A DNA stretch of 64,000 nt from Nitrosopumilus sp. Lineage in GTDB: Archaea > Thermoproteota > Nitrososphaeria > Nitrososphaerales > Nitrosopumilaceae. The stretch spans positions 512,001 to 576,000 of the forward strand of contig OZ244732.1 in the NCBI GenBank assembly GCA_965219345.1, given 5' to 3'. Shown in pieces: positions 1-64,000 of the stretch; position 1 is the stretch's first letter; every line of letters begins with the position of its first letter. The notes below the pieces were generated by a model. It was not told where the DNA came from and made no database searches. It saw only the letters and a list, made by a program, of their open reading frames with translations. Made by a program: the position numbers and the translations under genes.

Positions 1-1015
1 TAGATTTTGTAAGATACATTAATCCACCACATTCAGCATAAATTGGAAGGTTATCTTCAGCCAATTTCTTAATAGTTTTTTTCATAGTTTGATTTTTTCC
101 AAGTAAATTGCCTATAACTTCAGGAAAGCCACCACCAATGTAAATTCCATCACATTTTGGAATTTTTTTATCTTTAACAGGACTAAAAAATTTTAGAGAA
201 GCTCCTTCACGTTGTAATGATTCCAGATTATCTTGGTAGTAGAAATTAAATGAAGTGTCAAGAGCAACTGCAATCGTAGTTTTTGTTTTTTTATGAACAG
301 GTTTTGATTTTTTTGGAAGTTCAATAGGATTTTTCAAAATTTTAACAATTTGATGAATATCTAGAGATTCTGAAATTATTTTTGAAATTTTTTCAATCTT
401 ATTTTTTAGAGTTTTGTTATCTAATGTCGAAATTAATCCAAGATGTCGTGATTCTAGATTTAGTAGTGGGTTTTTTGGAATTACACCAATAACTGGAATT
501 TTAGTTTTTTTCAATGCACTTTTGCATAGAATTTCATGCTTTTTGCTACCAATTTTGTTGAGAATAATTCCAGAAATTCTTGAATTTCTATGAAATTTTT
601 GAAAACCTAGAGCAGTAGCTGCAATAGAACGAGCAGTTTTGCTTGCATCTAAAACTAAGAGTACTGGAGATTTTGTTATAGAAGCTACATGATGAGTGCT
701 TGCATAATTAGAATCTCCATTAAAACCATCATAGTAACCCATTACACCTTCAATTACAGATACATCAGACTTTGAATTAGAAATAAAACTATTCAAAAGT
801 TGATTCTTTCCCATCAACCAAACATCTAAGTTGTATGTTTCACGTTTTGAAATACTTGATAGGTAACTAGGATCAATATAATCAGGGCCTACCTTAAATG
901 GTTGGACTGAATAACCTTGTTTTTGCAAGGCATGAATAATAGAACAAGTAATGGATGTTTTGCCAACCCCACTTGTAGCGCCTGTTAGTATGATTCTTGG
1001 AATTTTCAATTGCAT
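1..1015 (-). CDS. cbiA: cobyrinate a,c-diamide synthase (3' end runs off the window)
   Basis: Manual translation of the minus strand gives MQLKIPRIILTGATSGVGKT...FKVGPDYIDP...IEGVMGYYDG...IYIGGGFPE...YAECGGLMYL; absent from the ORF track because it is incomplete. Confidence 0.93.
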   Translation of the reverse strand, partial: MQLKIPRIILTGATSGVGKTSITCSIIHALQKQGYSVQPFKVGPDYIDPSYLSSISKRETYNLDVWLMGKNQLLNSFISNSKSDVSVIEGVMGYYDGFNGDSNYASTHHVASITKSPVLLVLDASKTARSIAATALGFQKFHRNSRISGIILNKIGSKKHEILCKSALKKTKIPVIGVIPKNPLLNLESRHLGLISTLDNKTLKNKIEKISKIISESLDIHQIVKILKNPIELPKKSKPVHKKTKTTIAVALDTSFNFYYQDNLESLQREGASLKFFSPVKDKKIPKCDGIYIGGGFPEVIGNLLGKNQTMKKTIKKLAEDNLPIYAECGGLMYLTKS

Positions 1016-1097
1016 GATTAGAATCATTTTTTTATTTAAATTGGTTTATTTTTGAGAAATGCTCAATGTTTTTAGTGAGATTAATTGAATACCAGCT

Positions 1098-1631
1098 ATG
1101 GAAAGAGATGGTTTAACCATTGTTTATACCGGGAAAGGTAAAGGAAAGACAACAGCAGCATTAGGAATTGCGTTAAGAGCCACAGGTTGTAAAAAGAAGA
1201 TTTGTATGATTCAGTTCATTAAGGGTTCATGGCATTATGGTGAAATGGATTCATCCAAAAGACTTGAGCCTGAATTTGAAATGATTGCTGTAGGTAAAGG
1301 ATTTGTAGGAATAATAGACGATAAAAGCTCAAAGGAAGATCATAAAAAAATTGCAAAAGAGGCAATTAGAATTAGTAACGAAAAGATTCATTCAGGAAAC
1401 TACGATATTGTCATTTTAGATGAAATTAACTATGCTGTCAATCTTGAACTAATTTCAGTTGATGATGTTCTAAATTTAATCAAATTAAAACCTCCAGGGA
1501 TGGATTTAGTGCTAACAGGAAATTATGCCAAAGACGAAGTAATTGAAATATCTGATCTAGTTACAGAGATGAGAGAGATAAAGCATCCATTTCAACGTGG
1601 TATTAAAGCTAAGAAAGGAATTGATTTCTAA
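1098..1631 (+). CDS. cobO: cob(I)yrinic acid a,c-diamide adenosyltransferase (CobO/BtuR)
   Basis: YTGKGKGKTTAALG P-loop, ILDEI, LVLTG, KHPF...GIDF motifs. Confidence 0.95.
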   Translation: MERDGLTIVYTGKGKGKTTAALGIALRATGCKKKICMIQFIKGSWHYGEMDSSKRLEPEFEMIAVGKGFVGIIDDKSSKEDHKKIAKEAIRISNEKIHSGNYDIVILDEINYAVNLELISVDDVLNLIKLKPPGMDLVLTGNYAKDEVIEISDLVTEMREIKHPFQRGIKAKKGIDF

Positions 1632-1671
1632 CCAGCAACATTAATTTACACACTCATGGGTTTTAGAAGAA

Positions 1672-2469
1672 ATGTCTATCGAAATTCAAGAGATGCCTGA
1701 ACAAGGAGAGATTGTTCTTGCTACGGTTACTAAAGTAATGGATCATGGGTCTTATGTGACATTAGATGAATATGACAATATACAAGGATTTTTACATATT
1801 TCAGAGATTGCTCCAGGTTGGATTAGATCAATAAACAGATTTGTCAAAGATGGGGAGAAAAAAGTTCTACTTGTAAAGAAAGTAAATCTTAAACGAGGAG
1901 ACATTGATCTGTCATTAAAACAAATCTCTAAAGATCAAAAAAAACAAAAACTAAAGGAAGTTAAAAAATTCGAAAAAGGTAAAACGTTATTACAAAATGT
2001 TAAAGAAAAAGCAAAGTTATCAGATAAAGAAGTTGAAAAGTTAGAAGACAGTATTTATTCAAAATTTGATTCAGTTTATGATGCATTTATAGAAATTGGA
2101 AGAAATGGGATTGAGTCTGTTAATGAGCTCAAACTTGCAAAAAAAACTGCAGATGCAATTGAGGGAATTTGCTCTAAAATAAAACTTCCATCCGTTGAAA
2201 TTAGAGGAATTATGGAAATTACAAATGAAAAATCAGATGGGGTAGAAATTATTAAAAAAATCTTAATAGATATACTAAAAAAAAATTCTACTATTGATAT
2301 TACATATTTGGGAGCGCCAAAATATAGACTATCAATTACTTCAGATAATTTCAAATCAGCTGAAAAATTACTAAAGCCAATCATTGCTGAAATTCAAACT
2401 AACATCGAAAAGAAAAAAGGATCATTCAAATTTACTAGAGAAGAGTCAAAGAAAACCAGAGAAAATTAA
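1672..2469 (+). CDS. eif2a: translation initiation factor 2 alpha subunit
   Basis: N-terminal S1 domain (GFLHISEIAPGWI, RGDIDLSLK), GAPKYR; followed by nop10. Confidence 0.95.
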   Translation: MSIEIQEMPEQGEIVLATVTKVMDHGSYVTLDEYDNIQGFLHISEIAPGWIRSINRFVKDGEKKVLLVKKVNLKRGDIDLSLKQISKDQKKQKLKEVKKFEKGKTLLQNVKEKAKLSDKEVEKLEDSIYSKFDSVYDAFIEIGRNGIESVNELKLAKKTADAIEGICSKIKLPSVEIRGIMEITNEKSDGVEIIKKILIDILKKNSTIDITYLGAPKYRLSITSDNFKSAEKLLKPIIAEIQTNIEKKKGSFKFTREESKKTREN

Positions 2470-2470
2470 A

Positions 2471-2626
2471 ATGAGATTTCAATTAAGAAAATGTTCAAAA
2501 TGTAATCATTATACACTAAAAGAAAAATGTCCTAAATGTAACGAAGAAACAATTTCTGTACATCCGGCTAAATTTTCGCCTGATGACAAATACATGAGAT
2601 ACAGATTAGCTGAGAGATATAACTAG
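2471..2626 (+). CDS. nop10: H/ACA RNP protein Nop10
   Basis: MRFQLRKCSKCNHYTLKEKCPKC...HPAKFSPDDKYMRYR; start reassigned to the ATG at 2471. Confidence 0.93.
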   Translation: MRFQLRKCSKCNHYTLKEKCPKCNEETISVHPAKFSPDDKYMRYRLAERYN

Positions 2627-2650
2627 GATTTTAGGAAGTCAAGTTGGAAA

Positions 2651-3106
2651 TTACGGAGAATATTTTCCTTCTAGTCTAGTTTCTGCAATTATATGATTCT
2701 TCATAGCTTTTTCTATTTGCTTTTTAGTTGAGTCTTTATCAACATCCAATTTTTGATCTAATGCATATAGTTTGAAGATGTATGTATGTTCTTTATCTGG
2801 AGGAGCTGGTCCGCCATAACCAATTTCTCCAAAATCAGTTTCGCCTTGAAGACAATTTGATGGAATAGAATTTTCTTTAAATTCTACAACATTAGGTTCA
2901 ATATTCCACAAAACCCAATGTACCCAAACTTTTCCAACAGCACCCATAGCATCAGGATCATCCATTATAAGAGCTAGAGACGATGTATTTTCAGGAACAC
3001 CACTAATCTTTAGAGGAGGACTTTGATTTCCATTTTTATAACCATATTTTCTAGGTATCACTTGCCCACTATCAAATGCATCACTTTCTAAAATAAAATT
3101 ACTCAT
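2651..3106 (-). CDS. YbhB/YbcL family PEBP (Raf kinase inhibitor-like) protein
   Basis: DDPDA, WVHWVLWNI, YGGPAPP, HTYIFKLYALD motifs. Confidence 0.92.
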   Translation of the reverse strand: MSNFILESDAFDSGQVIPRKYGYKNGNQSPPLKISGVPENTSSLALIMDDPDAMGAVGKVWVHWVLWNIEPNVVEFKENSIPSNCLQGETDFGEIGYGGPAPPDKEHTYIFKLYALDQKLDVDKDSTKKQIEKAMKNHIIAETRLEGKYSP

Positions 3107-3140
3107 ATTAGAATTTAGAAATGCTCAAAGTTAAATTTTT

Positions 3141-3509
3141 CTAAGATTCTAAAACTATTTTATCATTTGAAAAAGACATAATAGAACTTCCAAGATTCTT
3201 GATCTGTTTTTTTAGTTCTTTATCCATTGTGGCAACAATTACTTTGTTGTTTAAAACATAACCAAGTAACTCTTTATCAGCAAATGTACCAAGGATAGGG
3301 ATTGTTTTGAAATTTTTTATGTGATTAAGAGTTGATTGAATATCTTGATTTTTTTCTGGGTTTTTTGCTAATTCGGATAACTCATTTTTTACAACCTGTG
3401 GTACAACAAAAGTGATTTGGCCAATTTCTACATCAAGATTATCAATATTTTTGATTCTTCTAGTTGCCAGATGAATTAGAAAATTTGTGTCACAGATTAC
3501 TTCAACCAA
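3141..3509 (-). CDS. PIN-domain protein (Fcf1/Utp24-like)
   Basis: VICDTNFL, V..EL, AD, VATMDKELK; conserved position downstream of aIF2-gamma. Confidence 0.85.
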   Translation of the reverse strand: MVEVICDTNFLIHLATRRIKNIDNLDVEIGQITFVVPQVVKNELSELAKNPEKNQDIQSTLNHIKNFKTIPILGTFADKELLGYVLNNKVIVATMDKELKKQIKNLGSSIMSFSNDKIVLES

Positions 3510-4764
3510 CTATTCCTGCACCAATCAGTCTCCATCTTTCAGCAATTCTCCTACTAATTGCCACATTTCCGCCTTCAAAGATGCAGGCAGGTCTCCTAAG
3601 TTCAATCTCAATACTTTTGGATTTTATTTTGTTAACCTTACCCAATACAGGAGCAGTTCCAATATTTAGTCGAAGTAGTTCACCTGATTGAATTGGTTGG
3701 ACTTTAACATCCTCAGTAATTCCTACTGCAGAATCAAATAGATTCACTTCTAGTTTTAATTGTGAGAAATTTTCAGGAAGTGTATCAGGTTTTCCAATAA
3801 CTGACCCGATAAATGAATCACTTCTAGTCATAGAAGGATCTAATTTTGTTCCAATGGCAACCAAGCCACCTGGCTTTACTGATTTAACAATTCCTGCGGC
3901 TGTTCCTAGAGAAATAATTTCTGTCACTAAAGGTTCGTAAGACTTTTTTTTCTCATTCATAACACCAGGTTTAATTTCAATTTCATCACCAACATTGAAA
4001 ACTCCTTGGGTTAGGCTTCCACCAATGACACCTCCTTTAATATTTTTTAATTTCGTACCAGGTTTGTTTACATCAAAAGAACGTAAAACATGCATAACAG
4101 TATCTTTTTTTTCATCTCTTTCAGGTGTTTTGATTGTTGATTCTATAGAGCTAATTAATGCATTAGTATTCAATCCAGATTGTGCAGAAATAGGAATAAT
4201 AGGTGAGTTTGCAGCATGAGTTCCTTTGACAAATTTTGTTATATCTTGATAGTTTGCTAATACTTCTTTGTAAGAGAGTAGATCAACTTTGTTTTGGACT
4301 ACAACTATTTGTTTAATTCCAAGAGTTTGGAGGGCTAAAAGATGTTCTTTTGTTTGTGGTTTAGGAACTTTCTCATTTGCAGCAACCAATAGTAAAGCAC
4401 CATCCATCAAGGCAGAACCTGAAAGCATATTTGCCATCAAACTTTCGTGTCCAGGACTATCCACAAAACTTACAACTCTAGATAATTCACTTTTCTTTCC
4501 ACAATTATTGCATTTTGGGGTTGTAGAATATCCTAAAGATTCCTCACAACTTTTGCATTTGTAGAATGCAGCATCAGAGTATCCCACACGAATAGTAATT
4601 CCACGTTTTAGTTCTTGGCTATGTACACTTGTCCATGAACCAGTTAATGCCTGAATAAGAGTAGTTTTGCCGTGATCTACATGACCAGCAGTTCCAATGT
4701 TAACACATGGTTGATACCCATATTTTTTAATGTACCAATCAGGAAGTGTTTCTCTCCAATGCAT
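3502..4764 (-). CDS. eif2g: translation initiation factor 2 gamma subunit
   Basis: GHVDHGKTT, RGITI, zinc ribbon, DSPGHE, NKVD, RWRLIG. Confidence 0.97.
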   Translation of the reverse strand: MHWRETLPDWYIKKYGYQPCVNIGTAGHVDHGKTTLIQALTGSWTSVHSQELKRGITIRVGYSDAAFYKCKSCEESLGYSTTPKCNNCGKKSELSRVVSFVDSPGHESLMANMLSGSALMDGALLLVAANEKVPKPQTKEHLLALQTLGIKQIVVVQNKVDLLSYKEVLANYQDITKFVKGTHAANSPIIPISAQSGLNTNALISSIESTIKTPERDEKKDTVMHVLRSFDVNKPGTKLKNIKGGVIGGSLTQGVFNVGDEIEIKPGVMNEKKKSYEPLVTEIISLGTAAGIVKSVKPGGLVAIGTKLDPSMTRSDSFIGSVIGKPDTLPENFSQLKLEVNLFDSAVGITEDVKVQPIQSGELLRLNIGTAPVLGKVNKIKSKSIEIELRRPACIFEGGNVAISRRIAERWRLIGAGIVG

Positions 4765-4795
4765 GAGTCAAAATGTAGAATTGGTATATGTTAAG

Positions 4796-5206
4796 TTATT
4801 CTTTTTTATCTTCAGTTTTTTCTTCTGTGGACTCTGTTGCATCTTCAGTTGGTGTTTCAACTGGTAATTCTCCATCAAATTTACAATTTACTTGATAGAT
4901 TTCTTCTGATACTGTATTTCCACGCATTAATTTTCTTACTCTTTGTCCAGTCTCTGCAGCTTGCAAACCTACTCCTTTAGAAAGTAAAACATATTTTCTT
5001 ATTGCACCATGAATATCATTTCTCATAGGAACACCAGATTTGTCACTTCCTCCAGTGAGTTTTAATTTTCCATTTAGCCCTACAATTGCTGCATCAGTTT
5101 CATTACCTAGTTGTAATCCTAGTATGGGATTTGCATCGCTGTCTTTAAGTTCCTTTGAAACAGATTTTCCCTTAATATCTGAGATTGTAAGTTTGAAGTT
5201 AGCCAA
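4796..5206 (-). CDS. rps6e: 30S ribosomal protein S6e
   Basis: LTGGSDKSGVPMR, G.RVRKLMRGN; probable TTG start at 5206. Confidence 0.95.
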   Translation of the reverse strand: MANFKLTISDIKGKSVSKELKDSDANPILGLQLGNETDAAIVGLNGKLKLTGGSDKSGVPMRNDIHGAIRKYVLLSKGVGLQAAETGQRVRKLMRGNTVSEEIYQVNCKFDGELPVETPTEDATESTEEKTEDKKE

Positions 5207-5279
5207 GTATTCCAAAAAAAGTTGAACGACTAATTAACCTTTGGACATTATTTTTAAATCAAGATTCACAAAGACGGAC

Positions 5280-5402
5280 ATGGTAAAAGACATTAGATGC
5301 CCAAAATGTGATAACAGGATGGTAGATATACAAGCTTGTCATATGTTTTGTCCCAACTGTGGATCCCATTTAGATTGCTCAGATAAAGGAAATTATTGGT
5401 AA
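5280..5402 (+). CDS. 40-aa Cys-rich zinc-finger microprotein (CPxCG type)
   Basis: Manual translation MVKDIRCPKCDNRMVDIQACHMFCPNCGSHLDCSDKGNYW; TTTTTAAAT TATA-like box about 25 nt upstream. Confidence 0.75.
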   Translation: MVKDIRCPKCDNRMVDIQACHMFCPNCGSHLDCSDKGNYW

Positions 5403-5576
5403 TTAGATTCCAGGTCTATCTGGAATATAGTCAGATACCATATTCATTGCATGATCTTTCATAATTTCAAGATAGGTATCGTAGTCTGCTTCAAAGTTGC
5501 AGTGAGGGCATTTTACCTTTGTAATTTCGTCATCTAAAATTGCGACTTTTTCGCACTCTGGGCATCTTGCATCCAT
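5403..5576 (-). CDS. 57-aa zinc-ribbon microprotein
   Basis: Manual translation MDARCPECEKVAILDDEITKVKCPHCNFEADYDTYLEIMKDHAMNMVSDYIPDRPGI; two CxxC motifs. Confidence 0.78.
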   Translation of the reverse strand: MDARCPECEKVAILDDEITKVKCPHCNFEADYDTYLEIMKDHAMNMVSDYIPDRPGI

Positions 5577-5628
5577 GTTTTAGTTTCCCAATCAAGATAT
5601 TTAATCATAATTATTGAATATGTCCTAA

Positions 5629-5702
5629 GCGGAGTTAGTTTAGTCTGGTATAACGTCAGCTTCCCAAGCTGAAGGCCGCGGGTTCAAATCCCGCACTCCG
5701 CA
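5629..5702 (+). tRNA. tRNA-Gly (anticodon CCC), no intron, CCA not encoded
   Basis: Acceptor stem GCGGAGT/ACTCCGC, anticodon arm TCAGC-TTCCCAA-GCTGA, T arm GCGGG-TTCAAAT-CCCGC. Confidence 0.97.
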
Positions 5703-6671
5703 TCATAGTTCTCTAATTGCTTGTTCTATTACTCCTCTATCTGGAGCTCGTGGAAGATATTTCAAATAACTTTTGAGATCTTCTTTTGCGTCAGAATTTT
5801 TGTTTTGTTTTTCTCGAAGATAAGCACGGTTTTTGTAAATTTTAGCAGATCTTTTTGGATCAATTTCAATAGCTTTGGTATAATAACTCTCTGCCTTTTC
5901 AAATTGATTTGTTTTAAGATAAAAATTTCCCAAGCCGTTACAAGTTAGATATGATCTGTTATTGATTTCTAGGCATTTTTCATAAAACTTGACACATTCA
6001 GAAGAATTTTGTTCATTCATCATCGCACCCAATAAATATAGAGCAGTTGAGTTGTTTGGATTAAGTTCTATGGCTTGCTTTAATGATTCAAGTGTTTCGG
6101 AAGAATTCTTTAAAATATTTGATCTTTCGGAGACAAAACACAGCCTATTTGATTTGTCAGTAGAATCATTTTCAAGTCGTACAGAAGATAAGACTTTTGA
6201 TGGGGCCAACGTTATCAATAATCTTCCCTCTTCTGACCATTCCTTATCAAAGATATCCTGTGGGATAGCTCCTTCTTGTTGTTCTCCTTCTTGATTACCT
6301 TTCTGAATATAATGAAGAATTATCTTTTCTTCATCATTATAACCGGTAATGACGGAAGCATGTTGTGTAATTTCTGGAATTCCTGGAAGAATAACAATTG
6401 GAGGTATTCCAGAATCAACAATTTTTTTTAATTCAGATAAAGATGAATTTACTATTTTGCATGTTAAACCATGTCTTTCTGCGGATTCTATTCCTTCAAT
6501 TAGAATACTACCATTAAATCCTGAATATTTCTTTGTAGTTTCTATGGATTCGGCTATAGGTAGTTCAATATTCCAATATTTTGATACCACGTTAATGGGT
6601 AATGGAAGACAAATATTTTCTTCATCAATAAGAGGTAAAAATAATTCATGGTCTTCTTGTTCCATTAACAA
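5703..6671 (-). CDS. peptidase C39-like domain plus TPR repeat protein
   Basis: N-terminal CLP..INVVSKYW and QHASVITGYND; C-terminal TPRs (AIELNPNNSTALYLLG, YTKAIEIDPK). Confidence 0.75.
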   Translation of the reverse strand: MLMEQEDHELFLPLIDEENICLPLPINVVSKYWNIELPIAESIETTKKYSGFNGSILIEGIESAERHGLTCKIVNSSLSELKKIVDSGIPPIVILPGIPEITQHASVITGYNDEEKIILHYIQKGNQEGEQQEGAIPQDIFDKEWSEEGRLLITLAPSKVLSSVRLENDSTDKSNRLCFVSERSNILKNSSETLESLKQAIELNPNNSTALYLLGAMMNEQNSSECVKFYEKCLEINNRSYLTCNGLGNFYLKTNQFEKAESYYTKAIEIDPKRSAKIYKNRAYLREKQNKNSDAKEDLKSYLKYLPRAPDRGVIEQAIREL

Positions 6672-6699
6672 AAGAAATTTTGAGAGTTATTAAAATCAA

Positions 6700-7242
6700 T
6701 CAGAGGGAACAGAATTTTTCAATCAAATCGTGACCATCTTGACTCATTTCTGGATGAAATTGAGTTCCAAAAATTAGCTTTTTTTCATATTGGATGATTT
6801 CATATTTACAATACTTTGATTCTGCAAGTGGAATTAATGTACTAGGTAGTTTAGATATCTCAAACCCATGACTTTCAAAGACATCTAAAGAGTCACTAGA
6901 GATTGGGTTTGCTTTGAAAATTTTGATCGTTTCATTTCCTTTGTGAAGTGATAAAGTCTTTCTAATTGTTCCTCCTAAAGTAAGAGCTAAGATTTCTGCA
7001 CCATAACAAATTCCAAGTAATTTTGTATTATTTTTAATTGAACAAGTAATAATTTTGGAATTGATTTCATTAATCTTTTTTTCATTTTTTCTTCTTCCAG
7101 ATAAAATTATGGAATCATAATTTTCAAGTGAGATTAATTCTAAAAGTTGAGGAGTTTGTTCTTTGAATAAAATATTTTTTTCGTTTAGAAAATCAGTTAA
7201 GTTTTTTGTATAGATAGAACCGTTATCAACAACAAGGAGCAA
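6700..7242 (-). CDS. class I glutamine amidotransferase (GMP synthase subunit A-like)
   Basis: VVDNGS, LGICYG, GTQFHPE catalytic triad. Confidence 0.88.
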   Translation of the reverse strand: MLLVVDNGSIYTKNLTDFLNEKNILFKEQTPQLLELISLENYDSIILSGRRKNEKKINEINSKIITCSIKNNTKLLGICYGAEILALTLGGTIRKTLSLHKGNETIKIFKANPISSDSLDVFESHGFEISKLPSTLIPLAESKYCKYEIIQYEKKLIFGTQFHPEMSQDGHDLIEKFCSL

Positions 7243-10095
7243 TTAGTTGCCTACCTCAATTGAAACATAATGCATCTCAGTGATTTCATCTTTGACAAAT
7301 ACTGTTCCAATATTGAGATTAGTTTCTTCTTGCCACATGAATACTCTATCACTGCGTGGCTTTACAAAGTCATCAATAAATCTGGATAGGAATTCTTCAG
7401 TACCTGCACGATCATTTTCAGTAAAGAAGAATAGTTGTCCTTCATTAAATGAAAGTGGAACTTGAACAGATGTTGGTTCAGCAATTGTAATCTCATTTAC
7501 TTCAAAAACGGATTTTATGATATCAATTCTGTCATTTCTAACTAGTTCAACAGAATCATCATCCATAGTTGCGGTTGGTGCCACACCAGAAACTTTCTTC
7601 AAGTATGCTTCAAATGCTTGTTCTTGGGTTTCGCCTAGACCAACAAAGTATTCTCCATTAAATGCTGCCCCAACTGCTGCAATAGTACCTATTTGGGCAA
7701 CCACTCCACCAGCACCGGCAGTGTATACTGTGATAAAGTATACGTCATGATCACCTACACGATACAAGATGTTATCACCAATTCTTGGATTTCGCAAGAG
7801 TGTCTTTAGTTGAGCAAAGTCTGGGTCTCTATCAAGTGCCTCTCTAACTGCGGTAGGACCAATCAACTTAGTTGTAGAATTTAGTGGGACTTCAAAGAAC
7901 TGCAAGTTCCCTAGATTAGAAAGATCATTTTCAACTATCATATATCCTGCAAGGTTTCTGCCCTGAGAGCCTCTTAATTCCAATGAGAGTAATCCTACAA
8001 ATTCAGTTTGTTCAAAACCAAGTGGTTTTGCTTCAACATAGTAAGTATCAAGACCTCGTGGAATTTCATAGAATTCGTTTGCTTGAATAAATGTCTCAAC
8101 ATTAGTTACATGGTAAATATTGTACATCTCTGTTTTCCAATTAAACAGTTCAACAGGATATCGGATTTGTTCTTCTAACCAAACTGGCATTGGTATAAAT
8201 CGTTCAGAGTATTGATCAGAAAATATTTCTGAGAAGAAATCATCTCCAGTCTTAATTAGTTGAATATTACCATCGTATGTATCTACAAGTGCATAACCTA
8301 CCAAACGTAAGTAGGGATTTCCAACAGACCAAGGAACATCGTTGGTATCAAATCCAATAATTAATGGAATTAGCCAATAGGAATTTGTTCCGTCAGTAAC
8401 AGGAATTGAGTCTAATTCTTTTCCAAACAAATTATAGAGGAAGTAAGGATACAGGATTTCCATTCTTTCGTGAACGTCTTTGTATCTCATAATATGGACT
8501 GGTTCAGCTGGAAATGAAAGCAAAAAGTTTGGCTCAAAGGTCCAACTTAGTGGTGGCGAAACATCCAATCCACCTAAACCTGAATAGAGCGCTCCTCCAA
8601 GCTCAGCACTTTCCGAGCCTCTCGAAATAGGATAACCAGACCAGGTTTGCTCAAATAGTCCACCCTCACCATAGTAAATTTCTCTTTGTTTGAAAAATTC
8701 ACTGCTATCAACAATCTGACCATCAGTTGCTTCAAGAGTAAGGAATCCGTTTGGGACATGAGTATAGACAAGATGCTCGTTATACCATCTGTTTTCAGCG
8801 CTTACAGATGTTGGTAGAATTGGCTTCATAGAAGCAGTCCAATACAAAGTATTGTTAAAGCGAAGAATATCATTATCTTCAAAGTCAACATATGGAATAA
8901 GTCCAATTTCAGGCTTTAGTTTGGCAAGAGCCCCTTCCCAATCCCAAACTCGAATTACGTCAAGAACATCACTGTTTTGTTGTACATAATTACTGATATT
9001 ATCAGGAGAAACAGATGTTAGTTGTACATCATGAACAGTTTCTTGTACATTGTTTAATTCACCAAGATATTGATTTACTCCAATTTGTTGAGCTGTGTAT
9101 GGTCCTAAATATTCAATCTTCTTTGCATCAGCAATACTGTTGTTAACAGAAAAAACTCCTGCTACAATAATTGCGATTGCAATAATTGTTAAAATTCTAA
9201 TGTATACATCTCTCTTAAACATATGAGTTAGAACACGTGCTCGAATTCTATCAACTGCTGAAAATGCAATTAGTGCAAAACCTATGACAAGTATGCCACC
9301 AATCAAATACCTTGAATTATAATCTATTTGATCTGTAAAGAAGAGATTAAAGCCTGCCCAGAGGATACCAATACCAATTACTCCTTCAAGAGTTGAAACA
9401 TAGTTTAGATATCGAGGTTTTCCTTCATTAGAGTCATGAATAAACAAAGTTGCAATATGAATAATTTTATGAATCCCTACATACAAAACTAAACGTAGGC
9501 CAATTGCTGCAAGTAATGGTGGAATCAATATCACAAGAGCAGGGATCATTGGAACAACATTTTCAACTGCATAATTTTGATCAGTTTCAGGAGTTACAAA
9601 TGGTAGAGAAAATAAATTTGGTAGATGTTCAATTCCAAGAGTATTTCCATCAATAAAGGAAACTGCTGCAAATCCAAACATAATATTTGCAAAGAATGTT
9701 CCAAAAAGCAAAATCTTGGTAATTTGCCAGATAACAAATTGTGGAGGAGTTATCTTGTAGTCTCTAAAATTTGGTATATCACTTGCGATAGGTTGTTGTC
9801 CTCCTCTACCAAGAAATCCAATTGCTGTACTGATGGCATACCAGAAAATTGAAGATCTACCGGCAATATTTACACGTACAAGGGCAATTGCAGATAGAAT
9901 AATTGTAGAGACAATGGTGTAAAAGAGAGGTTTGGTGAATTGTTCGCCAAATTCAGTGAAATTCATTGATAAAACCACTGCCTGATTTCCAACTAGAGCA
10001 AAAATTACAACTCCTATTATGGCAACAATGCCTAATCTGATGAATTTTCCAGCATCAGGAGGTGGAGTCTGTTTGTCAGTAGAGGCGCTATACAA
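7243..10095 (-). CDS. UPF0182 (COG1615) family membrane protein
   Basis: Multi-TM N-terminal half, IRVWD, W.NEHLVYTH, IYYGE, DTYDG, IRYP motifs. Confidence 0.85.
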   Translation of the reverse strand: MYSASTDKQTPPPDAGKFIRLGIVAIIGVVIFALVGNQAVVLSMNFTEFGEQFTKPLFYTIVSTIILSAIALVRVNIAGRSSIFWYAISTAIGFLGRGGQQPIASDIPNFRDYKITPPQFVIWQITKILLFGTFFANIMFGFAAVSFIDGNTLGIEHLPNLFSLPFVTPETDQNYAVENVVPMIPALVILIPPLLAAIGLRLVLYVGIHKIIHIATLFIHDSNEGKPRYLNYVSTLEGVIGIGILWAGFNLFFTDQIDYNSRYLIGGILVIGFALIAFSAVDRIRARVLTHMFKRDVYIRILTIIAIAIIVAGVFSVNNSIADAKKIEYLGPYTAQQIGVNQYLGELNNVQETVHDVQLTSVSPDNISNYVQQNSDVLDVIRVWDWEGALAKLKPEIGLIPYVDFEDNDILRFNNTLYWTASMKPILPTSVSAENRWYNEHLVYTHVPNGFLTLEATDGQIVDSSEFFKQREIYYGEGGLFEQTWSGYPISRGSESAELGGALYSGLGGLDVSPPLSWTFEPNFLLSFPAEPVHIMRYKDVHERMEILYPYFLYNLFGKELDSIPVTDGTNSYWLIPLIIGFDTNDVPWSVGNPYLRLVGYALVDTYDGNIQLIKTGDDFFSEIFSDQYSERFIPMPVWLEEQIRYPVELFNWKTEMYNIYHVTNVETFIQANEFYEIPRGLDTYYVEAKPLGFEQTEFVGLLSLELRGSQGRNLAGYMIVENDLSNLGNLQFFEVPLNSTTKLIGPTAVREALDRDPDFAQLKTLLRNPRIGDNILYRVGDHDVYFITVYTAGAGGVVAQIGTIAAVGAAFNGEYFVGLGETQEQAFEAYLKKVSGVAPTATMDDDSVELVRNDRIDIIKSVFEVNEITIAEPTSVQVPLSFNEGQLFFFTENDRAGTEEFLSRFIDDFVKPRSDRVFMWQEETNLNIGTVFVKDEITEMHYVSIEVGN

Positions 10096-10142
10096 AACTA
10101 AATTTTGTTGTGATTTGGTAAATTAATGTCTTACCAGCAAAA

Positions 10143-11264
10143 TCAAGCTATTGTTGCTAGTTTTTTGCAAATCATATAGACTGCTGCAAATATTGGGAGA
10201 GTAACTTTTTCGTTGATAAATGGGCCAAATTTTTTGTTTTTAAGGCAGAATTCTATTGGACAGTTTGCAAAAACTTCGACGGATTCATCACTTAGAAAAG
10301 ATGCTTCAGAATATGGATCAAATTTAGTTAAATTTTTACAAGGAATTTTTGTGAGACCACTCTTGCTGTTAATAGAACCAGGTAGCCTAAAGATCCTATG
10401 AATATCCATAGTAACACTGGGATCAATTTTTACTCCAATATTTTCTGAGACATCATCAAGAGTTTTTTGGAAAGAAGAATAGCCATTTACAAGTAACTCT
10501 GAAATAATTTTTGAGCGTTTTGATTTAGAACTAAACACTTGTTTGGAAAATCTTCCTCTCCATCCCTTTTCATTAAAATCTGGAAAAGATGAGCGATTTG
10601 GTTTGGATTCCTTCATTCCAAATGTTTCAGGAATAATTCCGTTTAACATAATGTAATCTGCAAGTTCTGATCTTTCTCTAGAACCAATTTGTTGAAATTG
10701 TGAACCATACACATAAACATGAAATCCTTCATTTCCAGAAAAATAGACATGGATATTTTCTTGAGTTATTGCCAGATCATCAATTAGAATTTCAGATAGT
10801 TTAGCTACTTCAGTTTTTGAGGAATCAATACAATTTTTGCAGGGAAGAGATTTTTTTTCTATTTTTCTTGAATTACATTTTAAACAGTGTTCAGAATTTT
10901 TTGAAACTTCATTACATTCATTACATATTGATACTGTATGATTTTCTCTGCAAGGTAAATTAAGATCTTTTGCATCTATATCAAAAATCAGATCTGCTTC
11001 TTTCCAGTCTTTTTCGTTCATTGGTAAATTAGGAAATGAATAATATGCATTTGAACAATAAACATCAGATGGAATATTTTGCATGAATAAGAGGTGTAAT
11101 TCCTTATCATCTTTGATTGAGATGTGACGAGTCATTCCAGAATTGAATTTTTGATAGCCAAATTCTCTTTCAAATGTACGTTCAGGTACTCTGATTAGAT
11201 CAAAATGCTCAAAATAGTATTTTTTGAATGAATCTTCTAGGAATTTAACGTCAGTTTGTTGCAT
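10143..11264 (-). CDS. priS: DNA primase catalytic subunit
   Basis: REFG, LIFDID, FSGNEGFHV, IDPSVT.D..RIFRLPGS. Confidence 0.95.
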   Translation of the reverse strand: MQQTDVKFLEDSFKKYYFEHFDLIRVPERTFEREFGYQKFNSGMTRHISIKDDKELHLLFMQNIPSDVYCSNAYYSFPNLPMNEKDWKEADLIFDIDAKDLNLPCRENHTVSICNECNEVSKNSEHCLKCNSRKIEKKSLPCKNCIDSSKTEVAKLSEILIDDLAITQENIHVYFSGNEGFHVYVYGSQFQQIGSRERSELADYIMLNGIIPETFGMKESKPNRSSFPDFNEKGWRGRFSKQVFSSKSKRSKIISELLVNGYSSFQKTLDDVSENIGVKIDPSVTMDIHRIFRLPGSINSKSGLTKIPCKNLTKFDPYSEASFLSDESVEVFANCPIEFCLKNKKFGPFINEKVTLPIFAAVYMICKKLATIA

Positions 11265-12289
11265 TACTTTCTCTTCTTTCCAAATTGTAGTGGATTAATG
11301 ATATTATCACATTCTGGCGTAGCAAAACAGAGATCTTGTGTTTTTAGTTTCTTACAAGAAGGGCAAATGTATTTTGTACCACTTCCAGAAGTTCCAGCCA
11401 GATGATTTAGTTGGTAAAGTGTAACTCGTTCATTATAATCAGGAGCATTTTTGAACAATGGTGCAATTTGTTCTACTGATTGACCTTTTGATAGTAAAAA
11501 AGCTGCCAACATGAATCTTCCAGAGTGTGGAAGGTTTTCACCTTTTTCAAGCTCTTCAATTGCATGTTTAATACATGGAGGATGTTCTCCAGTAGTTACT
11601 GTAAAAGTTATAAATTTTTTTGACAGTAAAGCAAGTTTGTTTACATAATCTTCAAAACCAGAAATCATTGAAGGTGTTTTTGCATTAATAATTTTTGAAT
11701 TGATGTACGTTCCTAATTCTTTTCTTATCAATCTGACTGTTTCATGTGGAGTAAGAAAGACTTGTCCATTTTCCACATGTCTATTGATTAGTTTCCATTC
11801 TCTTTCATGAAAATTGATCGAATGTTTCAGATAATCATATACTGGAATGACAAAATAACTATCAAGTTGCTCGACTTGAACTGAAAAGAGATCATCAATT
11901 ATTCTAATTGCTAGTTCTTTTTTTGACTCGCCAGAAATATTTGCTAGATCTTTTTCAAGATATTTTTCTGCACGTCTTGCTTCTGCAAGTGCAAATCTCT
12001 TGATTAGAGTATGCATGCCACTTAGTTTCAATAGTACTATAGCTAAAAGAAACGAGAAAACCTCCCTGGGTAAAGCTGCCTCTTTTGAGACCTGATCTCC
12101 AATTAGATCAGATTTGTAGATCTTTCCATCCGCAGCAACCTGAATTCGTTCAAATGCCTTGTCAACTAGTTGTTTTAGATCAGGATCACTTCCAAACTGT
12201 TCAAGCGTAAATCCCTTATCTTTGAGATACTGACCAGCATCTGCTAAGAATGGATACTTTGCAATTTCGTCTTGTCCTAGTGCTAACAT
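11264..12289 (-). CDS. priL: DNA primase large subunit
   Basis: KYPFL, PPCI, NLPHSGRF, C-terminal Fe-S cysteines (CPSC..L....C....C). Confidence 0.95.
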   Translation of the reverse strand: MLALGQDEIAKYPFLADAGQYLKDKGFTLEQFGSDPDLKQLVDKAFERIQVAADGKIYKSDLIGDQVSKEAALPREVFSFLLAIVLLKLSGMHTLIKRFALAEARRAEKYLEKDLANISGESKKELAIRIIDDLFSVQVEQLDSYFVIPVYDYLKHSINFHEREWKLINRHVENGQVFLTPHETVRLIRKELGTYINSKIINAKTPSMISGFEDYVNKLALLSKKFITFTVTTGEHPPCIKHAIEELEKGENLPHSGRFMLAAFLLSKGQSVEQIAPLFKNAPDYNERVTLYQLNHLAGTSGSGTKYICPSCKKLKTQDLCFATPECDNIINPLQFGKKRK

Positions 12290-12374
12290 GATAGTAATTT
12301 ACCTAGTTTACTTAAAAATCTGGTTTTAAAATTTGGACGCTAGTTTAAATTATGTTTTGAGAAAGTGATCAAAT

Positions 12375-13214
12375 ATGCAGATCGGCTGTCATGTCTCAAT
12401 AGCAGGATCAATTGACAAGGCAGTTGATAATGCTGTTAAAAGAGAATGTTCTGCTTTTCAAATATTTACAAGAAACCCAAGAGGATGGCACGCAAAAGAA
12501 CTCACCAAAGAAGATATTACTAATTTTAAATCTAAATTAAAAGCAAGTAAAATTGACAGATTTGCAACTTGTGCACATATGCCATATTTGCCAAACCTTG
12601 CCACTCCGAAAGAAGATGGATTTGAAAAATCTTTGAAAACTTTGATAAATGAAATTGAAAGATGTGCACAATTAGGAATTCCATACCTTGTAACACATCT
12701 TGGTAGTCATTTGGGAACAGGTGATGAGGCCGGAATTAAGAAACTGGTAAAAGGCTTGACAATAGCAGGAGAAACAAAAAATGATGTAACAATTCTATTA
12801 GAGAATACTGCAGGTCAGAAGAACTCTGTTGGTTCTAATTTTAAACAGCTGGGAGAAATTTTTAATCAATTAAAGCCCACAAAAAAATTTGGTGTTTGTT
12901 TTGATTCTTGTCATGCATTTGTTGCAGGATATGATTTGAGAACTGAAGAAAAAGTTAAGGAAACTTTTGATGAATTTGATAAATATGTAGGAATAGAAAA
13001 TTTGAAAATTCTCCACCTAAATGATGCTAAAGGAGATATTGGTTGTAATCTTGATAGACACTATCATCTAGGATTAGGTGGAATTGGAGAAAAAGGCATT
13101 GCTGCTGTCGTAAAGTTTGCCAACAAGAAAAAAATTCCTATAATTTTAGAGACTCCAATAGATGATGACAGAGATGACTTTGAGAACATCAGAAAGGCAA
13201 AGGAATTTGCGTAG
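12375..13214 (+). CDS. nfo: endonuclease IV (AP endonuclease)
   Basis: GCHVS, HMPYLPN, HLGS, ENTAG, DSCH, HLND, DRH, ILETP. Confidence 0.95.
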   Translation: MQIGCHVSIAGSIDKAVDNAVKRECSAFQIFTRNPRGWHAKELTKEDITNFKSKLKASKIDRFATCAHMPYLPNLATPKEDGFEKSLKTLINEIERCAQLGIPYLVTHLGSHLGTGDEAGIKKLVKGLTIAGETKNDVTILLENTAGQKNSVGSNFKQLGEIFNQLKPTKKFGVCFDSCHAFVAGYDLRTEEKVKETFDEFDKYVGIENLKILHLNDAKGDIGCNLDRHYHLGLGGIGEKGIAAVVKFANKKKIPIILETPIDDDRDDFENIRKAKEFA

Positions 13215-13245
13215 AGATTTATTCAATGACTGAGGCAATCTAATA

Positions 13246-14703
13246 ATGGATTATGAAGCAGTTATGAAATTGGCACTTGAGCGTGGATTTTACTTTCCTA
13301 GCTGTGAGGTTTATGCAGACGCACAAGCTGGATTCTGGGAGTATGGACCATCCGGAGTCAGTTTGAAAAATAAATTTCTTGAATTATGGAGAAGAGAACT
13401 TATCAGAAGAGATGGGATGATTGAGATTGATGGTTCTCAAATTATGTCAAAATCAGTTTTTGAGGCATCAGGTCATTTGAGTAACTTTGCTGATCCAATA
13501 ATAAAATGTACAAAATGTAATTCAACATTTAGAGCAGATAGAACAATTTTAGATGTTGCACAGATTGAGATTTCTGAAAGTGCAGAGTTAGATGAATTTG
13601 ATAATGCCATTTCACAAAATAACATAAAGTGTCCAAAATGCAAAGGAGACTTTGAAAAGACAAAGAAGTTCAACATGATGTTCAGAGTTGGCATTGGACC
13701 AGAAGGGGAAGAAGCATACCTTAGACCTGAGACATGTCAATCAATCTTTGTTGATTTCCCCAGACTCTTTAAGACTATGCGAGGAAAACTTCCTTTGAGA
13801 ATTGCCCAAGTTGGAAAAAGTTTTAGAAATGAGATCTCACCAAGACAGAGTCTTCTTCGACTACGTGAATTTTACCAAGCAGAGATAGAGATATTTTGTA
13901 ATCCTTCAAGACTAGGTGAGGTTGAAAAGTTTGCAGAGATTCAAGATACCATAATCAGAGTACAGACAGATTCTGAACCAGTTGCTATGACTTGTAAAGA
14001 AGCAATAGAGTCTGGAGCTGTTCCAAACAAGTTTGTGGCATATTATTTGGGAATCTTGACTGAATTTTATGAAAAGACGGGTATTGATATTTCAAAAAGT
14101 AGATTTAGGAAGTTAGGAGACAAAGAAAAGGCATTCTATGCAGAAGTTGCATTTGACTTTGAAGTAGAAACTACAATTGGATGGCTTGAGCTTGTAGCAT
14201 GTAACTATAGATCAGATTATGACTTATCCAGCCATGCAAGCAAGAGTAAAGAGAAATTTGAAGTAATGGATAACGATGAGAAGGTTCTACCACATGTCTT
14301 TGAGATCTCAATGGGAATTGATAGGAGTCTTTATACAATTTTGGAGCATTCATTAAAAAATGACGAAGAACATGAGAGGGTAGTTTTATCATTAAAACCA
14401 TATTTGTCACCAATTCATGTAGGCATTCTTTCATTAGTCAAAAAAGATGGATTAAAAGAGAAAACAGATGAGATTTTTCTAAACATCAAAAGAAAGTTTG
14501 ACGCATTTTTGGATCATTCAGGCGCAATAGGCAGAAGATATAGAAGACTGGATGAGGTTGGTGCACCATTTGCAGTTACAGTTGATCATCAGACATTAGA
14601 AGATAATACTGTAACAATTAGAAAGAGAGATTCTATGGAACAAAGCAGAATAAGTGTATCTGAAATAGATTCAGTTCTTTCTGAATCGGTTGCATTTCCC
14701 TAA
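13246..14703 (+). CDS. glyS: glycine--tRNA ligase (class II, homodimeric type)
   Basis: YLRPETCQ, GKSFRNEISPRQ.L.RLREF.QAE, GIDR, anticodon domain IGRRYRR.DEVG. Confidence 0.96.
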   Translation: MDYEAVMKLALERGFYFPSCEVYADAQAGFWEYGPSGVSLKNKFLELWRRELIRRDGMIEIDGSQIMSKSVFEASGHLSNFADPIIKCTKCNSTFRADRTILDVAQIEISESAELDEFDNAISQNNIKCPKCKGDFEKTKKFNMMFRVGIGPEGEEAYLRPETCQSIFVDFPRLFKTMRGKLPLRIAQVGKSFRNEISPRQSLLRLREFYQAEIEIFCNPSRLGEVEKFAEIQDTIIRVQTDSEPVAMTCKEAIESGAVPNKFVAYYLGILTEFYEKTGIDISKSRFRKLGDKEKAFYAEVAFDFEVETTIGWLELVACNYRSDYDLSSHASKSKEKFEVMDNDEKVLPHVFEISMGIDRSLYTILEHSLKNDEEHERVVLSLKPYLSPIHVGILSLVKKDGLKEKTDEIFLNIKRKFDAFLDHSGAIGRRYRRLDEVGAPFAVTVDHQTLEDNTVTIRKRDSMEQSRISVSEIDSVLSESVAFP

Positions 14704-14793
14704 GTATTTGTCTAGTCTGAATAGACAGTGATCATTTCAGAATGTATATTGTGTTTAACTTTAACAGTCATGTCCATGACTCCTGACATACAG

Positions 14794-15153
14794 TCAAGTT
14801 ATTCTATCAAGAATTGCAACAGTATTCCAATTTGAATTATAAACAACAGGAACATGTTTAGCTAAAGTAACAGAATCAGATATTGCAACAGAATCTTTTG
14901 ATGTATCTTTATCAAAAATTATAGCTTGAATTTTTTCATTATTTTTTTCTAAAACAACATCATCAGAAATTTCTAATGCTCCAGTTTTTTGTGTAGAATA
15001 AAGTGTAGTGTATTGTAAATCATTTACTTCATTTGAAAAAGTATATCCACTTGCAAGCTGTAAGCTAGCTTGTAGCATTGATACAACAGACAATGATAAA
15101 ACAAGAATTGCAAAAATTGCAAGATTTCTTGTTTCAAACATTTTACATTTCAT
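14794..15153 (-). pseudogene. signal-peptide-bearing ORF, probably the truncated 5' remnant of a large secreted protein
   Basis: Hydrophobic N-terminus, ISD.V.L repeats, abrupt end; lies in an AT-rich tract between glyS and a glyS-end duplicate. Confidence 0.45.
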
Positions 15154-15428
15154 ACAAAATATTCAATTTTTTTTTTGCATTAAGCTGAGGGGAATATTTG
15201 AAACAGATCGAGTACCAATACGGTAATTTTGTATGCAATAATAACCATATTGGAACTAACACATTTTTATCTTATTTTATGAATATCATATATTTTCTTG
15301 TAAAAAATGAATGTTATTTAGAAAAAAATTGCATCATGATATAGATTGAAATTAAATTTTGGAATGTTTAATCACATACTTCAACTGAATTAATGTAAAA
15401 AAATATTCAGAACTAAATCGTTATGTAG

Positions 15429-15510
15429 TTTGCAGTTACAGTTGATCACAAATATTAGAAGATAATGTATTAACGACAATTAAAAGAATAGAGTCCATAA
15501 AACAAAAGAT
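15429..15510 (+). repeat. degenerate direct repeat of the glyS 3' region (14569-about 14650)
   Basis: TTTGCAGTTACAGTTGATCA identical at 14569-14588 and 15429-15448, followed by ATTAGAAGATAAT and further decaying similarity. Confidence 0.85.
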
Positions 15511-15577
15511 GTTATTTTAAAATTGAAAACAATATTTTTTGTTACTAATTATTTTTAAGTTAAAATATTATTTCAAA

Positions 15578-16228
15578 CTAAGAGATGTTCTTAGACTTGT
15601 AATATTTACAACTTTTTTTAATTTTACATACATCACACATTGGTGTAATTGGTTTGCAAATATTCTGACCAAACATAACAAAAGTATCATTTATGTCAAG
15701 CCAATATTTTTTTTTAATTTTTTTCATTAATTCTAGTTCTGTGTCTTCTGGATTTTTTGTATCTACTAACCCTAATCTGTTTGAGATCCTATGAACATGA
15801 ATGTCAACTGGAATAGCTGGTTTATCATATGCATAAACTAGAACACAGTTAGCTGTCTTTCGTCCAACTCCCGGTAGCTGAACCAAAGTCTCCAAGTCAT
15901 CTGGAACTTTTCCTTTATACTTTGTATCAATTATCTTTGCAACCTCGATAATTCTTTTAGATTTTACATGATAGAAGCCTATTGATTTAATTATTTTCTC
16001 GACATCTTTTATCTTTGCGTTAGCAAGTTCGTTTGGATTTTTGTACTTTGAGAATAATACTTTGACTATTTTTGTTGTAGTTTCATCTTTAGTTCTTGCA
16101 GAAAGTATGGTTCCAATTAGTATACTAAACGGACCTGTTTCAGCTTCATGAAGCTCATTGAGTGCTGTCATTCTAGGCGGTTTTATAGAATTCATTGTAT
16201 CTATCATACCACAAAGAATTTTTTTCAT
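15578..16228 (-). CDS. nth: endonuclease III
   Basis: HhH motif LPGVGRKTA, PVDIHVHRISNRLG, C-terminal CKPITPMCDVCKIKKSC Fe-S motif. Confidence 0.95.
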   Translation of the reverse strand: MKKILCGMIDTMNSIKPPRMTALNELHEAETGPFSILIGTILSARTKDETTTKIVKVLFSKYKNPNELANAKIKDVEKIIKSIGFYHVKSKRIIEVAKIIDTKYKGKVPDDLETLVQLPGVGRKTANCVLVYAYDKPAIPVDIHVHRISNRLGLVDTKNPEDTELELMKKIKKKYWLDINDTFVMFGQNICKPITPMCDVCKIKKSCKYYKSKNIS

Positions 16229-16283
16229 TTCAATCTGAAAAACTACGTACAAGTATTATAACTGTGATAAGTAAGAATTTTCA

Positions 16284-17438
16284 TTGGAGCTTACAAGAGA
16301 AGAAGAATCTGCACTAAAGGGGGAACAAGGAGAAATTATGCAGATAGCATATAGAATTTTAGTTGCAACTGGTGAAGCAACAGATGCTGAGAAACTAATA
16401 CCAATAGACTGGGCCCATCTTTCTGGTGTAAACTATAACACTATTGGAGATGCAGGAGAAGAGTTTCTATCAGGTATCAGTAAAGATGCGAGAGTTAAAG
16501 TCAAAACAACTCTGAATCCAATGGGATTTGATATTGATAATGTATCAAATTATGGATTGGAGGAAAATTTTATCTCAAAACAACTATCAATTAAAAATTC
16601 ATATGAAACAATGGGAGTTACTCCTTCATTTTCATGTATTCCATATGAAATTTTTAATATCCCAAAAGATGGAACGCAAGTTGCGTTTGCTGAAAGCAAT
16701 GCTGCAATTCATGCAAATTCGTATGATAATCTAAAAACAAACAAGGAAAGTTCGTTTAGTGCACTTGCTAGTGCAATTACTGGCAAAAGTCCTTACGCTT
16801 CATTACGAAAAGAAGATTCTCCAAATATTACAATTAGAATGAAAGTAAAAAATCCAACTGAATTGACATATGGAATGCTTGGATTTTTTGCTGGTAAAGT
16901 TGGAGACACCTCTGTAAACGTCTCTGGTCTTGGAGAGATGGATAAACGACAATGCAAAGCAATGTGTGGTGGAATGGGGACATCAGGAACTTGTGCAAAG
17001 TTTCTTTTTGGAGAAGGAAATTCTGACTGTGAAAAAGTAGATTTTGATGAAAAAGAGATGCAAAATGTACATGATGAGCTAAATACTGCTGAGAAAGGTG
17101 ATTTGATCACACTTGGTAGTCCTCAATTAGGATTAGAAGAGATCTCTGATTTGGCTGGCAAACTAAAGGGTCGCTCTTTTAAGAATAGATGTATGATATT
17201 TTGTCCTAGAACTGTAAAGGAACAAGCAAGAAAAATTGGATACGCCAATGAACTTGAACATGCAGGATGTGAAATCCTTTCTGACTGTTGCACTTGTCTT
17301 ACTCCATTAATTAACAAAGATGACGTTGATGCAGTCACCACAAATAGTATCAAGGGTGCATTCTATCTTAAGAATTCTACGGGTGTAGATGTTAATCTGA
17401 AATCATTATCACAAATTGTTGAAGACGAGACAAGATGA
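16284..17438 (+). CDS. aconitase X large subunit, putative phosphomevalonate dehydratase large subunit
   Basis: AHLSGV.Y, SCIPY, FAESNA, LGSPQ, DCCTC, TNS.KGAFY; paired with the swivel subunit. Confidence 0.85.
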   Translation: MELTREEESALKGEQGEIMQIAYRILVATGEATDAEKLIPIDWAHLSGVNYNTIGDAGEEFLSGISKDARVKVKTTLNPMGFDIDNVSNYGLEENFISKQLSIKNSYETMGVTPSFSCIPYEIFNIPKDGTQVAFAESNAAIHANSYDNLKTNKESSFSALASAITGKSPYASLRKEDSPNITIRMKVKNPTELTYGMLGFFAGKVGDTSVNVSGLGEMDKRQCKAMCGGMGTSGTCAKFLFGEGNSDCEKVDFDEKEMQNVHDELNTAEKGDLITLGSPQLGLEEISDLAGKLKGRSFKNRCMIFCPRTVKEQARKIGYANELEHAGCEILSDCCTCLTPLINKDDVDAVTTNSIKGAFYLKNSTGVDVNLKSLSQIVEDETR

Positions 17439-17824
17439 TGAAGATTCTAGTTTCAGGAAAAGTACAAGGTATTGTTTTAAAATCTGAAAGCCCAATCAAT
17501 TTTTTAGGTACAGTTGATAAAAAAACTGGAGTTATTAGCGACAAGAATCATGATCTTTTTGAAAAGTCAATCAAAGATAGCATTCTTGTTTTTCCTTCAG
17601 GGGTTGGTAGTAGTGTTGGAGCGTATACAATTTATTCAATCAAATCAAACAATACTGCACCTCGTGCAATGATTTGTCAAAAAGTAGATCTTACAGTGGT
17701 TACTGGGTGTGCATTGGCAAATATTCCATTGATTATTATTTCTGATGAAGAATTTTTTTCTATCAAGAATGGAATGAAGATCTCACTTGATACAGACTCT
17801 TCTAATCCAATTCATTATCAGTAA
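17435..17824 (+). CDS. aconitase X swivelling (DUF126) subunit, putative phosphomevalonate dehydratase small subunit
   Basis: INFLGTVDKKTG, LVFPSGVGSSVG; overlaps the large-subunit stop. Confidence 0.85.
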   Translation: MMKILVSGKVQGIVLKSESPINFLGTVDKKTGVISDKNHDLFEKSIKDSILVFPSGVGSSVGAYTIYSIKSNNTAPRAMICQKVDLTVVTGCALANIPLIIISDEEFFSIKNGMKISLDTDSSNPIHYQ

Positions 17825-19754
17825 AATTTTCTTTATGTGAATCCCCAATGCCTGTTTCTTTAATCTGACTTTGACCAGCAGGTAAAACACGAACAAAGTC
17901 ATCTAAACTTATTTTCTTTGTAATTTCTTCATAAATTTTTGAAAATTCCACTCTTATTTTTTTGGCAGTGTCTACCATCTCTGATCCATGTGGTTCAATT
18001 ATTGCATAACAGATGGAATTTTTCTTAATAGTCTCGTGTGGGCCACATGTCAAGACATAATCATCCTCTTGAGGAATTATTCCTACAGCTAATTTGAGAT
18101 TTGTAGAATTGATAAAATTTCGCTGTCCTTCTATTGTAAAAGAACCTTTGGGAAGAAACTCTCCACTTGGTGCAGATTTTTTTACCTGTTCTGGATTAAC
18201 CCAAAAAGCACTTACTCCATACATTCCCTCTCTCCATGCACGACTAAAACAAACTGTAGCATGTGCAACTTCATTCATACTAGTAACTGGTGCATTTTTT
18301 GCATCTTTTAAAATAAAAAATGGTGATCCGTGAATATCTCCATGAAATATTTTATCGTCTTTTCCTAAATGTTTTCTAACTACAGCTGAATTTGATGCTG
18401 CATCTCTTCCACCAATTACAAGTAATCCATCAGATGTAAAGAACCACCTATATCTTTCATACCAGTTTTTCTTTCTAATTTCTGAAACTAGAATTAAATC
18501 CTTTTCAGATTCAGTTTTGTTCTGAAATTTTTCCAGCTTTTTCTTTGTTTTAGCTTTAATCTCTTCAATTGAAGTAATCGCATGAGATTGTTTTTTTGCT
18601 TCATCAAATAGAACTGACGCAATTGATTGGAGCGAAGCTTCAGTATTTATCTTGATTTTCTCATCTTGAATAACAATTAATGAAATTCCTTTTTCACTGA
18701 CTAATTTTGCATTATGACTAGCCAAAGTCTCCTGTGCAGTGACATCTTCTAATGATATTATACCGTTTGAAACCATCTCAAAAAGAGAATTTGCAACATT
18801 TGTAATGTTCTTTGATCTTTCCTTGACTGTTTCAATTGCCTTTTCTTGCTCAGAAATTTGGGTTTGTAATTCCTTGATTTTTTTATCAGAACTACTTGAT
18901 TGAATTGATTTTCCTTCTTCAACCAAGTCTTCTGTGAATACTGTATCTAGTCCTTCGATGAAACTATTGACATTTGTTATCTCTCCTTCTAATTCTCCTA
19001 ATCTTAATGGTAAAACTTCAGTTTTTTCATTTTTTACAATAATTGCATTATGTTTTCCTGATGAAACATCTGAAACAATCTTTTTTGTAGTTTCAAAAAT
19101 TTTCTTTATTTCTTCATGAGTTAACAGGTTTCCAGTCTTTTTTGAATCAATACATGCATTTTCAAAAATTCCCTCAACATATTTTTTTGGTAGCCCCAAA
19201 GTTCGTCCAAACCACTTTCCAGCAACCAAATCTGTTGTTTTTAGATCATCAAAATCTGATTCTGACATGTTAAAAATATCTAATCCACTTTTTGGGGGTT
19301 GCATATACTCTAGCCCAACGCGTAGCTTTCTATGCCTTACATCTATAGAATGCTGTAATGCAAGAATCTTCATATCATTATTGCAGAGTAAAATGTTACC
19401 ATCTCCAAAAAATTCACCAACCAAAACAAACTCTTTTCCAAATCCTTCAAAAGTAAAATATGCTATTCTTTCTGAACCGATCTGTTCTATTTTTTTTAAT
19501 TTTAGTCTAAGAAGATCACTTCTTAATCTTTTGAGTAATCTGTTTGGTTCCATCTGATCAATTTTCACTTTGGTTATCCAAACACCAAATGTTGAGATCA
19601 TCATGAAGAGATCACTTTTTTCAGTGTGATGAAGTTTGAAGAGAAGACTGTCTTTTGTAATTCCGTAAATATTGCTAACATAGTAGTCTTGAGCTTGTTT
19701 TGAAATCTGATCTACCAAATACCGTAATTCTATTCCTGCTAGTGTCATAACCAT
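17802..19754 (-). CDS. rqcH: ribosome quality control factor RqcH/NEMF (NFACT family)
   Basis: EFFGDGN, WYERYRWF, GGRDA, HGDIHGSP, QVKKSAPSGEFLPKGSF.I.G. Confidence 0.9.
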   Translation of the reverse strand: MVMTLAGIELRYLVDQISKQAQDYYVSNIYGITKDSLLFKLHHTEKSDLFMMISTFGVWITKVKIDQMEPNRLLKRLRSDLLRLKLKKIEQIGSERIAYFTFEGFGKEFVLVGEFFGDGNILLCNNDMKILALQHSIDVRHRKLRVGLEYMQPPKSGLDIFNMSESDFDDLKTTDLVAGKWFGRTLGLPKKYVEGIFENACIDSKKTGNLLTHEEIKKIFETTKKIVSDVSSGKHNAIIVKNEKTEVLPLRLGELEGEITNVNSFIEGLDTVFTEDLVEEGKSIQSSSSDKKIKELQTQISEQEKAIETVKERSKNITNVANSLFEMVSNGIISLEDVTAQETLASHNAKLVSEKGISLIVIQDEKIKINTEASLQSIASVLFDEAKKQSHAITSIEEIKAKTKKKLEKFQNKTESEKDLILVSEIRKKNWYERYRWFFTSDGLLVIGGRDAASNSAVVRKHLGKDDKIFHGDIHGSPFFILKDAKNAPVTSMNEVAHATVCFSRAWREGMYGVSAFWVNPEQVKKSAPSGEFLPKGSFTIEGQRNFINSTNLKLAVGIIPQEDDYVLTCGPHETIKKNSICYAIIEPHGSEMVDTAKKIRVEFSKIYEEITKKISLDDFVRVLPAGQSQIKETGIGDSHKENFTDNELD

Positions 19755-19850
19755 GTATTTTGTGTCTAAAATTATACTCTTGCTATAGTATGCTTAATCT
19801 GTGACCAAAGGTATTAAACATGGACTGCTTGAGACACGCTAGAAATTTAC

Positions 19851-20339
19851 TTGGCAAAATTCAAAAAGAAAAAATCTAAACCTATCTTTGAACCTGATGA
19901 TTCTAAGAAAGAATCTGTTAAGGAAGAATCAGTTGGTATTCCTGAAACAGAAAAATCAGAGCCTATTCCAGAAACCCCTTCAGTGGATCCCCCAATAAGT
20001 GAAGCTGCTAGGAGTGAGAAAGATAGGAAATTAAATAAATTATTTTGGATGCGAATTAGTTTAGCTATTATCGCAGGTACTGCAGCAACTTTCATCTTTG
20101 AAGATATTGAAGGTGAAGATAGAAGATGGGCTTCAATTGCATTTATGATAATAGTATTTTTTGGTTCAATTATAGTTGCAAAAGGAATGAAAATGCAATT
20201 ACCATCATCAGACAGAAAAAAAATTGTTACACAAGCTCTGGGAAGTTATGTCTTTCTATACTTATTCATTTGGATTTTAACTTATACAATTGTTAATTCA
20301 GGAAGTGTGTCAAGTGGAATTCCTACTCCGTTTTCCTAA
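19851..20339 (+). CDS. three-TM membrane protein, EMC6-like
   Basis: LFWMRISLAIIAGTAA...LGSYVFLYLFIWILTYTIV pattern recalls EMC6/Rab5ip. Confidence 0.55.
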   Translation: MAKFKKKKSKPIFEPDDSKKESVKEESVGIPETEKSEPIPETPSVDPPISEAARSEKDRKLNKLFWMRISLAIIAGTAATFIFEDIEGEDRRWASIAFMIIVFFGSIIVAKGMKMQLPSSDRKKIVTQALGSYVFLYLFIWILTYTIVNSGSVSSGIPTPFS

Positions 20340-20361
20340 TTTAGTTAAGGAAAGAATGTAA

Positions 20362-20952
20362 ATGTGGAATTATAAAACACCTGGAATTCCTGATGAATAT
20401 TTTGAACGAACAGAAAATGTTCCAATCACAAAAGAAGAAGTAAGAACTATTCAAATTAGTAAGGGAAGACTAAAACCTGGACAAACTGTTTATGATATTG
20501 GCTGTGGAAGTGGTTCAATTTCTATTGAAGCAGCACTACAAGTAGAATCATCTGGTAAAGTATTGGCCATTGACTATGATGAAAATGCTATAGAACTAAC
20601 CAAAAAGAATATGTACAAATTTGACCTTTCAAATATTTCTGTAATTCATGGTAATGCTAAAGAAAAGATATTAGAACTTGAAGAAGCTGATGCAATATTC
20701 ATTGGAGGAACTGGTGGAGATACACAAGAAATAGTTGAGCTGTCTCAGAATAAACTAAAATCAGGAGGTAGAATTGTAATTGGTACAATATTGATTGAAA
20801 CACTTTATTCAGTATTACAAATTCTAGATAAATTACAGTTTGAGTCTGTCGATATTACGCAGGTAACCATATCTAAGAGTAGAAAAACTAGTACAGGAAC
20901 TATGATGCTTGCAAGAAATCCTGTAACCATTGTTTCCGCTACTAAAGCCTAA
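20362..20952 (+). CDS. cbiT: cobalt-precorrin-6B C15-methyltransferase (decarboxylating)
   Basis: PITKEEVR, DIGCGSGSISIE, FIGG, ARNPV. Confidence 0.93.
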   Translation: MWNYKTPGIPDEYFERTENVPITKEEVRTIQISKGRLKPGQTVYDIGCGSGSISIEAALQVESSGKVLAIDYDENAIELTKKNMYKFDLSNISVIHGNAKEKILELEEADAIFIGGTGGDTQEIVELSQNKLKSGGRIVIGTILIETLYSVLQILDKLQFESVDITQVTISKSRKTSTGTMMLARNPVTIVSATKA

Positions 20953-20988
20953 CCTAGATTTTTAATTGGGATATTAGGCACACATTTC

Positions 20989-21711
20989 ATGACTGGATTA
21001 ATTGGGATTGGAGTAGGTCCTGGGGATCCTGATTTACTTACAGTCAAGGCAGTAAAAGCAATCCAAAATGCCGATATTATCATGTGTCCTGCTTCTAAAG
21101 AAGATAGACCAAGCATTGCTCTATCTGTAATAGAACCTATAATTGACAAATCAAAAAGTCAAGAAATCATAAAGTTAATTTTTCCAATGACTAAAGATAA
21201 AGATATTCTGGAAGCATCTTGGAAAAGAAATGCCATAATAATGGCTGAAACTGTTTTGAAAGGAAAAAATGTTGTGTATATTACAGTAGGTGATCCATAT
21301 CTCTATAGTACTTGGATATACATGCACAGAGATTTAAAAGAAAAATATCCTGATATGGATATTAGTGTAGTTCCAGGAATTGTTTCAATATTTTCCTTTG
21401 CTTCAAAAGTTGGTATTAGTGTTGCAGAGGGTGCAGAAAAAGTTGCAATTATTCCATCTTGTTATGATCTATCTAGTGTAAAAGAGATTGCAAAGCATTC
21501 CGAATCAATGATATTTCTTAAAGATGGTAGATACTTTGATCAAGTAATTGAGGTTCTAAAAGAATCTGGATTCCCTGATAATTCTCTTTTTGCAATTGGA
21601 CAAGACTTAGGGACAGAAAATGAAATTATACGAACAATGACTTTGGGCGAAGTGAATGATTCATCATTAACTACAAAATATTTTTCAATTTTGGTGGTAA
21701 AACGTGTCTGA
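20989..21711 (+). CDS. cbiL: (cobalt-)precorrin-2 C20-methyltransferase
   Basis: GVGPGDPDLLTVKA, FPMTKD, GDPYLYST, YFS. Confidence 0.92.
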   Translation: MTGLIGIGVGPGDPDLLTVKAVKAIQNADIIMCPASKEDRPSIALSVIEPIIDKSKSQEIIKLIFPMTKDKDILEASWKRNAIIMAETVLKGKNVVYITVGDPYLYSTWIYMHRDLKEKYPDMDISVVPGIVSIFSFASKVGISVAEGAEKVAIIPSCYDLSSVKEIAKHSESMIFLKDGRYFDQVIEVLKESGFPDNSLFAIGQDLGTENEIIRTMTLGEVNDSSLTTKYFSILVVKRV

Positions 21712-22468
21712 TGTATTTTTTGTTGGATGTGGTCCAGGAGATCCTGAGCTAATTACAATTAAAGCAAAAAAACTAATTCAAAAAGCAGATGTTGTTGTTT
21801 TTTCTGGATCTTTAATTCCAAACCCTATATTGAAATTATGTAAAAAAGGAAAGTTACATGATGCAGCAAAACTAGTTAGAGAAGAAATTTTTGATTTGTT
21901 ATACAAAAATGCAAAAAAAGGTAAATTAGTAGTTAGACTTCATGATGGAGATCCTTCAATTTATGGTGCAATTAAAGAGCAGATTGATAATCTAGAGAAA
22001 AAAGGGATCAAATCAACTGTTGTGCCTGGTGTTACTGCATTTTTAGCCTCAGCTGCCGCACTTGGGACTCAATTAACACTTCCAGGAGTAACTCAAACGA
22101 TAATCGTAACTAGAGCAGAATCCAGAACTAAAGTTCCAAAACGCGAAAAAATTTCTGAACTTGCTAAACATAAAGCAACATTGATTTTTTATCTTAGCAT
22201 TCATTTGATATCAAATTTAGTAACAGAAGCAATTGCAGGTGGATACAAAAAATCAACACCAGTAGCCGTAGTGTATAGAGCAAGCTGGAAAGATCAAAAA
22301 ATTATCAAAGGAACACTTGGAGATATTGCAAAAAAAACTAAAGAAGAAAAGATTACTAGAACTGCAATAGTGATAATTAGTGATGTAATAAATCCTAAAT
22401 CATACGAATACTCTAAACTATATGACAAAAAATTTAGTCATGGATATAGAAAAGCTAAAGTCAAATAG
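21704..22468 (+). CDS. cbiF: (cobalt-)precorrin-4 C11-methyltransferase
   Basis: GCGPGDPELIT, RLHDGDPSIYGAI.EQ, SKLYD..FSHGYR. Confidence 0.93.
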   Translation: MSDVFFVGCGPGDPELITIKAKKLIQKADVVVFSGSLIPNPILKLCKKGKLHDAAKLVREEIFDLLYKNAKKGKLVVRLHDGDPSIYGAIKEQIDNLEKKGIKSTVVPGVTAFLASAAALGTQLTLPGVTQTIIVTRAESRTKVPKREKISELAKHKATLIFYLSIHLISNLVTEAIAGGYKKSTPVAVVYRASWKDQKIIKGTLGDIAKKTKEEKITRTAIVIISDVINPKSYEYSKLYDKKFSHGYRKAKVK

Positions 22469-23225
22469 ACAAAGAACTAACTTTGTTTTTAATACCTAAC
22501 TTGTTTAATTTTTGTTGAAATGTTTTCACATCTCCTGATGTAAAAATTTTTAATGAATTTCTTTCTGACTGTTTATTTTTAATTTTTGTATAAATTTTCT
22601 GTGCAATAATATTTCCTGGATCAATAAATTGTATATGTGGATATTCATTTTCTAATAATAATTTTAAAAATGGTAAATGAGTACTGGAAAGTGTAACTGT
22701 ATCAATATACTGCTTAGATAAAATTGGTTGTAAAGTTTTTTTTATAATTTTTTTACAATATTTTTTATCTGTGAGAAATTTTCCTGACTCTACTAATTCT
22801 ACAAGATTAGAACCAGTAATCTTAAAAATTCTAAAAGATTTTGGAAAATTATTTTTTTTAATGTATTCTGTTAGACCTTTACTATTTATTGCAGCTTTTG
22901 TTGCAAGAATCCCAATTTGTTTTGACTTTGAAATTTTTCGAGCATAACTCAAAGGTGGTTTTACATCAATTATTTTTCTTGTTGCTAAATTTAGCATTAG
23001 ACTAGGCGTGTTAGATGCAACAACTATGATGTCAGGCGTAAACCTTTCCTGTAATAGTTTGATTGATTTCTGTATGATTTTATGTAATTGAGCCTGTGAT
23101 TTTTTTCCGTAAGGATAGTTTTGCTGGTCCGCAAAATAGATAATCTCAGCCTTGGATATTTTTTGAATTGCACGAATTATGGATAATGAACCTAATCCAG
23201 AATCAAAAACTGCAATTTTGACCAC
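22461..23225 (-). CDS. glutamate racemase-like protein with both catalytic Cys replaced by Ser
   Basis: FDSGLGSLS, PYG.KS, ASNT (canonical ACNT), LSSTHLP (canonical LGCTHYP), IDP. Confidence 0.8.
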   Translation of the reverse strand: MVKIAVFDSGLGSLSIIRAIQKISKAEIIYFADQQNYPYGKKSQAQLHKIIQKSIKLLQERFTPDIIVVASNTPSLMLNLATRKIIDVKPPLSYARKISKSKQIGILATKAAINSKGLTEYIKKNNFPKSFRIFKITGSNLVELVESGKFLTDKKYCKKIIKKTLQPILSKQYIDTVTLSSTHLPFLKLLLENEYPHIQFIDPGNIIAQKIYTKIKNKQSERNSLKIFTSGDVKTFQQKLNKLGIKNKVSSLSI

Positions 23226-23330
23226 AAAATTACAGGTACAAATCACACATTTAGTTTGTTAGCTAAATTTAGTCAAAAGCCGATCTAAATTTACACCTCT
23301 CATTAAGAATTAACTCCAAAAGTAGCAGGC

Positions 23331-23987
23331 ATGCCAAACTTCGACAAGACTTGGGCTCGACAAGAGACCCAAAGCGTAACTGGCAAACTCCGTGAAGCAG
23401 TAAAGCCTCAAGGTGCATTGAAGCCACGAATTCAGACTGCGGTAAACAAACTACAAGTCCAAATCACAAAAATGGACTCTATGTTAAGTAAACTGCAAGA
23501 AAGAGATGCTCAACTCTTTCAGAGAGTCGTAACTGCAATGCAACAACACGATACTAGCACAAGTAGAGTTTTGTCCAACGAATTAGCTGAAATTCGTAAA
23601 GTTACAAAGATGCTCGGCAACGCAAGAATGTCATTAGAACAAGTTCAACTAAGACTGACAACTATTCATGATCTTGGTGATGCTATGGTAGCAATTGGAC
23701 CAGCGATGTCTACAATGAAGGGATTGAAGTCATCATTAGGAAGATTCATGCCAGAAGCAGACTCAGAATTGAATGCAATGTCTCAGACACTTAATGGACT
23801 TATGATGGACTCACTTGCAGGAGACTCATTTAACATGGAGTCCGATGCTTCAAGTGAAGAAACAGAAAAGATTCTACAAGAAGCATCTGCAGTAGCTGAG
23901 CAACAGATAGGAGAGAAATTCCCATCTGTGCCATATTCAACTGGACTTTCGTCTCAAACTTCTACTTCTACTTCTACATTTGAGTAG
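23331..23987 (+). CDS. cdvB: ESCRT-III / CdvB paralogue (Snf7 family)
   Basis: ELAEIRK, LEQVQLRL.T..DLGD, ILQEA, C-terminal FPSVP. Confidence 0.9.
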   Translation: MPNFDKTWARQETQSVTGKLREAVKPQGALKPRIQTAVNKLQVQITKMDSMLSKLQERDAQLFQRVVTAMQQHDTSTSRVLSNELAEIRKVTKMLGNARMSLEQVQLRLTTIHDLGDAMVAIGPAMSTMKGLKSSLGRFMPEADSELNAMSQTLNGLMMDSLAGDSFNMESDASSEETEKILQEASAVAEQQIGEKFPSVPYSTGLSSQTSTSTSTFE

Positions 23988-24036
23988 CTAGTAAGTAGAG
24001 ACGTAAGCCATTCTTTTTATTTTAATTTCTAAAAAA

Positions 24037-25212
24037 CTAACCCAATAGCTTTTCTTTGAAGGTGTATTTTTTGTTTAAAACAAAATTTCCAAAAGCTGCA
24101 GTCATTACTGCCAAAATCAAGGCCAGTGGATAAGACATCTCATTGCTATCTACAAGGAAATATACCATTCCTAGTTGTATTAGTGCACCTAACGAACTAA
24201 ACATTGCAAACTTTCCATACTGCGAAATTGTCTTTTTAACTCTGAAATCTCTATCGCCAAACGTCCATGTCTTGTTTAAAACAAAGTTAGTAGTAATTGA
24301 TGCAATAATTCCTATAACATTTGCATGTAAATACCATAACTCAGAAACTCCTCCAGTAAGTAGTAATGAAATCAGATAATTTACAATGAATCCTGAAGCG
24401 CCTACTGTGTAGAATCTTCCAGCCTTGTAAAGGAACTTTACTGATGAACGCTTTTCTTGTTTTTCTAGTTGTTTACCATATCTATACAACTTCCAAACTG
24501 ATCTGTAATAATCAAAAATAGTTTTGATACTTAGTTTGCTAGAACCAAGTTCTCGGTCCTGAAAAGTATATGGAATCTCTTTAATGTTAACATCTTTTGT
24601 TTTAACTAAAATTTCTAAAAGAAACTTGTAACCTATTGCATCAATGTTTAATCCTTTGATAATATTTCGTTTGAACGCAAAAAATCCTGACATTGGATCC
24701 TTTGTATCTATTCCTAATCCTTTTTTTGCAATCAAAGTTGCAAACTTGCTCATAGTTTTTCTTTTTAATGACCAACCTTGAACTTTTCCGCCGTTGATGT
24801 ATCGTGATGCTACTGCAATATCGAATTGATATTTTTTTATTGATTCAATTAGTTTTGGAATAATTTGTGGTGGATGAGAAAAATCACTGTCCATCACTAC
24901 AATTGTATCACCTGTTGCATGCTGAATTCCTTTTAGAATTGCAGAACCTAAACCATTTTTTGCCGTTCTATGAACAATATCAATGGTATAGTCTGCCATT
25001 CTTTTGAAATCTTTTAGATATTCTTCAACAATTTTACCTGTTCCGTCTGGGGAATTATCATCTACAACTATGGCTTCTGTTCGTAAATTTTTTGGTAAAT
25101 TGCTTCCAATTGATTTTAGAATTTGAATGATATTCTGAGATTCATTGTACGTTGGAATAATTATAGAGACTTGGGCACTATTTCCAATAGAGTATATCTC
25201 AGATGATGACAT
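24037..25212 (-). CDS. polyprenol-phosphate mannosyltransferase-like GT2 with C-terminal GtrA domain
   Basis: IIPTYNE, VDDNSPDGT, MDSDFSHPP, DPMSGF; C-terminal TM region with NFVLNKTWTF. Confidence 0.9.
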   Translation of the reverse strand: MSSSEIYSIGNSAQVSIIIPTYNESQNIIQILKSIGSNLPKNLRTEAIVVDDNSPDGTGKIVEEYLKDFKRMADYTIDIVHRTAKNGLGSAILKGIQHATGDTIVVMDSDFSHPPQIIPKLIESIKKYQFDIAVASRYINGGKVQGWSLKRKTMSKFATLIAKKGLGIDTKDPMSGFFAFKRNIIKGLNIDAIGYKFLLEILVKTKDVNIKEIPYTFQDRELGSSKLSIKTIFDYYRSVWKLYRYGKQLEKQEKRSSVKFLYKAGRFYTVGASGFIVNYLISLLLTGGVSELWYLHANVIGIIASITTNFVLNKTWTFGDRDFRVKKTISQYGKFAMFSSLGALIQLGMVYFLVDSNEMSYPLALILAVMTAAFGNFVLNKKYTFKEKLLG

Positions 25213-25501
25213 GTCATTTTACCAAAAATATACGTGGTTATTAATTTTTTAATCAAACTTTTTAGTAGATGCTGTAAGATTGACTCTGTTTTAAGAATGG
25301 ACTCTCAAAGCCAAGTAGAATAGAATGAATCTACATCTTTTCTCGGAAATGAAAGAGACGACTTTGTCAAATATCGAGATAAAATGGTATGTCTCTAAAT
25401 AGCTGATCGCATCTCAAACGAGAATGTCAAAATGTGTAACTAAAGTTTGTTACAATTTCACGTATGGTTTAAGTATCATTCAAGTAACATCATAATTTAG
25501 G

Positions 25502-25828
25502 ATCGGCATAGGAATTGGGAAGTATACTGTTGTAGTATTATCTATTGTATTACTATTAGGTAATCTTGGACTTGTACAAAGTGCTCAAGCACATCCTCCT
25601 GATGCCAGTTTTGAGCTTTTTTTTAAAGACCCTTCTCATGTAACTGGATTTGATCTTCTAATAAAACATCTTGGTACTGATATTATTGCTTTTGTTGTTT
25701 CATCATCAGAACCTTTTGGAATACCATTAACTATACTTCCAGCACCCTTTGCATATGAGGTTACAATTAGTATAGATTATTGGGTAACACCTTGGGTAGA
25801 AACTTCTATGCCAGAAGGAAATCAGTAA
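25502..25828 (+). CDS. unannotated secreted-protein-like ORF lacking a canonical start codon (possible pseudogene)
   Basis: Stop-free frame 25496-25828: IGIGIGKYTVVVLSIVLLLGNLGLVQSAQA-HPPDASFELFF...; signal peptide ending in AQA; TTTAAGTA TATA-like box at 25468. Confidence 0.5.
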   Translation: MGIGIGKYTVVVLSIVLLLGNLGLVQSAQAHPPDASFELFFKDPSHVTGFDLLIKHLGTDIIAFVVSSSEPFGIPLTILPAPFAYEVTISIDYWVTPWVETSMPEGNQ

Positions 25829-25852
25829 TGTATAGTCAGAATATTTACAAAT

Positions 25853-26563
25853 CTAATGACGTTTCTTAGTTAGAATCAATGCCCCAACTATAACGAAAAG
25901 ACCTACTGCAAGAAAGAACGGATACAAAGCAAAGATGTTCTCTGCAGGATCGCCGGAAAGAAATTCTACAATCATAGTTCCTGAATTTACTGCAGGGGGA
26001 TCAGTAGAGCCCTCCATTCCATGAACAGAGTAAGAATCAAATGCAAATACATCAATGTCCAGATTGGTAACTACAATTCTTGCCCCATTGTTTACAGTCA
26101 GTCCTGCTCTGTCAGTGTAAGATATGATTAGTTTTGCATCTGGATACCAACCTCTATCCAGATCTCTAAAAACTACAATGTACCCCTCTTTTGGAGTTTT
26201 AACTGCAACCCACAACTTGTTGTCAGGTTGTGAACCCATTCCAACTTCGATAAATTCTGTTCCTGAAGGATCTTGATTATATATTCTAAGAGCAGCATTT
26301 CCATCTGGGTTTGCATAGAGTAGATTGTTATCAATTGTTACTTGCCAGCTAGTACTATGAACATCATCAAGTGAAATGATTGGTGCATCTCGTAAAACCG
26401 TATTAAATTCCTCTGCAGAGATTTCTAGAGTATCAATAATTACTGAGGGATTATTCACATCTTGAGCAAATGCCGGAGTGGTAAAAAATCCTGCAAGCAA
26501 GACAATTGCAAATAGATACTTCAGACTCGTTCGAATTTGATTGAATAAATATCTAATCAACAA
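25853..26563 (-). CDS. hypothetical surface protein (signal peptide plus C-terminal TM anchor)
   Basis: ...TPAFAQ cleavage site, beta-rich body, C-terminal hydrophobic helix followed by KKRH; true start probably downstream of 26563. Confidence 0.75.
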
Positions 26564-27695
26564 AAGGCTTTGGATGATCCAAGATTACTTGAGCTACTTC
26601 AGGTCTTAGAATAAATTCAGAGGGGGATTGGCCGTTTTGAATCATCTCTCTTAGTTTAGTTCCACTAATCTGCTCTTTTGCATCATCTTCATGTGGACAT
26701 GCCTTTGGGGTTGTGTATGTAAGACATTTCTTACAATAGAAGAATGGTGGAAAGAATACTGGAGAAATTTCTAATTCTGGATAGTCATCAAAGATTTTTT
26801 GTGCTGCAAATGGATCATAAAATTTTCCAACACCTGCATGGTCTCTTCCAATAATGATATGTGTGCAACCATAGTTCTGTCTCATAATTGCATGATGGAT
26901 CGCCTCTTTTGGTCCAGCATACTTCATCTCAGTGTGTAGAGTTCCAAGTTGACATCTATTTTCTGGATAGTATAATTTTATCATGGTTTCATAACATTGT
27001 ACAATTACCTCATCAACAAAGTCACCAGACTTTTTCTTTCCAATAATTGGATTAACAAACACTCCATCACGTGTTGTAATTGCTGTTTTTTGTAGCATTT
27101 CGTGTGCTACGTGTGGAGGATTTCTAGTTTGAAATGCACAGATTTTCTTCCATCCTGCTTGCGCAAATGCCTCTCTTGTTTGGTTAGGAGTTAGTCTATG
27201 TTTTCTGATCTCAGTATCTTCTGGTCTTTGAATATAGTCAATCTTCCCACCTACCAGATAATCCTTCATTGACATTGTCTTTGAAACACCTGGGTGAGCA
27301 GAGTCATTTGTTCCATAGACTCCTTGTACAGTCTTTTCTTTATCAAAAGAATATGTTTCTTCAACATGTAATACAGCAACACCAACTCCTTGAGGATTTT
27401 GTAGTAGTACATCTCCTGTTGCTTTCATTTTAGAAGCTGTTTGCTCATCAACATCAAGTACAATTGGAATAGTCCAAGCTAGATCATTTGCTAATCTGCC
27501 TCGTAAAACAACGCTTTCAAAGTCTTTTTGTCCCAAGAATCCCTCTAGAGGACTAAAAATTCCATCTGCTATATTTTCAACATCATTTGCGAGATCCTCA
27601 CTAATTGTAATTGAGAATAGTCCAGTAGGATCAACTTTGGTAATTCTGTTAACTAAAACCCCACCGTGTGGTTTAATTGAATTATTTTCTGACAT
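26553..27695 (-). CDS. sat: sulfate adenylyltransferase
   Basis: [42 protein letters not shown]. Confidence 0.96.
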
Positions 27696-27705
27696 GCAAA
27701 ATCCT

Positions 27706-28434
27706 CTACTTATGGTCTATATGAAGGCCACACTCTTTGTTTCCGCCTTCTTCCCACCACCATCTTCCCGCTCGAAGATCTTCTCCAGGTTTAATGGGTC
27801 TTGTACAAGGCTCACAACCAACACTTGGATAACCTTTGGCAAGAAGACTGTTCTGTGGTAGATTATTCTTTTTGATATATTCTTGAATTTGTTCCCAAGT
27901 CCAATCCATTATCGGATTAATCTTTAGAATATCACCATGTCCATGGTCGAGTTGAAATATTGTAGCATTTTCTCTAGTTTTAGTCTGATCATGTCTTAAT
28001 CCAGTAATCCAACCATCCAATGTACTCAACATCTTATTGATTGGGTGTACTTTGCGAATTTCACAGCACAGTTTTCTATTCTCTACACTTTCATAGAAGA
28101 GATTAACTCCCTTTTCTCTAACCATATCTTCAACTTCTTTGGCATCAGGGAATAGTACTTCAATTGAAATATTGTATTTTTTTCTTACAACATCCATTAT
28201 GTCATAGGTTTCTTGTGGTAGTCTTCCAGTATCTAATGTAAAGAATCTAAATTTCGGATTAATCTTTATCATAATGTCTATAATTACTGAATCTTCTGCG
28301 CCAAAACTTGATGCTTTTGCAACTTTAGGATGAAGGTTATCTGAAGCCCATTGAAGCGTCTCTTCAGCGGTCTTTATTCTTGAGTTAAGATAATCTACTT
28401 GTTCTTGTGTGAATTTTGTCATATTTTCATTCAA
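27706..28434 (-). CDS. cysH: adenylylsulfate/phosphoadenylylsulfate reductase, 4Fe-4S APS-reductase type
   Basis: [37 protein letters not shown]. Confidence 0.93.
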
Positions 28435-28506
28435 AGTATTTGTTTTATATTGATTACCCGAAGTTTTGTCCTAAATTATAAACAAGTAGATTTCAAAATA
28501 GAAAAG

Positions 28507-29622
28507 ATGGATGAAATATCATACGTTGTAGTTTTCCCAAACATATTTTCAAAAAATAAAATTTCACATTTAATTACAAATATCAAAAAAATTCTCAAAA
28601 TTAAAGATCAGCAGTTCAAATCGGTAAAACGTGATGGTGATGTAATTTTAGTTGATGCAAACGATCCTGTATTTGCATCATCTGCTATCAATCTACTTTT
28701 TGGTATTGAAAAAATTGCAATCGCAAGGCAAATAAAAAATAATTTTCAGGATATTGTTTCAGAGATTACATCTATAGGCGGAAATCTTCTCTTAAAGGGT
28801 GAGAAATTTCTAGTAAAAGTTGAAGGAACATCAAAAGGATTTCTTACAAAAGATATTGAGATTGCATCAACATCAAATATAATAGAAAAAAAATCAAATC
28901 TTGGAGCTCATCCTGGAACAGAAGAAAATTATGATAAATTGTTGTATACATATCTAACAAAAAATAACGCATACATCTGTATTTTCTCAGATAAAGGTAC
29001 GGGAGGAATTCCATATCAATCACAAAATCAGAAAGTAATTTGTGCAGTATATGATGAGATATCTGCAGTTTCTTGCTTTGAGACAATAAAGCAAGGTTAT
29101 GATACTAAGATCATAGTTTGTTATAGACAAAAATCAGAATTGGTAAATCTAGCTAAAATAATTAATCAAATAATTCCAAGACTAGTACAAGATAAAATTG
29201 AATTAGAATTCTTTCAACTAAAAATAAAACCAAATGGAATTAAAAATTATTTGATTTATGTAAATTCGATATTAGAGATAATGCTACAACATTCAAACAA
29301 CTATGTATCACTGGCTTTATCACCACTAGTATTTTCTACAGACTTTATTGAAAAATCATTAAAAGAAGTATTTGAAAAGGAGAAAATTCCAATAATTCCA
29401 CTTGCTGGAGTAGACACTAATCTGTTTAATGAAGCAAAAGAGATAGGATTAGAAAGAAATATCAAAAAATTAGAAAAAATAATCACAGTCAGTTCAGCTG
29501 AAATTCCAATTTTTTCAAAAAAAGAAGTAGAGTTTGCGCTTAAAACAAAGAAAAAGATTTCAGTTCAGGTAGGACCTAACAATGTTCATGATATTTTGGA
29601 TTCCCTAGAGGAGAATCACTGA
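28507..29622 (+). CDS. THUMP-domain ThiI-like protein with a degenerate PP-loop
   Basis: LLFGIEK, THUMP-like region, G.GGIP; AVYDEIS occupies the position of SGGxDS. Confidence 0.65.
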   Translation: MDEISYVVVFPNIFSKNKISHLITNIKKILKIKDQQFKSVKRDGDVILVDANDPVFASSAINLLFGIEKIAIARQIKNNFQDIVSEITSIGGNLLLKGEKFLVKVEGTSKGFLTKDIEIASTSNIIEKKSNLGAHPGTEENYDKLLYTYLTKNNAYICIFSDKGTGGIPYQSQNQKVICAVYDEISAVSCFETIKQGYDTKIIVCYRQKSELVNLAKIINQIIPRLVQDKIELEFFQLKIKPNGIKNYLIYVNSILEIMLQHSNNYVSLALSPLVFSTDFIEKSLKEVFEKEKIPIIPLAGVDTNLFNEAKEIGLERNIKKLEKIITVSSAEIPIFSKKEVEFALKTKKKISVQVGPNNVHDILDSLEENH

Positions 29623-29652
29623 GAATTTAAACGGCACATTTGATTTCATATT

Positions 29653-30888
29653 GTGCTCAAAATAGGAGAATTCATCTATCCATGGGGAAGTGGTCATTAT
29701 TCCCGAATGATGAGGCTAAATGAGGTTTTAGGAGATTATATTAAAGAAAAATTTGAGGTTCATTTTTCAAGTAAAGATCATGTTTATGAGAAATTATTAA
29801 AAAAATTTCCAGATGAGAAAGAGAAAATTCATGAAATTTTAATGCCAACGCCAATTGATGGAAAATTTGGTCCAAGTGTTTCAATGTCATTGATGAACTT
29901 GCTATTACCAATTTCAAGAAACCCTCCATTAGTAAGACAAATTGCAAACTATTTGAGAGAAGAAAGAAAACTGTACGATAACGAAAAATTTGATCTCGTG
30001 ATCAATGATGGAGATATGGGTTCAAATATTTTGGCAAATAATAGAAACATTCCAAGTTTGTTTATAACAAATCAGTTCAGACCTAAGCTATACAATTCAA
30101 GATCATATCTTTATCCATCGTTAATTTTTATTGCAAAACAAATTACTAAAGCATCAAAAATTCTCGTTGCTGATTCACCACCACCATATACTATGTGTGA
30201 ATATAATCTAAATTTCATTAAAGAGGCAGAAGAAAAAGTAATCTATGTAGGACATTTTACAAATAATAAGCAATTCAAAAAAGAAGACAGATCAGATCTT
30301 GAAAAATTAGTTGAGAATAATGAATTTGGTTACTGGATGAGAACTGGAAACAAATCAACTAATGATGGGACTGGTCAGAGATATGAAGAAGTATTTACTA
30401 AAGATGAAATGATAAATGAAAAAAGAATCATTTCACATGCAAGAAATGATCCAAACATTGATTCTGTAATTGGAAAAGATGGTAGGAGATATTCAATCTC
30501 AGAGGCTTTGGATAAAAAAATAGAATGGATACAAATCGATATTGGTTTTCTTTCAGAACAAGAAAAAGATACGATCCTAAATTTATGTAAATATGCAGTT
30601 GTTAATGGTTCTCATACTGTAATGGGTGAAATTATGGGTGGAAAATCAAAGCCAATAATTGGAATTCCAATTTATGATGAGCATACAAATAACATCAGAT
30701 GGGCAGAAGAGAAGAATTTGGGCGTATTAGCTACAAAAACAAATCAAGTAACCAAGGCAATATCCAAAATTAAAGAGAATTATGAGGAATTTGAAGAAAA
30801 TTTGAGTGAATTTTCAAAGAATTTTGTTCCTAATGGAGCAGAAAATTCAGCAAAGACAGTGGCTCAGACTCTAGAAGAAAAGAGATAA
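29653..30888 (+). CDS. GT-B glycosyltransferase (GT28/MurG-like)
   Basis: WGSGHYSR, DLVINDGD, NGSHTVMGE, KPIIGIP...EH. Confidence 0.8.
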   Translation: MLKIGEFIYPWGSGHYSRMMRLNEVLGDYIKEKFEVHFSSKDHVYEKLLKKFPDEKEKIHEILMPTPIDGKFGPSVSMSLMNLLLPISRNPPLVRQIANYLREERKLYDNEKFDLVINDGDMGSNILANNRNIPSLFITNQFRPKLYNSRSYLYPSLIFIAKQITKASKILVADSPPPYTMCEYNLNFIKEAEEKVIYVGHFTNNKQFKKEDRSDLEKLVENNEFGYWMRTGNKSTNDGTGQRYEEVFTKDEMINEKRIISHARNDPNIDSVIGKDGRRYSISEALDKKIEWIQIDIGFLSEQEKDTILNLCKYAVVNGSHTVMGEIMGGKSKPIIGIPIYDEHTNNIRWAEEKNLGVLATKTNQVTKAISKIKENYEEFEENLSEFSKNFVPNGAENSAKTVAQTLEEKR

Positions 30889-30910
30889 TACATTATTTTG
30901 AGAATTTTAC

Positions 30911-30982
30911 TCATCTGGCACGCGGGATTTCGATGGGCGAACGGACCGCAAGGGATGATGAAAAAATCCGCGTGTCAGATGA
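30911..30982 (+). ncRNA. candidate structured small RNA (long GC-rich stem, GCAA tetraloop, box C-like AUGAUGA)
   Basis: TCATCTGGCACGCGGGATTT pairs with AAATCCGCGTGTCAGATGA, with a G-U wobble on the + strand; CC-GCAA-GG hairpin inside. Confidence 0.6.
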
Positions 30983-31041
30983 ATATCGATCAATTAAGAA
31001 TGTGGGAACGCTTTTATGGAAAAAATTAAGCCAAATCATCA

Positions 31042-31350
31042 GTGCCTAACTGCCCAGAATGTACATCAAGAGAGAAAAAGAAGATTCAATCAAAATACGA
31101 AGCTGACACTCCAGAAGAAGATAGAGGTAGAGACGATTTATACAAATTGTTTGATGAGATTGAAATTCCAATGAAAATGGATCCTGCCACAAAGCATTTC
31201 ATTTGTAAAAGATGTGGATTATACGCGACAAGAGAACAGATATCAGATATCAGATACAAACTTAATCAAAAAGAGAAAACACGTGAAGACAAACATGATG
31301 ACTATCTTGATTGGTGGTCAAAAAGTAAAAAAGAAAAACAAGAAATTTAG
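31042..31350 (+). CDS. hypothetical zinc-binding protein
   Basis: CPEC...CKRCG; TATA-like CTTTTATG about 25 nt upstream. Confidence 0.75.
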   Translation: MPNCPECTSREKKKIQSKYEADTPEEDRGRDDLYKLFDEIEIPMKMDPATKHFICKRCGLYATREQISDIRYKLNQKEKTREDKHDDYLDWWSKSKKEKQEI

Positions 31351-31364
31351 AGTGATTTTAGTAT

Positions 31365-31763
31365 ATGGTAAAAAAGAAAGATGATATTCCAGATTGGGTT
31401 TCTGATGAAATTCAAAATGCAAAATTTGAGAAACCAGAAGAAATGAAAAAAACTGGATACATTCTTGAATTTTATGATGCAGATAACAAAATGGATGTAC
31501 AGTTGTATGATCCTGTAGAAGATGGAAGACATATAGTTACAATGGATTTGCAAAAAAAAATTAAAATTAAAGAGTTAGAGAAAGGAACTGTTTATGAGTT
31601 TATTTTTGATCAACACAAAGCACCACTTAGCAAAAAAGTTTCAGAATTTCTAGAACAAGAAAAAGAAATTGATATGAATGCAATTTACCAATTTGAATTA
31701 AAGTCACTTGAATTGTTAGATGTAGGCTCTAGTGAGACTGTAGATGATGATTCAGAAGAATAA
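31365..31763 (+). CDS. hypothetical acidic protein
   Basis: 132-aa ORF co-oriented with the upstream gene; genome-typical composition. Confidence 0.75.
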   Translation: MVKKKDDIPDWVSDEIQNAKFEKPEEMKKTGYILEFYDADNKMDVQLYDPVEDGRHIVTMDLQKKIKIKELEKGTVYEFIFDQHKAPLSKKVSEFLEQEKEIDMNAIYQFELKSLELLDVGSSETVDDDSEE

Positions 31764-31765
31764 AG

Positions 31766-32566
31766 CTAGTCTTGTTTTGTAGAATCTAACTGCTTTTTGA
31801 AAGATTTTCCTAAAATTGGATTTATGAAATATGGAAATGTATTTTTCATCCATACTGCACCACGTACTACAGATGGAACTATGATTTCCAGTCTTGAAGA
31901 ATTTGCTGCTTTCAAGATAGTTTTTGCTACTGTTTTAGAACTAAGTGATGTTGGTGAGTATTTTGGCATTTTTTCAAACGAAGGATGATCAAAAAAGTCA
32001 GTCTTGACCATAATTGGACTGACAACAGTGATTCCAACTCCAGTGTTTTTTAGTTCGTGTTTAAGACCCTCTGAAAATCCTAACATTGCAAATTTAGATG
32101 CACAGTATGAAGCGATTCCAGGTAAACCAAAGCTTGCTGCAACAGATGCAACATTCACTATATGACTAGATTTTTTTGTTAACATTGATGGGAGAAAATT
32201 TTTGATGCAATAAACCATACCAAAGTAATTTGTTTCCATCTGTGATTCTATCTCATCTATAGAAAGATCAGATACAGAACCATAAATTGCAAAACCAGCA
32301 TTATTTACTAAGATATCAATAGAATCAAATTTTTCTAAGACTGTTTTTGACATTTCTTTTACTTGATCCTTCTTTGAAACATCACATTGACAGACTAGTG
32401 TGGATATATGAAATTCTTTTAATTCATTTGCAACTTGCTCAAGTTTGTCCTTTCTTCTTGCAACTAAAACAATATTAGCGCCTAGTTTTGCAAATTCTAG
32501 TGCAGTTTCCTTACCAATTCCAGATGATGCACCAGTTATTAGAACTAGTTTATTTTTGAAATCCAC
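31766..32566 (-). CDS. short-chain dehydrogenase/reductase
   Basis: TGASSGIG, NNAG, YCASK. Confidence 0.93.
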   Translation of the reverse strand: MDFKNKLVLITGASSGIGKETALEFAKLGANIVLVARRKDKLEQVANELKEFHISTLVCQCDVSKKDQVKEMSKTVLEKFDSIDILVNNAGFAIYGSVSDLSIDEIESQMETNYFGMVYCIKNFLPSMLTKKSSHIVNVASVAASFGLPGIASYCASKFAMLGFSEGLKHELKNTGVGITVVSPIMVKTDFFDHPSFEKMPKYSPTSLSSKTVAKTILKAANSSRLEIIVPSVVRGAVWMKNTFPYFINPILGKSFKKQLDSTKQD

Positions 32567-32600
32567 ATATCAAAAAAATCATATGAAGATAAAGTGGTTT

Positions 32601-33641
32601 CTATGTAGCTTGTTGTTTTGATATTTTACTTAAGGCTAATTTCACTAAAAGCAGCCAAGTAATCACAATTGGAACATAATAAGTTGCAATTCTCCAGCCA
32701 ATAACCGCATCCCAAGCAACAACTCCTTTAGGAACATCAAAGTCAAATGGATTCAAATTATTGAGATATGCTACAATTCCAAACTCCGCCAAGCCAGAAC
32801 CACCTATAGTAATTGGCAAGTTACCAATTGCATTTGCACCCATTACTGCCATGATTGAATCAAATGCATTAATCACATATTCTGTTCCCATTGCAATGAT
32901 CATGAATGATATTCCATAGAATGACCAAGAAGCAAGTGACACTAGAAAAGATACTGTAAAGATTTTTTTAGATTCAGGAGTTTTTAGATTTTCTTTGCTC
33001 ATGGTACATACTTCTTCCATCCAGGAATTAGTTTTATCAATGTATTTTGCACCTTTTTCTTTTCCAATTCCTTTAACAAAATTTGCTAATACTTTTGGAA
33101 CTTGGAACATACGTTTAGAAGATAAAAAGAATAGAACCATCCATAAAGAAGTTACAACAATGCTAGTAGCTAAAATAATTGCTGCTACAATATATGCCCC
33201 GTTCAATAACGCAATTATTCCTGCTATTATCGATAACAAGCCTGCTGCAAGTACTTCAGTTACAATATCCATAATTGCAATCCATGTAGCTTTTGAGAGC
33301 TCTACTCCTTTCTTCTTCAAATAATAGATTACAACAAATTCTGCTCCAACAAACATAGGAGTTGTAAATTTAATAAATTCACTACCAACTCTAACACCCG
33401 TTAATTTCCAAAATGAATCAAAACTACCAAGATATTTTCTTGCAATGTATGCAAATTTGACTCCTTGAAGACCTAGTTTAATCATCATTGCAAGAACTGC
33501 ACCAACAAACGGAAAGAATCCTATTGCTAATACATCATCTAATTTGATATCAAATTGAATGGCAATAATGAAAATAGGAATTAAAGTAACAGGTATAGCT
33601 ACAAGTCTCCAATTCATTTGATAATTTTTTTGAATAATCAA
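32601..33641 (-). CDS. UPF0104 / lysylphosphatidylglycerol synthase TM-domain (flippase-like) protein
   Basis: Multi-TM, TP..VGAE, P.TIGGSGLAE, WRIATYY. Confidence 0.8.
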   Translation of the reverse strand: MIIQKNYQMNWRLVAIPVTLIPIFIIAIQFDIKLDDVLAIGFFPFVGAVLAMMIKLGLQGVKFAYIARKYLGSFDSFWKLTGVRVGSEFIKFTTPMFVGAEFVVIYYLKKKGVELSKATWIAIMDIVTEVLAAGLLSIIAGIIALLNGAYIVAAIILATSIVVTSLWMVLFFLSSKRMFQVPKVLANFVKGIGKEKGAKYIDKTNSWMEEVCTMSKENLKTPESKKIFTVSFLVSLASWSFYGISFMIIAMGTEYVINAFDSIMAVMGANAIGNLPITIGGSGLAEFGIVAYLNNLNPFDFDVPKGVVAWDAVIGWRIATYYVPIVITWLLLVKLALSKISKQQAT

Positions 33642-33699
33642 ATATGAAAGTTGATGATAAAGCTAGTTTGAAATATAAGCAAAGAAAAATTAGACAGGA

Positions 33700-34458
33700 T
33701 TGAAAACAATTTTTATTTCTGGCACAGCTGGCTCAGGAAAATCATTACTTACATCAAGGTTATACGAATATTACACAAAAAATGGAGCATTCGCAGCTGT
33801 CTTGAACTTAGATCCAGGTGTGGAGAATCTACCATATACTTGTGATGTTGATGTTAGAGATTTCGTTGATTATGCATCTATAATGCAAAAGTATGATCTT
33901 GGCCCAAATGGAGCTTTGATAATGGCAAATGATTTGATTGCATCAAAAATAGATAATGTTCAAAACGAGGTGAACAGAGTAAATCCTGATTATTTGATTG
34001 TCGATACACCTGGACAAATTGAGTTGTTTGCATATCGTTCGAGTGGACCTTTTCTTGTCGAAAATATTTCATCAGAAGAAAAAACAAGTATCTTTCTTTA
34101 TGATGGTGCTCTAATTACTACGCCAGTAAATTTTGTTTCAATTGCACTTCTTGCAACATCAATAAGATTACGTTTGAATTTACCAATAGTCAATGTATTA
34201 ACAAAAACAGATCTTATTGGTGCCAAGCTAAAAGACATACTACATTGGTCAACAAGTCTAAGTACTCTAGAAAGTGCAATTGGCAAAGAAGCAGATGGGG
34301 ATACCTATACGTTGACCTCAAACATTTTACGGGGTTTGAATCTTGGTGGATTTGCACAAGGATTGATTCCAGTTTCAAATGTTACGGGAGAGGGTTTTGA
34401 GAATCTTGAAGGTGCGCTTAGCAGAATTCTTAACTTGGGTGAAGAGGTAGGGGATTAG
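33700..34458 (+). CDS. GPN-loop GTPase
   Basis: GTAGSGKS, NLDPG, LGPNG, DTPGQIE, TKTD. Confidence 0.93.
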   Translation: MKTIFISGTAGSGKSLLTSRLYEYYTKNGAFAAVLNLDPGVENLPYTCDVDVRDFVDYASIMQKYDLGPNGALIMANDLIASKIDNVQNEVNRVNPDYLIVDTPGQIELFAYRSSGPFLVENISSEEKTSIFLYDGALITTPVNFVSIALLATSIRLRLNLPIVNVLTKTDLIGAKLKDILHWSTSLSTLESAIGKEADGDTYTLTSNILRGLNLGGFAQGLIPVSNVTGEGFENLEGALSRILNLGEEVGD

Positions 34459-35382
34459 TTGGCATCAAAGATTATTGTAAAGGCACCATCATCTACCGCA
34501 AACCTAGGTCCAGGATTTGACGTATTTGGATTAGCAATAGATGCATTTCATGACAAAATAACATTATCTAAAACAAAAAGTGGAATTACCATAATTACAG
34601 ATGATAAAATCCCAACAAATCCTGAAAACAATACTGCAGGATTGGTTGTAAAAAATATGAAAAAAAGATTCAAGATCAAAGGAGGGATTGAAATTAAAAT
34701 CAAAAAAGGAGTTCCTGCAGGATTTGGAATGGGAAGTAGTGCAGCATCAGCAGCGGCCGCTGCAGTAGCATTTGATAAATTATTTAGACTAAAGCTTGAT
34801 GGAAATTCTTTAGTAGAGTTTGCAGGTTCTGGAGAAAAAGCCAGTGCAGGCTCAGTTCATTATGATAATGTTGCTGCTTCTGTTTTAGGAGGATTTGTAA
34901 TTGTGAAGACAAATCCCTTAGATGTAATCAGAGTAGAACCTCCATCAAGTCTTAGAATGTGTATTGCTGTTCCAAATATTGACGTTCCAAAAAAGAAGAC
35001 CAAAGTATCAAGAGGAGTAATTCCAAAGAAGATCAAGTTAACTGATAGTGTTTTAAATCTAGCAAATGCGTCATCAGTTGTTGCGGGGTTTATGAGAAAA
35101 GACACAGAGTTGATTGGAAATTCAATTAAAGATGTGATAGTTGAACCTGCAAGACGACATATGATACCAGGATTTGCTAAAGTAAAGCAAAATGCCCTAA
35201 AAGCAGGAGCATTAGGTGTTACAATAAGCGGAGCAGGACCATCAGTAATTGCATTTTCAAAGAGTTCAGCTAATTTGAAAAAGATCTGCCTGTCTATGTC
35301 AAGAGGATTTGCATCTAAAAAAATAAAATGTAAAACAATAATCTGTAAACCTACTAAAGGTGCCGCATATAAGAGAAAATAA
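34459..35382 (+). CDS. thrB: homoserine kinase
   Basis: PSSTANLGPGFD, P.GFGMGSSAAS, HYDNVAA, ISGAGPS. Confidence 0.95.
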   Translation: MASKIIVKAPSSTANLGPGFDVFGLAIDAFHDKITLSKTKSGITIITDDKIPTNPENNTAGLVVKNMKKRFKIKGGIEIKIKKGVPAGFGMGSSAASAAAAAVAFDKLFRLKLDGNSLVEFAGSGEKASAGSVHYDNVAASVLGGFVIVKTNPLDVIRVEPPSSLRMCIAVPNIDVPKKKTKVSRGVIPKKIKLTDSVLNLANASSVVAGFMRKDTELIGNSIKDVIVEPARRHMIPGFAKVKQNALKAGALGVTISGAGPSVIAFSKSSANLKKICLSMSRGFASKKIKCKTIICKPTKGAAYKRK

Positions 35383-35397
35383 TCTTAAGGGGATTTT

Positions 35398-36072
35398 ATG
35401 AAAAAAGCAGTCATTGTCTTTAGTGGAGGAATTGATTCTGTTTGTACAGTTTCATTTTTGAAATCAAAGTATGAGTTGTATGGTATTACGTTTTCATATG
35501 GACAAAAGGCAAGCAGAGAAATTACAGCAGCAAAATCTTTTGCAAAGAAACTTGGCTTAAAACAGCATAAAATTATCGATATTGGTTTTATGAAAGATTT
35601 GTACGGTGATTCTAACGTTTTAACAAGCACAAAAAGAAAGATTCCCAGTAAATTTGAGTATTCCATTGTAGTTCCAATTAGAAATGCAGTATTTCTATCA
35701 GTTGCATCAGCATGGGCCTTTACACTTAATGCCTCACTAGTTGTATATGGAGCTCATACCGGAGATAAACACTATCCTGATTGTAGACCAACTTTTGCAA
35801 AAAAACTAGAAGCTGCATTTAATCAAGGAGAGATTGACGGAATCAGTTCAGGATTACGTAAAACCATTAAGATTTGGTCACCTTATCGTGAAGGATTATC
35901 AAAGAAGGACTTACTAAAAGCTGGAGTGAAAGTTTTGGGAGATTCAATCTTTAAGACTTGGAGTTGTTATTCAAATAAAAAATATCATTGCGGAGTTTGT
36001 GAATCTTGTAATAACAGAAAAATTGCATTTCAGAAAGCTGGCATTACAGATAAAACAAAATATCTTAAATAA
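35398..36072 (+). CDS. queC: 7-cyano-7-deazaguanine synthase
   Basis: SGGIDS, YGQ, VPIRN, YPDCR, TWSCY...CGVCESC. Confidence 0.95.
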   Translation: MKKAVIVFSGGIDSVCTVSFLKSKYELYGITFSYGQKASREITAAKSFAKKLGLKQHKIIDIGFMKDLYGDSNVLTSTKRKIPSKFEYSIVVPIRNAVFLSVASAWAFTLNASLVVYGAHTGDKHYPDCRPTFAKKLEAAFNQGEIDGISSGLRKTIKIWSPYREGLSKKDLLKAGVKVLGDSIFKTWSCYSNKKYHCGVCESCNNRKIAFQKAGITDKTKYLK

Positions 36073-36074
36073 TT

Positions 36075-36326
36075 CTAGTAACGATTTCGGAGAATTTTCT
36101 TTTTTAGAATAAAGCCTCGAATTCCAATATACCAAACTAAGAAGAATAGTCCAACAATTCCTGTAATCACATAGTTATGCACTTCTATGGAAAGTCCTTC
36201 AATAGAATCAGCAATTTTAACTGCTGATAGAAAAGAGATTACAATAAGAATTACACACTCTATTGCATACCATGTCCAATGAGGCCATGATTCCTTTGGA
36301 ATGTGAATATTATCATGAGTTCCCAT
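36075..36326 (-). CDS. small two-TM membrane protein
   Basis: 83-aa ORF with two hydrophobic helices. Confidence 0.65.
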   Translation of the reverse strand: MGTHDNIHIPKESWPHWTWYAIECVILIVISFLSAVKIADSIEGLSIEVHNYVITGIVGLFFLVWYIGIRGFILKKKILRNRY

Positions 36327-36369
36327 TAACCTTCATCAAAACCTTGATTATTTAATTTTTCAGTATATC

Positions 36370-36927
36370 CTAAAAAGATGGATCTGAGGTTTGTTTCTTA
36401 ATGAGTGTCATTATGCCCTCTTTTTCTTCTTTATTTTCATAAATTCCTCTAAATGCTGATGAAGAAACCGTTGCGTCATTTCTAACACCACGCATTTTCA
36501 TACAGAGATGTTCTGCATCAGCAAAAACTACAACACCTTTAACACCTTGAGCATATAGCTCGTCAGCAATATTCTTGGTTAGCCTTTCCTGAATTTGTAG
36601 TCTCTTTGAAAATTTTTCTACTAATCTGACGAGTTTTGATATTCCAAAAACTCTGCCATTTGGTGAGTAAGCAATATGGATTTTCCCATAAAATGGTAAC
36701 ATATGGTGTTCGCACATCGAATAAAATTGAATATTGCGTATGACAACTGCATCAGAATCTTCTGAGAATTGTACAGATAACTCAGAATCAGTATCATATC
36801 CAGAAAAGATCTCTTTGTACATATTTGCAATTCTTTCAGGAGTTTCTCGTAGTCCTTCACGGGTAGGATCTTCACCAACTTCAATGATTAGTTCTCTAAC
36901 AAGTTTTTTTACACGTTCTTTGTCCAT
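36370..36927 (-). CDS. folE: GTP cyclohydrolase I (FolE, type IA)
   Basis: [42 protein letters not shown]. Confidence 0.96.
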
Positions 36928-36991
36928 TTTATATTCTCACAGAATTTTTCTAGTATTTGAACCTAATCAGATTTTTAGGCAGGTGTTTACG

Positions 36992-37705
36992 TTATGGTGC
37001 TCCAATAAATTTGTGTAACTGAGGAACTACTTTGACATCAATATAGTGAGGATATACTATATCATACAAATTCAATAAAAGATCTAGCGATGGTTCAGAA
37101 ACACCATAGGTAGGCTGAATGACAAATCCATCAATATCATCTTTAGAGATGATACCAAAAATTTGATTTGTCAATTCTTTAAATTCATTTAACTGAGTTT
37201 TTGAGCTTACTACAATTTTGATGTAAGTTGTTTTCTTTGTCTTTACAGAGGATTCAAGACATTTCATTGAATGAACGATTAATTTTTCATAGTGTTTAGA
37301 GTCTATAAAATCAGAGTCTTTAGTTTTAAATTCAATTTTAACAATATCAAAAAATGGTAAAACATGATTGAACCTATCAATATCAAAACATGATGATTCA
37401 AGGTATGTAGGAATTTTTTTTTCTTGAATATGCTTTGCAAGTAGTGCTACTGCTTCATGTTGGATTAATGGATCACCTCCAGTAAAATTTACTTTGTAAG
37501 TTTGGTTTTTGAGATTGGAATCAATTAGTTGATTTGCCTCTTCAATTGTATATTCTGTGCCAGAATCAAGGGGAAGAGATTCTATGGTATCACAATAAAA
37601 ACAAGTGAAAGGACATCCTGCAAGTCTCACAAATAGAGTCTTTGTTCCATAAAGAATACCTTCACCTTCAACTGATGTAAATATCTCAAATAATCTTACT
37701 TTCAT
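36992..37705 (-). CDS. queE: 7-carboxy-7-deazaguanine synthase (radical SAM)
   Basis: EIF.S.EGEG, FVRLAGCPFTCFYCDT, TGGDP, PQLHK. Confidence 0.93.
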   Translation of the reverse strand: MKVRLFEIFTSVEGEGILYGTKTLFVRLAGCPFTCFYCDTIESLPLDSGTEYTIEEANQLIDSNLKNQTYKVNFTGGDPLIQHEAVALLAKHIQEKKIPTYLESSCFDIDRFNHVLPFFDIVKIEFKTKDSDFIDSKHYEKLIVHSMKCLESSVKTKKTTYIKIVVSSKTQLNEFKELTNQIFGIISKDDIDGFVIQPTYGVSEPSLDLLLNLYDIVYPHYIDVKVVPQLHKFIGAP

Positions 37706-37749
37706 GCAATATTCATAATTTTTTTCATTATTAATTCAATGAGTTTCTA

Positions 37750-37944
37750 CTAATGCATGACTGGTTCTTTTGAATAGAATAACCCAGAGATAAAGAATAC
37801 TATTCCTAAAATTCCAATTGTACTTCCAACAAGTTCTACTTGATTTCGAAAATAATCTTCCATCGGAGCCCATAACCACGCCATCAAAGCACCAACCACA
37901 ATCATTGGGATTCCTACTCCAACTGTAATTGATTTAGAGGCCAT
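37750..37944 (-). CDS. small two-TM membrane protein
   Basis: 64-aa ORF with two hydrophobic segments. Confidence 0.65.
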   Translation of the reverse strand: MASKSITVGVGIPMIVVGALMAWLWAPMEDYFRNQVELVGSTIGILGIVFFISGLFYSKEPVMH

Positions 37945-38020
37945 GCTCTTGCTGTTTAGAAAATGTATATGAAGTTTATGATAATTTAACTAGATTTGTT
38001 TAACTTGTACTGATTTTAGT

Positions 38021-38374
38021 TTATTGATTAAGATTAACTATGAGTTGCTTTGCAGAAATGATCTCATTATCAGAATCATATGTAATCACATATAGCATTG
38101 CATTTGAACTATTAGGGATTGGAGTTACATTGTTTAACGTTATACTATTTCCAGTTGTAAATTTTTCAGTATTTGGATTACAGCTAACACAGCCTATTTT
38201 GTAATTTGTTGTTAGATCATCATCATGATTCCAGGTAATTTTAACAGTTGCAGAATTACCATCATAATTCGATACAGATGTTCTAATATTATCAAGTGAT
38301 TCAGCAAATGCAGGATTTCCTAAAAATACACTAGCCACTAAAATTAACAAACCTAATGATGCAATAACTTTCAA
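38021..38374 (-). CDS. small secreted beta-sandwich-like protein with CxxC
   Basis: Signal peptide ending PAFA; GCVSC.PN; overlaps the upstream gene stop. Confidence 0.7.
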   Translation of the reverse strand: MKVIASLGLLILVASVFLGNPAFAESLDNIRTSVSNYDGNSATVKITWNHDDDLTTNYKIGCVSCNPNTEKFTTGNSITLNNVTPIPNSSNAMLYVITYDSDNEIISAKQLIVNLNQ

Positions 38375-39393
38375 TTCTCTTCCTCCAAATCGTTTCTTAA
38401 TTTAACCATATTTAGCAGGTCTTTTTTATAAATTTCAACTATGCCTAATCTTTCTAGTCGTTTTACAGCTCTCCACATAGTAGTTCTAGGTTGAAGGAAT
38501 TTCTTTCGTAGATCACTCTCAAAAACTTGACCCCCATTTTCAGAGATAAATTTCACAATTTCTTTATCATCTTCACGCATTTCAGGTCTAAGATTAAAAA
38601 TTGTGTGAGTGTCTAAAGATTCTGGTTCTGATTGTTTTTGGGATAATTCTGCAATATGTATTTGTGAAGAGTTGGATTGTTTTTTCTTAAGAATGATTGC
38701 AGCTCCAATACCTACAGCAATAATTGGGCCAATAATTAATCCAATAGTCATAAAATTAAATGAGGATTCAGGTTGATTTGTAGAAATAGTTGATTCTGTA
38801 GTTCCAAAAATGTAATCTATTTGAGTAGGTCCGCTAGAAAATTTTAGTTTAATTTGTTCATCAATTTGTTCCATATTATTTGGTAAAACACTCATTCCAA
38901 TAATTACAGAGGTTTCTGGCATTAGTAATGAGTAATCTGATGGAGAATCAAATGAAAAAGTCCAGACTCGTCCTTCTTTTGAAATTAAATCATGAATATC
39001 ATAATCAACAACAATACTTGACGAACCAAGAGTACCAACTATTGCTTTATCTTCAATAATAGCTCCAGATAACAAAGAACCACTTACCTCTTCAAAGGCA
39101 ATAAAGTTGTCAACAGATGGACCAAAGAGACTTAATTCAAAATCAGAAGCTAAAGAATCCACATCTATCTCAGAGGTGACATGTGTAGAACCATCAGAAT
39201 TAAGGATTAGATCAAGAGTTCGAGTAGAGCTGAATGAGGGCTGTATTGGCATTGTCATAGCTACAACAATCAAGCCAGCAAGTATCAAATGTGCCTTAAC
39301 CATTGTTTCGAAGATACCATCAGTCCTTACAAAAATCATTCCCTCTTCTCGAAGAGACTCGTTCCTATGAATTGATACGATTTCGGATTTCAT
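38371..39393 (-). CDS. membrane-anchored transcription regulator (extracellular domain, TM, C-terminal winged HTH; COG2512-like)
   Basis: Signal anchor, TM followed by KKK, then DDKEIVKFI...GGQVFESDLRK...RTTMWRAVKRLERLGIVEI. Confidence 0.8.
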   Translation of the reverse strand: MKSEIVSIHRNESLREEGMIFVRTDGIFETMVKAHLILAGLIVVAMTMPIQPSFSSTRTLDLILNSDGSTHVTSEIDVDSLASDFELSLFGPSVDNFIAFEEVSGSLLSGAIIEDKAIVGTLGSSSIVVDYDIHDLISKEGRVWTFSFDSPSDYSLLMPETSVIIGMSVLPNNMEQIDEQIKLKFSSGPTQIDYIFGTTESTISTNQPESSFNFMTIGLIIGPIIAVGIGAAIILKKKQSNSSQIHIAELSQKQSEPESLDTHTIFNLRPEMREDDKEIVKFISENGGQVFESDLRKKFLQPRTTMWRAVKRLERLGIVEIYKKDLLNMVKLRNDLEEEN

Positions 39394-39397
39394 TGGC

Positions 39398-39685
39398 TTA
39401 ATACCTTAGATTCATACTTTCTACGAGTCCCTGAAATTTCTTAAACTCCTGGAAAAATTGAAGTCCTTTTTCGGTAATCTGAAAGACTCTATTCCTGTCA
39501 TTTTTAACGAAGTCGACCAAGCCTGCTTCTACTAGTTTCTCACATTTGTCTAGTACTGCATAGTGAGATAGGTTGGCTTTTCGAGAGATAGCAGATACAA
39601 TGATTCCATCACGACCACCATCGGCGGTAACGTCTAAGATATCACCCATTATACCCATTTCGGATCTGTATTGTTGTTTTGACAT
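39398..39685 (-). CDS. small winged-helix transcription regulator (COG3432/HTH_45-like)
   Basis: YRS.M.I..DIL, ISRKANLS, L..AGLV, FQITEKG. Confidence 0.88.
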   Translation of the reverse strand: MSKQQYRSEMGIMGDILDVTADGGRDGIIVSAISRKANLSHYAVLDKCEKLVEAGLVDFVKNDRNRVFQITEKGLQFFQEFKKFQGLVESMNLRY

Positions 39686-39710
39686 GCTTTAGTATAGAAT
39701 TAATTAGTTA

Positions 39711-39755
39711 ATGAGGAACATTTTGAAACGTTAAAGCGGAACACAAAGCGGAACA
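39711..39755. promoter_or_regulatory. direct-repeat operator candidate AAAGCGGAACA x2 plus a GGAACA half-site
   Basis: Perfect 11-mers at 39733-39743 and 39745-39755, GGAACA at 39715-39720, just upstream of the wHTH gene. Confidence 0.55.
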
Positions 39756-39995
39756 GGGATTTTGTTAGAAAAATACCATGATTTTTCAGAAAATTGATGC
39801 GGGGGAGAAAATTTCTAAAAATTTTATGCCTAAAAATTCAATTAGAAAAAAATTATTTTCTTAAAAAAATAACCATTATAGATTTTATTTCAAAAATGAT
39901 GCAATTTTGAGAATTTTTTTATCATTTTCAAGAAATTTAGCATATAAAGAACAAGATGATTCCTCGCCATTCCTAATCTATCATTTACGCAAATC

Positions 39996-40346
39996 TTGAG
40001 CATGAAAAAATTCCAGAATAGAACTAATGAGATATTTGCAATTCTATTGATGCTTAGTGTTTCACCATTATCTGTAACCTACTCATTTGCAGATGTTATT
40101 GATTATCAAGATGAAGAGGATGACATTCCAGATGTCCCAAAAAATATTCAAAATAGCAGACTCAGAATAATTTCTGTTGCGAAACTAGTTAATGGAAAGC
40201 CAGAAGTTCTACATTATGCTTTACCGGGTGATTTTTCAGATAATGATACACAAAGAATGCCATCATTTGAAGATAAAATACCAGATTGGGCATATGTGAA
40301 CTACAAGACACTTGCTCTAGTCAAGAATTCAGAAATTCAAAATTGA
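39996..40346 (+). CDS. hypothetical secreted protein, possibly truncated
   Basis: Signal peptide ending YSFA, acidic linker; probable ATG at 40002. Confidence 0.55.
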   Translation: MSMKKFQNRTNEIFAILLMLSVSPLSVTYSFADVIDYQDEEDDIPDVPKNIQNSRLRIISVAKLVNGKPEVLHYALPGDFSDNDTQRMPSFEDKIPDWAYVNYKTLALVKNSEIQN

Positions 40347-40452
40347 TGATATAATCACCGCTTTTTTCTTTAGTTGACTAAAAATCATTCACAAGGTCAG
40401 CTTTGAGATTCATAGTAACTTTTTATTCCTAGATTGAAAAGAAAATCATAAA

Positions 40453-40917
40453 ATGTTTGATAAATTTAGAGAAGGAGAGATGGTAGAAGAAAGAATGGTA
40501 GAAAATGAAAATGCTGGAGAATCTGTGGAATCTACTTCAACAGCAGAGTCTGAAATTGGAATTGGAGAATTAATAGGAAAACGTGCAAAATTAGAAGAGG
40601 CAATAGATTACGTTGGCTTGATGATTAAGAATCTTAAAGACAAGAGAACTTTGCTTGAAAAAGATATTGAGGAGGAATCAGTAGATATTAAAAATCTTAA
40701 AGAAAAACTACAGAAAGTTAGTGAATACATTGAAGAGGAAAATAAAGGGATCCAGGAGCTTGCAATTAAGAGAAAGCAGGTAGAGAATGAAGCTGATAAA
40801 GTAGGTACAATCATCAATACATTAAGAGATAGACTATCAGGAATTGATAGAATTATTGATGATGAAGGTAATACAGTTAAGAGAGTAAAAGAATCTAGAG
40901 AATCATTAGAAGATTAA
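40453..40917 (+). CDS. coiled-coil protein
   Basis: Continuous heptad pattern rich in E/K/L/I. Confidence 0.75.
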   Translation: MFDKFREGEMVEERMVENENAGESVESTSTAESEIGIGELIGKRAKLEEAIDYVGLMIKNLKDKRTLLEKDIEEESVDIKNLKEKLQKVSEYIEEENKGIQELAIKRKQVENEADKVGTIINTLRDRLSGIDRIIDDEGNTVKRVKESRESLED

Positions 40918-40928
40918 AATTTTTAGAA

Positions 40929-41570
40929 TTAGAGGAATTTAGCAGTAGACACTTCTTGAGTATTTGTTGGAACTGAAGGGAACATTTGACCTGCAGAACT
41001 TTCTGCAACAGCAGCAGCCTCTTTTAGAATATTCTCTGATTCTACGTTAGTAGATTCATCAACTCCAAATGCTACATCGCCAGAGAAACTCTCTGTCATA
41101 AAGCCTCCAAGCATTTCTGCCATTTGCCCAATTTCTTGTTCAGCCCCAGGCATTATTTTTCCAAGAGATGATTTTAGATTCTTCATCAGACCCACTGTTG
41201 GCATCATTGCTACCACAGTGTCTCCAAGATCACTGCAGGTAGTTAGACGTAATTCAATTTGTTCTAATGCTATTCTAGCACTACTCAAAATTTTTGTAAC
41301 TTTTCTTATCTCTGCTAACTCATTACCAAGAACTTTGGTGGTTTGAGTATCATGTTTTTGTGTTGCCTCTACAATTCTTTGAAATAATTTTGCATCACGT
41401 TCTTGTAAGTTTGTTAACATCGAATCTAATTTGTTAATTTGTAATTGTAATTTTTTAACTGCGTTTGAAATTCTTGGTTTTAGTGGACCTTTAGGTTTGA
41501 TAGAATCATTAATTTTTTCAGTAATACCTGGCTTTGGTTGTTTCGTCCATTTACTAGATAAATTAGGCAT
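40929..41570 (-). CDS. cdvB: ESCRT-III / CdvB paralogue (Snf7 family)
   Basis: Clear paralogue of 23331-23987 (LKPRI, ELAEIRKVTK, LEQIELRLTT..DLGD, FPSVP). Confidence 0.9.
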   Translation of the reverse strand: MPNLSSKWTKQPKPGITEKINDSIKPKGPLKPRISNAVKKLQLQINKLDSMLTNLQERDAKLFQRIVEATQKHDTQTTKVLGNELAEIRKVTKILSSARIALEQIELRLTTCSDLGDTVVAMMPTVGLMKNLKSSLGKIMPGAEQEIGQMAEMLGGFMTESFSGDVAFGVDESTNVESENILKEAAAVAESSAGQMFPSVPTNTQEVSTAKFL

Positions 41571-41695
41571 TGAATACGATTTTAGAAAATGTACTTAATT
41601 TCAGGTGTGAATATTGATTTACATTTGATAAAATTTCACTAACAAAAACTAAACTATAGGAATAGCCTTTATTTGAGGTCTGTAAAGTAGGTTAA

Positions 41696-42127
41696 TTGAA
41701 TAAAAAAATTGTATTAATTCCCATAGTTATGATAGTTGCAATTTTTGTAATTATTTCTTCATCAGACCCATCTGAGAAAAATGGCAATCTTGTATTTCAT
41801 GTAACTCTTGCAGATCCTAGCTTATACACTAATGGAGCCTACACTGATACATTTACTATCAATAATGGCGAGTATTCTTTTAGATTTGTTCCAAATGGAA
41901 GTAGCCCAAAGATCTTATCAATAACATTGAGTGGAGAAAAATTTGACTTTTCTCAAGATTTTAGGCTTGAAAGTACCTCACACCAAACTGGGACCTCTGA
42001 ATATTTTACATGGGAATATGTTGGGCAAAAAATTATTTTGATTTCTGAGATGCAAGAAATTTCTATAATTATCAATCCAAATGGAAATGTAGTGGGTTCG
42101 GTATCTGTGGATATTTTAGAAAATTAA
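41696..42127 (+). CDS. hypothetical membrane-anchored extracellular protein
   Basis: N-terminal hydrophobic anchor, beta-rich domain. Confidence 0.7.
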   Translation: MNKKIVLIPIVMIVAIFVIISSSDPSEKNGNLVFHVTLADPSLYTNGAYTDTFTINNGEYSFRFVPNGSSPKILSITLSGEKFDFSQDFRLESTSHQTGTSEYFTWEYVGQKIILISEMQEISIIINPNGNVVGSVSVDILEN

Positions 42128-42259
42128 ATGGCGTAAACCCCTTTGCTACAGAACTATGAGAGATTTCCTCTCGTTGTCAGCACGTAATAACGTCTGATTG
42201 CCATTTTCGTTCTGCGGGGTTACGCAATCTTAGTCGATAGGATTTATACCCTTCGGCAT
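42126..42259 (-). ncRNA. candidate multi-stem structured RNA
   Basis: Four nested helices plus a 5' hairpin; TTAAATAG TATA-like box at 42288-42281; no long ORF. Confidence 0.62.
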
Positions 42260-42393
42260 TAATTACTATAGTAACTTTAACTATTTAACATTTCATTAAA
42301 TATTTTATAAAATTTATGATATTTTATAAAATATTTTGTGCCTATTTGGAGGCATGATTGATCTATAAATTACGAATTTTTATTTAGAAAATA

Positions 42394-43137
42394 TTGAGAT
42401 TATCTGGAAAAGTTGCATTAGTAACAGGTGGAAGTCGCGGAATAGGATTTTCTATAGCAAAAATTTTGTCAGAAAATGGAGCAACAGTAATGATAACAGC
42501 AAAGAATCAAGATCGATTAAAAAAATCAACATTGAAGATCCCAAATGCAATATGTATTGCAGCTGATATTAGAAATACAAATGAAGTAAAAAATGTTGTA
42601 AATGAAACAGTTGAGAAATTTGGTAAATTAGATATTCTTGTAAATAATGCTGGAATATTTCCAAAGATCAGGCAATTACACGAGATTGATGAAGATGAAT
42701 GGAATGAAGTTTTAGATGTAAATCTTACAGGACAGTTTAGATTTACTAAGGAAGCAATTCCTCATTTGAAAAAAACAGGTGGTTCAATAATTAACATTTC
42801 ATCTGATGCAGGATTAAAGGCATATGAGGGATTTAATACTGATGCATATTCTGCTTCGAAAGCTGCTTTAATTTTACTAACAAAATGTTGGGCACTTGAA
42901 TATGCTAAAGACAGGGTTAGGGTTAACTGTATTTGTCCTGGAGTTGTAGATACAGATATGTCAAAACCGTTTTTGAAAACTCAGAAAGATAGAGAATTCA
43001 TGGATAGTGAACACCCAATAGGCAGAATTGGACAACCTGAAGAAGTGGCAAAAGCAGTAATGTATTTTGTATCAGATGACGCATCTTGGACTACAGGAGC
43101 AGTACTTGCAGTTGATGGAGGGGAATCAGTAAAATGA
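42394..43137 (+). CDS. short-chain dehydrogenase/reductase (FabG-like)
   Basis: TGGSRGIG, NNAG, YSASK, RVNCICPG, VDGG. Confidence 0.93.
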   Translation: MRLSGKVALVTGGSRGIGFSIAKILSENGATVMITAKNQDRLKKSTLKIPNAICIAADIRNTNEVKNVVNETVEKFGKLDILVNNAGIFPKIRQLHEIDEDEWNEVLDVNLTGQFRFTKEAIPHLKKTGGSIINISSDAGLKAYEGFNTDAYSASKAALILLTKCWALEYAKDRVRVNCICPGVVDTDMSKPFLKTQKDREFMDSEHPIGRIGQPEEVAKAVMYFVSDDASWTTGAVLAVDGGESVK

Positions 43138-43147
43138 ATTCACATAA

Positions 43148-43384
43148 ATGGTTTACAATACTGGAGAAAAGAATATGATGAAGGATAGGAAGGCAAAAGC
43201 AAAGTTGATCATACTTTTAGGAAGTATTTGGATTATCATTACATTACCACTGCCATGGTTAGTAAACAACCCACTGGTTTCAGAAACACAGTTTAACACC
43301 ATACTTGCCATCATAGGAGTTATGTCAATTCCATTTATTGTTCTGGGAGTTGTTTGGACATTAAAGCCAGAACTTACAACTTAG
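43148..43384 (+). CDS. small two-TM membrane protein
   Basis: Two hydrophobic helices; probable start at about 43176. Confidence 0.65.
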   Translation: MVYNTGEKNMMKDRKAKAKLIILLGSIWIIITLPLPWLVNNPLVSETQFNTILAIIGVMSIPFIVLGVVWTLKPELTT

Positions 43385-43396
43385 TAGTGATTTCAT

Positions 43397-44212
43397 TTGA
43401 AAGATATCCCCATAGCTAATAAGATTCCTGAATTAGATATCGCCATTAAGGCTGCAAGAGAGGCAGGAAATGCAGTTTTAAGGATTTATCAGGGAGATTT
43501 CAAAGTATCACAAAAAAATGATGATTCTCCAATTACAGAAGCAGATCTGAAAAGTAATGAAATTATTAAAGAAATTCTCTCTCAGACAGAACATGTGATT
43601 TTATCTGAAGAAGACAAAGATGATCAAAGTCGATTATCAAAGGACACAGTTTGGATTGTAGATCCGCTTGATGGAACTTCTGATTTTGTTGATAAGACAG
43701 GTGAATTTACAGTTATGATTGCGCTAATCAAAAATAAAAAACCAATTCTTGGAGTTATTAGTTGGCCTACAGAAAAAACATTCTTTGTTGCACAAAAAGG
43801 AAGTGGGGCATTTAGATACTCAAATGGTGAGTGGAGAAAAATATCTGTAACTATATCAACAGAACTTTCAAAGTGTAGAGTAGTTGGTTCAAGACACCAT
43901 CTATCAGATAAAGAAAAATTATTTATCAAAAAATTGGGTATTGAAAATTTTACAAGTATAGGTAGTTCATTAAAGGTTGGAAAGATCAGCTCAGGAGAGG
44001 CTGAAGCATATATCACAACTACAAATAAAATGAAGGAATGGGATTCAGCTGCATCTTATTGTATTATTTTGGAAGCAGGAGGTAAGATGACAGATATGTT
44101 AGGAAATGATATCACTTACAATAACAAACAAGTGTATCATAAAAATGGAATTCTAGTGACAAATGGTTTAATTCATGAAAAAATTGTTGAAGAATTTAGA
44201 AAATTAGAGTAG
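43397..44212 (+). CDS. cysQ: 3'(2'),5'-bisphosphate nucleotidase (inositol monophosphatase family)
   Basis: SPITEAD, LSEE, WIVDPLDGT, GSRHH, GSSLK, EWDSAA. Confidence 0.9.
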   Translation: MKDIPIANKIPELDIAIKAAREAGNAVLRIYQGDFKVSQKNDDSPITEADLKSNEIIKEILSQTEHVILSEEDKDDQSRLSKDTVWIVDPLDGTSDFVDKTGEFTVMIALIKNKKPILGVISWPTEKTFFVAQKGSGAFRYSNGEWRKISVTISTELSKCRVVGSRHHLSDKEKLFIKKLGIENFTSIGSSLKVGKISSGEAEAYITTTNKMKEWDSAASYCIILEAGGKMTDMLGNDITYNNKQVYHKNGILVTNGLIHEKIVEEFRKLE

Positions 44213-44719
44213 GTTTCTTCCTTTGAGAAAGTCCTTTACTTTATTTGCACTATCTGAAAGTGAATCATGTTCTGTATCAATTACTAGATCTGCTTTTTCT
44301 GGAGCTTCATAAGGATCATCAATTCCCGTAAATCCTTTGATTTCTCCTTTTCTTGCCTTGGCATACATGCCTTTGACATCTCTTTCTTCACATTTTTCAA
44401 GTGAACACTTTACAAAACATTCTGCAAACTGATCACCAGCATTGATAATCTCTCTAGCATTTTCTCTATTCTCGATATATGGAGACACTAAAGATACTAC
44501 ACTTGGAACACCATGATTTAGCAAAAGCTTAGCCAAATGAGCAACTTTTTTGTTGTGTTCGTCACGTCCTTCTTTTGAAAAGTCTTTTGGAGAGAACCAT
44601 TCTCTTAATTCATCGCCATCGAGCATTGCCAAATTTGGTATATCTTTTTGCAAATCTTTTACAATTGTAGTCTTTCCTGAACAAGGAAGACCAGTCATCC
44701 AAAGAATAAAGGATTTCAT
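44204..44719 (-). CDS. cysC: adenylyl-sulfate kinase
   Basis: WMTGLPCSGKTT, LDGD, RDVKGMY.KA..GEI..FTGIDDPYE.P. Confidence 0.96.
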   Translation of the reverse strand: MKSFILWMTGLPCSGKTTIVKDLQKDIPNLAMLDGDELREWFSPKDFSKEGRDEHNKKVAHLAKLLLNHGVPSVVSLVSPYIENRENAREIINAGDQFAECFVKCSLEKCEERDVKGMYAKARKGEIKGFTGIDDPYEAPEKADLVIDTEHDSLSDSANKVKDFLKGRNLL

Positions 44720-44755
44720 AAATTAAATCTCAAAATAGCCCATAAAGAGCTTACG

Positions 44756-45298
44756 TTAATTTTGAAACCAAGGTTGATTTTCTAAATATTCAATTTCTTG
44801 AATCATATCTTTCATCTTTTTTGAAATTGTCATAACTGACTTAAATTGTTCATACATATCATATTCTTCTTCTTTCGAGAGTACTTCTGATTCAGCTTTA
44901 TCAAAAAAGTTTTCTTCTTTGGTCATATGGTCCACAAGATATATCGAATATGTTTTCAAATATCGGGCAACGGGTTCTCTTGTATCTTCTCCTTCTTTCC
45001 ATCTTTTAAGATATTTTTTGATCTGTATTGAAATCCTTCTTGAAAACTCATGTTCTATTAATAGAGATCTAATTTCTTGTTTAAGATGATCATAGCTAGC
45101 AACACAAGGAAAATAGGAATCTTCCTCTCTTGAATAATGAATAGAATCTAAGAATTCCTCTATAACTAATGTGATTTTATCTATATCAGATAAAGGAATA
45201 TTTTTCCCTGCATAAAGTTCTGTATAACACTTTATGATTACCTTCTCCAAGCGTTTAATCTGCTTGTGATCCTCACGTAATGCTTCTGTTGCACTCAA
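44756..45298 (-). CDS. hemerythrin (HHE) domain protein
   Basis: L.EDH, H...EE..FP, EH, H..KEE..F. Confidence 0.88.
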   Translation of the reverse strand: MSATEALREDHKQIKRLEKVIIKCYTELYAGKNIPLSDIDKITLVIEEFLDSIHYSREEDSYFPCVASYDHLKQEIRSLLIEHEFSRRISIQIKKYLKRWKEGEDTREPVARYLKTYSIYLVDHMTKEENFFDKAESEVLSKEEEYDMYEQFKSVMTISKKMKDMIQEIEYLENQPWFQN

Positions 45299-45416
45299 TT
45301 AAGGAGAATATTATCAAGGTTGATTTAATGTGTATCTAAAAATCAACTATGGAGCTTAAAATTATCAAACGAATCCAATTTAACTTTTATCCACATATGT
45401 TTACATTCAGTCATTA

Positions 45417-46802
45417 ATGAATCCCATAATTTTGTCTGTTTTGAATTTGATTAGAGGACAAGTTGAAGAGGCTTTTCCATTATCTGATTTTGATCCAAGT
45501 TTGATTTTAGATAAAATTGCAGAGATACAAAGTTCTATGTCTACATCATCTATTCAGGATGGACCAATTGCTTCAGCCCATGTAATATTACTTGCAGCAG
45601 GAGTAGTAATTTTTCTTGGTGTTGCAGGAGAAGCATTCTTCAAAAAAACAGGAATTCCAGATGTAGCATTTTTGATGATTTTTGGAGTAATAATAGGACC
45701 TGCCCTTGGAATTATTCAATCTGAAGCTGTTATAGAAGTAGTGCCATATTTTGCAGCACTTGCATTGATAATTATCATGTTTGATGGTGGATTACACTTA
45801 GACATCAAACATATTGTAAAAACTGCACACTTTTCCGTAACACTGGCTGTTCTTGGTTTTATTTTGTCAGTTGTAATCATTAGCCTTGCTGCTCATTATG
45901 CATTAGGATGGTTTTGGTTAGAGAGCATTTTGTTAGCTTCAATTGTAGGTGGCAGTAGTTCAGCAATTGTTTTTGGCCTCGTCAGAAATATCAAAATTTC
46001 AGAAGAAGTCAAATCAATGCTAAGTTTTGAATCTGCACTAACCGATATTTTAGCCATGATTGTTGCATTCATATTATTTGAAGCAGTGCTTATAGGACAT
46101 TTTGATCTGCAAACATTGCAAGAAACCCTTGGAAGAGCAGTTGTTGTAGGTTTGGTTCTTGGGTTCGGTGTAGGAATTCCATGGATGTATGTTTCAACAA
46201 AGCTTGGAAATGCTCAACATGCATACATGCTTACATTAGGAATATTGTTTGTTTTGTTCTTCTTAGCAAACTCATTTGGAGAATCTGGAGCTTTGACAGC
46301 ACTAGTATTTGGTTTAATGCTTGGAAACAAACGTCACCTATCACGAATACTCAAATTTAAGCTGCCAAAGATCGAGACGGATGATCCAACACATAACCAA
46401 CTAACATTTTTGGTTAGATCATTCTTCTTTGTGTTTGTTGGATTAATGGCAAGTTTTGGACAAATAGAATATGTTGTATTTGGAATTTTGATTACAATTG
46501 CTGTTTTTGGTGGAAGAATATTTGTTGGCAAGATAACACTAACAAAAAGATTTTCCAAATTGGATAGAGCAGTAACAAACTCAATGATTCCTAGAGGACT
46601 AGCTGCAGCTGTGCTTGCTACATATCCAGTGACTATGGGTCTGTCAAATGGAGAAGCATACCCACAAATCATCTTCTTTATCATTTTATCATCAGTAATT
46701 ATTACAACAGTTGGGTTAGGAAAATCAAAGAAGATTCCTCCACCTGAATCAGTTGAAGGTGGATTTGTCAAAAAACCACCTGAGGATTCACAAAGAGAAT
46801 AG
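45417..46802 (+). CDS. cation:proton antiporter (CPA1/NhaP-like)
   Basis: Multi-TM, MFDGGL, FESALTD, PRGLAAAVLA. Confidence 0.9.
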   Translation: MNPIILSVLNLIRGQVEEAFPLSDFDPSLILDKIAEIQSSMSTSSIQDGPIASAHVILLAAGVVIFLGVAGEAFFKKTGIPDVAFLMIFGVIIGPALGIIQSEAVIEVVPYFAALALIIIMFDGGLHLDIKHIVKTAHFSVTLAVLGFILSVVIISLAAHYALGWFWLESILLASIVGGSSSAIVFGLVRNIKISEEVKSMLSFESALTDILAMIVAFILFEAVLIGHFDLQTLQETLGRAVVVGLVLGFGVGIPWMYVSTKLGNAQHAYMLTLGILFVLFFLANSFGESGALTALVFGLMLGNKRHLSRILKFKLPKIETDDPTHNQLTFLVRSFFFVFVGLMASFGQIEYVVFGILITIAVFGGRIFVGKITLTKRFSKLDRAVTNSMIPRGLAAAVLATYPVTMGLSNGEAYPQIIFFIILSSVIITTVGLGKSKKIPPPESVEGGFVKKPPEDSQRE

Positions 46803-47006
46803 ATGAACAATTTATCATTCCTACGCGTGCCTTATATGCAAAATTTCTTTATTGACTTTATGGTAGAAATTCAATCAATTCCAAAAAAAGAAAATTCGTC
46901 TTTTGAAGAAAAACTATCTTGGAGAGATATTCAGGGATTAAGCTGGACATTAGAAGAACATAGTTTTGAATTAAATGAAAAATTTCCTACTTACGCACAA
47001 GCGTAA
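46803..47006 (+). CDS. small hypothetical protein
   Basis: Short ORF, probable start at ATG 46860; no recognisable motif. Confidence 0.4.
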   Translation: MNNLSFLRVPYMQNFFIDFMVEIQSIPKKENSSFEEKLSWRDIQGLSWTLEEHSFELNEKFPTYAQA

Positions 47007-47024
47007 GTTAGATTATTTTTTAAA

Positions 47025-47930
47025 TTATAGATCAAGTGTTTCTTTGAGACCCTTGTATCTATTTCTGATAGTTACTTCAGTAACATTTGCAGCTTCGGCA
47101 ATATCACGTTGAGTTTTATCTTCATCATTTCTAACACAGGATAGATATAATGCTGCAGCTGCTAGTCCCATTGGATCTTTTCCTGCAGAAACTTCATTTT
47201 GTTGTGCTTGTTTTAGTACTTTGACTGCATATCTTTTAGTTTTTTCAGCAATTCCAATTCTACTTGCAATTCTTGCAACACATTGGACTGAATCAGTTAC
47301 TGGCATCTTCAAATCAAGTTCTTTAACTAGTAATCTATAGCATCTTGCAATATCTTTTCTTTTAATATTACCAGCTTGTTCTACATCTTTTAGATTTCTT
47401 GGAGTTGCAGTATCACGACAAGCCGCGTAAAGCGCTGCAGCCATCAAAGCTGAAATGGAACGGCCTCTAACAAGACCTTTTTCAAGTGCTTTTCTGTAAA
47501 GGTAAGCTGCTTTTTCAATAACTGCATCAGAAATAGCTAATTTGTCTTTTAGTCTATTTAATTCATTAAATGCTTGTCTAAAGTTTCTATCTACTGGTTC
47601 ATGAACTTGACTTCTACTATCCCAAGTTCTAAGTCTTTCAATGGTGCTTTTCATAGATGCTGTAAGTGGTCTGCCGGAAGCATCTTTGTTTACAGGATTA
47701 ATGATTGTTGCAAGACCCATATCATGCATTGTCAATGATGTAGGTGCACCAGCTCTTGCTCTGTCACCATGTTCATCTTGAGAAAAGGATCTCCATTCTG
47801 GTCCAGATTCTTGCAATTTTTCAGTAATTACAAATCCACATTTGGAGCAGAACATCTCTCCTGATTCATTATCAGTAACTAATTTTCCCTGTGCACATCT
47901 TGGACATATTGCATCTGTTTTACTTACCAT
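47025..47930 (-). CDS. tfb: transcription initiation factor IIB (TFB)
   Basis: Zinc ribbon CPRC...CSKCG, GPEWRSF, two cyclin repeats, GKDP.GLAAAALY, VTEVTIRNRY. Confidence 0.97.
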   Translation of the reverse strand: MVSKTDAICPRCAQGKLVTDNESGEMFCSKCGFVITEKLQESGPEWRSFSQDEHGDRARAGAPTSLTMHDMGLATIINPVNKDASGRPLTASMKSTIERLRTWDSRSQVHEPVDRNFRQAFNELNRLKDKLAISDAVIEKAAYLYRKALEKGLVRGRSISALMAAALYAACRDTATPRNLKDVEQAGNIKRKDIARCYRLLVKELDLKMPVTDSVQCVARIASRIGIAEKTKRYAVKVLKQAQQNEVSAGKDPMGLAAAALYLSCVRNDEDKTQRDIAEAANVTEVTIRNRYKGLKETLDL

Positions 47931-48087
47931 TCACGAGTCTAGGTTCCTCGTTGTTTGGTATTTATTAATCAACAACTTTTTTCTTCAAATTTTGAGCCAG
48001 ATTTGAGCCAAATAACAACAGAATAGTCATTATGGGATAATTCAAAGAAACACAAATCACCAGTTAGATTAACGGTTAATATTTAGA

Positions 48088-48396
48088 CTAAGATTCTAGT
48101 TTTTCTTTGATTGTTTGAACGTATTTTTTGTTGTATTTATTGAATAGTTTAATTTTGTTTTGAGATAAAGCCATAGCACCTGGTCTACTATTCACATGTT
48201 TTTCAGTAATTTTTTGTTGTTCTAAGAGTTTAACAAGATTCTCTTTTGGTTGAGATTCTAATTCTACAAGTAAAATTTCAAGTTCTTTTTCAAGAATATC
48301 TTTTGTGTCAGGAATTGCAGGAGGTTCAGCACCAATGATTTCTTTGGTTGTAATTTTACCAAATACTTTCTTGTCTAATTCAAGCAACAGTGACAA
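48088..48396 (-). CDS. hypothetical protein
   Basis: 102-aa helical ORF with genome-typical composition. Confidence 0.65.
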   Translation of the reverse strand: MSLLLELDKKVFGKITTKEIIGAEPPAIPDTKDILEKELEILLVELESQPKENLVKLLEQQKITEKHVNSRPGAMALSQNKIKLFNKYNKKYVQTIKEKLES

Positions 48397-48506
48397 TTGA
48401 AATTCGTGTTATAAATTCAATTTTATTTGAAAAGAGTTTACAAAAGTAACTTAATCATGCCTGATTAGTAAATGTCTACTTATAAGAAATCAACACGAGT
48501 AGAATT

Positions 48507-48779
48507 ATGGTAATTCCAGATGATGTTGAAGAATTTGTTGAAAAGCACATCAAGTTAATGATTTCACAGACTGAGACATACCTACCTTTTATCAAAGTTG
48601 TATTTCCTTACTCAAATAACGTAGCTGATAGTGTTTACAATCTAATTATTGGTAGTGCACTATCTGTATTTGTCAATCAATTTGCATTGAAGATGAAGAA
48701 TCCAACTGTGGAAGATTTTACAGATTTTGGAAAAATTGCTCTTAAATATAGAGATCAGATTGATCAGTTTTTTAAATAG
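48507..48779 (+). CDS. hypothetical protein
   Basis: 90-aa ORF with TTATAAG TATA box about 25 nt upstream. Confidence 0.7.
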   Translation: MVIPDDVEEFVEKHIKLMISQTETYLPFIKVVFPYSNNVADSVYNLIIGSALSVFVNQFALKMKNPTVEDFTDFGKIALKYRDQIDQFFK

Positions 48780-49010
48780 TTAGGCCAGTTCGCCTAGAAA
48801 ATGAACAGTATCATTAGTTACAATAACAGTTCTATCTTTTGGAACACGGTATAATTTTTTTAACCCATTAGAAGATTGAACAATGAGTTTTGAAAATGGA
48901 TCTTTGAGTGATTTGTAAAGAACTCCTTTATCGCCTACTGATTGAGACCAATGAGTTCCTTGTACAAAGGAAATTGTTTGAAACTTAACAACTTGGTATG
49001 AATAAACCAT
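48780..49010 (-). CDS. hypothetical protein
   Basis: 76-aa beta-rich ORF. Confidence 0.65.
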   Translation of the reverse strand: MVYSYQVVKFQTISFVQGTHWSQSVGDKGVLYKSLKDPFSKLIVQSSNGLKKLYRVPKDRTVIVTNDTVHFLGELA

Positions 49011-49016
49011 TACTAA

Positions 49017-49149
49017 TTAATTATTAATTATTGCACTCATTAAGGATTTTCCTCCAATTAGTGCTAAAATGGACAGTCCAACGTTTGCAACAATATTGAT
49101 TGCAAGTATTCCATAGTGATTGTTTTCAAGAAGATTTCTTTAGAATCAA
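49017..49149 (-). pseudogene. crcB: 3' remnant of a CrcB/FluC fluoride channel gene
   Basis: Manual translation (DS/frameshift)RNLLENNHYGILAINIVANVGLSILALIGGKSLMSAIINN*, resembling the last TM of CrcB; no start codon and no N-terminal three quarters. Confidence 0.7.
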
Positions 49150-49170
49150 TTTAGTCTAATCAAAAAAATC

Positions 49171-49608
49171 CTACAAGTTAATTGTAGAAGAAAATATTCT
49201 TTCAAATAATATATCTTTAAATTTATTTACCAAATCCATTATTACGCGAACTTGTTCCATTGTAACTTCTCTGAGACTTTGAATAATATCATTAAGTTTT
49301 GAAATTTCAGTTTGTAATTCTACCTTTTCATTTTTTAGAGTTGATATCTGTCCTTTAAGGTTGATATTTTGTTGTTTTAACATGTCATTTTCTTCAGTTA
49401 ATCGTTGTATTTTTTCTGATTCGGTGTTTACTGGGAATGGTTCAGGTACAGGATCAGGATCAGGTGGGTGAATTGGTTCTGGCTCTGGAGAAGGTACTGG
49501 AATTTCTGGTGGTTTTGGTCCTTGCTCAGTTTCAAATGCCAATGCAAATTGCAGAGAACTAACTGAAAGAAGTACAACAGTTAAAACAAAAATAAAACCA
49601 GTTTTCAT
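49171..49608 (-). CDS. secreted Pro-rich coiled-coil protein
   Basis: Signal peptide, PEPEP/PDPDP linker, heptad coiled coil. Confidence 0.75.
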   Translation of the reverse strand: MKTGFIFVLTVVLLSVSSLQFALAFETEQGPKPPEIPVPSPEPEPIHPPDPDPVPEPFPVNTESEKIQRLTEENDMLKQQNINLKGQISTLKNEKVELQTEISKLNDIIQSLREVTMEQVRVIMDLVNKFKDILFERIFSSTINL

Positions 49609-49684
49609 TTTAATTTTTCACAGAAATATTAGAGCGATTTCGTATATGAATATGATTATCGATTTTTAAGAATGAAAAATAGAG

Positions 49685-49903
49685 TTATTTGTAAAAACCA
49701 GGCTCTTGATCTCTTTTTTGTTTTGGAAGATCGTCCATAACAGCTTTGACAACTTCGTCGTGATTATATGTTAGATGTCTAAGAAATTTTGTTGATTCAT
49801 CTGCTCTAGTCTTTGCATCAGCAAATAACATCTCAGAGCTGCTCAGTTCAGTCATCATCATATTACATTCTTGGCATGGTTGAAAGTCAAGATAGAGTTT
49901 CAT
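49685..49903 (-). CDS. small protein with CxxC...HxxxH motif
   Basis: CQEC ... FLRHLTYNH; follows cdc48 on the same strand. Confidence 0.65.
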   Translation of the reverse strand: MKLYLDFQPCQECNMMMTELSSSEMLFADAKTRADESTKFLRHLTYNHDEVVKAVMDDLPKQKRDQEPGFYK

Positions 49904-49933
49904 TGTTATACGTCATTTTCCTTGGTATTTAGA

Positions 49934-52075
49934 CTATTTTATACATTGAGTAAGTGGAGCCTCTTTTTTTCGAGGTTTCACCTTGTCTACTGCATCAATC
50001 AAATCTTGTTGGGTAATTTTGATATCTTTAATATTTTGAGATTTACCATTAACATATCTCTTCAAAGCTGTTATTGCTGCTCTGTTTGTAACTGCAGCAA
50101 TGTCTGCACCACTGAAAGTATCTGTCAACTCTACAAGTTTTGTAATATTAGCATCACTCACAAGTGGTTTCTTTTTTGTGTGAATTTCAAAGATATGTTG
50201 TCTTCCTTTGGCATCAGGATTAGGGACTTCAATGATTCTATCAAACCTACCAGGTCTTAGTAGTGCCTCATCAACAATATCCAATCTGTTGGTTGCACCA
50301 ATTATCAAAACGTTATGAAGTTCTTCAAGTCCATCAATCTCGGTTAGAATTTGAGACACTACATTTTCTGTAACGTGTGATCCTGAACCCCCACTACCTC
50401 TTCGTGGAACAAGTGCATCAACCTCATCTAAAAAGATGATACATGGTGCTGCCTGTCGCGCTTTTCTGAAAATTTCTCTTACTCCTTTTTCAGATTCGCC
50501 AACCCACTTTGAGAGTAATTCTGGACCCTTAATGCTGATAAAGTTAGACTCTGTCATTTTTGCAAGTGCTTTTGCAATTAGGGTTTTACCAGTTCCAGGT
50601 GGACCATGAAGTAAAATTCCCTTTGGAGTTTCTACATTAACAAAATCAAAGGCTTCTTTGTGTTTGATAGGCCATTCAACTGCCTCGCAAAGTTCTTCTT
50701 TCAATTGATCTAGACCCCCAACATCATCCCAACTAACATTTGGAATTTGGACTTGTACCTCTCTGAGTGCACTTGGTCTAACTTCTTTTAATGCATCTCT
50801 AAAGTCATCACTAGTAATTTGGATTTTTTGAAGAATTTCTGAAGAAACTTTTTCTTCATCAAGATCAATTTCAGGAAGAATTCTACGAAGAGATCTCATA
50901 GCAGCTTCTTTGGATAATACTTCCAAATCAGCTCCCACAAATCCATGTGTAGTCTTTGAAATTTGTTTTAGATCTACTTTGTCATTTATTGGCATACCAC
51001 GTGTATGAATTGAAAGAATATCGAATCTTCCCTCGTCATCAGGAATTCCAATTTCAATTTCTCTATCAAGTCTTCCTGGCCTTCTAAGTGCCGGATCAAT
51101 GGAGTCGGGTCTGTTAGTAGCAGCAATTACTACAACTTTTCCTCTGGACTTCATACCATCCATTAGTGTTAAGAGTTGAGAAACTATTCTCTTCTCAACG
51201 TCACCAGATACTTCATCTCTCTTAGGAGCTATAGAATCAATCTCATCAATGAAAATTATACTAGGTGAGTTTTCTTCAGCTCGTGTGAAAATTTCTCTAA
51301 TTCTCTCTTCACTTTCTCCATAAAACTTACCCATAATTTCAGGCCCACTAAGTGAGATAAAGTGAGCATTGGTTTCTCCCGCAACTGCTTTTGCAAGTAG
51401 AGTCTTTCCTGTGCCTGGTGGGCCATATAGTAATACGCCTTTTGGTGCCTCTACGCCTATTTTTTCAAACAACTCAGGATGCCTCATGGGTAACTCAACC
51501 ATTTCACGGATCTTCTGAACTTCATTTTTTAGGCCACCAAGTTCATCATATGTTATTCTTGGGACAGATGCATCAACTGCTTTTGTCATTGTTCCAAGTT
51601 TGAAGATTGTATTCTCAGTAACAATAACTGGTTTTGATGGCTTTGTACTAGTTACAACAAATTGAACTCTACTTCCCATCTGTGTGTTTAGGGATAATGA
51701 GTCTCCAGTTGTAAAGACATGATTAAGATAGTTGTAAATCATATATTCTTGTAATCCTTCTGCTGTAATCTTTTCAGTTGGTGATAATACAATCTGTTCA
51801 GCATTTGCAGTTTCGACAGATTTTAATAAAATTTTATCACCAATTCCAGCTCCAATATTTTGTCTTGTAATTCCATCAATTTTGATAATGTTTGCTCCAT
51901 ATTCTTCAGTGGTACCTGGCCAGAGTTTAACATGTGTTTTTTTATTGTATTTTAATTCTAGAATTTGACCGGTATTCCATTTTTGATCCTCAATAATTTT
52001 AGGATCAACAATTGCCCTACCCCTTCCAACATGTTGTTGTGGAATTTCATCTACTTTTAAAATAATTTTGCTCAT
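49934..52075 (-). CDS. cdc48: CDC48/VCP family AAA+ ATPase
   Basis: N-domain, two GPPGTGKT Walker A motifs, DEID/DEVD, RPGR(L/F)DR. Confidence 0.96.
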
Positions 52076-52102
52076 TTTATCATCTCAAAAATTAAGGGGG
52101 GG

Positions 52103-52594
52103 TTATTCAACCTCCACTGTTTTGCCTTTTGGTTTTTCTTCAACTAACTTAAAGACTAGTTCTAAAATTCCGTTTTTATAAGAAGCCTTTACAGAGTTCT
52201 CATCAACTTTGTGTTTTAGTGGAACTTTTACATGATATTTTTTTTCGTCATGTTCTGCAGAAAGATCTACATCCTTGTCTTCAACAATAATTTTAACATC
52301 AGTCTTTTCAACTCCTGGCATCTCAGCTATTAGTTTTACAGTCTTTTCTTTTTCATCGACAATTGTGTCGACAATTGGCTCTCTTGTACTAGAAGTTGAA
52401 AGTTGGTCTGGTTTGACATTTCCAAACTCATTTACAACAGGTTTTCCATCTGGACCAATGGTCATTGTATAACCGTAACAACATGAACTAGCATCATTTC
52501 CTTTGAATTTCTCAAAAATATCATCTACATTGAAAAAAGAGTTTGATATACTTCTGAAAATTCTATCAATTTCACTATCAAAGAATGTTGTCAT
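52103..52594 (-). CDS. hsp20: small heat shock protein Hsp20
   Basis: GPDGKP...FGNV, AEMPGVEK, ASYKNGILE. Confidence 0.93.
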   Translation of the reverse strand: MTTFFDSEIDRIFRSISNSFFNVDDIFEKFKGNDASSCCYGYTMTIGPDGKPVVNEFGNVKPDQLSTSSTREPIVDTIVDEKEKTVKLIAEMPGVEKTDVKIIVEDKDVDLSAEHDEKKYHVKVPLKHKVDENSVKASYKNGILELVFKLVEEKPKGKTVEVE

Positions 52595-52698
52595 ATTTAT
52601 CTACTATATGTAATATATATGACATTATATAAAGATTATCGTGATTTCTTTGATTTCTTACATAATCCTATTATAACTGACATATTATAATAATCTTA

Positions 52699-53364
52699 AT
52701 GAGGATTTCAAACATATCTGTGCCTGAAATTGTAAGGGAAATAATTACCAGAAATCGTTCGATTTATGATTGTATGAAGATGGATATGATAAACTACACA
52801 GCATTGGCAGTAAAGATTCAACCAGAGATTGAAAATATTCTAGGAAATTCTGTTAATCTGAATACTGTGGTAGTTGCAATAAAACGATATGCAGATTCAT
52901 TTGAAACGAAAGAAGAAATCAAAGAAGAACCAGTTTTGAGAAATGCTAGATTATCTTTAACTGATGGAATTATGGATATTAAATTTTCAATTAAGGATTC
53001 AAATGAAATTGATCCTATGACAATTTTAGATAGATTCTCCAAGGTAACAAACAATTATGATTTTTTCAGACTATCTGATTCTTTTAGATTCCTTACAGAA
53101 GATATGGAAGACATTCGACAGATCTTCAGAAATGTTTCAAACAAAGATAATATGTTCAACACAGGTCTTGCAAAGATTAGAATCTCAATACCTACATCTC
53201 AGAACCAATCAGATGTAGTTTCTTATGTTGCTGAGGTATTACATGCCAGTGGAATTGAGTTAGAAAATGCATTTTTCAGCCAAGATAGTATCACTATCAT
53301 TCTAAACGAAAAGGATTCATCAAGGGCATATGATATCTTACATTCAGATATTATGAGAGCCTAA
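52699..53364 (+). CDS. conserved archaeal protein, N-terminal HTH-like plus C-terminal ACT-like domain
   Basis: INYTALA..I, VVVAIKRY, C-terminal V.Y....L...GI pattern. Confidence 0.7.
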   Translation: MRISNISVPEIVREIITRNRSIYDCMKMDMINYTALAVKIQPEIENILGNSVNLNTVVVAIKRYADSFETKEEIKEEPVLRNARLSLTDGIMDIKFSIKDSNEIDPMTILDRFSKVTNNYDFFRLSDSFRFLTEDMEDIRQIFRNVSNKDNMFNTGLAKIRISIPTSQNQSDVVSYVAEVLHASGIELENAFFSQDSITIILNEKDSSRAYDILHSDIMRA

Positions 53365-53432
53365 GAATCCCATAATTTTAATGGAAATATTTCTTATAGC
53401 ATATATTCACCCAATCTGTAAAAAGGGCACAA

Positions 53433-54791
53433 TTGGCTAGAAACAAGAAGAAAGTTGTGATTTTAGGTGGTGGTTTTGCAGGAGTAGAATGTGCTCGACA
53501 ATTAGAATCTGAATTTGGGAATGATCCTGAAATAGAACTAGTAATGGTAAGTGAAGATAATTTTCTGTTATTTACACCCATGCTACCACAAGTAGCATCA
53601 GGAATGATTGAAACTAGACATATAGTTATGCCTATCAGAACTATCTGTAAGAAAACAAAGTTCTATGAAGGTAGAATTAAAAATATCGATCCCCATGGAA
53701 AACTGGTAACTCTATGGGGAACTATGGATAAGAGAAGTATATCAATTCATTATGATTTTCTGATTATTGCGCTTGGTAGTGAGACGAATTTTTTTGGAAT
53801 GGCAGATGTGGAAAAAAATGCCTACACCATGAAGACACTCAATGACGCTGTGATGTTAAGAAATAGAGTTATTGATATGCTTGAACAGGCTGAAAATGAG
53901 ACCAACCCAATTCTTAGAAAAAGCTTTTTGAGTTTTGTTGTGGTAGGGGGTGGTTTTGCAGGAATTGAGACTGCTGGTGAGTTGATGGATCTACTTTTGG
54001 ATACACGAAAATACTATCCTACTATCCACAGAGAAGATCTCAAAGTTATCGTGTTAGAGGCATTACCAATGATTTTGCCAGGATTTGAACAAAAACTAGC
54101 AGAGTTTGCAAAAGATAAGATGGCAGAGAGGGGAATTGACATTAGATTAAAAACAGCAGTAACTAGTTTTGATGGAAATGAAGTTACCACAAAATCATTG
54201 GATGAAAATCCAAAAAATTCTATAGATGAATCGAAGATTGATGCAATTAGAACAATGACTTTGATTTGGACTGCAGGGGTAACTCCTGTTAACACAATCA
54301 AGAGATCAATATTCAAGACTGATAAGGGCAAAGTCATCGTTAATGACCATCTTGAGGTTCAGGACTTTCCAGGAGTTTTTGTGGTTGGGGATTGTGCATT
54401 ATTTTTAGATCCTGAAACACAAAGACCATTTCCTCCAACTGCACAAATTGCTGAAGCTCAAGCAAAAACAGCATCTAAAAATTTAAAGGCATTAATTAAA
54501 AATTCACAAAAAGAAAAATTCGTATATCATTCTAAGGGACAAATGGCAATTATTGGTAAGAGATCAGGGATTGCTACATTATTGGGAATGAACATCTCTG
54601 GATTTTGGGCATGGTTGATTTGGAGAAATGTCTATCTTTCAAAAATTCCAACTTTTAATAAAAAATTTAGAGTGTTACTTGATTGGGTTATCGATTTGTT
54701 CTTTGATAGAGACATTTCTAGACTAAAACTAATGAAGCGTGAAACTGAGAAGGAATACAAGTTACTTGATGAAGTAGATGATGTTTGGTAA
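53433..54791 (+). CDS. type II NADH dehydrogenase-like FAD/NAD(P) oxidoreductase
   Basis: Two GGGFAG motifs, FTPMLPQ, IWTAGV, GDCA, PPTAQ.A. Confidence 0.9.
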   Translation: MARNKKKVVILGGGFAGVECARQLESEFGNDPEIELVMVSEDNFLLFTPMLPQVASGMIETRHIVMPIRTICKKTKFYEGRIKNIDPHGKLVTLWGTMDKRSISIHYDFLIIALGSETNFFGMADVEKNAYTMKTLNDAVMLRNRVIDMLEQAENETNPILRKSFLSFVVVGGGFAGIETAGELMDLLLDTRKYYPTIHREDLKVIVLEALPMILPGFEQKLAEFAKDKMAERGIDIRLKTAVTSFDGNEVTTKSLDENPKNSIDESKIDAIRTMTLIWTAGVTPVNTIKRSIFKTDKGKVIVNDHLEVQDFPGVFVVGDCALFLDPETQRPFPPTAQIAEAQAKTASKNLKALIKNSQKEKFVYHSKGQMAIIGKRSGIATLLGMNISGFWAWLIWRNVYLSKIPTFNKKFRVLLDWVIDLFFDRDISRLKLMKRETEKEYKLLDEVDDVW

Positions 54792-56336
54792 TTAGGAAAA
54801 ATTCTGTTTGATAAGTTGTTTTCTAATTTTATAGATAATTATTGTTGGTGCTACAAAATACATTCCAACATTCATCAAAATTATTCCAATTCCATAAGAT
54901 AATATTTCTTGTTCAGAATCAATCTCTGCAAAGTTTAGAATCGACAGTGTAGATAACATTGGAGTGATTGAGAGTTTTACAACTTGTTTGAAAACAGGAT
55001 ATTCACGTTCCAGATCAGCAATTGTTGGTGAAAATGAGTAGTAGAATTGATTAAATCCAGTCATAAATGCAATTCCAGATTCTGTTGATAAGAGAGTATT
55101 ATCTCTAAGCTCTCTTAGTTGTTGTACTTGAGGAGTTAATTCAGAACCAAAGGCGGCAGTCGCAATCAAACATCCTCCTCCCTCTTCTATTGGTTCTCCA
55201 ACAGATTCATCTATGGATGAATCTTGGGAAAATATTTCAAAGGAATTAATTGTTTCTTCAAATCCTGGAAGTTGAGAATCGAATTCATCTACACCATTAG
55301 TATATGCAAGTGTGTAAAATTTTTCAGTACCAAAAACCAAAACTTCTTTAAATTTTATATCCAAATTTTCGCCGCCTGATGAAAAATATCCTTCTGCATT
55401 AATTGCATATGCCTTGATGCCGTTGACAGTTGTTAGATGCTGTGAAATTATAGACAAACTTCCCAATTCAAGTGCTTCCTTTAATGTTTCTTTTTTGTCA
55501 GAAATAATTTCAGCAAGAGTTCTTTGATTTGTTTGTTGTATTGTTAATGTAATTACTGGATTTATCACTCCTATTTTTGGCCCCACTGCAACTACATCTG
55601 GAGAATTTTCTTGTGTTTTTTCAGGTTGTTGTAAGAACCAGCCTTCAGGTGCGCTAAATGCAATTCCATGTTCACTACTTTCAAATTTCTGATTATCAGC
55701 TGGCGGAATTATGGCAGGTAGTTTACGTTCAGACTCAGATAATTCAAGAAGATTTGAAATCTCAGAACGGCTAACAGTTGTAGCTTTTGTAATTTTGACT
55801 TGTTCTGTATCTAAAGGAACGTCTCTGTCACCAATTTGAACTGCTGCAATTTTATCAAGTGTCTGAAAACTTTCATCGGTCGCAATTCTACCAAATACAG
55901 TATATTGACCATCAAGAAAGTTAGAATTTTTGTGAACTATGAAAAATTGTGAGCCTCCACTGTTTGGATCAGCTGATCTTGCCATTGAAACAATTCCGCG
56001 ATTATGTTTGATTGTATTAAATTCAGCATCTACTCTTTCATCTGGGCCTCCCTGCCCCCAAGTACTTGGATCACCATCAATTGTATTTGGATCACCACCC
56101 TGAATCATAAAGCCAGGAATTATTCTATGAAAAAATGTTCCATCATAAAATTCTGATTCAGTTAGTCCAATGAAATTATCAACATGCTTTGGGGCATCCT
56201 CATGGAAAAACTCTATTACAATAATCCCAAGATTTGTTTCCAAGACAACTAATTTTTCATCATCAAGAGCAAATGCTTGATTCCCAACACTAGCTAAGAT
56301 TAATGAAACTGCAATCATCAAAAATATTTTATTCAA
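54792..56336 (-). CDS. exported cyclophilin-type PPIase with PsbP-like domain and CFI-box C-terminal domain
   Basis: FHRIIPGFMIQGGDP, SGGSQFFI, LDGQYTVFG; GGGCLIATAAFGSEL..QVQ.LRE.RD thaumarchaeal C-terminal domain plus TM. Confidence 0.92.
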   Translation of the reverse strand: MNKIFLMIAVSLILASVGNQAFALDDEKLVVLETNLGIIVIEFFHEDAPKHVDNFIGLTESEFYDGTFFHRIIPGFMIQGGDPNTIDGDPSTWGQGGPDERVDAEFNTIKHNRGIVSMARSADPNSGGSQFFIVHKNSNFLDGQYTVFGRIATDESFQTLDKIAAVQIGDRDVPLDTEQVKITKATTVSRSEISNLLELSESERKLPAIIPPADNQKFESSEHGIAFSAPEGWFLQQPEKTQENSPDVVAVGPKIGVINPVITLTIQQTNQRTLAEIISDKKETLKEALELGSLSIISQHLTTVNGIKAYAINAEGYFSSGGENLDIKFKEVLVFGTEKFYTLAYTNGVDEFDSQLPGFEETINSFEIFSQDSSIDESVGEPIEEGGGCLIATAAFGSELTPQVQQLRELRDNTLLSTESGIAFMTGFNQFYYSFSPTIADLEREYPVFKQVVKLSITPMLSTLSILNFAEIDSEQEILSYGIGIILMNVGMYFVAPTIIIYKIRKQLIKQNFS

Positions 56337-56409
56337 TAATTTTTTCCAATATGGCCTACTTAAAAGCCAATTGTATTAGTTTTTAACAAAGTCAAGTAAT
56401 TCAACCGAT

Positions 56410-56901
56410 ATGCAATCTGATGAGAAGATTCAGGCTCACCTAGTTTCAATATGGAGAGAGTCTAAAAAGTTCTTTTCAATTGGTGGAAAAGAAGGCATGT
56501 TAATACTAACTGACAAACATTTGATGTTTGTACATAAGACAGAATCTATGATGAAGTGGTGGAAGGCTGTTACTCAAAGGCAGGTGATTAATTTTCTCAG
56601 ATCAAAGAATACAATGATTATTCATGATGGTTATGAAGAAGGGGAACTAATGAATGATTTAGAAAATAAGAAAAATATCGAATTAGCGTTTGATGATATT
56701 TCCAGTGTTAGTTTTGAAGAAAAGGTTTGGGGAAGTGCATTATTGTTAGAGTATGAAAAAGACGGAAAACAAGAAAAATTTCAATATGCGATAGCACAAG
56801 ACTGGGTAAAGTACCCTGCAAAAGAGCCAACAAAATACATGAAAGTAGATTGGAAGCCTTTTGTGCAATATATTAAAGACAGACAAATAGTTACGAAGTA
56901 A
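56410..56901 (+). CDS. hypothetical protein, possible PH/GRAM-like fold
   Basis: G.LILTDKHLMF strand pair and I.FDDI..V motif. Confidence 0.6.
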   Translation: MQSDEKIQAHLVSIWRESKKFFSIGGKEGMLILTDKHLMFVHKTESMMKWWKAVTQRQVINFLRSKNTMIIHDGYEEGELMNDLENKKNIELAFDDISSVSFEEKVWGSALLLEYEKDGKQEKFQYAIAQDWVKYPAKEPTKYMKVDWKPFVQYIKDRQIVTK

Positions 56902-56903
56902 AA

Positions 56904-57620
56904 TTGGGAAAAGTTTACGCTGTTGGTGTTGGGCCTGGCTCGCCAAAATATGTAACTGAAATTGTAAAAGAGATTATTCAGAATTGTGATATTGTAATTG
57001 GCTATAAATACACATTAAAGACAATAGAGTATTTGATTGAAGGAAAAGAGATCTATGAAATTACTATGAAAGATCAGGAAGAATCCTATCAAAAAATTGC
57101 CCCTGAGCTTGGTGATAAAATATTAGTAATTCCATTTACTGGAGATGTGAATTTTTCTGAGTCAGAAGTTGTGGATAGATTAATAGAAATTTTTGGTGAA
57201 GTTGAGATTGTTCCTGGAATCAGTTCAATTCAAGTCGCTGCGTCAAAAGCTCAAGTTCCTCTTGATAAATCCAAAGTAATTACAATGCATGTTACAACCC
57301 CAATTGAAGATAAGAAATTAGAATTGCGAAAGGCATTGATTGATGGTTTTAGTGTGGTTTTAGTTCCAAGGCCTTGGCCAAATCAACCAAACAAACACTT
57401 TATGGCATCAGAGATAGCTGTTTATCTTCGAGAGCATGGTTTTGATACTGCTAAAATTAAAGTTCATGTTTTTGAGGCTATAACAACTGAAAATGAAACT
57501 AGTTTTGTAGGAACTGTGAAAGATTTAGAGGGAAAAGAGTTTTCTGATTTGTCCATAATTGTGTTTAATCAGACAAGTTTGGATTCATACATGAATTATA
57601 GATGGCAGTGGGAAAACTAG
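56904..57620 (+). CDS. cbiE: cobalt-precorrin-7 C5-methyltransferase
   Basis: VGVGPGSP, TGD..FS, VPGISSIQVAAS. Confidence 0.85.
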   Translation: MGKVYAVGVGPGSPKYVTEIVKEIIQNCDIVIGYKYTLKTIEYLIEGKEIYEITMKDQEESYQKIAPELGDKILVIPFTGDVNFSESEVVDRLIEIFGEVEIVPGISSIQVAASKAQVPLDKSKVITMHVTTPIEDKKLELRKALIDGFSVVLVPRPWPNQPNKHFMASEIAVYLREHGFDTAKIKVHVFEAITTENETSFVGTVKDLEGKEFSDLSIIVFNQTSLDSYMNYRWQWEN

Positions 57621-58546
57621 TTGCCCAAGTTTTGTTCTTGGCCTAGATTCAAAGAATCAACATTTGTAAAGACATATGCAATAATTGTCATCCAAGGATA
57701 ATCAGGATCATATAGTCTGTAAAATCCTGAATCATCAAATGTTATACTAACTGATTTTCCTGGAATAATTTCCCCAGTTGAGATTCTTCCATCTTCTTCA
57801 AATGGAACATAACGATCATTCTTTTCTGTTCCGCTAAGAATACTGTGAGATACTGTATCGCCATTCACCATTGTAATGGTAGTTCCTGGTTCTATTGAAA
57901 TCCTATCTTGTGAGAAATATCTCAATCTAAGTGAGTCATATGCATTTTGTGTTTCAATTGCTTGACTTTTAGTAGATTCAAATTCATTGTAACCACTTGC
58001 AACGCCTTGTGAAGATGAGCCCATAAGAATAGAAATTGTAAGATCATCTGATTTTTCAGATACAGTTGATGTTGTTACAATTTTTGAGAGTGTAGATAAT
58101 TTTGTTGTGTAGATTATTTTGTAAGTTTCGTCTGGTGTTGTAATTCTACCAGTAAAACCATAAACTGATGCATCTTTACTTTCTTCAACTAGTCTTCCAA
58201 AGAAGCTAACTGAAGTATCAAATCCTCTTGAACTCTCAATGTCTCCATTAATTCTAATAAAACGGCCTTCACGCAAAAATTTTCCTTCTAAATTAGAGAT
58301 AACAAATTCATCATCATCTAATGTAATAAAACCATCTTCAGTTAGAAAGTCAATTGAACTTCCACGTTGTTGTTGAGAAGACAAACCTAGATCAAGTTCT
58401 GAAATTTTAATTGATTCCTCAGTTACCGCAAATCCAGAGCCCTCTAAAAGAAATGCCTGGTTCTCAGAAATTTCAGCAAATGATTCATTGATAAAATGTC
58501 CTGATGAAAATACAAGTAATGCTAATAGTGCTATGGTCAGCTTCAC
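57617..58546 (-). CDS. secreted protein with a C-terminal cupredoxin-like domain lacking canonical Cu ligands
   Basis: GTTITMVNGDTVSHSILSG...F..SGFYRLYDPDYPWM. Confidence 0.75.
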   Translation of the reverse strand: MKLTIALLALLVFSSGHFINESFAEISENQAFLLEGSGFAVTEESIKISELDLGLSSQQQRGSSIDFLTEDGFITLDDDEFVISNLEGKFLREGRFIRINGDIESSRGFDTSVSFFGRLVEESKDASVYGFTGRITTPDETYKIIYTTKLSTLSKIVTTSTVSEKSDDLTISILMGSSSQGVASGYNEFESTKSQAIETQNAYDSLRLRYFSQDRISIEPGTTITMVNGDTVSHSILSGTEKNDRYVPFEEDGRISTGEIIPGKSVSITFDDSGFYRLYDPDYPWMTIIAYVFTNVDSLNLGQEQNLGN

Positions 58547-58680
58547 GATAGATTTGTCTTCTAATTTGGTTTATAATTTGCTACTAAATTATTTTAGATA
58601 CAAGATATAGTATATCTAAACTCGAGCCTGTTTGAGGGTGATTTCATAAATTATTTGAAGAGAAAACTAATTCATCAGTT

Positions 58681-59754
58681 CTAAGGATCAACAACTGTAA
58701 TTTCTACAGTATCAGTATCAGTTTTCCCTTTAGGATCTGTTACTGTTAATTCAAAGACTGCTGTTCCTGTCGCAGAAGGTGTATAATCTGGTGTATCTGT
58801 GTTTGGCGCAACAAAGGTTCCTGCAGGACCGCTTAATTGAGTCCATGAAAATGTCAGGATATCTTCGTCAGGATCACTGCTTAAAGAACCATGTAGGCTG
58901 ATTAGAGTATTATTAGTTGTCGTGTCATCATCTCCTGCATCTGCTACTGGCGCTTCATTTCCACTTCCAACTATACCAGATGAAAAAAACGCTATGACAA
59001 ACATTGTGAAACTTGTAGTGACTGTTTGATTACCATAACTAGCTAAAATATCCACATTATATTCTCCTGGAATTGTTGGATATGGAACGTAATGTTCACC
59101 ATCCCAATTTCCATTTTCTGTTATTCCCTTGAATGTTGCAATAGTTTCATCACCTAATGAAATAATGGTAGTAATATCAACACCATCTAATCTTCCCTCA
59201 AACTCATGAGATTTTGGTTCTGCGTTTATTCTTCCATCAAAGGTTTGCACATCAAAATTAAAATCGTCATTCCAATACGTTCTAGAATCATGTGTTGATG
59301 TAATCTTTAATTCAGGTACGTATTGTTCCTGTTTTGCTGGTTTCGTTTCAGCTACTTGATCCTCAGGGAATTGAATAGTTGTATGAACTGAAAACTTGGT
59401 AAATCCCTGCTCGGTTGTAAAATATAGGTTAATGTCATAGTTTTCAATATTCATGTTTTTGTGACCATACATTATGATTCCCTCAGGTATGCTAGAAATT
59501 CTGAAATGATCACCTCCAATTTTTAATTCTGGTTCTGAAAGGACAGCCTCATCTCCATAAAATGATAGATAGATGCTCTCAAGTTGTGGATTGTTATGGT
59601 TAAGTGACGTTGGTTTGATCTCATCCTGACCAAACTTTATGTCAAGGGTAATTTCTCCACTTCTCGCATTTAATTCTGTATTCTCAAAGGAAGTGGCAAA
59701 AGATGGAGTAATTCCAGTCATTAGAGCAAAGATAATTAAAATTAAAAATTTCAT
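58681..59754 (-). CDS. secreted protein with C-terminal PKD/REJ-like Ig domain
   Basis: Signal peptide; NEAPVADAG, SSDPD, FSWTQLSGP, FELTVTD. Confidence 0.82.
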   Translation of the reverse strand: MKFLILIIFALMTGITPSFATSFENTELNARSGEITLDIKFGQDEIKPTSLNHNNPQLESIYLSFYGDEAVLSEPELKIGGDHFRISSIPEGIIMYGHKNMNIENYDINLYFTTEQGFTKFSVHTTIQFPEDQVAETKPAKQEQYVPELKITSTHDSRTYWNDDFNFDVQTFDGRINAEPKSHEFEGRLDGVDITTIISLGDETIATFKGITENGNWDGEHYVPYPTIPGEYNVDILASYGNQTVTTSFTMFVIAFFSSGIVGSGNEAPVADAGDDDTTTNNTLISLHGSLSSDPDEDILTFSWTQLSGPAGTFVAPNTDTPDYTPSATGTAVFELTVTDPKGKTDTDTVEITVVDP

Positions 59755-59816
59755 AGTATGTGGTTCATCTCATCATATTTAGACTGATCAAGTAAATCCA
59801 TAGTAAATCCTAAAAA

Positions 59817-60350
59817 TTAGAACCCAGACATTTCAAGGCCTTCTTGGGCTAATTCTATCATATAAAACTCAAGATATCCTCCTGCCAAAAGAAGACCCAC
59901 TACAATTCCAATCTCTATAACTGTTGGTTTGATAAATGAAGTAAAACTGATCTTTTTGATTACTGCTTGAATTAATATGAAACTTCTAGAGATGCCCAAA
60001 GAATATGCAAAAACTTCCATCAGCCCAAATGGTGATAAGAAGAGTATTGAGAGTGGGTGAATATCTGCTATTTCAGGAACTGTAGAAGCTATTGCGGCAA
60101 AAGCAAATCCTGTGGACCAAGCAGAGAAAAGCCCCCAAGCAACCCCAAACCCAGGAATAAACATCGGTAGTGCAATGGTTGTGTTGTGTGTAAAAATTCC
60201 AAACGCATCAATATCTAAAACAAGGTCTTCAAATTCAGCCATGAAGGCTTCAGCTTCTTCTTCACTTACAGAAGACATTGAGCCTATTTGATAAGTGGCT
60301 GCAAAAATTCCTAGAAACACGAAAAATGTGATTGTTCTGATTTTATTCAC
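59817..60350 (-). CDS. stage II sporulation protein M (DUF95)-like membrane protein
   Basis: IFTHN, P.GLME..AY, LL.GG.LE motifs. Confidence 0.8.
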   Translation of the reverse strand: MNKIRTITFFVFLGIFAATYQIGSMSSVSEEEAEAFMAEFEDLVLDIDAFGIFTHNTTIALPMFIPGFGVAWGLFSAWSTGFAFAAIASTVPEIADIHPLSILFLSPFGLMEVFAYSLGISRSFILIQAVIKKISFTSFIKPTVIEIGIVVGLLLAGGYLEFYMIELAQEGLEMSGF

Positions 60351-60413
60351 ACTGCCTTCTCATTTGAACAATATTTGAGGGTTCGGTGCTAGGCGCAGAT
60401 TTAATTAAACCAG

Positions 60414-61874
60414 ATGATATTTTTTGATATGAAAAAGGAGCTTACCTTTGCATTAAACTATGCATTAAACAAAGGATTCCAGATCCATCCAGATGCTTTT
60501 AAAATCTTAGAAAATTTAGATGTTCAAAAATTAGAGAAGATCATAAAAGAAGTTGTTAGAGAGAAGACCAAACAAAAATTATTTCAGATTAATCAAGATG
60601 ATTTAGAGACATATCTTGGGATTAAAGAGGACCCAGCACTACAAAGTGAAATTAAGGTATTATTTGATCCTACCACCAAGATAACAACAGGAGAGGGGGT
60701 TAAAGGGTATAATGCCTTGTTTTCCAGTCGTTTTAACAAACTCAAAAAAATAATTTCAGACAGACCAGAATCAAAAAAACTCAAATCCATAGCTATTGTA
60801 AAAACTGCAAAATTAGAAGATGATATGTATGTGTGCGGTCTTGTCACTACAAGAAATTCCGAGAGAAATATTACAAAGTTGGTTTTAGAGGATCCATCAG
60901 GCTCGTTTGAGGGTATTGTTTTTGACAGTGAATTACAAAAGATTGCAGGCACACTTCTGACTGACCAATTCGTTATGGCAAGGATAAGCCTAGGAAAGAA
61001 TTTCGGATTTATAATAAAAGATCTTATTCAGCCTGACATTCCAGATCAACCCATCAACAAGTCAGAGACCGAAACATATGCTGTCTTTCTTTCAGATCTG
61101 CATATTGGAAGCAAGTATTTCATGGAAGAAGAATTCAGTGAATTTGTTTCGTGGTTATTAAGTCCTGACCCAGTTGCAAGGAAAATTCGTTTTGTCTTAA
61201 TTGGTGGAGATGTAGTAGACGGGGTTGGGATTTATCCAAATCAGGATAAAGAGTTAGTTTGTCAAACCATCGAAGAGCAACTCAAAAAGGTCAAGGATTT
61301 GATCAGTAAGATCCCAAAAAATGTGAAGGTCATAATAATGCCTGGAAACCATGATCCTGGAAGAAGAGCTTTACCACAACCGGCTATACCAAAAAAATAT
61401 AATTCAGGTTTGTGGGAAATGGAAAATGTAGTTATGGTTGGAAACCCAGCCGTTGTTTCATTGAACGGAGTAAAGGTAATGATGTTTCATGGGCAAAGTA
61501 TTGACGATATTGTAAAGACCACACCTGGTCTTAGTTATAACAAACCAACAAACGTGATGAAGCATCTTCTTAGGGCAAGGCATCTAAGTCCAATTTATGG
61601 TAGTCAGACACCCATAGCACCCGAGATGGAGGATCTTTTAGTAATTGAGAATGTTCCAGATATCTTCCATGTAGGTCATGTTCACAGGGCAGAATTGGAT
61701 ATGTATAAGGGAATTTTACTGGTAAATTCTGGTTCATGGCAAACTCAGACACCTTTTCAGGCTAGTGTTGGAATGACCCCAAACCCAGGAATTGCAATTG
61801 TGGTAAATTTAAAAACTTTTCAAGTCTTTCATCAAAATTATAATTCAAATTCAGAGAATATCCTTCAAAGTTAG
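60414..61874 (+). CDS. polB: DNA polymerase D small (exonuclease) subunit DP1
   Basis: OB fold, SDLHIGS, GDVVDGVGIYP.Q, PGNHD, HG.S, RHLSP.YG, GHVH, NSGSWQ.QT. Confidence 0.96.
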   Translation: MIFFDMKKELTFALNYALNKGFQIHPDAFKILENLDVQKLEKIIKEVVREKTKQKLFQINQDDLETYLGIKEDPALQSEIKVLFDPTTKITTGEGVKGYNALFSSRFNKLKKIISDRPESKKLKSIAIVKTAKLEDDMYVCGLVTTRNSERNITKLVLEDPSGSFEGIVFDSELQKIAGTLLTDQFVMARISLGKNFGFIIKDLIQPDIPDQPINKSETETYAVFLSDLHIGSKYFMEEEFSEFVSWLLSPDPVARKIRFVLIGGDVVDGVGIYPNQDKELVCQTIEEQLKKVKDLISKIPKNVKVIIMPGNHDPGRRALPQPAIPKKYNSGLWEMENVVMVGNPAVVSLNGVKVMMFHGQSIDDIVKTTPGLSYNKPTNVMKHLLRARHLSPIYGSQTPIAPEMEDLLVIENVPDIFHVGHVHRAELDMYKGILLVNSGSWQTQTPFQASVGMTPNPGIAIVVNLKTFQVFHQNYNSNSENILQS

Positions 61875-63053
61875 TTCATCTTTGAAGGCCTTTTTTACCA
61901 TTTCAGTTGAGATCTCAAGTTTGTATTTTTTTGTCCTACCATGAATTCCTTGATGAACTAATCTTCCAGTGATAATTCCAGATAATTCAATCTCACTTAG
62001 CATTTGAGTAATCCTCCTGTTTGTAAGCTCATCACGCCCAACTGCCTTACAGAGGTTTTTGTATGACGAGTAAATCTCGCCAGTGGACGAACCGTTTGCC
62101 TTCATAATTGCAAGAATAATCAGTTTTTCGTGAAGTGGAAATGCTTCCAGAGATGTTTCCTCTTTATTTTCTTCAATTTTTTGTTTGGCTTGCTCAACAT
62201 TTTTTGTTGTAACTTTGTCTGATTGTTGTCGTTCGGCAATCTCTCCTGCAACACGAAGTAAATCTATTGCCCTACGGGCATCACCATGTTCTCCTCCTGC
62301 TAGTGCTGCACATAGATTTAGGGCTGATTCCTCAACAGAATTCTCTACAAAGGCTTCACTGATTCTTTCTTCAAGAATTTTTTTAATTTGTTCAACATTA
62401 TAGTTTGTAAAGACAATCTCCTCCTCGCCTAGGCTGCTAATTACTCTAGGGTCTAGTTTTTCTTTGAATGTTAGATCGTTTGAAATTCCCACCAAAGTTA
62501 GGGAGCTTTGTTTCAGTCTCTCATTTGCTCTAGTAAGTTGGTATAGAATATCCTTGCCTGTTTTTGCCACTAGTTGGGCAAGATAATCAATCTCATCAAT
62601 TACAAGAATTGTGTTAAGTTTTCCTTCATCAATCTTATGGAGGAGTCTTTTGAAAACCTCGCTTATTGCCAAACCGGTTGTGGGTAATTCCTTCTCATTT
62701 AGGCCTAATTGCCTACCTAGGCTGACTAGTAATCCGTAAAGTGTTGTTTCCTCTTTCGAGTTAGAATAAACCACTTTAATTGGAAATTTGGATTGCCTAA
62801 CCCTTTCTTGTATTTTAGAGATTACTTTTTTGACAACTAGTGTTTTACCAGTTCCGGGTTTTCCATATACCAAAAGGTTGGATGGTTTGGATTGTTTTAG
62901 TATGGGTAATAGTGATTGAGTAACTTGCTCCTGTTCAGAATCTCTATGTAGAATAATATTTGGTATATATGTAAAGTGTAGAATATCCCTGTTTTTTATG
63001 ATAGATTTTCCGGATTCTGCTGCATCAAGCAGCCTGTCTATTGGGTCGGTCAT
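61851..63053 (-). CDS. cdc6: Orc1/Cdc6 replication initiator
   Basis: HRD, YGKPGTGKT, IDEID, LDPRV.SSL, GDARRAIDLLR, C-terminal winged helix. Confidence 0.97.
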   Translation of the reverse strand: MTDPIDRLLDAAESGKSIIKNRDILHFTYIPNIILHRDSEQEQVTQSLLPILKQSKPSNLLVYGKPGTGKTLVVKKVISKIQERVRQSKFPIKVVYSNSKEETTLYGLLVSLGRQLGLNEKELPTTGLAISEVFKRLLHKIDEGKLNTILVIDEIDYLAQLVAKTGKDILYQLTRANERLKQSSLTLVGISNDLTFKEKLDPRVISSLGEEEIVFTNYNVEQIKKILEERISEAFVENSVEESALNLCAALAGGEHGDARRAIDLLRVAGEIAERQQSDKVTTKNVEQAKQKIEENKEETSLEAFPLHEKLIILAIMKANGSSTGEIYSSYKNLCKAVGRDELTNRRITQMLSEIELSGIITGRLVHQGIHGRTKKYKLEISTEMVKKAFKDELTLKDIL

Positions 63054-63543
63054 ACTCACACACCTTTGTTTCCTATCAATAATATCATAACCATATCTAA
63101 ATTAAGAGAGTATAGGACATAATAGTAACTCTAGCTTAGTTTGTCATTAATTATTTTTAGTTAGTTTTTGATTTTTCAAAAAAAAAAAATAAAAAAAGAT
63201 AGACTGGAAAGATTGGTGTGTGGGTTGGACTTGGGGTTGTCCTTGAGTTAACATAGTGTTAATTACCTGTTAAGAAATTAACCAAAAAACCCATTTTGAC
63301 CCTATTATTACCATTCCAGGCGTTAAGATAGATGTTAACATTGTGAATATGTTAGAATAGACCCCCTTATTTCCACTCTAGGCATAAAAACTACATAATT
63401 AAGGGGTGGTTGTTTAAGGTATGTTGTTAATAACACAAATTTATCTAGGCGTGGCTTAGGCAGTCAATGTTAACAAACCACCTAGTTAACAAATATTCTT
63501 GGATCATTTGAACTGTTAACACCTGATCCTGTAGATCTTAAAG
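63054..63543. other. putative chromosomal replication origin (oriC)
   Basis: About 490-bp noncoding region upstream of cdc6 with ORB-like boxes (63361-63380 minus TAGAGTGGAAATAAGGGGGT; 63200-63224 plus; 63057-63077 minus) and an A/T-run unwinding tract at about 63145-63197. Confidence 0.85.
63361..63380 (-). promoter_or_regulatory. origin recognition box (ORB)
   Basis: AGTGGAAATAAGGGGG matches the archaeal ORB consensus CAGTGGAAAC-AAAGGGG. Confidence 0.8.
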
Positions 63544-63930
63544 ATGGCTAAAAAACGTATTCGAATAGATATGGAGGACACTAATGGTGCACGCTATGAC
63601 ATCAAAATAGAGGGCAACGTCACCAGGGACAAAGTTCTCAAAATATTTGAAATGATGGACTTGATGAATATTGAGGAAGAACAAGAAGCGACCAATATGG
63701 ATTCGGTAGGCTTAAAAATATGGCATATTGTGGACAAGTTCTTCCCTATGGGTAAATTCACCTCCACAAATATTCTTGAAAAATATGAAGACGAATTCAA
63801 CGAACCGGTAAAACTCAGTGTAATATCCACCTACCTGTCACGATTTTCTTCAAAAGGTAGAATTGGTAGAGTTAGAACAGGCCGTGAATGGACCTATCAA
63901 ACCATCAAGATTAGTCAAAAACAACAATAA
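63544..63930 (+). CDS. origin-adjacent protein with a C-terminal winged-helix domain
   Basis: FTSTNILEKY...LSVISTYLSRF..KG.I.R...GREWTY; divergent from cdc6. Confidence 0.75.
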   Translation: MAKKRIRIDMEDTNGARYDIKIEGNVTRDKVLKIFEMMDLMNIEEEQEATNMDSVGLKIWHIVDKFFPMGKFTSTNILEKYEDEFNEPVKLSVISTYLSRFSSKGRIGRVRTGREWTYQTIKISQKQQ

Positions 63931-64000
63931 CTAGTCAAGAAATGGTGATTTTTCTTATAATTAACCGGTCATTTCCAAGAATTAACTTAACATACTCGCC

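Follow-up and report, generated by a model that had tools for sequence, protein, structure and literature searches.

tmRNA (SsrA) combines a tRNA-like aminoacylated domain with an internal reading frame that lacks a start codon, and works together with SmpB. In small RNAs of the SgrS/SgrT, RNAIII/hld and SR1/SR1P type, the frame specifies a conserved peptide, about 26 to more than 40 residues long. Nitrosopumilaceae count among the most abundant archaea of the ocean and are drivers of nitrification; to our knowledge, almost nothing is known about RNA-based regulation in this family.

A primary metatranscriptome of the Red Sea (PMC5069720) yielded new noncoding RNAs for Euryarchaeota and cyanobacteria, and the parts of its text consulted here name none for Thaumarchaeota. 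Likewise, in the consulted parts of PMC13475601, the SRP and RNase P RNAs of Nitrososphaera are the only RNAs of this sort that are mentioned. A genome paper (PMC3043068) refers to an unnamed conserved noncoding RNA that is also present in N. maritimus and may be the same as the RNA considered here. Full-text literature searches returned no description of this RNA, in agreement with an earlier sequence-only reading of the locus that had regarded it as possibly undescribed, and an annotation in the supplement of PMC3043068 is possible.

In this study, we focus on a predicted RNA gene of about 140 nt on the minus strand of a 64,000-nucleotide stretch of a Nitrosopumilus genome (hereafter the window, referring to this whole stretch). 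It belongs to an uncatalogued small-RNA family of unusual design, and we propose that it acts in trans as a stable folded RNA that engages ribosomes, a reading to which comparison of sequences lends slightly better than even probability.

Locus and layout of the RNA gene

The RNA lies in an intergenic spacer flanked by two plus-strand genes, a 143-aa ORF (41696-42127) and one for a short-chain dehydrogenase (42394-43137). Its elements, in window coordinates, are as follows.

42260-42118, minus strand: RNA element
42288-42282, minus strand: TATA box TTAAATA, with 29 nt from its first T to the A of the ATG downstream
42230-42259, minus strand: mini-ORF, predicted to be leaderless, with ATG, eight further sense codons (MPKGINPID) and TAA
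42259-42257, minus strand: start codon ATG of the mini-ORF
42232-42230, minus strand: stop codon TAA of the mini-ORF
42235-42255, minus strand: P0 hairpin, formed by the inside of the mini-ORF, with the start and stop codons unpaired on either side
42226-42229, minus strand: spacer of 4 nt between the stop codon and P1
42216-42225, minus strand: 5′ strand of P1 (10 bp; partner 42141-42131)
42131-42141, minus strand: 3′ strand of P1, with one bulged U
42209-42215, minus strand: 5′ strand of P2, nearly invariant in sequence (7 bp; partner 42154-42148; G-U closing pair)
42148-42154, minus strand: 3′ strand of P2, followed by a variable 6-nt bulge (42147-42142)
42198-42208, minus strand: J2/3, an A-rich junction of which 42206-42202 can pair with the 3′ tail
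42177-42197, minus strand: P3 hairpin (42197-42190 with 42185-42177), variable in sequence and length
42158-42172, minus strand: P4 hairpin (42172-42168 with 42162-42158), 5 bp and a 5-nt loop, almost invariant in sequence
42118-42130, minus strand: 3′ tail, an invariant C followed by a U-rich run, overlapping the stop codon of the convergent ORF
41696-42127, plus strand: convergent neighbour outside the RNA; its 143-aa protein has a hydrophobic stretch at the N-terminus and matches no Pfam family

The TATA box, mini-ORF, 5′ hairpin and P1-P4 that the sequence-only reading had listed are all found on the minus strand where it had placed them, and the convergent next gene of which it spoke is the 143-aa ORF that faces the RNA. 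The U-rich run of the 3′ tail is likely to serve both as an archaeal terminator and as the partner strand of a pseudoknot. We infer from the T-run alone that transcription would end in this tail, and the match of the covariance model introduced below ends at 42118. Contigs from four sequencing runs, two of them of no more than presumed RNA origin, extend over coding and non-coding parts without distinction.

Elsewhere in the window, a 213-aa Snf7-like ORF (40929-41570, minus strand) scores 25 bits, just under the Pfam cut-off of 27.3, and is adjoined by a 154-aa ORF rich in charged residues (40453-40917, plus strand); we presume that the two form a Cdv-type cell-division pair.

Comparison with catalogued RNA classes

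The 4227 models of Rfam 15 were searched both at their gathering thresholds and at E values up to 10. At gathering thresholds, the search of the 64-kb window gives no match on the RNA, and at E up to 10 the region 41900-42500 gives five chance-level matches of 14-19 bits against thresholds of 44-100. The only Rfam match in the window is a tRNA gene at 5629-5702 (plus strand, 74 bits).

The locus had also been described as unlike tRNA, SRP RNA or RNase P RNA, and this description holds: ARAGORN reports no tRNA or tmRNA gene in 41500-43000, and the genome has its RNase P RNA (G000:C1:1819764-1820042, 196 bits) and SRP RNA (G000:C1:479633-479944, 101 bits) elsewhere. Two further candidates were dropped on inspection of the alignment. 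A C/D-box or K-turn pairing of the flanks of the ATG and stop codon fits one paralogue type only, and a tRNA-like acceptor or T arm was likewise abandoned.

Distribution within Nitrosopumilaceae

BLAST searches (E up to 1) against 201 genomes of the same family, a tally that includes the unpublished genomes G077, G092 and G093, gave matches in 190, many of them full-length and including the promoter, with second or third copies in many genomes. A covariance model of 141 positions and 36 pairs was derived from 70 aligned copies and assigns 151 bits to the element in the window. In the genome to which the window belongs, BLAST and the model both find a single copy, the extra BLAST matches being AT-rich promoter-like words. 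The model was then applied to a sample of 151 genomes of the class, including the unpublished G077, where it matched all 80 genomes of Nitrosopumilaceae with 1-4 copies each (79 of 79 without G077) and none of the 70 genomes from 11 other families. The sequences of the unpublished genomes themselves were left out of the analysis. With laxer settings, five genomes from two sister families gave nothing credible, the one match reaching 15 bits at an E value of 4.5. The homologue search that the sequence-only reading had suggested as a check finds the RNA in every sampled genome of the family (80 of 80). For most copies, the GC fraction of the model matches is 0.37-0.57. As a probe, the P4 hairpin was useless: searched as a 15-nt pattern with 2 mismatches allowed, it matched as often as a reversed control in all families.

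Several copies depart from the common form. At one locus (L123, G043:C67:1270-2093), two tandem copies of the RNA lie about 300 nt apart, with mini-ORFs of nine and eight codons. A genome of the same genus carries a second copy (L145, G283:C1:695934-696466) with a GC fraction of 0.24, a four-codon frame and a broken P4, features by which this copy is probably decaying. Furthermore, a subfamily in the genus g11 (L110, L114, L118, L135 and L138; 38-40 bits) keeps the promoter, mini-ORF and P1, with the arms inside P2 replaced by other sequence.

Fold and compensatory changes

The 161-nt stretch of the minus strand folds with -43.2 kcal/mol, compared with -29.4 +/- 4.0 in shuffles (z -3.46), and 1 of 200 shuffles folds as well. 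The plus strand of the same stretch has an equally good fold (z -3.42), so that the fold alone cannot identify the strand.

The structure was examined in an alignment of 90 copies (89 distinct rows) to the covariance model. In this alignment, 85.2% of paired cells hold a pair, compared with 73.1% in column shuffles, and double changes occur in 36 of the 41 pairs. The covariation score is 0.347 versus 0.164 in shuffles and is reached by none of 500 shuffles, and six controls with a slid register score at most 0.102. Because this alignment was fitted to the structure, the count was repeated on a plain MAFFT alignment of 70 copies, where 87.0% versus 81.9% of cells are paired and the covariation score is 0.189 versus 0.114. 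Additionally, RNAalifold recovers P1, P2, part of P3 and P4 without guidance. The P0-P4 fold exceeds chance on homologues, and the helices that had been read from one sequence are supported by compensatory changes in the 90 copies from other genomes.

The helices differ in how they vary. In P0, whose hairpin sequence differs between paralogue types, all six pairs show double changes and 73.9% of cells are paired. P1 has double changes in 8 of its 10 pairs, with 90.7% of cells paired, and P3, in which all eight pairs show double changes, varies freely in sequence and covaries. Each of the seven pairs of P2 shows some double change, and the proportion of paired cells is 96.4% in P2 and 95.6% in P4. 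The sequence of P2 and P4 is almost frozen across copies, with invariant columns beyond what pairing demands; such conservation is the usual sign of a recognised surface.

The three-way junction, the internal bulge that separates P1 from P2 and the tertiary pairing that may form would also suit a self-cleaving ribozyme, whether of a known three-way-junction class (hammerhead, twister-sister) or a new one. However, the sequence of the bulge is not conserved, inspection of the alignment revealed no hammerhead core motifs, and the Rfam ribozyme families (hammerhead, twister, twister-sister, pistol, hatchet) give no match up to an E value of 10; we regard self-cleavage as highly improbable. The bulge was also considered as a loop-E motif and rejected for its lack of conservation.

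Possible pairing between the junction and the 3′ tail

The sequence-only reading had further proposed that the unpaired junction pairs with the 3′ tail, giving a pseudoknot or an alternative fold. The complementarity itself is present (42208-42198 with 42132-42126), although in this one sequence the 7-bp pairing has a p value of about 0.07 by shuffling and is not beyond chance, and in single sequences the pairing is often no better than in shuffles. Among the homologues, one pair is A-U in 31 copies and U-A in 18 (the form found in the window's own copy), with few mixed cases, whereas the helix as a whole is paired in only 61.2% of cells. In copies whose tail starts with C, the pairing is lost (A-C in 12, G-C in none), and the extended 7-bp form competes with P1, of which it would open the last two pairs. 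The proposal thus stands in part: the pairing is likely to be a feature of Nitrosopumilus-like copies, as a true pseudoknot or as an alternative fold. When the first 43 nt were blocked to mimic a ribosome at the stop codon, folding gave no consistent new helix, with a program that cannot draw pseudoknots.

A compact junction with conserved nucleotides, a long-range pairing and universal presence in one metabolic guild are features that a ligand sensor could share, that is, a riboswitch-like aptamer in a stand-alone small RNA whose junction would bind a metabolite or ion and alter the stability or activity of the RNA. Against this, the conserved nucleotides lie mostly in the helices P2 and P4 and not in the junction strands, the RNA is located outside a 5′ UTR and has no co-directional downstream gene, and the riboswitch models of Rfam give no match even at E values up to 10. 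Ligand sensing is therefore an explanation that we find distinctly unlikely, and a stable RNA acting in trans remains the reading that we prefer.

The mini-ORF and its promoter

A TATA box with at most 1 mismatch precedes the RNA in 89 of the 90 copies. The following counts refer to these 89; the remaining copy, left out for want of a recognisable TATA box in place, has an ATG, nine codons and TAA. From the TATA box to the start, the distance is 29 nt in 77 copies, 28 in 9, 30 in 2 and 27 in 1. In the genome of the window, 27 of 49 first ATGs of long ORFs behind a TTAAATA lie 28-31 nt past the first base of the motif, a clustering from which leaderless mRNAs seem to be the rule for such genes, and the 29-nt spacing of the RNA equals that of these leaderless protein genes.

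The frame starts with ATG in 81 copies, GTG in 6 and TTG in 2. It has nine codons in 77 of the 89 copies and eight in 7, with single copies of 7, 10, 4 and 15 codons, and the weakest match (34 bits) has a frame without a stop. All three stop codons are used at the same place (TAA 54, TGA 18, TAG 16), and in 85 of 89 copies 3-5 nt separate the end of the stop codon from P1. The ATG behind a TATA box, which the sequence-only reading had taken as the beginning of a nine-codon ORF (MPKGINPID), is no peculiarity of this locus, and the mini-ORF is among the most conserved features of the RNA. Extension of the frame by read-through of the stop was considered and rejected: the longer frame is open for 27 more codons here and closed early in relatives.

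The encoded peptides differ between paralogue types (MPKDIIPID, MSLVTKSNE, MSITISAD, MSLGILDFK, MIVESLQMA and others), which indicates that the product is not what is conserved. This bears on the idea that the locus is a micropeptide gene, with the 9-residue peptide as its product and the folded core as a stabilising 3′ UTR. Conservation of start, frame and stop would fit such a gene, as would the fairly constant type-A peptide (MPKDIIPID and close variants). The type-A conservation, however, tracks the pairs of the hairpin while loop codons change residue, and between paralogue types the peptides have no sequence in common while a nearly invariant core is retained, leaving this idea very improbable.

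Start, frame and stop are nevertheless kept despite unrelated hairpins and peptides, and the length variants of 8, 7 and 10 codons show that the distance from start to stop shifts by whole codons; this argues for ribosomes reading the frame and for the reading being under selection. We put the probability that the mini-ORF is translated at a little over one half, judging from the pattern of conservation. A fixed 27-nt distance from start to stop could also follow from a hairpin of fixed size, and most of the 77 nine-codon copies share ancestry, which leaves no more than about three or four independent changes of length as tests of the frame. Likewise, the change from A to G at the first base also fits the purine-start rule for transcription, and P0 buries codons 2-9, which is expected to hinder leaderless initiation.

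Strand, gene neighbourhoods and independence of the RNA

In the alignment, which itself leans towards the minus strand, this strand has 208 G-U pairs versus 84 A-C mismatches. The TATA box and the start are kept on the minus strand in every copy type. Close relatives are syntenic on both flanks, so that orthologues alone cannot separate the element from its neighbours, a separation for which the paralogues can be used. Type-A copies face the gene of a 140-180-aa membrane-anchored protein at 21 of 22 loci, type-B copies face a DUF1246/DUF1297 gene, an architecture that we take to be PurP-like, at 10 of 12 loci, and further copy types sit beside yet other genes, with some neighbours co-directional or distant. 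Copies thus occur in unrelated contexts, mostly facing a convergent gene, as expected of a free-standing gene. Since the unit that moves consists of promoter and RNA, it is a gene of its own and not a UTR. The earlier view of a free-standing RNA gene with its own promoter is accordingly supported by promoter, start and fold being conserved together in differently placed paralogues.

These paralogues also bear on a plus-strand origin of the signal, in which the structure would belong to the convergent 143-aa gene as its 3′ UTR or terminator. The equally good plus-strand fold, its position directly after the stop codon of that gene and the synteny of both flanks in close relatives would all be compatible with it. 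Paralogues beside other genes, on the other hand, keep the minus-strand TATA box, start and core, and the excess of G-U pairs over A-C mismatches likewise speaks for the minus strand; a plus-strand element is hardly credible.

At 21 of 22 type-A loci, the homologous convergent ORF ends 116-148 nt past the ATG of the RNA and within about 25 nt of the RNA's 3′ end, in many genera. If transcription of the convergent gene runs past the stop codon, the resulting mRNA would lie antisense to the small RNA along its full length; on the plus strand, the first T-run of four or five lies about 70 nt in, inside the junction of the RNA. In addition, an ORF of 78 aa (43148-43384, plus strand) that has two hydrophobic stretches and matches no Pfam family recurs upstream of the RNA in several genera.

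The arrangement raises the question of whether the RNA could be a translation-gated attenuator of antisense read-through into the convergent gene, in which a ribosome on the mini-ORF would choose between P1 and the pairing of junction and tail, and transcription would accordingly stop at the U-run or read on. A tiny ORF with an unconserved peptide, directly before alternative pairings that involve the terminator run, is what such a device would need, and most copies reach or approach the stop codon of the convergent gene. Several observations point the other way. The convergent partners differ by copy type, with some neighbours co-directional or distant; no sensing codon is enriched in the mini-ORF; the sequence-invariant P2 and P4 are left unexplained; and termination in archaea is not known to require a hairpin. 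We therefore hold attenuation to be unlikely, and return below to an RNA that acts in trans.

Proposed mode of action and significance

The RNA consists of two modules. The first, at what are predicted to be the first bases of the transcript, comprises a start codon at leaderless spacing, eight sense codons within P0 and a stop codon. The second follows 3-5 nt later as a long P1-P2 stack leading into a three-way junction with the variable P3 and the sequence-invariant P4, where the A-rich junction strand may pair with the U-rich 3′ tail. As a stable folded molecule, the RNA would work in trans, the invariant face of P2 and P4 possibly being recognised by a conserved partner, either a protein or the ribosome, while the 5′ hairpin and the pairing of tail and junction could tuck both ends away from exonucleases. 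The mini-ORF would load a ribosome that is forced to halt directly at the base of P1. Translation itself, and not the peptide, may then be what counts, either by shielding the core from ribosomes or by coupling the fold of the core to translational activity.

In a more specific version, the RNA would be a ribosome-engaging regulator of a kind not described in archaea: the leaderless nine-codon frame would bring a ribosome to the foot of a pseudoknotted three-way junction, where P2/P4 contacts the ribosome or a termination or recycling factor and thereby throttles or senses translational capacity in ammonia-oxidising archaea. We offer this version tentatively and consider it rather unlikely; it can be likened to tmRNA and to ribosome-hibernation devices in logic, not in ancestry.

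The RNA is kept in all 80 sampled genomes of the family, often in several copies, has a promoter that matches the one in front of strongly expressed leaderless genes, and includes two helices of frozen sequence; it is therefore likely to have a central role. It is unusual for a leaderless frame with a fixed length of nine codons to stand immediately in front of a rigid fold, a design that gives a testable handle on the interplay of leaderless translation and RNA structure in archaea. Furthermore, the covariance model would allow the RNA to be annotated in several hundred genomes, where its place is now empty intergenic spacer.

Comparison with known systems

HgcC and its relatives, the GC-rich-island small RNAs of Rfam, resemble the RNA in being structured, GC-richer RNA genes in AT-rich archaeal genomes; they differ in phylogenetic range and architecture, and no Rfam family, theirs included, matches the RNA above chance level at E up to 10. 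The THF-I and glutamine riboswitch aptamers also have a three-helix junction locked by a distant pairing. In contrast to these aptamers, the RNA gives no profile match and does not reside in a 5′ UTR, and the partner in its distant pairing is the 3′ tail.

With leader-peptide attenuators of the trpL, pyrL and ermCL type, the RNA shares a tiny ORF, a peptide of no importance in itself, competing pairings and a U-run. Unlike them, it lacks a co-directional downstream gene (the neighbour is convergent here and in most copies) and a run of sensing codons, with no residue enriched across peptide types. Moreover, its start is predicted to be leaderless and not led by a Shine-Dalgarno sequence, and what follows downstream is a three-way junction that is conserved and has invariant arms.

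Dual-function small RNAs (SgrS/SgrT, RNAIII/hld, SR1/SR1P) are closer in being free-standing genes with a short frame. They also have their own promoter and terminator, which for the RNA are predicted in silico from a TATA box at a fixed distance in 89 of 90 copies and a T-rich run after P1. The frame of the RNA differs from theirs in having nine codons and no peptide conservation between paralogues, and no base-pairing seed was identified in the RNA.

The tmRNA (SsrA) of bacteria, finally, is a small stable RNA that joins a frame of about ten codons and a stop codon to a pseudoknotted domain, and one in which translation as such matters and not a folded protein product; the RNA is proposed to share this plan. 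While tmRNA carries a tRNA-like domain, the RNA has neither such a domain, according to ARAGORN, nor an encoded acceptor-type 3′ end, and its frame is situated at the 5′ end and begins with ATG, GTG or TTG in 89 of the 90 copies.
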